Shown here: positions 1 through 4,567 of the stretch, one piece after another
Numbering within the stretch: the first letter of the stretch is position 1
Layout of the letters: the number at the start of each line of letters is the position of its first letter
Virus record (IMG/VR): IMGVR_UViG_2734482586_000007
Reading direction: 5' to 3' (one strand)
Length of the DNA: 4,567 nucleotides
Origin: a virus
Taxonomy: Duplodnaviria; Heunggongvirae; Uroviricota; Caudoviricetes
Notes under the pieces: generated by a model
Seen by the model: only the letters and a program-made list of their open reading frames with translations
What the model was told of the DNA's origin: nothing
Database searches by the model: none
Translations under genes and position numbers: made by a program

Positions 1-25
1 GGGAAAAATATCATCAGATGGCTGC

Positions 26-379
26 TTAAAAAAAGAACAAATGGTAGTGTCCGCTATTGCCAGTACACCTCAATTGCTCTGCGGCTTCGCTCAGAGCTGG
101 CGTATGTTCCCGGCCTACTGATTCACACAGGTAATCAACGAAACCGGACACCAGTTTTCGTTCGCGAGGCGTGATCGCCCCACCGACCGGAGTCCAGTAA
201 TCGAAACCCAGTTGCAGGAGTTTGAAAAAACGCTTGTGGAATGCGTAGTTACACACACGCTTAAAGTCTGCGTGTATCCACTCACCTATTTTGATTTGAT
301 GCAGAAAATCGCAACTCTCCGGCGTCGCCGGGAGAAGTAATCCGGAAGAGGTTTGTTTGACCAGTTGTATATGTGCCAT
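26..379 (-). CDS. nin-region hypothetical protein, tentatively DUF1367/YbcN-like; 117 aa as read
   Basis: Minus-strand ORF. ATG at 379-377 is preceded by GGAG about 9 nt upstream; the ORF-track start at 421 is a TTG overlapping the upstream stop and is less likely. Stop TAA at 28-26 follows a T7 run on the coding strand, so the C-terminus may be artefactually short. Family assignment rests only on a recalled N-terminal pattern (MAxIQLVK...PA.PE) and on position at the start of the nin region. Confidence 0.45.
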   Translation of the reverse strand: MAHIQLVKQTSSGLLLPATPESCDFLHQIKIGEWIHADFKRVCNYAFHKRFFKLLQLGFDYWTPVGGAITPRERKLVSGFVDYLCESVGREHTPALSEAAEQLRCTGNSGHYHLFFF

Positions 380-417
380 CGGCTTTCTCCGGTGGCACGG
401 TGTTACACAGCAGGAGT

Positions 418-705
418 TCAATCCTGCTCAAGATTGTAGATGAGTTTATTCTTCAGCAAAAGCAGAAAACCAGCCTTAAAACCAATCTCTTTCAAAACCC
501 GTAATGATGTGACAAATTCGTCCTCACGCAAAATAAAACCGTCCGTCAGAAGTCCATTACAAAAATAAAATAACACAGCACCGCTCTTCCTTTGTTGAGA
601 TTGCAAACATCTAATGCGGCAATGGCTGACAATCGCTCCATTCTCAACGCGCACAGCATAGAGGCCATTTTCACTAAAAATTTCACGCAATTCTTCGATT
701 TTCAT
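418..705 (-). CDS. hypothetical 95-aa protein, AT-rich moron-like ORF of unknown function
   Basis: Minus-strand ORF with ATG at 705-703 and GGAAGG about 9 nt upstream; stop TGA at 420-418. Visibly AT-richer than neighbouring genes (not computed). Lies directly downstream of a terminator and a promoter-like element. No family recognised. Confidence 0.55.
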   Translation of the reverse strand: MKIEELREIFSENGLYAVRVENGAIVSHCRIRCLQSQQRKSGAVLFYFCNGLLTDGFILREDEFVTSLRVLKEIGFKAGFLLLLKNKLIYNLEQD

Positions 706-786
706 CTTCAGAATCCTTCCAGATAAATAGCTCTCCCCTGTTCGGGGTCCATCCCTCTTCTCCCTGCGCGCTACTTAAGTGAGTCG

Positions 787-814
787 ATTCTATCTGCGAA
801 GGTGCGCGAATCAA
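787..814 (-). promoter_or_regulatory. putative sigma70-type promoter for the 95-aa ORF
   Basis: Minus strand reads TTGATT (plus 814-809), a 16-nt spacer, then TAGAAT (plus 792-787). It sits about 80 nt upstream of the ATG at 705 and immediately downstream of the terminator. Motif match by eye only. Confidence 0.3.
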
Positions 815-831
815 ATTCACCGGAAATAAAC

Positions 832-879
832 AACAAAAAACCCGCCGAAACGCTGAGAGATCACAGCGATGGGCGGGTT
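832..879 (-). terminator. rho-independent terminator (tR2-like position, at the replication/nin boundary)
   Basis: Plus 839-846 aacccgcc pairs with 872-879 ggcgggtt, with an inner 5-bp stem cgctg/cagcg (851-855 and 864-868). On the minus strand the stem is followed by TTTTGTTGTTTATTT (plus 838-824). Confidence 0.55.
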
Positions 880-967
880 AAGTGCGGGTGCGTTGAGGAT
901 GCCTGACACATCAGAGGTGGGCGGGGATGGGATCAGCTCCCCGCCCGGTCACTCTTACTTCCTGGAT

Positions 968-1231
968 NNNNNNNNNNNNNNNNNNNNNNNNNNNNNNNNN
1001 NNNNNNNNNNNNNNNNNNNNNNNNNNNNNNNNNNNNNNNNNNNNNNNNNNNNNNNNNNNNNNNNNNNNNNNNNNNNNNNNNNNNNNNNNNNNNNNNNNNN
1101 NNNNNNNNNNNNNNNNNNNNNNNNNNNNNNNNNNNNNNNNNNNNNNNNNNNNNNNNNNNNNNNNNNNNNNNNNNNNNNNNNNNNNNNNNNNNNNNNNNNN
1201 NNNNNNNNNNNNNNNNNNNNNNNNNNNNNNN
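968..1231. other. run of 264 N (masked or gap); content unknown
   Basis: Directly visible. ORF-track entries crossing it (869..1234, 911..1249, 927..1310, 933..1253) are artefacts of translating N. It lies between the queH-like stop (1315-1313) and the hairpin/terminator at 832-946, so it could hide one small minus-strand gene or an RNA. Confidence 0.95.
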
Positions 1232-1312
1232 TGAAGCAGATAGCCTCAAGCACCCGCAGTCATTCTACTTACCTCGCCAATATGAAATCAATCAGAAAGG
1301 TGCCCCATAAAA

Positions 1313-1999
1313 TCACTCCTTCTCTTCTTTACCGTAGTGGAGTTGACCAATTTTGATAAGAGGGCGTCCCTGAGATTTGCGGTGTAGATTGGTATCGCGC
1401 AGAGAATACACACAGCCACAATATTCCTGCTGATAGAATTTTTCGCGCTTGCTGATTTCAATCATACGGGACGAGCCGCCCTGCTTGCGCCAGTTATAAT
1501 CCCAGTACACCATGCCCGGATAATGCGCGACGGCTCGCCGCCCACAGTCGTTAACCTGCTGCATATTTTTCCAGCGTGAAATGCCCAGTGAACTGCTGAT
1601 CACACTGAAACCATTTTCAGCGGCGTACAGCGCTGTCCGCTCAAAACGCATGTCAAAACACATGGTGCAACGGATCCCTCGTTCGGGCTCCCATTCCATT
1701 CCTTTGGCTCGTTCAAACCAGTTGTCTGTGTCGTAATCAGCATCAATAAACGGCACGCCGTGTTGTTCAGCAAAGCGAATATTCTCATCCTTACGAATTA
1801 AATACTCTTTCTGAGGATGAATGTTCGGGTTGTAGAAAAAGATGGTGTAGTCGATTCCCGAGGCCTGAAGCGCCTCCATCACCTCACCGGAACATGGAGC
1901 ACAGCAAGAGTGCAGTAGTAGTTTGTTTGCCCCGTTTGGGAGCTCCAATTTGGGCCGTTTGAAATCAGCAACTGTCATAAATATGTTTATTGGGGTCAT
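1313..1999 (-). CDS. queH: QueH-like epoxyqueuosine reductase (DUF208 family), 228 aa
   Basis: Minus-strand ORF with ATG at 1999 (alternative ATG at 1978); no obvious Shine-Dalgarno for either. The translation carries cysteine-rich motifs I associate with DUF208/QueH: [33 protein letters not shown]. Stop TGA at 1315-1313. Confidence 0.75.
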
Positions 2000-2146
2000 A
2001 AAAATATCAAAGAGTGTAGCATTAGAACGGGGCTATCGGAAACAGATGTGTGACTGCTCCCCGCCCTTTCGGGTGGTCTCCTGATGATTTGAGGGTGCAG
2101 AAATCCCTCCGGTTAAGGATTAAATTTTTAACAGTGCTAAATTTAA

Positions 2147-2503
2147 TTATTCAGTTCTGGATTTTGTCGCCCTGCGTATCCGCGCTTTCGCGTTACGCTC
2201 AATCTGTATCAGCTTTTCTATATTTCTCCGCCTTTCCTGTTCCTCCTGGCGCAATAGCCTTACATCATCTGCCAGTCTGGTTTCTCTTTTTGCCACAGAG
2301 AGCATCCAGTCAAACGGCTCCACAACCGCACCGCAGATTTTACAGCGGACCTGACGCTCTTTTTCGTCAACCCGTACAGAGGCGTGATGGCAATATGGTC
2401 TTTCCGATGGCTCATAAAGAAAATTAACCTGATTACGAGGGTCATCCTCTTTTACCGGAAATAAAACGATATTGCTTAACTCATCTTCTGGTTTTATTTC
2501 CAT
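2147..2503 (-). CDS. hypothetical small protein with putative zinc-binding motif (C-H-H ... C-x2-C) and basic coiled-coil-like tail, 118 aa
   Basis: Minus-strand ORF. Preferred start is ATG at 2503-2501 with AAGGAGAGGAG 6 nt upstream. The ORF-track start at 2560 abuts the ren-like stop (TGAATG) but adds 19 residues rich in rare AGG/TTA codons. Motif: PYCHHASVRVDEKERQVRCKICGAVV. Stop TAA at 2149-2147. Confidence 0.6.
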   Translation of the reverse strand: MEIKPEDELSNIVLFPVKEDDPRNQVNFLYEPSERPYCHHASVRVDEKERQVRCKICGAVVEPFDWMLSVAKRETRLADDVRLLRQEEQERRRNIEKLIQIERNAKARIRRATKSRTE

Positions 2504-2560
2504 GCTCCTCTCCTTTGATGCGAATGCCAGCGGTAATTGAAGCCTGATAGCTAATTTCAT

Positions 2561-2983
2561 TCACAGTATCGCCTCCTGAAAATTACCCTGATAGAAAGCC
2601 AGTACACGCTGCATAGCTTCGCTCTTCCGGCACTCGCGACAGATTATATTCAGGCGCCTGTCGTAGCGGCGTATTTCTCCGTCAGGTAATGACCAGATAA
2701 GGTCCGGATCAACAACAACCGGTTTCCTCACCTTTACTCTCGAGAGTTTTTTGCGGGCGCTTTGCCAGTCCTTGCGAGCCTGTTCAGACGGGAATAAGCC
2801 GTAGCCAGAATTATATACATCACCACTTGCGACCAGTTCTATGCATAAGCGACCGACAGACGCACGACTGATACCTGTTTCATCTGACAACTGCCGAATC
2901 GTGACCCGACCGTCCTGATGCACGAGTTCCACAATTCGCGTCTTCAGTTCTTCCCGCTGTTCGGGAGTAAAAGGTTTCGCCAT
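2561..2983 (-). CDS. ren: Ren-like protein (homolog of phage lambda Ren), 140 aa
   Basis: ATG at 2983 with AGGAGG 4 nt upstream. C-terminal NIICRECRKSEAMQRVLAFYQG matches my recollection of lambda Ren (NLVFKECRQSAAMKRVLAVYG). The N-terminal half looks winged-helix-like. It sits immediately downstream of the helicase-loader gene, as ren follows P in lambda. Confidence 0.7.
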   Translation of the reverse strand: MAKPFTPEQREELKTRIVELVHQDGRVTIRQLSDETGISRASVGRLCIELVASGDVYNSGYGLFPSEQARKDWQSARKKLSRVKVRKPVVVDPDLIWSLPDGEIRRYDRRLNIICRECRKSEAMQRVLAFYQGNFQEAIL

Positions 2984-2997
2984 AAATCCTCCTGAAA

Positions 2998-3779
2998 CTA
3001 CTTAACAACCCTCGAATGGCTAACATTCGGACGCCAGCTCTCCCAGTTAAAATTCACCCAGCGCCNNNNNNNNNNNNNNNNNNNNNNNNNNNNNNNNNNN
3101 NNNNNNNNNNNNNNNNNNNNNNNNNNNNNNNNNNNNNNNNNNNNNNNNNNNNNNNNNNNNNNNNNNNNNNNNNNNNNNNNNNNNNNNNNNNNNNNNNNNN
3201 NNNNNNNNNNNNNNNNNNNNNNNNNNNNNNNNNNNNNNNNNNNNNNNNNNNNNNNNNNNNNNNNNNNNNNNNNNNNNNNNNNNNNNNNNNNNNNNNNNNN
3301 NNNNNNNNNNNNNNNNNNNNNNNNNNNNNNNNNNNNNNNNNNNNNNNNNNNNNNNNNNNNNNNNNNNNNNNNNNNNNNNNNNNNNNNNNNNNNNNNNNNN
3401 NNNNNNNNNNNNNNNNGATAGCTGCCGCTAAGTGATTCTTCCCGGTACCAGGTTTTCCGCTGAACGCAAAATTTGTACACCCGGTCATCAGTTCATCGGC
3501 GATGGATTTCGCCTGGCTTAACGCGTATCGCTGGCCGTCGTTCTGCACCTGGTAATTCGCAAACGAGCATTTACGGTGCAACGGCTGGATGCCTGAGCGA
3601 TTCAGAATTTTTTCCACCCGCAACTGGCGATTCAGGCGGTTGATCTCCTCGCTACGTTTCTGGCCTTCAGCAAGTTGCCACTCGCGCCACTCCGCTACCG
3701 TTCTGAATGGGGCGGTTACATGTGGCGGGGTCAGTCGGCGGATGCGTTCCAGAACGCCGCCTGTCGCAATATTTTTCAT
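2998..3779 (-). CDS. DnaC-family replicative helicase loader (AAA+), interrupted by the N run; the N-terminal and C-terminal parts are in different frames as given
   Basis: N-terminal part (3779 to 3417): MKNIATGG...FANYQVQNDGQRYALSQAK...FAFSGKPGTGKNHLAAAI closely resembles E. coli DnaC through the Walker A motif. C-terminal part (3065 to 2998, another frame): RWVNFNWESWRPNVSHSRVVK resembles the DnaC tail (LWVIFNWDSYRSRV) and stops at TAG 3000-2998, just before the ren RBS. The span 3779-2998 is 782 nt, which is not a multiple of 3. Confidence 0.8.
3066..3416. other. run of 351 N (masked or gap) inside the DnaC-like gene
   Basis: Directly visible. It hides the central AAA+ region (Walker B, sensor motifs). 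ORF-track entry 3016..3435 on the plus strand is an N-translation artefact. Confidence 0.95.
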
Positions 3780-3785
3780 GGTCCG

Positions 3786-4121
3786 TTACCCCCTGAAGCC
3801 TGGCGGGATCGCACTGTCCGGCAACGAGACGGTGTTAACCTGTCGGAGCAACGTCTCAGGCCGAACACCTTTCGGCGCGAACAGGCCCTGGTATTCATTG
3901 GCGATGCTGTGTCGAATCACCTGCTCAGGTGTAAAACCCTGCTGACGGAATTTTTCCAGTTCCCGTATCGCCCCGTTAGCGCCCTGCTCCGTTCGAATCG
4001 GTTTTCGCAATGCCTGTCTGAACCGGACCCACTCATGCCAGAGTGTTTCCGGCAACCAATCGGGCAGCTCAATAGCCTCCGGCTCGAATTTTTTAGACGC
4101 TCGTTTTTGGCGAGGGGGAGA
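3786..4121 (-). pseudogene. replication initiator (replisome organizer), C-terminal DnaT-like domain segment
   Basis: Frame open from 4121 to stop TAA 3788-3786. Translation ...FEPEAIELPDWLPETLWHEW...RQVNTVSLPDSAIPPGFRG matches my recollection of the E. coli DnaT C-terminus (PDWQPD..., VNTVSEPDSQIPPGFRG). The ORF-track start at 4055 is a TTG and is not the real start. The stop is 6 nt upstream of the DnaC-like ATG. Confidence 0.7.
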
Positions 4122-4134
4122 TCAGTATTTAGAT

Positions 4135-4154
4135 CTTCCTCTTCCTCTTCCTCT
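4135..4154. repeat. hexanucleotide repeat (CTTCCT)x3; encodes EEEEEE in the minus-strand linker frame
   Basis: Directly visible: cttcctcttcctcttcctct. On the minus strand this reads GAG GAA GAG GAA GAG GAA in the frame that is open across 4255-4122. Confidence 0.85.
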
Positions 4155-4178
4155 GGTAACGCTTTTTGATCCGTTTGT

Positions 4179-4197
4179 GTAACGCTGGCAGCGTTAC
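4179..4197. repeat. perfect 19-bp palindrome GTAACGCTG-G-CAGCGTTAC; candidate initiator-binding iteron (ori-like)
   Basis: Directly visible. A further GTAACGC copy lies at 4156-4162. It sits in the linker-coding part of the initiator gene, near GATC sites at 4120-4123, 4132-4135 and 4168-4171. Confidence 0.5.
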
Positions 4198-4224
4198 CTT
4201 TTCGTTTCAGTTCGCGTATTTTTG

Positions 4225-4463
4225 TTACTCGCTCGTTTGTAACCGCCCGTTTTTTTTAGAGCTTTTTCCGTTATGACGTTCAAAGTTAGGTAGAGAAAGC
4301 CCTCCGTCATTTTCGACCAGCCATCCAACCTGAATTAACGCATCAGCAAAACCAGACATAAAAGTGATGCGATCTATTGCACTTTTTGTAACGCCGCGAG
4401 CGTTACAATCTGCATTACCGTCTATCATTTGTTGATCCGCCCATGCCCAGAAGCGAATAACCT
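4225..4463 (-). pseudogene. replication initiator, N-terminal segment; upstream boundary set by the IS end
   Basis: Frame open from the IS junction to TAA 4227-4225. The ORF-track GTG start at 4488 lies inside the putative IS terminus, so it is an artefact. The first native ATG is at 4428-4426 (MIDGNADCN...), with a weak RBS. Continuing into the linker requires a -1 shift at the A8 run (plus T8, 4250-4257). Confidence 0.5.
4386..4408. repeat. inverted repeat TTGTAACGC-cgcga-GCGTTACAA (9-bp arms) with the same core motif as the 4179-4197 palindrome
   Basis: Directly visible. Core GTAACGC at 4388-4394 and GCGTTAC at 4400-4406. Confidence 0.5.
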
Positions 4464-4567
4464 GAGGTAGCCTGAGTTTAACGGACACTCCTTCCTGAAA
4501 TAGAATGGCATCAGAAGGAGCTAATAATGAGCAGAAAAACCCAACGTTACTCTAAAGAGTTCAAAGC
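4464..4567 (+). mobile_element. left end of an IS3-family insertion sequence (IS600-like by recollection), truncated by the window edge
   Basis: A plus-strand ORF starts at ATG 4527 with AAGGAG 6 nt upstream and reads MSRKTQRYSKEFK..., which I recognise as the N-terminus of an IS3-family OrfA. A candidate terminal inverted repeat begins TGAGGTAGCC at about 4464, about 63 bp before the ATG. The exact boundary is uncertain by about 10 bp. Confidence 0.6.
4527..4567 (+). CDS. IS3-family transposase OrfA, N-terminal 13 codons only (partial)
   Basis: ATG at 4527 with AAGGAG at 4515-4520; translation MSRKTQRYSKEFK runs off the window end. Confidence 0.6.
   Translation, partial: MSRKTQRYSKEFK

Follow-up and report, generated by a model that had tools for sequence, protein, structure and literature searches.

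We have found that the 95-residue open reading frame at positions 705-418 (minus strand) of a stretch of phage DNA of 4,567 nucleotides (IMG/VR record IMGVR_UViG_2734482586_000007; hereafter the window, meaning the whole stretch analysed) is very probably a rem gene, coding for a small antirepressor of the Rac/Qin-type lambdoid prophages. Membership of the Rem family is deduced from the sequence together with the genomic position, in the order hok/sok, rem, DUF1367 or DUF968, and Q. The main value of this result is a correction: what an earlier note had taken for an unknown moron and candidate defence factor belongs to a known type of antirepressor, in which it represents a new allele with a frameshift, and it is the adjacent hok/sok module that gives the region its moron-like look. 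The features most worth following are the conservation of the leader and the way in which types of small ORF pair, like cassettes, with subtypes of repressor.

Prophage Context of the Fragment

The window corresponds to the early-right region of a Rac/Qin-type lambdoid prophage, with every gene on the minus strand, and consists of a 4.4-kb prophage fragment bounded by two IS600 copies that truncate both terminal genes (DUF1367 and ydaU). It contains no immunity region and no repressor gene, dicA or dicC. The genes and other large features, all on the minus strand where a strand is given, are the following:

1-72 and about 4463-4567: IS600, at both window ends
73-379, minus: DUF1367 gene (irsA/NinB-like), downstream of rem, truncated by IS600 after about 102 codons
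418-705, minus: rem-like gene of 95 aa with ATG start; residues 1-80 are the Rem-family core and residues 81-95 an out-of-frame tail
880-1291, minus: hok/sok type I toxin-antitoxin module, ending with the terminator at 832
961-1231: N-masked stretch within the hok/sok region
1313-1999, minus: QueH gene
2147-2560, minus: zinc-ribbon ORF
2561-2983, minus: DUF977/Ren-like gene
3054-3779, minus: ydaV/dnaC-like gene, partly N-masked
4225-4488, minus: ydaU-like ORF, cut by IS600

The truncated DUF1367 product matches Pfam PF07105 (E 1.5e-46) over profile positions 1-102 of 198 and is 55% identical to the irsA homologue of Gifsy-1, and a complete gene of 199 aa is found in a relative (L001). An identical left-hand IS600 junction (window 1-72) is found in an IMG/VR contig, and a similar arrangement is seen in Shigella flexneri. 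A stretch of Escherichia coli FDAARGOS_944 is 99.9% identical to the window and has hokD annotated where the window is masked. The identical 95-aa sequence is listed under Shigella sonnei as a hypothetical protein, on about 1000 contigs, and a prophage that seems more complete, with integrase, repressor, Q and lysis genes, carries the same allele.

Identity of the 95-Residue Protein

The ORF and its Shine-Dalgarno sequence stand as first described, with AAGGA lying 8 nt upstream of the ATG, and the same can be said of the lower G+C, which is 39.6% for the ORF (GC3 also 39.6%) against a window mean of 48.8% and 44.5% to 57.4% in the neighbouring genes. The statement that the protein matches nothing recognisable, on the other hand, is wrong. 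BLASTP against Rem of the K-12 Qin prophage (b1561) gave 68% identity over 80 aa (E 2e-34), while Rem of phage Rac 442/2 is 64% identical, and a search with the DNA pointed to the record of a Rac prophage in which the homologue is annotated as "rem: prophage antirepressor", beside hok/mok and irsA (DUF1367). The protein also matches phrog_340 (E 6e-20), and the Pfam family PF27490, "Rem", was assigned to all the homologue clusters (77/77). A Pfam scan of the ORF itself returned 0 matches with a Pfam version that predates PF27490, the NCBIfam scan of the ORF gave noise only, and the sequence-profile search of the PDB gave chance matches (E>1). The family is a small one: a profile search of 1.84 billion representative proteins retrieved only 60 relatives at E<=0.001, all of them small phage proteins sharing the core G.VL.Y...GF.LR.DEFVTSL, and among them are forms of 56-75 aa devoid of the Rem N-terminus.

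Structure prediction, which had been proposed as a check, added little. The AlphaFold2 model has low confidence (pLDDT 61) and is predicted as a helix, four strands and a helix in an alpha-beta4-alpha layout, and Foldseek searches of it against the PDB and BFVD returned nothing at E<=0.001, so that a fold predicted at this level contributes no information.

A Frameshifted Allele in a Prophage Remnant

Promoter, leader and core of the gene are kept, but the C-terminal tail is disrupted in this allele by a frameshift:

466-475, minus: frameshift site, GGCTGG-TTTT in the window against GGCTGGCTTTT in K-12 and the Rac relatives

In DNA alignments with K-12 and Rac, one C is absent between 470 and 469. 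Intact members of the family have 83-86 aa and an acidic C-terminus of the form GFSAF[ES]xx, while the window ORF has 95 aa and ends, in the protein alignment, with GFLLLLKNKLIYNLEQD instead. The consequence of the 1-nt deletion is best seen by comparison with an unshifted and otherwise identical twin of 86 aa (P0003): its last 6 residues, SAFAEE, are swapped for 15 unrelated ones, for which disorder is predicted (pLDDT below 50). In a K-12-like lineage (P0044 and P0045) that alternative frame has been entered by another, separate shift.

The window rem is therefore a decayed allele, located in an IS600-bounded prophage remnant, and we must consider that it may be Rem by descent and yet dead, once the frameshift had occurred and IS600 had broken up the prophage. 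This alternative, which would make the copy a non-functional remnant, is the one that survives best, although we regard it as doubtful. It would agree with the destruction of the conserved GFSAF[ES]xx tail, with the IS600 copies on both sides that cut DUF1367 and ydaU, with the missing immunity region in the window and with the low pLDDT of the replacement tail. Against it, the core of 80 residues, the promoter, the leader and the Shine-Dalgarno are all preserved, the identical 95-aa allele is found in the apparently fuller prophage mentioned above, and antirepressors are able to act in trans on other prophages. The antirepressors of Gifsy and Fels tolerate a C-terminal 3xFLAG, although these proteins belong to a different family and the support they lend is weak. 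If the window Rem is still active, the DicA-type repressors carried by other prophages would be its only possible targets, in trans, because the fragment carries no repressor gene to be acted upon in cis. IS-broken prophages in Shigella and E. coli may retain orphan antirepressors that could cross-induce other DicA-type prophages, among them carriers of cell-division inhibitors of the dicBF type.

Promoter, Terminators and the Gene Slot

The region upstream of rem was where the terminator-promoter-gene arrangement had been recognized, and both of its regulatory elements were confirmed. The elements flanking rem are:

380-417, minus: rem-DUF1367 intergenic region of 38 nt, with the hairpin GUGCCA...UGGCAC
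787-814, minus: sigma-70-type promoter of rem, TTGATT-16-TAGAAT, found by promoter scan (9/12 consensus positions)
832-879, minus: intrinsic terminator that closes the hok/sok module (3' end) and is no part of the rem unit
about 955-1110, minus: hokD coding sequence, from the annotation of the relative L001
about 1105-1280, minus: sok, from an Rfam match (RF01794, 117 bits) at positions 5033-5208 of L001
1291-1262, minus: promoter-like TTGATT-18-TAGAAT within the hok/sok module, from the promoter scan

Taken alone, the promoter site of rem is not significant, since the window contains four such sites and shuffled sequences would lead one to expect 3.5. Nevertheless, TAGAAT is found in 66/67 unique upstream sequences of relatives and a TTGnnn -35 element at 16 or 18 nt in 65/67, while the spacers between the hexamers fall into at least eight unrelated sequence families. 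It is this conservation of the hexamers around unconserved spacers that makes the promoter credible, and rem has a phylogenetically conserved, predicted sigma-70 promoter of its own. Located directly after a terminator, such a promoter would plausibly allow expression from the prophage independently of the early operon, as had been proposed.

The terminator folds as AACCCGCC...GGCGGGTT followed by T6 (-24.2 kcal/mol, z = -5.7, with 0/200 shuffles as good). A simple scan overlooked it owing to its loop of 25 nt, and it was recovered as an inverted repeat (I2). The corresponding hairpin of K-12 and the Rac relatives is simply CCCGC-TTCG-GCGGG-T6, and the window carries an insertion of 23 nt in the loop. 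The terminator upstream of rem is the end of the hok mRNA. The sok match was obtained only in the unmasked relative, and Rfam returned nothing at E<=1 on the window, masked as it is in this part. At the other end of rem the picture is different: the scan found no terminator-like site in positions 380-417, between rem and DUF1367. The hairpin located there (-19.8 kcal/mol, z -2.2) has no U-tract, it encloses the Shine-Dalgarno and the start codon of DUF1367, and the intergenic sequence is nearly invariant in K-12 and Rac. As for SOS control, there is no LexA box (CTGT-N8-ACAG, up to 1 mismatch) in positions 1-2874, and the only two LexA-like sites in the window, at 2875 and 3869, are consistent with chance.

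The surroundings of rem were compared in 132 prophage loci, all retrieved through the rem gene or its leader, so that the sample is one of filled slots. HokD is found upstream in 107 of them, and the downstream gene is DUF968/YdfU in 97 and DUF1367 in 22. The slot between is occupied by one of three types of small ORF, preceded in every case by the same leader. A far more diverged relative of Rem (P0080) has no hok and still keeps the order Rem-DUF1367-YbcO-Q, and a family member of 64 aa likewise precedes DUF1367-YbcO-Q. In Gifsy-1 the antirepressor gene gfoA lies between dinI and the irsA homologue. The hok/sok module is variably present, being missing in one locus (L017) where a DUF551 gene precedes the rem-type gene. 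Judging from these loci and Gifsy-1, the place in front of DUF1367/Q would be a backbone slot for a small gene, and the variable part is the gene ahead of it, either hok/sok, dinI or DUF551. What is inserted here in the manner of a moron is the upstream hok/sok module, the owner of the terminator.

These data bear directly on the moron interpretation. Morons, in the HK97/HK022 concept, are genes with their own promoter, their own downstream terminator and a deviant base composition inside a phage operon. The first and the last of these features are shared by rem, with its own promoter and low G+C within a phage operon, and to this extent the likeness to lambdoid morons stands. The rest of the architecture does not, as nothing terminator-like is found 3' of the gene and the upstream terminator belongs to hok/sok. 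Moreover, the slot is conserved, always filled by a small ORF with the same leader in the 132 loci found via gene or leader, and the protein falls in a characterised regulatory family. The functions put forward with the moron (lysogenic conversion, superinfection exclusion or defence) were not borne out either, since the characterised function of the family is antirepression, and no PADLOC defence-system model matched the ORF (0 families at E<=1). The one link in favor is that Rem induces dicBF in K-12 (PMC10448788), and this route to defence is only indirect. We consider it improbable that the ORF is an independently acquired terminator-promoter-gene cassette for such a factor. More improbable still is that it works as a part of the hok/sok module, for example as an extra regulator of Hok, as might be suggested by HokD lying directly upstream in 107/132 loci, given that Rem-family genes with the same leader exist without hok (e.g., L017, after the DUF551 gene), that the two units are kept apart by a strong terminator followed by a separate promoter, and that the phenotypes of K-12 Rem need dicB/dicF and not hokD.

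A Conserved Leader Element

Returning to rem as an antirepressor gene, a strongly conserved part of its surroundings is the 5' leader, delimited by alignment with relatives:

706-781, minus: rem 5' leader
771-749, minus: conserved core of the leader, GCGCGCAGGGAGAAGAGGGATGG
747-735, minus: GC hairpin, CCCC-GAACA-GGGG
752-708, minus: mini-uORF coding for MDPEQGRAIYLEGF, which ends 2 nt short of the rem ATG

In 50 unique loci selected by their protein, conservation is 90-100% at positions -72 to -1, against 18-32% in the promoter spacer. The 5' part of the leader, CTTAAGTAGCGCGCAGGGAGAAGAGGGATGG followed by CCCC-loop-GGGG, persists in the diverged relative P0080, and it is also found ahead of two other small ORFs, one of 57 aa (related to Rem) and one of 55 aa (unrelated). 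Retention of this core of about 45 nt before different small ORFs implies mosaic breakpoints on both of its sides, which argues for selection on the core itself. It includes a Shine-Dalgarno-like tract rich in purines and, 7 nt downstream of this and at the foot of the GC hairpin, an AUG that is invariant. The stem of the hairpin is kept and the loop is free to vary, and C-to-U changes in the 5' arm preserve G-U pairs, a pattern that fits an RNA hairpin on the rem strand.

Two candidate roles for the leader were discarded. A conserved leader peptide was rejected as the uORF can be as short as three codons or run in frame into the main ORF, with loop indels changing its reading frame, so that only M-x-P is constant. 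The boxB-like pentaloops (GAAAA or GAACA) of some hairpin variants suggested a lambda-type nut site, which was also rejected, as other lineages have UUAA, GAA, UUCA or AUAA loops and there is no boxA before the hairpin. The leader also has GGA motifs that resemble the CsrA binding consensus. Searched against Rfam, the leader matched no family. No complementary RNA that could act in trans was found in the window or in the loci L001, L014, L003 or L002, and the promoter scan found no antisense promoter.

Conservation extends into the beginning of the coding sequence. Its first 68-70 nt are found at 96-100% identity in about 290 E. coli genomes that do not carry the rest of the allele, and synonymous codons are kept more in codons 1-23 than in the C-terminal core in most allele pairs, with small numbers. 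Both minimum-energy and consensus folds contain a long-range helix between GCGCGCAG in the leader and CUGUGCGC in the coding sequence (codons 16-18). This helix is marginally better than in synonymous or codon-order shuffles for Rem and the 57-aa type (4 to 23 of 300 shuffles, once 0), and no better than in shuffles for the 55-aa type or P0080.

We propose, tentatively, that the -10 hexamer and the leader core of about 45 nt might form a dedicated control element for prophage antirepressors, which would read an induction signal of the Rac/Qin-type prophages other than SOS. If this were true, the proteins of 55 and 57 aa would count as new antirepressors that recognise the C-terminal domain of the repressor. 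The block of promoter plus leader provides, in any case, a concrete element for locating the condition that induces Rem.

Antirepressor Function and Repressor Partners

The function of the family comes from K-12, where production of Rem derepressed the DicA-repressed dicB promoter (dicBp) 165-fold and made the cells filamentous, an effect that requires dicB/dicF as well as Qin (Ragunathan et al., 2023, PMC10448788). Rem had been found there by iterated searches starting from GfoA, via a PSI-BLAST intermediate, and the condition that induces it was given as unknown (Ragunathan et al., 2023, PMC10448788). According to the abstract of that paper, the host is protected by the products of dicBF against infection by phages (PMC10448788). 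We found nothing beyond it in the literature on the regulation of rem. DicA lacks the Ala-Gly bond required for RecA-mediated cleavage and, in K-12, the DicA-repressed dicBp is not induced by mitomycin C, both as described in the literature. In the Gifsy prophages the antirepressor belongs to a dinI-antirepressor-irsA operon, and these proteins bind short uncleaved repressors, displace them from their operators and can also act on the repressors of other prophages (Lemire et al., 2011, PMC3121763).

The genomes offer some indication of the partner of Rem. In FDAARGOS_944 the 95-aa allele lies 4.6 kb from a repressor of 135 aa, which is 62% identical to DicA and 64% to DicA of Rac 442/2. Considering only the loci with a recognisable repressor gene, which are few and in which linkage within one prophage is a confounder, the Rem loci by BLAST have a DicA-type repressor in all 34 cases, of the C-terminal motif family LP.SEQ...RARV in 33/34, and by motif count Rem goes with LP.SEQ...RARV C-termini in 23/23, on at least four different HTH variants; under the same restrictions, the 57-aa type is paired with the C-terminus LP.SEKAKL (2/2) and the 55-aa type with PPVE..NML (6/6), including two quite different N-terminal DNA-binding domains. 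The exception is a locus with a window-type Rem (L125), whose repressor is only 28% identical to DicA. No allele-for-allele co-variation of Rem with the DNA-binding domain of DicA is seen, the Rem alleles and the HTH variants being shuffled. This pairing fits antirepressors that recognise the C-terminal domain of the repressor and hence cross-react among heteroimmune phages, in agreement with what was reported for Gifsy.

We can thus outline how the system may work. By analogy with Gifsy, Rem would bind DicA directly, the core (residues 1-80) contacting the conserved C-terminal domain of DicA-type repressors, and the bound repressors would be released from DNA, starting early transcription of the prophage. 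The gene would need a separate promoter because an antirepressor has to be produced at a time when the early operons remain repressed. Its output would probably be held down by the leader, through the mini-uORF and the GC hairpin, until the arrival of an inducing signal that would not be LexA/SOS.

Comparison With Known Antirepressors

The closest known system is Rem of the K-12 Qin prophage. Besides the 68% identity of the core, both have hokD upstream and the late-regulator region downstream, the promoter hexamers and the leader are shared, and prophages related to the window carry a DicA-type repressor of 135 aa. The differences are that K-12 Rem has 83 aa and the window protein 95, with an insertion of four residues (QSQQ) in the middle of the protein, that the gene 3' of rem is DUF1367 in the window and DUF968 (YdfU) in Qin, and that the window copy lies in an IS600-bounded fragment without dicA or dicC.

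The Gifsy antirepressors of Salmonella (GfoA, GftA and GfhA) are alike in being small proteins whose genes stand immediately before irsA (DUF1367) and outside the immunity region, and in acting on short non-cleavable repressors of the DicA/GfoR type. However, the Gifsy genes follow dinI and are LexA-controlled, whereas the window rem follows hok/sok, with its own promoter and no LexA box. At the protein level, hhalign of the Rem profile against Gifsy-1 GfoA was not significant (probability 0.9%, E 0.06), and GfoA is placed in PHROG 4847 and the window ORF in 340.

Tum of phage 186, AntC of N15 and Ant of P22 are also phage antirepressors, larger than Rem, by which the repressor is bound and not cleaved; Tum and AntC are controlled by LexA, and P22 ant by Mnt, Arc and the sar antisense RNA. 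Searches in Pfam, PHROGs and the PDB found no similarity between them and the window protein. The logic is the same in all of these systems, with a separately controlled promoter and a repressor inactivated by binding, although the proteins are unrelated to Rem and the control is different.

A conserved leader ahead of rem and the small ORFs that follow it

The 95-aa rem ORF, of the Rem antirepressor family, is preceded by a leader block which is also present in the related prophage loci L003, L002, L017, L018, L089, and others:

735-792, minus strand, conserved leader block

This block extends from the -10 hexamer to the end of a core of ca. 45 nt, made up of GCGCGCAGGGAGAAGAGGGATGG and a hairpin of the form CCCC-loop-GGGG, and it matched no family in Rfam. 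Within it lies a mini-uORF of variable length with an invariant Shine-Dalgarno sequence and AUG. The parts that are swapped around the block are the promoter spacer on its upstream side and the coding sequence on its downstream side. Besides rem, two further types of small ORF occupy the same slot after the same leader:

57-aa type (L011, L024, L139), MKIEELREIFSEDGLYAVRVENGGITYTALIPDDHVVLSVEAFIEYLERLGFKVVRE, phrog_340, Rem-related
55-aa type (L089, L051, L067, L043), beginning MNDKELIAALSIPGNYEVIVLENGEFIVMPLP, phrog_34610, function unknown

Each of the two types is paired with its own C-terminal domain subtype of the short repressor, and this co-occurrence suggests that the 57-aa and 55-aa ORFs are alternative antirepressors.

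Two Rem homologues of a K-12-like lineage, P0044 and P0045, carry an independent frameshift close to the same T-run as the window allele and enter the same alternative frame (tail ...LLFQKNKLIYNLARG), which indicates that frameshifts recur at this site of rem. An E. coli Qin-type hok-rem locus, with a leader identical to that of K-12, was also present on a contig (L007, JAGZPX010000007.1) assigned to a Veillonella parvula MAG, probably through contamination or an error in binning.

Window limits and neighboring genes

The window is interrupted or bounded by the following stretches:

1-72 and 4463-4567, IS600 ends, both in the same orientation, truncating DUF1367 and ydaU
961-1231, N run masking hokD/mok and part of sok
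3066-3416, N run inside the ydaV/dnaC-like gene

Since the IS600 ends truncate a gene at both edges, the window is a prophage fragment lying between two IS copies, probably a short-read contig broken within the IS600 repeats. A queH gene (epoxyqueuosine reductase, 1313-1999) is found among the prophage early genes, a candidate auxiliary tRNA-modification gene. A conserved hairpin at 372-398 (minus strand), GUGCCA-CCGGAGAAAGCCGA-UGGCAC, encloses the Shine-Dalgarno sequence and start codon of DUF1367, whose translation it may control.

Detection of the sok RNA was limited to L001, a relative whose sequence is unmasked. The 5' edge of hok/sok (1262-1291, minus strand) carries a promoter-like element, TTGATT-18-TAGAAT, with hexamers identical to those of the rem promoter. 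Compared to K-12 and Rac, the hok terminator has in its loop (847-871) a 23-nt insertion that forms a nested GCUG...CAGC hairpin.

Follow-up and report, generated by a model that had tools for sequence, protein, structure and literature searches.

The window analysed here is a stretch of 4,567 nucleotides from a virus of the Caudoviricetes (IMG/VR record IMGVR_UViG_2734482586_000007). On its minus strand it holds a queH gene, which belongs to a Rac-type lambdoid prophage of E. coli/Shigella, with genes of a replication module upstream and a hok/sok type I toxin-antitoxin system downstream (Table 1). An earlier note, made from the letters alone, had described a 228-aa minus-strand reading frame at 1313..1999; this frame is present in the list of open reading frames and all four of the cysteine motifs quoted from it are found in its translation, but its start needs correction. 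In strain 200177 the DNA alignment shows ATT in place of the first ATG, with an in-frame TAA after it; the second ATG and the rest of the gene are conserved. PGAP likewise places the start of a 100% identical Escherichia coli copy (locus L001) at the second ATG, 21 nt downstream of the first. On these two grounds the coding sequence is taken as 1313..1978, and the protein probably begins at window position 1978 and comprises 221 aa.

The Ren-like and zinc-ribbon genes that had been noticed beside queH are indeed there, both of them upstream, and queH runs in the same direction as the DnaC-like ydaV of the PGAP annotation, in agreement with the proposed co-orientation with the replication genes. 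The zinc-ribbon frame gives a weak match to the TFIIB Zn-ribbon, below the Pfam cut-off, and is found between DUF977 and queH in a minority of prophages only (11-13 of 84 loci). Two parts of the window are masked, and they were filled from locus L014, whose sequence agrees at 100% identity with all three of the unmasked parts. The first run (968-1231, 264 N) stands for 289 real bases that contain the mok/hok frame and most of the sok RNA (Rfam RF01794, 117 bits); the second (3066-3416, 351 N) stands for 316 real bases inside ydaV, whose unmasked reading frame encodes 248 aa and contains GKPGTGK. Neither run bears on queuosine. The idea that the run adjoining queH hides a functional partner has to be abandoned, as its content is the toxin-antitoxin module, and the presence of mok/hok and sok in both L014 and L001 rules out a partner gene within it. 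A hairpin taken earlier for a terminator at the nin boundary does exist, with a predicted folding energy of -27.1 kcal/mol (z=-3.85) that none of 200 shuffled sequences equalled; what changes is its assignment, because it follows hokD and the simplest reading is that it forms the 3' end of the hok mRNA.

Insertion sequences of the IS3 family mark both ends of the window. The match to the NinB-like DUF1367 family covers profile positions 1-102 of 198 only, and the element at the opposite end recurs in L014, where its OrfA and OrfB have 100 and 272 aa, and in other loci. The window's own prophage copy is defective and IS-disrupted, with queH untouched. From the integrase to the tail fibres, the annotation of the whole prophage lists neither a second que gene nor a DpdA/TGT homologue, which bears out the description of queH as a stand-alone gene; FolE, QueC, QueD and QueE genes are likewise absent throughout the prophage. 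The tRNAs that the prophage carries (Gly-UCC, Thr-UGU, Arg-UCU/UCG and CAU tRNAs) are ruled out as QueH substrates, since none has a GUN anticodon.

Table 1. Position of queH and of the surrounding features in the window
Feature	Position	Strand	Remarks
IS3-family insertion sequence end, truncates NinB-like DUF1367 gene	1..72		repeated in related loci
Intrinsic-terminator-like hairpin	~835..879	minus	AACCCGCC...GGCGGGUU then U run; downstream of hokD
hok/sok type I toxin-antitoxin system	955..1291	minus	PGAP hokD in L001; mostly under the first N run
Visible parts of hok/sok	955-967; 1232-1255; 1291..1262		hokD 3' end; part of sok; promoter-like site
queH coding sequence	1313..1978	minus	221 aa, stop included; start at second ATG
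Alternative in-frame ATG of queH	1999	minus	gives 228-aa version, 1313..1999
Upstream part of mobile queH cassette (5' leader and promoter region)	1979..2050	minus	from alignment and flank clusters
TGCTACACT, putative extended -10 element of queH	2013..2021	minus	34 nt upstream of the ATG at 1978
Zinc-ribbon reading frame	2147..2560	minus	phrog_1621, E=5e-56; PGAP: 118 aa from an internal ATG
DUF977 / YdaW-like ('Ren-like') gene, usual upstream neighbour	2561..2983	minus	PF06163, E=1e-33; phrog_142
DnaC-like replication ATPase (ydaV family)	2998..3779	minus	PGAP ydaV in L001
IS3-family insertion sequence left end, in ydaU-like replication gene	4462..4567	plus	OrfA starts MSRKTQRYSKEFK

A full-length member of the QueH family

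Queuosine is a widespread wobble-base modification of tRNA, and QueH is an iron-sulfur epoxyqueuosine reductase, characterised by a [4Fe-4S] cluster and a neighbouring iron, that performs the last step of its synthesis. The product of the prophage gene is a full-length, single-domain, stand-alone member of this family. It gives a single full-length match to the Pfam profile PF02677 (QueH, DUF208, IPR003828), covering profile positions 1-174 of 175 with 220.6 bits (E=1.9e-65) against a cut-off of 23.5 bits. In PHROGs the protein is placed in phrog_3217, 'unknown function', and no NCBIfam model matches it at E<=0.01, although PGAP names the protein QueH. Sequence matches in the PDB are confined to entries of the Thermotoga maritima enzyme, TmQueH (7lc5, 7lc7, 9deu, 9dco and 9d86), with E about 5e-22 over residues 27-203; the identity to the solved enzyme is ~31%. 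In the phmmer alignment to 7lc5, the cysteines of C32/C33, RCTMC and YCGC (228-aa numbering) are paired with cysteines of TmQueH, so that the six cysteines of the CC, RCxxC and YCGC motifs are aligned between the two proteins. Out of 1.84 billion cluster representatives, an exhaustive search retrieved 4755 matches; the family alignment drawn from them has 41 sequences and reaches down to ~35% identity. Its 15 invariant columns are all kept in the prophage protein: C25, C26, C29, N52, R62, E99, R103, C104, C107, R111, K137, Q184, C187, G188 and C189 (221-aa numbering). One of these residues, Cys29 of the CCAPC motif, faces Asp13 of TmQueH. Because cysteine is invariant at this position in the 41-sequence sample, it is TmQueH that appears as the outlier, and the solved mechanism is not transferable residue for residue. 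The metal-ligand roles of single residues are here presumed from the titles of PDB entries (C9S and D13N mutants) and from general knowledge.

The predicted structure leads to the same assignment. An AlphaFold2 model built on the family alignment (mean pLDDT 95.8, pTM 0.91) has the adenine-nucleotide-alpha-hydrolase-like core of the QueH fold and superimposes on 7lc5 with an rmsd of 1.2 Å and a TM score of 0.92 normalised to the target. The five best Foldseek matches in the PDB are all TmQueH (rmsd 1.2-2.0 Å, TM by target 0.90-0.92), followed at E about 1e-4 by the AANH-fold proteins TtuA, TilS and GMP synthase. Profile match, cysteine alignment and structural superposition thus all uphold the earlier assignment to QueH/DUF208. 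The prophage protein and TmQueH have in common the fold, the six aligned cysteines and the family-invariant residues (7lc5, 7lc7, 9deu); the prophage gene differs in residing on a temperate phage and not on a chromosome, and its host possesses QueG already. The protein is an ordinary QueH, and nothing justifies claiming a new family of proteins or a new mechanism.

Distribution, mobility and origin of the queH cassette

A survey of complete E. coli genomes found queH DNA in 995 of 5426 (18%), with 1014 places on chromosomes and three on plasmid records; NCBI annotates these copies as 'epoxyqueuosine reductase QueH'. The earlier note had asked how often the gene occupies this position in lambdoid prophages, and in the contexts examined the slot is the same: all five E. 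coli contexts and the Escherichia phage HannyBb are of the Rac type. The order of genes runs from the repressor through the cro-like ydaS, ydaT and ydaU to the DnaC-like ydaV, then, by way of DUF1627 in some prophages, to DUF977 (YdaW, 'Ren-like') and queH, after which come hok/sok or a restriction-modification (R-M) system and NinB-like or DUF968-RusA-Q genes. In strain 042 queH sits in the Rac locus itself, beside trkG and sieB. The prophage QueH protein is encoded by 189 viral contigs of IMG/VR, and HannyBb (PP925841), whose QueH is 96.5% identical and labelled hypothetical, is the only convincing queH phage among 50,697 deposited phage records; no DpdA or preQ0 synthesis gene lies in the region of HannyBb that was examined. 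Unannotated faecal 'Bacteriophage sp.' fragments matching QueH were not counted as phages, nor were matching records far larger or smaller than the named phage types, some of them with mismatched host labels and probably bacterial DNA.

Comparison of the flanks in the 84 loci with enough surrounding sequence suggests that the gene travels as a compact unit. On the upstream side, 60 loci have the DUF977-type flank, about six have IS insertions and the minority mentioned above has the zinc-ribbon type of the window. Downstream, hok/sok follows in 67 loci and an R-M pair of the cytosine-methyltransferase plus NgoMIV type in 14. Altogether the flanks fall into eight upstream and five downstream clusters. 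Homology between prophages with different neighbours starts only 60-90 nt upstream of the queH ATG and ends at the queH stop codon in two of six aligned copies; as these limits lie so close to the gene, we regard queH as moving in a tight cassette. Variable presence (995 of 5426 genomes), a fixed slot after ydaS-T-U-V and DUF977, and sharp mosaic boundaries are all features of a moron. As with the morons and nin-region cargo of other lambdoid phages, queH is either present or absent in a slot of variable content that separates the replication module from the nin/Q module, with abrupt mosaic boundaries. It also has a candidate promoter of its own. Unlike those morons, it lacks its own terminator and does not deviate in GC content, so that the classical hallmarks are incomplete.

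The candidate promoter is the element TGCTACACT, which is conserved in all six aligned prophage copies, that of the divergent strain 200177 included. The sequence TGCTACA[AC]T also stands 34-35 nt upstream of chromosomal queH in Scandinavium, Kluyvera, Enterobacter and Symbiopectobacterium, and the bases around it have diverged between the prophage and chromosomal genes. Among 80 species-level loci, about 17 Enterobacterales have the looser pattern TGnTAnnnT between -94 and -120 relative to the HxCC motif, and in 11 of these it falls within -100 to -108; by chance it would be expected in about 2-3% of loci for the wider interval and in <1% for the narrower one. The hexamers at these sites (TACAAT, TACACT, TATATT, TAAAAT and TATTAT) are all good -10 sequences. 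A standard sigma-70 scan for -35 and -10 boxes called no promoter upstream of queH, which counts against the element; the scan would have missed it because an extended -10 promoter needs no -35 box. We infer that the cassette has kept a putative native promoter. Its retention from chromosomal relatives implies that queH may be expressed without phage promoters and would then be more than a passenger in the early operon. Two further observations weigh on the other side: no Shine-Dalgarno sequence is visible before either ATG, and the scan called no terminator between queH and hok/sok. Nor was a terminator called between DUF977 and queH. The 125 nt upstream of the gene contain no significant structured RNA (z=-1.3), and the Rfam search returned sok as its sole match.

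Where did the cassette come from? The nearest relatives are QueH proteins from elsewhere in the Enterobacterales, with 79-92% protein identity. Relatives are encoded in at least 592 species, counting one genome per species, and the clade is unusually conserved, with 75-86% identity out to Pseudomonas, Stenotrophomonas and Sphingomonas. Among the best 80 species-level loci, the prophage context is shared only by Escherichia albertii. In Scandinavium (92% identical), Kluyvera (91%) and Enterobacter (89-90%), as in Providencia and Photorhabdus, queH lies among ordinary chromosomal genes, with no phage gene within 5 kb, and the clade with chromosomal context also takes in Serratia, Erwinia, Pantoea and others. 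These chromosomal genes of Scandinavium, Kluyvera and Enterobacter have the same length as the prophage gene and the TGCTACA[AC]T element in common with it; the difference is that the prophage copy forms a cassette inside Rac-type prophages. On this comparison, a chromosome of the Enterobacteriaceae is the most likely source from which the gene was captured. A GC content that would betray a recent foreign origin is not seen, the values across queH (0.47-0.52) resembling those of its neighbours. The earlier statement that enterobacteria normally use QueG is accurate for the E. coli core genome and too broad for the order as a whole, in which several genera have a chromosomal QueH.

The gene shows very strong purifying selection. 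Each of the 84 full-length copies is intact, and their 18 nucleotide alleles specify no more than six proteins. The mean pairwise dN/dS of queH is 0.035, compared with 0.09-0.10 for DUF977, 0.13 for ydaV and 0.36 for DUF1627 in the same loci, that is three- to ten-fold below the flanking phage genes. This pattern fits a gene kept for the function of its protein and argues against a neutral passenger.

A possible role in completing host queuosine

What might a QueH do in a host that has its own enzyme for the same step? That enzyme, QueG, depends on cobalamin, for which E. coli has no de novo synthesis, and tgt and queA, the genes for earlier steps, belong to the E. coli core genome. QueG was found in 5426 of 5426 complete genomes, all queH-positive ones included, and prophage queH is therefore always redundant with a host enzyme. 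QueG of E. coli (b4166) and prophage QueH have the same predicted reaction and substrate; QueG, however, has an unrelated fold and cofactor set, depends on B12 and is encoded by a core gene, whereas queH is accessory. In the literature QueH is described as a cobamide-independent alternative to QueG (PMC6461909).

Taking the evidence together, we propose, with a probability of about 0.7, that the gene encodes a catalytically competent QueH, that a Rac-type lambdoid phage captured it, native promoter included, from a chromosome elsewhere in the Enterobacteriaceae, and that it is kept as moron-like cargo. Judged from its sequence, the protein most likely serves as a B12-independent back-up for QueG on host tRNA. 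The Tgt enzyme of the host would insert preQ1 into tRNA-Asp, -Asn, -His and -Tyr, QueA would convert it to epoxyqueuosine (oQ), and the prophage QueH would reduce oQ to queuosine (Q) without B12. Expression might come from the gene's own promoter in the lysogen, from read-through of the early-right operon on induction, or from both. With such a B12-free step, lysogens and infected cells would complete queuosine whatever the supply of B12. What speaks against this explanation is that the phenotypes of oQ versus Q known to us are slight. One may go further and see in queH a lysogenic-conversion factor that uncouples queuosine completion from cobalamin supply and from the B12 receptor BtuB and confers on lysogens or the infecting phage a measurable advantage in translation or fitness in B12-poor niches, which would make it the first tRNA-specific queuosine gene shown to be carried and maintained by a virus; this extension is tentative, and we think it somewhat doubtful. 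In Shewanella, phage infection raises both queG expression and the Q/oQ ratio (bioRxiv 10.64898/2026.03.05.709803), indicating that the oQ-to-Q step is responsive during infection.

The same rise could be taken to mean that queH tunes the lytic cycle. Expressed mainly by read-through from the early-right promoter after induction, queH would put more Q on host tRNAs, late genes rich in NAU/NAC codons would be translated better, and the benefit would fall to the phage and not to the lysogen. The arrangement of the locus agrees with this, as queH is co-oriented with the replication genes and downstream of them in every context, the stretch between DUF977 and queH has no called terminator, and an isolated phage, HannyBb, carries the gene. 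Such tuning is compatible with a back-up role for QueH, and we hold it to be rather unlikely: the promoter-like element inherited from chromosomal queH argues for expression outside the phage programme, the gene remains intact and under constraint in defective prophages riddled with IS elements, for which lytic growth is no longer possible, and we know of no decoding difference between oQ and Q. Those same prophages weigh against the view that queH is a neutral hitch-hiker, a chromosomal gene acquired by illegitimate recombination and spread with a successful prophage. Full redundancy with the core gene queG and an undistinctive base composition would suit a passenger of this kind, but a dN/dS of 0.035, the integrity of every one of the 84 copies, and the persistence of the cassette beside at least eight types of upstream and five types of downstream flank, IS-disrupted prophages included, make it barely credible.

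The company that queH keeps raises another idea. The slot beside it holds conflict cargo in every context, hok/sok in 67 and R-M genes in 14 of 84 loci, and QueH might accordingly belong to counter-defence. Anticodon nucleases of the colicin E5 type read Q34 tRNAs, and BtuB is a receptor for phages and colicins as well as for B12. Modification of GUN-tRNAs could thus alter sensitivity to such nucleases, or the host could lose BtuB without a cost in Q, the latter being in keeping with an enzyme that needs no B12 (PMC6461909). This proposal is entirely inferential, there is no evidence that oQ and Q differ as nuclease substrates, and no PADLOC family matches QueH at E<=0.01; we rate it as very improbable. 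The R-M system that adjoins queH in O157-type prophages could also be cited for a substrate other than tRNA, which the earlier note had suggested. Such a substrate might be a free nucleoside or a 7-deazaguanine base of phage DNA, and the role one in DNA modification or anti-restriction. To our knowledge, no epoxide-bearing 7-deazaguanine occurs in DNA. Phages do use 7-deazaguanine chemistry on their DNA (PMC6884629), and clusters of DpdA with FolE, QueD, QueE and QueC resemble the present case in being phage-borne and derived from the queuosine/archaeosine pathway. Those clusters, however, make preQ0-type bases and insert them into DNA, whereas this prophage has the tRNA-specific last step only, and neither DpdA/TGT nor FolE, QueC, QueD or QueE. 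Together with 89-92% identity to chromosomal QueH of housekeeping type and the retention of every invariant residue, this argues against a non-tRNA substrate, which we consider most improbable.

How new is a queH gene on a phage? No homologue of QueA, QueG or QueH was reported from the viruses analysed by Hutinet et al. 2019, and for this reason the finding is modestly new. The earlier note had called the gene a candidate for an undescribed phage function. This is right in so far as PHROGs lists the family as unknown, the HannyBb protein is labelled hypothetical and that survey reported no viral QueH; it is wrong in so far as NCBI already names QueH in about 1000 E. coli genomes. Searches of the full-text literature brought up no paper that describes QueH in a phage or prophage, nor any activity, expression or fitness data for this protein, a passing mention of phage carriage in Zallot 2017 or Li 2021 being possible. 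Carriage of queH by temperate phages thus appears to be unreported, and it corrects the published negative of Hutinet 2019.

If activity or expression were absent, the finding would amount to routine annotation. A lysogen with and without queH, grown with and without B12, offers a simple, testable system for the effects of oQ versus Q. About one in five complete E. coli genomes has a Rac-type prophage that carries a queH gene under selection of housekeeping level. This suggests that fitness depends on the step from oQ to Q more than the mild phenotypes seen in the laboratory would lead one to expect, and that phages are able to provide this step.

The slot downstream of queH and the masked stretches

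Judged from the locus that is 100% identical to all three unmasked parts of the window (L014) and from an E. coli match (L001), 289 real bases lie behind the 264 N at 968-1231 and 316 behind the 351 N at 3066-3416. As the N runs differ in length from the real sequence, coordinates cannot be transferred across them by a fixed offset. What lies immediately downstream of queH? The hok/sok module is the most frequent neighbour on this side (67/84 queH loci with enough flanking sequence). In another 14 of the 84 it is replaced by a DNA cytosine methyltransferase and a restriction endonuclease of the NgoMIV family. Conflict cargo thus tends to gather at this position.

Features of the window and of comparison loci
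Feature	Position	Strand	Remarks
IS3-family insertion sequence end	window 1-72		truncates NinB-like DUF1367 gene
Complete hok/sok (hokD) type I toxin-antitoxin module	window 955-1291		mostly masked; directly downstream of queH
GC-rich hairpin CCACCC-GAAA-GGGCGG	window 2052-2075	minus	upstream of the queH cassette
Zinc-ribbon ORF	window 2147-2560		phrog_1621; CxxC...CxxC-like TFIIB-type ribbon below Pfam cut-off
IS3-family insertion sequence end	window 4462-4567		truncates ydaU-like gene
Methyltransferase and NgoMIV-family endonuclease (example)	L008 2806-4816		E. coli O157:H7 Z1832
ipaHb type III secretion effector gene	L172 17761-19587 (NZ_CP065613.1 4326760-4328586)		adjoining pgl

Upstream region and leader of queH

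The zinc-ribbon ORF is inserted between DUF977, the usual upstream neighbour, and queH in only 11-13 of the 84 loci. The GC-rich hairpin is limited to such window-type prophages and to those with an insertion sequence at this place. It is reminiscent of hairpins of the boxB/nut-like or GNRA-tetraloop kind; taken as a whole, the 125-nt region that contains it folds no better than shuffled sequences (z=-1.3). No Shine-Dalgarno sequence precedes either candidate start codon of queH, and the leader (window 1979-2012, minus strand) is A/U-rich. The closest chromosomal homologues likewise combine start codons devoid of a Shine-Dalgarno sequence with an A/U-rich leader.

Carriers of queH and the reliability of their labels

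Because the two IS3-family ends truncate the NinB-like DUF1367 and ydaU-like genes, the prophage copy in the window is defective. In L014 the OrfA of the element begins MSRKTQRYSKEFK and OrfB has 272 aa; the element probably resembles IS600 of Shigella. A prophage bearing a 100% identical queH (L172) ends with ipaHb next to pgl, which makes its host FDAARGOS_944, labelled 'E. coli', appear Shigella-like.

The clade of the window QueH is unusually conserved: its members in alpha-, beta- and gamma-proteobacteria are 75-86% identical (L092-L171). At this level of identity some labels in the set are not plausible (Bacillus subtilis SK7B5, Candidatus Avacidaminococcus, and the Kingella and Simonsiella MAGs) and suggest that the records are contaminated or that the gene was transferred recently. 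Among the phage collection hits H82-H105, several QueH-encoding 'phage' records are doubtful as phage genomes: those labelled Acinetobacter 'phage' MD-2021a span 328-378 kb and a Staphylococcus one 283 kb. Two further records (Listeria and Staphylococcus) are only 2-12 kb long, and the Listeria hits match the Staphylococcus one in identity (34.9%) and aligned query range. The doubtful records in H82-H105 are probably bacterial DNA, and phage-borne QueH is thus over-counted in databases.

In Enterobacter sp. ECC-175 (L096 2677-5669) a chromosomal queH lies ~1 kb downstream of icd, the isocitrate dehydrogenase gene. In E. coli, icd is a classic integration site for lambdoid and e14-type prophages; the nearness of queH to icd in this Enterobacter strain may hint at a route of capture.

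Follow-up and report, generated by a model that had tools for sequence, protein, structure and literature searches.

What do the two small genes lying between the helicase loader and a queH-like gene of this prophage encode, and do they work together? The window, by which we mean the whole 4,567-nucleotide stretch analysed (IMG/VR record IMGVR_UViG_2734482586_000007), is an accessory stretch of a Rac-like lambdoid prophage of E. coli/Shigella, and all its genes lie on the minus strand. Annotation relied on a RefSeq-annotated reference locus that is 99.8% identical, and the gene order is of the Rac type (ydaS/T-like, ydaU-like, ydaV, then DUF977). The gene of the DnaC/IstB-like helicase loader YdaV (2998..3779(-), partly masked) ends 14 nt before the start of a gene encoding a 140-aa protein of the DUF977 (YdaW) family (2561..2983(-)). 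A 57-nt spacer (2504..2560(-)) separates the latter from the gene of a 118-aa zinc-ribbon/coiled-coil protein (2147..2503(-)), supported by a profile match, by RefSeq and by its signature of purifying selection. The next gene was identified, as anticipated, as that of a QueH-like epoxyqueuosine reductase (1313..1999(-); PF02677, E 1.9e-65). It is followed by a type I toxin-antitoxin module, composed of hokD (from RefSeq) and the sok antisense RNA (Rfam RF01794, 117 bits for a gathering threshold of 59). This module corresponds to the masked 264 nt, and its coordinates (955..1255(-)) are approximate, as it lies mostly inside the masked run, whose length differs from that of the reference. The first-pass annotation had described the stretch from the loader to the nin genes as an accessory cargo slot, and neighbourhood comparisons indeed reveal a mosaic cargo region. 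The terminator that it placed at the nin boundary was not recovered, no terminator-like site being found on the coding strand between 700 and 3060. A scan for promoters, a crude consensus search, was also negative: the coding strand showed neither promoter-like nor terminator-like sites from 2000 to 3060, a range that includes the 57-nt spacer. Since no such site lies between the genes, both are probably co-transcribed with the ydaU-like gene and ydaV in a single rightward early operon.

The 140-aa protein is an ordinary, very common and already catalogued member of its family. PF06163 aligns with residues 1-136 over its full length (positions 1-134 of 134) and scores 116.5 bits for a cutoff of 22.1 (E 1.1e-33), and the identical RefSeq protein, WP_001118169.1, is labelled 'DUF977 family protein'. 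The label 'LygF' carried by some phage DUF977 records appears to be a locus name inherited from Salmonella genome annotation, with no function attached to it. The N-terminal domain (approximately residues 1-85, 2729..2983(-)) is predicted to form a winged helix-turn-helix. Profile searches matched residues 11-54 to HTH_24, IclR and MarR, AlphaFold2 modelled residues 11-80 with a pLDDT of 85-92 (78 for residues 1-10), and the best Foldseek matches were the winged helix-turn-helix domains of IclR, GntR, MarR and MntR (probability about 1.0, E 6e-3). A linker modelled with low confidence connects this domain to a helical C-terminal motif. Between alleles the N-terminal domain is the most variable part of the protein, with about 50% identity, the C-terminal motif is the best-kept segment (78-100%), and a mosaic joint is located within the gene.

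The C-terminus of this protein reads ...NIICRECRKSEAMQRVLAFYQGNFQEAIL and had been likened at first pass to that of lambda Ren. A BLASTP comparison with Ren taken from NC_001416 confirmed the resemblance, NIICRECRKSEAMQRVLAFY aligning with NLVFKECRQSAAMKRVLAVY of Ren with 12 of 20 residues identical (E 3e-7); at this level the similarity is confined to the C-terminal 20 residues. The shared motif spans residues 112-131 (2591..2650(-)). N112, I114, E117, C118, S121, M124, R126 and L128 are invariant in an alignment of DUF977 and Ren sequences, and the motif N-[IL]-I-x2-E-C-[RK]-x-S-x2-M-x-R-[VI]-L is a constant feature of both. Profiles detected the relationship over a longer region: phrog_142, 'Ren-like exclusion protein', matched the 140-aa protein over model positions 1-115 of 116 (E 2.7e-44), and profile-profile alignment with hhalign related DUF977 to the Ren family over Ren residues 7-93 (probability 95.7%, E 9e-9). 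PF06163 did not match lambda Ren itself. The gene also occupies the position of ren, straight after the loader gene, upstream of the nin genes and on the same strand; the ren gene of lambda overlaps P and is followed by ninB. Because BLASTP, hhalign, the invariant motif residues and the post-loader position all converge, we consider the 140-aa protein, as judged by sequence, to be truly, if distantly, homologous to lambda Ren. The designation 'Ren-like' is thus sound as regards homology and position, but the protein is a member of DUF977/YdaW and not Ren proper. In lambda, mutation of ren reportedly exposes the phage to Rex exclusion (Toothman and Herskowitz 1980). The DUF977 protein would bind DNA, and its conserved C-terminus would contact a common partner. 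By analogy with Ren, it may help the phage to escape abortive-infection systems. The only functional lead that we found for the family is ydaW, the DUF977 remnant of the Rac prophage, which an overexpression screen lists as one of the prophage 'blockers' of RcaT, the toxin of retron-Sen2 (preprint 10.1101/2020.06.22.160242).

The second gene starts at 2503, where the minus strand reads CATCAAAGGAGAGGAGC-ATG, in agreement with the 57-nt gap and strong Shine-Dalgarno noted initially; direct reading located this Shine-Dalgarno, AAGGAGAGGAG, in the spacer. RefSeq uses the same start for the identical gene, whose product is a 'hypothetical protein' (WP_001343130.1). A second in-frame ATG, at 2560, directly adjoins the stop codon of DUF977 (TGAATG) and would give a protein of 137 aa, a form annotated in some records. 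We rejected it as the main form: the extension is unconserved outside E. coli, and other genera start at M1 of the 118-aa form. Comparison of the window copy with those of Klebsiella, Serratia, Yersinia, Salmonella and Erwinia gave a pN of 0.09-0.22 in the tail against a saturated pS of 0.8-1.0, and NIEKLIQIERNAKARIR hardly varies between genera even though synonymous sites are saturated. This pattern of substitutions marks the 118-aa ORF as a genuine gene subject to strong purifying selection.

From its N- to its C-terminus, the 118-aa protein comprises an acidic segment, a CHCC zinc ribbon and a heptad-repeat helix with a basic end. Its acidic N-terminal third, with a pI of 4.3, contains a conserved N-V-V-x-F-P motif and is probably disordered; AlphaFold2 modelled the N-terminal half with low confidence (pLDDT 56-68). 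The C-H-H...C-x2-C motif reported at first pass is present as C38-H39-H40 ... C54-K-I-C57, as is the basic heptad-like tail RLLRQEEQERRRNIEKLIQIERNAKARIRR. The predicted zinc ligands, C38-x-H40 ... C54-x2-C57 (2333..2392(-)), were assigned from alignments, from the AlphaFold2 model and from a weak match to TFIIB. An alignment of 33 homologues covering about ten genera (A1) shows C38, H40, C54 and C57 without exception, whereas H39 varies; in a broad family alignment (A4), the three cysteines are again invariant and 97% of the sequences retain H40. The model places beta strands at residues 43-46 and 51-54. Zn_Ribbon_TF (PF08271, TFIIB) scored 21.5 bits with the window protein (E 1.7e-4), below its cutoff of 29, and reached E<=0.01 with 3 of 33 family members. 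The best Foldseek match was the TFIIB N-terminal domain (1pft; E 0.46, probability 0.63), in a part of the model with a pLDDT of 61-77. Ligand conservation, the model and the sub-threshold TFIIB match thus bear out the description of an uncharacterised, zinc-ribbon-like protein with a putative metal site, in which four conserved ligands would form two knuckles on beta hairpins. The structure prediction further showed a single long C-terminal helix (residues 63-117, 2153..2317(-)), with heptad a/d positions occupied by L84, E88, L/R91, I95, L98, E102, A105, I109 and A112. Confidence was high over residues 81-110 (pLDDT 91-95), and the helix has a basic, near-invariant end at residues 84-110 (2174-2254(-)); residues 83-118 have a pI of 11.5. 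Comparison of the basic tail with bZIP or arginine-rich RNA-binding motifs was retained as no more than a loose analogy, its spacing being off the bZIP signature. A profile search of PDB sequences for a solved relative returned only EzrA, a chance coiled-coil match (E 3.9), and Foldseek searches of PDB and BFVD with the model gave nothing below E 0.26.

Profile HMM searches, which assigned the 140-aa protein to PF06163 and phrog_142, placed the 118-aa protein in phrog_1621 (E 3e-56, model positions 1-120 of 134), a family without a Pfam model, solved structure or characterised member. All 33 diverse relatives examined matched phrog_1621, phrog_8538 and phrog_4865, and Pfam, NCBIfam and PADLOC searches with them yielded coiled-coil noise only. 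No literature on the gene was found by accession or PHROG identifier. A first search collected 148 homologues, and a representative protein library contained 1,610 clusters (50% identity, E<=1e-3). Some members have a composition resembling high-G+C Gram-positive sequences, and one adjoins a phage integrase in a Solirubrobacterales metagenome-assembled genome (MAG); a genome scan found 12 loci, mostly in Enterobacterales, when run with a sub-alignment, the broad alignment offering no sufficiently conserved stretch. A 'Collinsella' MAG scaffold was discarded as distant context, as it looks like E. coli prophage contamination. Among 5,426 complete E. coli genomes, 3,498 (64%) carry DUF977 and 1,679 (31%) carry the zinc-ribbon gene, with up to five copies per genome. 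The 118-aa ORF is conserved in related phages, at this position and at others.

On balance, we think it probable that the two are distinct accessory genes of the delayed-early class in a Rac-like lambdoid prophage, one encoding a remote Ren homologue and the other an oligomeric zinc-ribbon binder. For the 118-aa protein we favour, with low confidence, an oligomeric early protein that binds nucleic acid or host machinery. It would oligomerise through its coiled coil, and the zinc ribbon together with the invariant E102/N104/K106/R108 surface would bind, during early lytic growth, either nucleic acid or some widely conserved host machine. Nucleic-acid binding is suggested because of the charge, the zinc ribbon and the breadth of conservation, a widely held motif pointing to a widely conserved ligand. 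A helix invariant all round would fit a protein-protein interface equally well. Another reading, unlikely but deserving consideration, is that the zinc-ribbon protein acts alone by binding and inhibiting a defence protein or a host factor, with its coiled-coil end as the interface and the acidic N-terminus (with its pI of 4.3) as a mimic or decoy. It is a small early gene found amid accessory and anti-restriction genes (Lar, Ea22-like, HNH, DUF4406, DUF551), in early-left as well as early-right accessory regions, and residues 94-110 of its helix are conserved on every face in Enterobacterales, as for a buried interface. However, E-x-N-x-K-x-R and the zinc ligands are kept far beyond Enterobacterales, which would be unusual for a lineage-specific defence inhibitor, and similarity to known anti-defence proteins is absent in PDB, BFVD, Pfam and PHROGs. 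PADLOC did not match the window protein, and its weak matches among relatives, to coiled-coil SMC-like proteins only (such as LmuB and JetC), were read as composition noise. A broader proposal, which we hold to be doubtful, makes the 118-aa family a new class of host-takeover proteins and, separately, DUF977/Ren a general anti-abortive-infection family. Some 1,600 clusters sharing the CHCC ribbon and the E-x-N-x-K-x-R coiled coil would then hit one universal target, which would be for example the replication or transcription machine or a nucleic-acid structure, and the DUF977/Ren superfamily could combine a swappable winged helix-turn-helix specificity with a constant effector motif.

That the two genes instead form a two-gene counter-defence module, directed against Rex-type, retron-type and other abortive infection, seems improbable to us. 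Arguments in its favour are the Rex sensitivity of lambda ren mutants, the listing of ydaW among RcaT blockers and the recurrence of the junction. A gap of 61 nt in tblastn alignments, equivalent to the 57-nt spacer of the window, was found in about 40 of 80 IMG/VR loci and is kept across DUF977 alleles 55-100% identical, including those of only 55-80% identity. Of the 5,426 E. coli genomes, 969 matched at least 80% of a 201-nt probe spanning the junction (window 2460-2660). The fixed spacing could reflect functional coupling instead of a shared recombination joint. Nevertheless, about 72% of the E. coli genomes with DUF977 and about 42% of those with the zinc-ribbon gene lack the junction, and E. 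coli 042 runs DUF977 directly into QueH, itself only one among many alternative downstream neighbours (12 of 80 IMG/VR loci). In Stx phages and in four other genera, no DUF977 adjoins the zinc-ribbon gene. In Stx phages it comes after Ea22-like genes, in the early-left region, as it does in many prophages; in Klebsiella, Serratia, Yersinia and Erwinia it is found shortly before the Q antiterminator gene, with RusA, NinH or YbcO preceding it; and in another element it comes after Lar. The module also has no anti-defence annotation or PADLOC match. Fusions of the protein with Ea22, DUF977, DUF1133, DUF1627 and DUF4406 were set aside as clues, since they are rare single-member clusters and probably frameshift or assembly chimeras. 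Because the 118-aa gene also follows Ea22-like genes or precedes Q, the gene neighbourhoods argue for two independent cassettes of a mosaic accessory stretch, which also carries QueH and hok/sok, rather than for an obligate pair; the two would be neighbours because recombination shuffles this cargo region.

The recurrent association with Ea22-like genes raises a further alternative, in which the zinc-ribbon protein, like genes of the 'exo-xis region', would take part in the choice between lysis and lysogeny, in concert with Ead/Ea22-like proteins. An Ead/Ea22-like gene (PF13935) is found immediately upstream in ArgO145, where it overlaps the zinc-ribbon start, and PF13935 is also upstream in many IMG/VR loci (clusters u6, u15 and u27); Ea22 itself has been reported to favour lysogeny (PMC7093339, PMC10834534). 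We judge this alternative very unlikely, as no Ea22-like gene is adjacent in the window, Klebsiella, Serratia, Yersinia or Erwinia, the Ea22-zinc-ribbon fusions are single-member clusters and the 118-aa protein is absent from the paper modelling the exo-xis proteins. Finally, in spite of the missing Pfam family and of the 'hypothetical protein' label found everywhere, a chance frame, or conservation of a DNA or RNA element rather than of a protein, can be dismissed with near certainty because synonymous sites are saturated alongside few amino-acid changes, even in the most conserved stretch; moreover, homologues 45-70% identical across genera retain length, start and ligands, the Shine-Dalgarno is strong, and Rfam has no match on the equivalent stretch of the reference locus.

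Our preferred reading, two separate accessory genes, reveals no new system: these are ordinary, already catalogued accessory genes of a mosaic region. They are nonetheless among the commonest prophage genes of E. coli and Shigella. The link between DUF977 and Ren provides a testable lead for an abundant domain of unknown function, namely escape from RexAB, retrons and other abortive infection. The zinc-ribbon family, with its unusually invariant helix and neither Pfam model nor solved structure, is a reasonable target for pull-down and structural studies.

Compared with known systems, the DUF977 protein resembles lambda Ren (96 aa) in being encoded directly behind the loader gene and ahead of the nin genes, in its organisation into an N-terminal winged helix-turn-helix-like domain and a C-terminal motif, and in its membership of phrog_142. 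It differs by being 44 residues longer, with an N-terminal extension and two insertions, and is 22-30% identical overall to Ren-family sequences. Protection against Rex is established for lambda Ren only, the comparison with the window protein bearing on sequence and position. The 118-aa protein resembles TFIIB- and primase-type (CHC2) ribbons in its predicted pair of knuckles, which would hold four ligands and flank beta hairpins, and the TFIIB zinc ribbon is its weak best match in both sequence and fold searches. Its Cys-His-Cys-Cys ligand set is that of the zinc-binding domains of DnaG-type primases, but the spacing differs (C-x-H-x13-C-x2-C versus C-x2-H-x17-C-x2-C in primases) and the Pfam model zf-CHC2 does not match it. 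Furthermore, a 55-residue coiled-coil helix comes after its ribbon, a feature absent from both the TFIIB and the primase families. Orf73/TraR-like proteins and Ea8.5 are, like the 118-aa protein, small zinc-binding proteins (by prediction in the present case) of early accessory regions, and some copies of the 118-aa gene share the early-left region beside Ea22-like genes; no similarity to them was detected by sequence or fold. Proteins of the TraR/DksA type have a C4 finger, and their helices enter the secondary channel of RNA polymerase. The 118-aa protein has no Pfam match to DksA/TraR; its ligand set is CHCC instead of C4, and its ribbon precedes one long helix, in the reverse order to that of DksA/TraR.

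All genes of the window are encoded on the minus strand. The 1,834 bases around the Ren-like and zinc-ribbon genes are 99.8% identical to a Rac-like lambdoid prophage of E. coli FDAARGOS_944, whose RefSeq annotation runs from Cro/CI-type regulators and a YdaT-family protein through a 262-aa replication-initiator-like protein, ydaV (a DnaC/IstB-like loader), a DUF977 family protein, a hypothetical protein (the 118-aa gene), QueH, hokD, a 95-aa hypothetical protein, DUF1367 (NinB-like), DUF1364 and DUF1133 to tRNAs and lysis genes. Proteins identical to the 140-aa and the 118-aa product are each present on some 1,000 or more public contigs, mainly from Shigella and E. coli. The downstream gene called queH-like in the first-pass annotation encodes a QueH-type epoxyqueuosine reductase (1313-1999, minus strand; PF02677, E = 1.9e-65), carried as prophage cargo. 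The masked run of 264 nt (968-1231) covers most of a type I toxin-antitoxin module, hokD with the antisense RNA sok (about 955-1255, minus strand; 8699-9024 in the reference locus, where RefSeq names hokD; Rfam RF01794, 117 bits), and is not a terminator. Masked runs differ in length from the reference (264 versus 289 nt at hokD/sok, 351 versus 316 nt within ydaV). Between hok/sok and the DUF1367/NinB-like gene lies a 95-aa ORF (418-705, minus strand) that belongs to phrog_340, of unknown function, and has no Pfam match; a promoter-like site lies shortly before it (814..787, minus strand).

The layout of the two genes was as first described. The 140-aa ORF (2561..2983), with the C-terminus already noted, ends at a stop codon at 2561-2563, and a spacer of 57 nt separates it from the ATG at 2503 that opens the 118-aa ORF (2147..2503), whose product carries C38-H-H40, C54-K-I-C57 and an arginine-rich tail. 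The start at 2503 is supported by its Shine-Dalgarno sequence, AAGGAGAGGAG, by RefSeq and by homologues starting at the equivalent methionine. At 2558-2563, TGAATG joins the DUF977 stop to an in-frame ATG (2560), from which a 137-aa form with a hydrophobic MKLAIRLQLPLAFA... extension is annotated in some records; this form was rejected as the main product, the extension lacking conservation in other genera. A crude consensus search of the coding strand from 2000 to 3060 gave neither a promoter-like nor a terminator-like site, so that both genes would most simply lie on the early transcript of ydaV.

Comparison with copies 47-72% identical in protein from Klebsiella, Serratia, Yersinia, Salmonella, Erwinia and one unassigned element indicates that the 118-aa ORF is a real protein-coding gene under selection: synonymous differences are saturated (pS 0.8-1.0) and non-synonymous differences are low, lowest in the tail (pN 0.09-0.22). 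The N-terminus holds a conserved E-L-x-N-V-V-x-F-P motif within an acidic segment (pI 4.3). C38, H40, C54 and C57 do not vary within the close family; across the broad family the same is true of the three cysteines, and H40 is kept in 97%. NIEKLIQIERNAKARIR is nearly invariant, and L98, E102, N104, K106 and R108 are each kept in 88-97% of broader-family sequences. The AlphaFold2 model (mean pLDDT 75) shows two short hairpins (residues 43-54) and one helix (residues 63-117; pLDDT 91-95 over residues 81-110), with hydrophobic residues at heptad a/d positions from L84 to A112 and a pI of 11.5 for residues 83-118. The predicted helix, heptads and charge are consistent with oligomerisation as a coiled coil whose end is basic.

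A first search with this protein returned 148 detectable relatives; in a representative library of 1.84 billion proteins the family comprised 1,610 clusters (50% identity) at E<=1e-3, 263 of them reaching E<=1e-10. Some members have a composition resembling high-G+C Gram-positive proteins. The family matches three PHROGs of unknown function (phrog_1621, phrog_8538, phrog_4865); Pfam, NCBIfam and PADLOC gave nothing except a sub-threshold TFIIB zinc-ribbon match and coiled-coil noise, and solved and viral predicted structures gave no significant match. The product is named 'hypothetical protein' in every phage record examined.

The first-pass annotation had placed both genes in an accessory cargo slot, and the stretch is indeed a mosaic cargo region in which the neighbours of the 118-aa gene vary among loci. 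Among 5,426 complete E. coli genomes, the conserved part of DUF977 is found in 3,498, the 118-aa gene in 1,679 (up to 5 copies per genome) and the direct junction of the two in 969. DUF977 lies upstream in 62 of 80 IMG/VR loci with near-identical copies of the 118-aa gene; about 40 of these show a tblastn gap of 61 nt, the value for copies identical to the 57-nt-spacer arrangement of the window, and this gap persists even with DUF977 alleles 55-80% identical. At other loci DUF4406 and Ead/Ea22-like genes intervene. QueH is the downstream neighbour in 12 of the 80, other neighbours being small proteins that include ArgO145 gp14-16 homologues, DUF4014, HNH and DUF551. E. coli 042 carries ydaV, DUF1627, DUF977 and then QueH without the 118-aa gene, which in Stx phage ArgO145 sits in the early-left region, overlapping the end of an Ea22-like gene (gp18, L005 4381-5415). 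Prophages of Klebsiella, Serratia, Yersinia and Erwinia have it shortly before the Q antiterminator gene, its start overlapping the preceding YbcO, RusA or NinH stop by four bases, and in another element it stands between Lar and DUF1367. The 118-aa gene is not specifically dedicated to the Ren-like gene, and the two are independent. It is a mobile early-gene cassette with a homology block of about 2103-2532.

Very often the gene immediately upstream of the zinc-ribbon gene is Ead/Ea22-like (for example in IMG/VR loci L032, L036, L040 and L041), and in some cases it runs into the zinc-ribbon start. The small genes flanking the zinc-ribbon gene in the early-left region of ArgO145 (Ea22-like, gp14-16 homologues, HNH) are located after the replication genes in Rac-like prophages, as are DUF4406, DUF551 and DUF4014. 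Two Salmonella loci (L093/L094, 1416-4354) present an unusual hybrid context: the zinc-ribbon gene precedes P2-type Phage_GPA replication genes and follows a 120-aa DUF977 gene at a distance of about 2.2 kb, in which no genes are called. On a 3-kb scaffold (L107, scaffold_1667) of a MAG labelled Collinsella sp., DUF977, DUF4406, further genes and the zinc-ribbon gene follow one another in an E. coli-type order; the scaffold is probably metagenome-bin contamination.

The AlphaFold2 model of the DUF977 protein is confident over residues 11-80, which matched IclR, GntR, MarR and MntR winged helix-turn-helix (wHTH) domains in Foldseek, and low-confidence over residues 88-112. Across 38 distinct alleles from IMG/VR loci, compared with the window protein, identity is about 50% over residues 1-50 and 78-100% over the Ren motif (residues 111-133). 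Allele differences fall mostly in the wHTH (2729-2983, minus strand), the rest of the protein being conserved. DNA similarity to phage 640R1 ends within the gene, near 2843; together with the variable wHTH, this break suggests that the DNA-recognition part of DUF977 is exchanged by domain swapping.

Our confidence is high for the anatomical reading of both genes and low for the mechanistic part. The DUF977 protein would bind DNA through its allele-specific wHTH while its constant Ren motif contacts a common partner. The zinc-ribbon protein would oligomerise through its coiled coil and, early in lytic growth, use its zinc ribbon and the invariant polar helix residues to bind either nucleic acid or a host machine that is widely conserved. 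That the helix motif is conserved so broadly favours a conserved ligand of this kind over a single lineage-specific defence protein; action as a protein inhibitor is conceivable as well. Both proteins are already public in thousands of copies, one DUF-named and the other 'hypothetical'. They are ordinary lambdoid accessory genes, correctly described at first pass, and the large unnamed zinc-ribbon/coiled-coil family is a modestly interesting target.

'Ren-like' is correct in the sense of remote homology and synteny, and DUF977/YdaW family is the accurate name. The 140-aa protein belongs to DUF977 over its full length, scoring 116.5 bits (threshold 22.1), and also matches phrog_142, 'Ren-like exclusion protein', with E = 2.7e-44. 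BLASTP against lambda Ren (NC_001416) aligned the last 20 residues only (12/20 identical, E = 3e-7), and the DUF977 Pfam model did not match lambda Ren. Profile-profile comparison of the DUF977 and Ren-family alignments gave 95.7% probability (E = 9e-9, Ren residues 7-93), a useful refinement that makes DUF977 a remote Ren homologue. Toothman and Herskowitz reportedly found in 1980 that lambda ren mutants become sensitive to Rex exclusion. A preprint (10.1101/2020.06.22.160242) lists Rac ydaW with the prophage genes that blocked the retron-Sen2 toxin when overexpressed in a screen. The ren phenotype and this listing are the two leads to a possible function of the DUF977 protein. In the joint alignment DUF977 and Ren share an N-terminal helix-turn-helix region and the invariant C-terminal motif; DUF977 is extended at the N-terminus and carries two insertions. 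The DUF977 gene of the window and lambda ren both lie directly after the loader gene.

Follow-up and report, generated by a model that had tools for sequence, protein, structure and literature searches.

The window analyzed here, a stretch of 4,567 nucleotides from a Caudoviricetes virus (IMG/VR record IMGVR_UViG_2734482586_000007), carries the remnant of a ydaU-like replication initiator gene on its minus strand (positions 3786-4463), which three-frame translation and alignment to intact genes identify as a pseudogene. Directly downstream on the same strand lies a ydaV-like gene for a DnaC-type helicase loader (3054-3779), taken from the list of open reading frames and partly masked by N. The intact homologue of this loader matches IstB_IS21 and Bac_DnaA, as well as the PHROG 50 family "DnaC-like helicase loader". 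When intact, the initiator gene is 789 nt long and encodes 262 amino acids, in which a disordered linker joins an N-terminal DNA-binding domain to a DnaT-like C-terminal domain, but in the window its reading frame is split over three frames. The damage was mapped by alignment to the intact genes of E. coli FDAARGOS_944, phage Rac MN652886 and vB_EcoS-666R9. A 10-bp deletion at 4107-4118, where one copy of the direct repeat AGGGGGATTT is missing, causes one frameshift, and a run of eight T at 4250-4257, compared with six in intact relatives, causes the second. Homology to the intact genes ends at 4463, and positions 4464-4567 are the left end of an IS600 element (IS3 family, plus strand); DNA matching this segment is annotated in E. 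coli genomes as "IS3-like element IS600 family transposase". The IS600 end takes the place of roughly the first 100 nt of the initiator gene and of the region upstream, where relatives carry a third palindrome of the kind described below.

Three features place the gene among the YdaU-like initiators with a DnaT-type C-domain: a full-length match to PHROG 2509 "replication initiation protein" (E 1e-89, residues 1-262), the DnaT-like domain itself and the adjacent downstream loader. Over its C-terminal ~90 residues, which end in PDxxIPPGFRG, the protein aligns with the DnaT structures 6aep, 2ru8 and 9zbt (E 1e-6 to 1e-5). This likeness is limited to one domain, as the initiator scores 16 bits against the NCBIfam DnaT model, for which the cut-off is 201. 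The "O-like" family PHROG 678 matches only over residues 77-236, which comprise the linker and the C-domain, and a Pfam search with the initiator returned no family at E <= 1, the N-terminal family of lambda O included. In the AlphaFold model (mean pLDDT 66), the N-domain is predicted to be helix-rich with a beta-hairpin, at a pLDDT of ~63-87 outside one low-confidence loop. A Foldseek search of the N-domain model against the PDB gave no significant fold match (E >1). Its top matches are loosely winged-helix proteins, a hint at most.

The 7-mer GTAACGC or its complement occurs six times in the window against 0.39 copies expected, and none of 200 shuffles reached six, which excludes chance as the origin of the repeats. 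Five of the six copies fall within 4156-4406, inside the minus-strand initiator gene and thus upstream of the loader gene: 4156-4162 (plus), 4179-4185 (plus), 4191-4197 (minus), 4388-4394 (plus) and 4400-4406 (minus). The first-pass annotation of this DNA had listed these five at exactly these positions, whereas the further copy that it gave at 2200-2206 is in fact at 2190-2196 (minus). Also borne out are the two inverted repeats it described, a perfect 19-bp palindrome at 4179-4197 and one with 9-nt arms at 4386-4408; both have the form GTAACGC-N5-GCGTTAC, and they lie 209 bp apart.

The second of these, TTGTAACGC-CGCGA-GCGTTACAA, forms the core of what we call cluster A, at about +160 nt in the intact gene. 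It codes for CNARGVT in a loop of the N-terminal domain (residues 52-58, modelled at pLDDT <50), and a degenerate third half-site, GCATTAC, lies 12 nt away at 4412-4418; its counterpart in phage Rac MN652886 and in vB_EcoS-666R9 is a perfect GCGTTAC. Cluster B (4156-4197) is built around the 19-bp palindrome GTAACGCTGGCAGCGTTAC, which has 9-nt arms and a 1-nt centre and lies at about +367 nt in the intact gene. The cluster corresponds to residues ~122-137 of the intact protein, within the predicted disordered linker (residues 96-159). Both in-gene clusters therefore coincide with low-confidence loop or linker regions of the model, and the earlier assignment of the repeats to the interdomain linker holds for cluster B but not for cluster A. 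A lone half-site at 4156-4162 stands 23 nt past the palindrome of cluster B in the orientation of the gene. It is inside a block, CAAAAAGCGTTACCAGAGGAAGAGGAAGAGGAAGA, that is kept in loci from Escherichia, Klebsiella, Enterobacter, Erwinia, Yersinia, Serratia and Pantoea.

The positions of the half-sites, and their 12-nt spacing, are common to relatives from Escherichia to Serratia, Pantoea, Xanthomonas and Pseudomonas. Homologous initiator genes carry the repeats at the matching place in 24 of 26 scanned loci, between about +148 and +172 of the gene, and in 22 of the 26 further half-sites are found between about +334 and +426. A third palindrome just upstream of the ATG occurs in roughly half of the relatives; it lies 13-33 nt before the start codon in intact relatives and at -20 to -56 in the scanned loci. 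Across the remaining ~6 kb of the scanned loci, there are zero to three copies. Nor is the 7-mer equally frequent throughout the genome of phage vB_EcoS-666R9 (complete, 38.7 kb), in which 441 bp at the initiator gene hold eight of the 12 copies, the other four being singles elsewhere, against a genome-wide expectation of 3.5. Among relatives the palindrome arms are fixed and the central 5 nt vary, while the number (two to five) and orientation of the half-sites differ on a 12-nt period.

Both in-gene palindromes are read in one common frame, as xNAxxVT, which might suggest that the repeated unit is a peptide. However, codon choice within these motifs favours the DNA: Asn is encoded by AAC in 62 of 71 xNA motifs but in 138 of 265 cases elsewhere, and Val by GTT in 52 of 61 xVT motifs compared with 87 of 271 elsewhere. 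Judging from these counts, codon usage is bent toward keeping the DNA motif. Moreover, the palindrome upstream of the ATG in relatives is non-coding, and the lone half-site at 4156-4162 is read in a different frame (as K-A-L-P).

In distant relatives the half-site sequence differs along with the N-terminal domain, whereas its positions are unchanged. For example, GTCCGCA is found in epsilon15, phiPSA1, RPZH3 and Carin1, GTAGACG in Raharianne, TGTCACA in a Vibrio phage, and GTCACGC, GTAACGT and GTGACGT in viral contigs. At least six such half-site classes follow N-domain similarity, with an N-domain identity of 0.66 inside a class and 0.36 across classes, and over 58 loci sites occur at 11-20 per kb in the 5' part of the gene but at 0.08-0.46 per kb elsewhere in the loci. 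The neighbouring genes differ fully among these phages, and include a methylase and RuvC in epsilon15, Roi, DnaC and DnaB in PAN70, and DnaB in Raharianne. The K-12 Rac prophage provides a particularly close comparison. It shares the gene order (cII-like ydaT, initiator, DnaC-like ydaV), and the C-terminal half of its initiator is 93-96% identical in DNA. Its YdaU protein, however, has a different N-domain (DUF1376/YdaU family), and the gene is without GTAACGC and instead carries its own TGTTTGAACA-type repeats in the matching linker position.

Directly past the last half-site is a polypurine tract, (GAGGAA)3 on the coding (minus) strand at 4134-4154, which encodes EEEEEE and which the first-pass annotation had reported as (CTTCCT)3. 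Such a tract always adjoins the last half-site; in distant relatives it takes the form of a near-invariant (GAGAA)4 instead of (GAGGAA)3. In 18 loci, profiled in 30-nt windows over ~400 nt to each side, the tract is the maximum of both AT content (0.62-0.67) and purine content (0.75-0.79); the (GAGGAA)3 of the window has an AT content of ~0.52. It is always on the mRNA-sense strand, and at least 120 viral contigs contain the exact polypurine 24-mer, in nearly every case within this initiator gene family. All 23 Arg codons inside the (GAGAA)4 tract are AGA, compared with 11 of 151 outside, and these rare codons are kept even in phages of 58-65% GC. Given such patterns of codon use and conservation, the tract is clearly under constraint at the DNA level. 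It is a candidate for an unwinding or strand-asymmetry element of an origin. The AT/GC profile of the gene revealed no classical AT-rich unwinding element, and the tract, at only 52-67% AT, is hardly one in the classical sense.

The three GATC sites beside the tract (starting at 4120, 4132 and 4168; 4120-4171 overall), which had been counted as part of the origin-like cluster, are where they were reported but do not belong to the element. With 13 occurrences where 15.7 would be expected, the window shows no excess of GATC; two of the three sites are missing from vB_EcoS-666R9, and in many relatives GATC is absent from these positions altogether. A Dam/SeqA-type element is rejected on these grounds. 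No DnaA boxes (TTWTNCACA) and no known RNA families were detected in the window, and no sigma-70-like promoter was detected near the sites, the upstream palindrome included.

Taken together, the data make it likely that the GTAACGC half-sites are recognition sites for the N-domain of the initiator and, with the polypurine tract, constitute the replication origin of a Rac-like lambdoid prophage. By analogy with lambda, we infer that the site clusters have origin activity and that initiator binding, unwinding and helicase loading would take place at them. The original proposal of an origin with initiator-binding repeats thus gains strong comparative support from the positions, the codon bias and the co-variation with the N-domain, but as a description of a working origin in this particular window it most likely fails, for reasons given below. 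In the mechanism we envisage, initiator dimers would bind the GTAACGC-N5-GCGTTAC palindromes and the flanking half-sites at 12-nt spacing. They would do so at the linker cluster, at the N-domain cluster ~209 bp upstream and, in intact phages, at the third palindrome before the start codon. The resulting nucleoprotein complex would destabilise the adjoining polypurine, relatively AT-rich tract, and the DnaT-like C-domain, together with the neighbouring DnaC-like YdaV loader, would recruit the host DnaB helicase. The upstream palindrome, placed beside the ribosome-binding site, probably would serve autoregulation as well. Against the origin reading stand the spacing of the clusters, which are ~200 bp apart instead of forming a compact iteron block, the modest AT content of the tract beside them, the lack of a significant fold match for the N-domain model, and the mapping of oriJ primers to ydaV of K-12 Rac (see below). 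If the reading is correct, the origin of the Rac-like, DnaT-type replication module is thereby defined at the level of sequence; no description of these GTAACGC sites was found in the literature searched.

Initiators that bind repeats inside their own genes have precedents. In phage lambda, the O protein binds palindromic 19-bp iterons in the O interdomain linker, and in Bacillus phage SPP1 the initiator likewise binds repeats in its own gene (oriL inside gene 38). The initiators of iteron plasmids autoregulate by binding, as dimers, to an inverted repeat at the promoter, and initiation is driven from the origin repeats. The SPP1 and iteron-plasmid proteins are not known to be related to the initiator described here. 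In lambda and the Stx phages, the middle of gene O harbours the origin, consisting of iterons and an AT-rich tract, and with additional iterons the O protein gains residues (PMC7466680). The present arrangement is similar in that the repeats are in the initiator's own frame, between a DNA-binding N-part and a C-part that recruits the helicase-loading machinery, and are followed by an AT-richer, strand-asymmetric tract. Also as in Stx phages and lambda, the number of repeats varies among relatives, which adds or removes linker residues (PMC7466680). Nevertheless, a lambda-like tandem block of 19-bp iterons, to which the first-pass annotation had compared the cluster, is not what is found. Instead of four to six tandem 19-bp iterons there are 7-bp half-sites on a 12-nt period, in two or three separate clusters of which the in-gene pair is ~200 bp apart, and the adjacent tract is polypurine, (GAGGAA)3 or (GAGAA)4, with 52-67% AT. 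The protein differs from lambda O as well, since it has no Pfam match to the O N-terminal family and its C-domain is DnaT-like. The resemblance to E. coli DnaT (primosomal protein I) extends over the C-terminal ~90 residues, but DnaT is without a site-specific N-domain and acts in PriA-dependent restart, which has no defined origin.

In a doubtful though conceivable extension of the origin reading, the polypurine tract would be a dedicated initiation element and not a passive AT-rich region. Transcription of the initiator gene might leave a stable, purine-rich RNA:DNA hybrid (R-loop) there, or the tract might take on an unusual structure, which the DnaT-like C-domain of the initiator bound at its sites would use for loading DnaB. 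Such loading may amount to a restart-primosome mechanism tethered to a specific site. If so, the origin would fire in a manner distinct from the O-some and AT-rich melting of lambda, with a site specificity that is easily re-programmable, and this mode would be common to a large family of proteobacterial phages.

An alternative, which we regard as unlikely, is that the palindromes are only autoregulatory operators or roadblocks, at which the initiator or some other regulator would restrict transcription or translation of the initiator gene, and that the true origin is elsewhere, for example downstream in ydaV or beyond. The palindrome directly before the ribosome-binding site and ATG in about half of the relatives fits an operator, as do inverted repeats in general, which are typical of dimeric, repressor-type binding. 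According to published work, Rac possesses an active origin, oriJ (PMC3945230), for which no definition at the sequence level was found in the literature searched. An oriJ plasmid is reportedly the subject of a paper by Potrykus et al. in 2000 (Plasmid 44:111). The oriJ primers of De Paepe 2014, the only published ones that were mapped, fall within ydaV of K-12 Rac and not within ydaU, which is compatible with an origin outside the initiator gene, although these primers mark only the local region and so locate oriJ roughly. However, relatives can lack the upstream palindrome but nearly all have the two in-gene clusters, and an operator would need neither direct-repeat half-sites on a 12-nt period nor an adjoining polypurine tract under DNA-level constraint. 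In addition, the layout mirrors that of lambda, whose sites act as an origin, and the search for a sigma-70-like promoter near the sites found none.

It is quite improbable that the sites have some other role at the DNA level, either as targets of some protein other than the initiator, from the phage or the host, or, together with the polypurine and C-run block, as conserved joints for the exchange of N- and C-modules of initiators by recombination. In favour of exchange, the N-domain plus linker is joined to varied C-parts (DnaT-like ones, others in BUCT554 and ZX5, and a 376-aa variant), and K-12 ydaU shares only the C-terminal part and a short G-run/GATC island at the junction. Exchange joints would nevertheless leave specific half-site clusters at two or three places unexplained, and a different binding protein is hard to reconcile with half-sites that follow the N-domain across phages with wholly different neighbour genes. 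Highly improbable, finally, are chance, a by-product of a repeated xNAxSVT peptide, which the codon bias and the non-coding and other-frame copies contradict, as do the placement of the peptide in predicted disordered loops and the change of the motif along with the N-domain, and an intrinsic terminator for antisense transcripts at 4179-4197, where a scan of the plus strand rates the palindrome and the CTTTTCGTTT after it as terminator-like but relatives have direct copies in place of the hairpin-forming inverted ones.

With regard to the window itself, the origin is probably a dead relic. Because the initiator gene is disrupted and one cluster of sites has been lost, the origin here is most likely non-functional, and the remaining sites could act only with an initiator supplied in trans. 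The window would thus preserve a decayed prophage origin, its gene inactivated by IS600 and two frameshifts. Beyond this example, the family offers a natural series of matched initiator/half-site pairs with at least six specificities, which opens initiator-origin recognition, module exchange and the incompatibility of co-resident prophages to direct testing. Of 5426 complete E. coli genomes, 1421 (about a quarter) carry the replication module, and diverged forms of it are found in phages of Salmonella (epsilon15), Pseudomonas, Xanthomonas, Ralstonia and Vibrio.

The heptamer GTAACGC or its complement GCGTTAC occurs six times in the window against 0.39 copies expected, a count reached in none of 200 shuffles. 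The five copies that the first-pass annotation had placed between 4156 and 4406 are exactly where it put them, and the extra copy it mentioned exists as well, at 2190-2196 and not at 2200-2206. The five comprise two full GTAACGC-N5-GCGTTAC palindromes (4179-4197 and 4388-4406), spaced 209 bp apart, and a lone half-site (4156-4162); a half-site with one mismatch, GCATTAC, lies at 4412-4418, and a pyrimidine run that reads (GAGGAA)3 on the coding strand occupies 4134-4154. We consider it likely that these arrays are binding sites of the ydaU-like initiator and that, together with a polypurine tract, they constitute a phage origin located inside the initiator gene (3786 to about 4463, minus strand). 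By analogy, we infer that such an origin would fire. The single GCGTTAC at 2190-2196 falls within a zinc-ribbon ORF, and the E. coli FDAARGOS_944 locus has the same isolated copy; the background of 0-3 copies per 6 kb in relatives fits chance.

As far as sequence comparison can tell whose sites these are, the decisive evidence is co-variation of the half-site with the N-terminal domain of the initiator. Distant relatives gathered by tblastn retain this layout, whether with GTAACGC or with another half-site: GTAACGC in Xanthomonas CP2, Pseudomonas VW-6S and PAN70, and Ralstonia QkW1; GTCCGCA/TGCGGAC in Salmonella epsilon15, Cobetia Carin1, Ralstonia RPZH3 and Pseudomonas phiPSA1; GTAGACG in Ralstonia Raharianne; and TGTCACA in a Vibrio phage. 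Across 58 viral contigs representing six motif classes, the 5′ part of the gene carries 11-20 sites per kb and the rest 0.08-0.46 per kb, and mean N-domain identity is 0.66 within a motif class versus 0.36 between classes. The genes flanking the initiator are completely different among these phages, and thus its own N-domain is the one partner that stays with the sites throughout. That the initiator would bind the half-sites is well supported by co-variation. The ydaU gene of the K-12 Rac prophage has its C-terminal half in common with the window-type initiator and a different N-domain; it contains no GTAACGC and carries TGTTTGAACA/TGTTCAAACA repeats at the same linker position. Within that linker (2900-2980 of the K-12 Rac locus, L004), copies of TGTTCAAACA/TGTTTGAACA at 2907, 2930 and 2963, plus weaker ones, are followed by an A-rich tract and then by the shared GGGGGGATTTAGGGGGGGATC island. 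These repeats are candidate oriJ iterons. The primers with which De Paepe et al. 2014 amplified 'oriJ' (PMC3945230, supplementary file 4) give a 155-bp piece in K-12 ydaV (L004 2089-2243), not ydaU, so that oriJ appears to be placed only roughly in the literature.

Along its whole length the initiator matches PHROG 2509 'replication initiation protein', and its C-terminal ~90 residues align to DnaT structures; a Pfam search with the protein matched no family. AlphaFold predicts N-terminal helices at 16-25, 29-48, 61-68 and 73-80 and a hairpin at 84-91, but a fold search with this model returned nothing significant, so a winged helix is only a suggestion. Contigs with the labels Novipirellula and Ignavibacteriae MAG carry initiator homologues with GTAACGC sites, and others labelled Akkermansia and Phycisphaerae carry homologues with few or none (among L025, L026, L027 and L029); these may reflect contamination during binning or a far broader range of hosts.

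Among intact close relatives, a third palindrome, TGTAACGCTCGCAGCGTTACA, occupies non-coding DNA 13-33 nt 5′ of the ATG, beside the Shine-Dalgarno sequence; no promoter-like site was found near it. We compared diverse loci from Shigella, Mixta, Erwinia, Yersinia, Serratia, Winslowiella, Rouxiella, Samsonia, Rahnella, Pantoea and Pectobacterium, adding Klebsiella phage ST11-OXA245phi3.2, Enterobacter phage BUCT554 and E. coli phage ZX5. Relative to the ATG, half-sites are positioned at +148/+160/+172 and +334 to +426, and in about half of these loci also at -20 to -56, while the remaining ~6 kb of each locus holds only 0-3 copies. Palindromes across relatives have constant arms and a variable central 5 nt, and clusters contain 2-5 half-sites, variable in count and orientation, with a spacing of 12 nt and a constant lone half-site 23 nt beyond. 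The genome-wide count proposed in the first-pass annotation was run on an intact relative, the complete phage vB_EcoS-666R9, where 8 of 12 copies lie within 441 bp at the initiator gene and the other four are scattered singles, in line with the 3.5 expected genome-wide.

The main rival explanation is that the half-sites are purely autoregulatory. What weakens it is that relatives can lack the upstream palindrome, whereas nearly all have the in-gene arrays and the polypurine tract. Further observations bear on whether the arrays are a DNA element or a by-product of coding. Codon usage in them is skewed: Asn is encoded by AAC at 62 of 71 positions in xNA motifs versus 138 of 265 elsewhere, and Val by GTT at 52 of 61 in xVT motifs versus 87 of 271, a large effect, with p-values overstated by the interrelatedness of the sequences. 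The lone half-site is translated in another frame (K-A-L-P). Both in-gene clusters encode low-confidence AlphaFold segments (loop 52-58 and linker 96-159), and extra half-sites in relatives go with correspondingly longer loops or linkers; Stx phages gaining iterons in gene O likewise lengthen that protein region (PMC7466680).

In every family member the coding strand runs from the last half-site straight into a polypurine tract, which is CCAGAGGAAGAGGAAGAGGAAGA in the Rac-like group and a near-invariant CC(A/T)AGAGAAGAGAAGAGAAGAGAAGA outside it. The tract is a local maximum over ~400 nt on each side (AT 0.62-0.67, purine 0.75-0.79). All 23 Arg codons inside it are AGA, versus 11 of 151 outside, and this preference persists in phages of 58-65% GC, so the constraint acts on the DNA and not on the peptide (EEEEEE or REEKRREE) alone. 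At least 120 viral contigs contain the exact 24-nt tract CAGAGAAGAGAAGAGAAGAGAAGA, nearly always within the initiator family and directly behind the half-site array; our survey covered distant phages (L110-L119) and viral contigs (L122-L201), and ~70 of the 80 contigs fetched have the tract at 330-620 nt within an ORF starting MAGDWIK..., a member of the initiator family. On a conservative reading the tract is a candidate unwinding or strand-loading element. Many E. coli and Salmonella homologues (P0011-P0058, 376-380 aa variants; alignment A2, columns about 175-310) have a ~114-aa insertion directly after the acidic stretch that the tract encodes (…GRIDIVVTD…IELD…), which resembles an independent domain placed there, or a mobile element, at the proposed origin.

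Origins within the initiator gene are a known kind: ori-lambda sits within gene O (PMC7466680), the arrangement proposed here. Unlike in lambda, the initiator has a DnaT-like C-domain and shows no homology to O in Pfam, 7-bp half-sites in two or three clusters ~200 bp apart replace a tandem block, and a polypurine tract replaces the strongly AT-rich one. No published description of these half-sites was found in the literature searched, nor any origin feature in the heavily annotated epsilon15 record. The first-pass annotation was right in essence to propose an initiator-binding origin here, but wrong to include GATC and incomplete on anatomy and locus decay. Its three GATC sites are present but do not belong to the element: GATC shows no enrichment in the window (13 against 15.7 expected), and the trio is not conserved, with two of its sites absent from vB_EcoS-666R9 and none at these positions in many relatives. 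Searches of the window found no DnaA box and no Rfam family. A hairpin at 4179-4197 scores as terminator-like on the antisense strand, a property that is not conserved.

Over window positions 3780-4465, identity is 98% with E. coli FDAARGOS_944 and 93% with both 'Escherichia phage Rac' MN652886 and vB_EcoS-666R9. All three records carry the gene intact, as a 789-nt ORF under the name ydaU or 'DNA replication protein O'. Of 5426 complete E. coli genomes, 1421 contain related DNA. Judged by alignment to these intact genes, the window copy shows itself to be a pseudogene. A 10-bp deletion near 4107-4118 removes one copy of the direct repeat AGGGGGATTT, and the T-run at 4250-4257 has eight T rather than six, splitting the gene over three frames; these may be real mutations or else homopolymer sequencing errors. 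Homology ends at 4463, where the left end of IS600 (IS3 family; 4464-4567, orfA start 4518, MSRKTQRYSKEFK...) has inserted in the gene, with loss of its first ~100 nt and everything upstream. The proposed origin is thus probably a relic in the window: IS600 and two frameshifts have disabled its initiator gene, and a cluster of sites has been lost. IS600 and the truncated homologues P0064, P0069 and P0086, annotated from Shigella flexneri, suggest Shigella or a closely related E. coli as the source.

The genes of interest are all on the minus strand and correspond to the early-right region of a Rac-like lambdoid prophage: beyond the initiator lie a DnaC-like ydaV loader (3054-3779), a DUF977 protein (2561-2983), the zinc-ribbon ORF (2147-2560), QueH (1313-1999; Pfam PF02677, E 2e-65), a 95-aa ORF (418-705) and the start of a DUF1367 protein gene (26-421). 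The QueH homologue, an epoxyqueuosine reductase that modifies tRNA, is a prophage gene in a nin-like region. Two stretches are N-masked: 3066-3416, within ydaV, and 968-1231, where synteny with E. coli FDAARGOS_944 places the hokD toxin locus, flanked by QueH and the 95-aa ORF.

Follow-up and report, generated by a model that had tools for sequence, protein, structure and literature searches.

Phage lambda encodes its replication initiator O followed by a helicase-loading factor, P, and the origin of replication (ori) lies inside gene O. The sequence A AAA AAG of dnaX is a programmed −1 frameshift site. Transcriptional slippage has been reported for Shigella mxiE and for endosymbionts, in each case on long A/T runs. 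Residues 84–179 of DnaT form its C-terminal ssDNA-binding domain (PMC4129139). IS600 is one of five insertion sequences expanded in all Shigella species, and every Shigella reference genome contains at least 199 pseudogenes (Hawkey et al. 2020, PMC7373316).

The window analysed here is a stretch of 4,567 nt of phage DNA. We are highly confident that its positions 3786–4462 are a pseudogene of one 262-codon phage replication initiator carrying three real, independent lesions. The gene belongs to a defective prophage of Shigella sonnei, lambdoid and Rac-like, and encodes a basic and acidic linker between an N-terminal domain and a C-terminal one that is DnaT-like. A 1264-bp IS600 element has inserted after codon 35, duplicating GGT and detaching the start codon and upstream region. 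The A-run, which codes for lysine, is A8, with the stop at 4227–4225 following, and a 10-bp deletion between TCCCCCT repeats shifts the frame again before the DnaT-like domain. Replication slippage in the homopolymer would account for the first of these two indels and slipped-strand deletion for the second. A functional initiator is probably no longer made, and fragments may still be translated, for example an 87-aa ORF or an 89-aa C-terminal ORF from TTG 4055.

On the minus strand, the frame from GTG 4488 runs to TAA 4227–4225. The second frame is open between 4255 and 3917, the third from 4121 down to its stop codon at 3788–3786. These frame coordinates, as well as the positions of the homopolymer runs given in an earlier note on this DNA, were confirmed from the sequence; in addition to the A8 and A6 runs (Table 1), there is a C5 run at 4114–4118 and an A5 run at 4104–4108. 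The pieces in the three frames are one gene, as the earlier note had claimed, since they are collinear with consecutive parts of a single 262-aa ORF at more than 99% nucleotide identity. Gene callers do annotate the 87-aa or a 67-aa fragment alone, as ‘putative bacteriophage protein’, which would suit three separate small genes. However, this collinearity, together with the coverage of residues 1–262 by one profile match (PHROG 2509), leaves that reading with practically no probability.

Table 1. Features of the initiator remnant and its surroundings in the window.
Feature	Positions	Strand	Basis or comment
DnaC-like helicase loader ydaV	2998–3779	−	Partly under N mask 3066–3416
Putative initiator pseudogene remnant	3786–4462	−	677 nt; alignment to intact genes
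Segment 3, PPRQKRASKK then DnaT-like C-terminal domain, ending ...NTVSLPDSAIPPGFRG + TAA 3788–3786	3786–4118	−	Third frame
A6 run, no lesion	4089–4094	−	Identical in intact genes
Single retained TCCCCCT copy, frameshift lesion 2	4113–4119	−	10-bp deletion (TCCCCCTAAA)
Segment 2, basic and acidic linker, RAVTNERV...ALPEEEEEEDLNTDL	4120–4249	−	Second frame
A8 homopolymer, frameshift lesion 1	4250–4257	−	Alignment; intact = A6 (SSKKR) or A9 (SSKKKR)
Segment 1, N-terminal domain, from Val36 at 4461–4459	4258–4462	−	Frame of 87-aa ORF 4225–4488
3-bp target-site duplication, GGT on coding strand	4460–4462	.	IS600 flanks
IS600 end, running off the window	4463–4567	+	Terminal TG 4463–4464, orfA ATG 4527

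A megablast search of 5,426 complete E. coli genomes identified 681 genomes with a near full-length match to window positions 3700–4567. The matching region is a single 789-nt (262-aa) CDS, located downstream of cI-like, cro-like and ydaT genes and directly upstream of ydaV, whose product in E. coli genomes is a DnaC-like ‘ATP-binding protein’. The order cI-like, cro-like, ydaT, initiator, ydaV was seen in five retrieved loci (L001, L002, L003, L013 and L022), and the synteny shared with intact homologues also includes DUF977. In the window, ydaV begins with ATG at 3779, 7 nt after the initiator stop. In the identical S. sonnei loci it is intact, a 248-aa ORF with PF01695 (IstB_IS21) and PF00308 matches (positions 10710–11456 of locus L003).

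In functional phages, as in hundreds of E. coli genomes, homologues of the initiator are uninterrupted single ORFs. The same gene is annotated as ‘DNA replication protein O’ in sequenced phages of E. coli, for example vB_EcoS-673R7 (95.8% identity), as ‘ydaU’ in a record called Escherichia phage Rac and, by PGAP in one genome, as ‘phage replication initiator YdaU family protein’ (WP_001737256.1). Repair of the lesions by homology to WP_038340159.1 of E. coli FDAARGOS_944, that is, with A6 and the 10 bp restored, yielded 227 of 227 residues identical to residues 36–262 of that protein. Indels aside, the 677-nt remnant differs from the intact genes by 1 base (alignments A1 and A2), a synonymous SNP (GGA vs GGT). 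Judged by these alignments, the match is far beyond chance.

Residues 1–262 of the intact protein matched PHROG 2509, ‘replication initiation protein’, a profile of 277 positions (E = 1.2e−89). Through WP_038340159.1, the repaired window sequence shows full-length collinear homology to this family, and it occupies the same early-operon position, directly upstream of a DnaC-like loader. The uninterrupted ORF of the family is missing from the window, where IS600, the A8 frameshift and the 10-bp deletion break it; the window copy is thus best regarded as a pseudogene of the PHROG 2509 family and not as a functional member. No Pfam family was found for the intact 262-aa protein or its fragments, even at E ≤ 10, and PF07120 (DUF1376) in particular did not match the intact protein. 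PF07120 is present in a 285-aa protein (locus L008) at the initiator position of a neighbouring Rac-type prophage (S. sonnei loci L008, L011 and L012), and it is the family of K-12 Rac YdaU as well. The label ‘YdaU’ is therefore positional or derived from PGAP, and does not denote DUF1376 membership. Because no Pfam model hits the family, domain naming was based on PHROGs, PDB and NCBIfam, and the predicted initiator function rests on PHROG and PGAP annotation, synteny and the DnaT-like domain.

The C-terminal part is DnaT-like, as the earlier note had recognised. In a phmmer search, residues 170–262 of the intact protein aligned to the DnaT C-terminal domain (PDB 2ru8, E = 9.5e−5); these ~93 C-terminal residues include the near-identical tail NTVS-PDS-IPPGFRG. 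Neither the N-terminal domain nor the linker is related to DnaT. Against the NCBIfam DnaT equivalog NF002770, scores were 16.2–17.3 bits versus a cutoff of 201, with only the last 19 residues aligned. Thus, the protein is a phage initiator with a DnaT-like module and is no DnaT orthologue, the similarity being at the domain level only.

The comparison with lambda gave a similarly partial resemblance. Within the early-right operon, the window gene holds the place of O, with cro and cII-like genes before it and a helicase loader after it; however, that loader is DnaC-like (AAA+) and is not lambda P. The initiator matched PHROG 678, ‘replication initiation O-like’, partially, and its sequence similarity to O-like families extends over part of the protein only.

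Compared with intact homologues, the copy in the window is split by IS600, carries A8 where they have A6 or A9, and is missing 10 bp; it cannot therefore encode the initiator protein. The earlier note had placed both of its breaks at poly-A runs and had added one A to each to obtain a continuous ORF of about 225 aa from ATG 4428. Alignment to intact homologues, which it had proposed as a check, located the junctions at A8 and at the 10-bp deletion, so that its first break stood and its second did not. The doubly repaired frame is indeed continuous, with a length of 214 aa. The two-break account was also incomplete, having missed the truncation of the 5′ end by IS600.

Homology to the intact initiator stops at 4463. 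From there to 4567, the window matches what E. coli RefSeq genomes label ‘IS3-like element IS600 family transposase’, with up to 43 such places per genome. The full element in S. sonnei locus L003 spans 8763–10026 (1264 bp), with ends TGAGGTGTACTGG... and ...CAGGCTACCTCA (TGAGG...CCTCA) and ORFs carrying HTH_Tnp_1 and rve domains. As expected for IS600 (IS3 family), we found a length of ~1.26 kb, TG...CA ends, two overlapping transposase ORFs and a 3-bp duplication. The left flank reads ...GGGAAGGT up to TGAGG and the right flank continues from CCTCA into GGTTATTCGC; the intact gene has GGGAAGGTTATTCGC at this site.

The first 35 initiator codons (MASNWIKLEV...AALGK) lie beyond the element, at 8656–8781 of locus L003, where they are called as a 41-aa ORF. 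As read from these junctions, IS600 separates the start codon, 35 codons and the upstream region from the remnant. ATG 4428, taken by the earlier note as the start, is consequently an internal Met codon, and both it and GTG 4488, which lies in the IS600 end, were rejected as real starts. Codons 1–9 of the 87-aa ORF (GTG 4488 to CAG 4464–4462) lie in or span the IS600 end.

The second break is a 10-bp deletion (TCCCCCTAAA) between 7-bp TCCCCCT direct repeats (alignments A1 and A2). Intact genes read GATC TCCCCCTAAA TCCCCCT CGCC at this point, the undeleted sequence being TCCCCCTAAATCCCCCT, and the window keeps one TCCCCCT, at 4119–4113. Although the break overlaps the C5 run, which the earlier note had named among other possible sites, it is no 1-nt homopolymer event. 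The earlier note had set this junction at the A6 run, which is the same in intact genes; repair at A6 would give the peptide LAKNERLKK, where intact genes have LNPPRQKRASKK. The linker encoded just before the break contains a GAGGAA repeat in three copies (4136–4153). The case cautions that a frame break beside a homopolymer need not be a homopolymer event; here, the junction was located only by alignment to intact homologues.

At the first break, the assignment of the junction to the A8 run was borne out by alignment to intact genes with A6 or A9; with A8, frame 1 runs into the stop. The A6 allele is intact and was found in the listed best matches among ~640 complete E. coli genomes with the segment, and also in phage vB_EcoS-673R7, where the gene is intact too. 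A7 occurs in E. coli PEC240, in a gene marked ‘frameshifted’ by PGAP. A9 is intact in S. dysenteriae (WP_119163372.1, SSKKKR, 261 aa) and was also observed in a second gene copy of some S. sonnei assemblies, which is truncated by an insertion sequence elsewhere in the gene. A synthetic A9 query against the 5,426 complete E. coli genomes did not find the A9 allele; its listed best matches were A6, plus one A7.

A single step separates the A8 run from A9 and two nucleotides separate it from A6; it may have arisen by loss of one A from A9 or by gain of two from A6. Flanking SNPs are uninformative on its origin, as each intact allele shows just one SNP against the window and that SNP is shared by both. 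Restoring A9, as the earlier note had done, reproduces the natural intact allele of S. dysenteriae (SSKKKRAV), although this does not establish A9 as the ancestral state. Given that A6, A7, A8 and A9 all occur in nature, the run could be imagined as a hypermutable, contingency-like tract toggling prophage replication competence, or A8 could be partly rescued by transcriptional slippage; we consider both very unlikely. Neither could restore the function of the S. sonnei copy, because IS600 and the 10-bp deletion would remain.

The lesions are real and, as far as the examined data go, confined to S. sonnei. The three unmasked segments of the window are 100% identical to three S. sonnei loci (L003, L004 and L012). 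The A8 run, the 10-bp deletion and the unchanged A6 run were present in 10 of 10 retrieved S. sonnei loci, which came from several unrelated assembly projects and included chromosome-scale contigs. The 87-aa ORF opens inside IS600, runs on through codons of the initiator and terminates at the stop that A8 creates. An exact look-up found it on 492 contigs (481 collection blocks, 397 of them contigs of 2–5 kb) under the name ‘putative bacteriophage protein [Shigella sonnei]’; the 67-aa version from ATG 4428 was found on 73 further contigs. Every listed full-length match from the complete E. coli genomes differed from the window at both the A-run and the 10-bp site, with none lacking the 10-bp difference.

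This distribution bears directly on the suggestion in the earlier note that homopolymer miscalls in a draft assembly had broken an intact gene. Its first break does lie inside an 8-nt homopolymer, and the A7 of PEC240 could be a real mutation or an error. Moreover, the window is flanked on both sides by IS600 ends (1–72 and 4463–4567) and so resembles a complete contig of a short-read assembly, bounded where IS600 repeats were collapsed. Nevertheless, the A8 run and the deletion in 10 of 10 loci from different projects, and the A8-dependent ORF on 492 contigs, show that the lesions are no artefact. The second lesion is a 10-bp deletion and not an error of homopolymer length, and the gene is disrupted by an insertion sequence in any case. 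We therefore assign this explanation a negligible probability. The other suggestion of the earlier note, real slippage mutations in a decaying prophage, was essentially right.

A functional full-length initiator made by recoding, through two programmed −1 frameshifts or A-run transcriptional slippage, is equally hard to credit. The heptamers A AAA AAC (4251–4257, frame 1) and A AAA AAT (4088–4094, frame 2) share with dnaX-type sites the formal X XXY YYZ pattern, in register with the incoming frame, and slippage at A8 would restore the KKK allele found in nature. Unlike dnaX, both have C or T instead of G as the Z base, and neither has a well-placed stimulator. Since functional homologues are single ORFs, the split is not conserved, in agreement with the earlier judgement that programmed frameshifting was unlikely. 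A slip at A6 would produce a peptide unlike the conserved one, and the same run in intact genes needs no shift.

RNA folding downstream of both sites revealed no credible stimulator, consistent with the earlier impression that an obvious stimulatory structure was lacking. A stimulatory structure was expected about 5–9 nt downstream; the only significant hairpin after A8 begins ~52 nt downstream, which is too far, and the sequence following A6 is not distinguished from shuffled sequences in its folding (z = −1.5). The Rfam search returned no family. Finally, IS600 takes away the start codon and 35 codons irrespective of any frameshift.

The pseudogene at this locus, hit three times and lying in a prophage remnant laden with insertion sequences, is thus a case of an already known phenomenon, ordinary decay of a prophage driven by insertion sequences and indels. 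It is typical of the IS-driven pseudogenisation described in Shigella (PMC7373316), with two small-indel lesions beside the insertion sequence. For annotation, the fragments should be merged as one IS600-disrupted, frameshifted phage replication-initiator pseudogene, replacing the present ‘putative bacteriophage protein’ or ‘hypothetical protein’. All three lesions seem to have become fixed in S. sonnei and might be used to mark lineages.

The same gene has also been inactivated independently elsewhere. The exact IS600/gene junction had 0 matches in a second contig collection, in which S. sonnei apparently has no species representative. A scan of this collection tolerant of A-run length detected only two A6 alleles, in S. 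flexneri SFBU1023 and in a record titled E. coli ECMA0423, both with an 11-bp deletion between GGGCG repeats. The frameshifted A7 gene of E. coli PEC240 is a further example of independent decay.

Two 19-bp palindromes, GTAACGC-N5-GCGTTAC, were observed inside the gene at 4388–4406 and 4179–4197, with a half-site at 4156–4163. The motif GYGTTAC occurs 7 times in the window versus 0.69 expected, and five of the seven copies fall within 4156–4406. A promoter and terminator scan gave nothing above shuffle expectation, its single ‘terminator’ match being the palindrome at 4179–4197. In the literature, nothing was found linking ydaU and ydaV with replication, and oriJ appeared only in a reference to oriJ plasmids. 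Initiator homologues at 33% identity are devoid of the palindromes. The same two palindromes, ~207–209 bp apart, with conserved arms and variable centres, are present in two relatives: Klebsiella phage ST11-OXA245phi3.2, at 51% amino-acid identity, and phage TL-2011b, where identity is 65% across the N-terminal half. The conservation of the arms across these relatives suggests a constraint at the DNA level. By analogy with lambda, whose ori is inside gene O, the palindromes are candidate initiator-binding sites or a candidate phage origin.

The initiator gene, a phage replication-initiator pseudogene in this S. sonnei prophage DNA, has also been inactivated independently elsewhere. S. flexneri SFBU1023 (L019) and a record titled E. 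coli ECMA0423 (L020) each carry an 11-bp deletion between GGGCG repeats, following ...IRTEQG, and E. coli PEC240 (L026) has an A7 run at the lysine-coding homopolymer and is labelled 'frameshifted' by PGAP. Some assemblies labelled S. sonnei (L016-L018) also contain a second copy of the gene. Its 5' end is intact, with an in-frame A9 run. An IS600-like end (TGAGGTAGCCTGAG...) severs this copy downstream of ...TQTDQKA, not at the position seen in the window.

Decay of the prophage is not confined to the initiator gene. In the S. sonnei loci, the ydaT-family gene upstream of it is called at 101 aa, versus 140 aa in E. coli, and the same remnant harbors further IS copies, of the IS110 family and other members of the IS3 family; the damage therefore reaches beyond the initiator gene. 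The gene for the epoxyqueuosine reductase QueH (PF02677), a tRNA-modification gene on a lambdoid prophage, is intact and is located in the early or nin-like region, whose further cargo includes DUF977, a 137-aa ORF, a hok toxin and Rem.

The window corresponds exactly to the interval separating two IS600 copies, each 1264 bp long and both pointing the same way, and is probably a complete short-read contig with ends set by collapsed IS600 repeats. The copy at the window start lacks a target duplication, its flanks being CAAT and GTTC, and cuts short a DUF1367 gene. This suggests that an IS mediated a rearrangement or a deletion. Comparison with the identical S. sonnei locus L003 revealed that the lengths of the N-masked runs are not preserved, so ORFs listed across the masks are unreliable. 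The masks conceal the region of the hok (HOK_GEF) gene and the middle of ydaV, the DnaC-like helicase-loader gene directly downstream of the initiator gene; its true length is 248 aa, the 241-aa 'ydaV' being an ORF read across the mask.

Coordinates of features in the window and in the compared loci
Feature	Location	Strand	Remark
IS600 copy, first border	window 1-72		L003 14407-15670
DUF1367 gene, truncated	window ORF 26-421
N-masked run	window 968-1231		264 N; 289 bases in L003
QueH gene	window 1313-1999	minus
N-masked run	window 3066-3416		351 N; 316 bases in L003
GAGGAA repeat	window 4136-4153
Palindrome half-site	window 4156-4163
Palindrome copy	window 4179-4197
Palindrome copy	window 4388-4406
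IS600 copy, second border	window 4463-4567		L003 8763-10026
ydaT-family gene	L003 8273-8578
Second initiator-gene copy	e.g. L018 1431-1868
Palindrome pair, homologue locus L021	1649-1667 and 1858-1876
Palindrome pair, homologue locus L023	gene positions 149-167 and 358-376

Inside the initiator gene, the 19-bp palindrome GTAACGC-N5-GCGTTAC occurs twice, accompanied by a half-site, and the A-run sits between the two copies; their spacing is 209 bp in the window versus 207 bp in A6 alleles. The pair is also present, 209 bp apart, in the homologues from Klebsiella phage ST11-OXA245phi3.2 (51% amino-acid identity) and phage TL-2011b (65% amino-acid identity, N-terminal half), with conserved arms and variable centres. 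Homologues at 33% identity lack the palindromes. The palindromes are candidate initiator-binding sites or a candidate gene-embedded origin; in lambda, ori is located within gene O.

The poly-Glu linker of the initiator is encoded by a GAGGAA hexamer repeat of variable copy number. Three copies were found in the window and in S. sonnei loci L003, L004, L008, L011 and L012, six in L005-L007 and L009, seven in L010 and two in the S. dysenteriae locus L013, and E. coli proteins have 4-5 EE units. Either the repeat is an in-frame VNTR or the differences are assembly variation among long-read assemblies.
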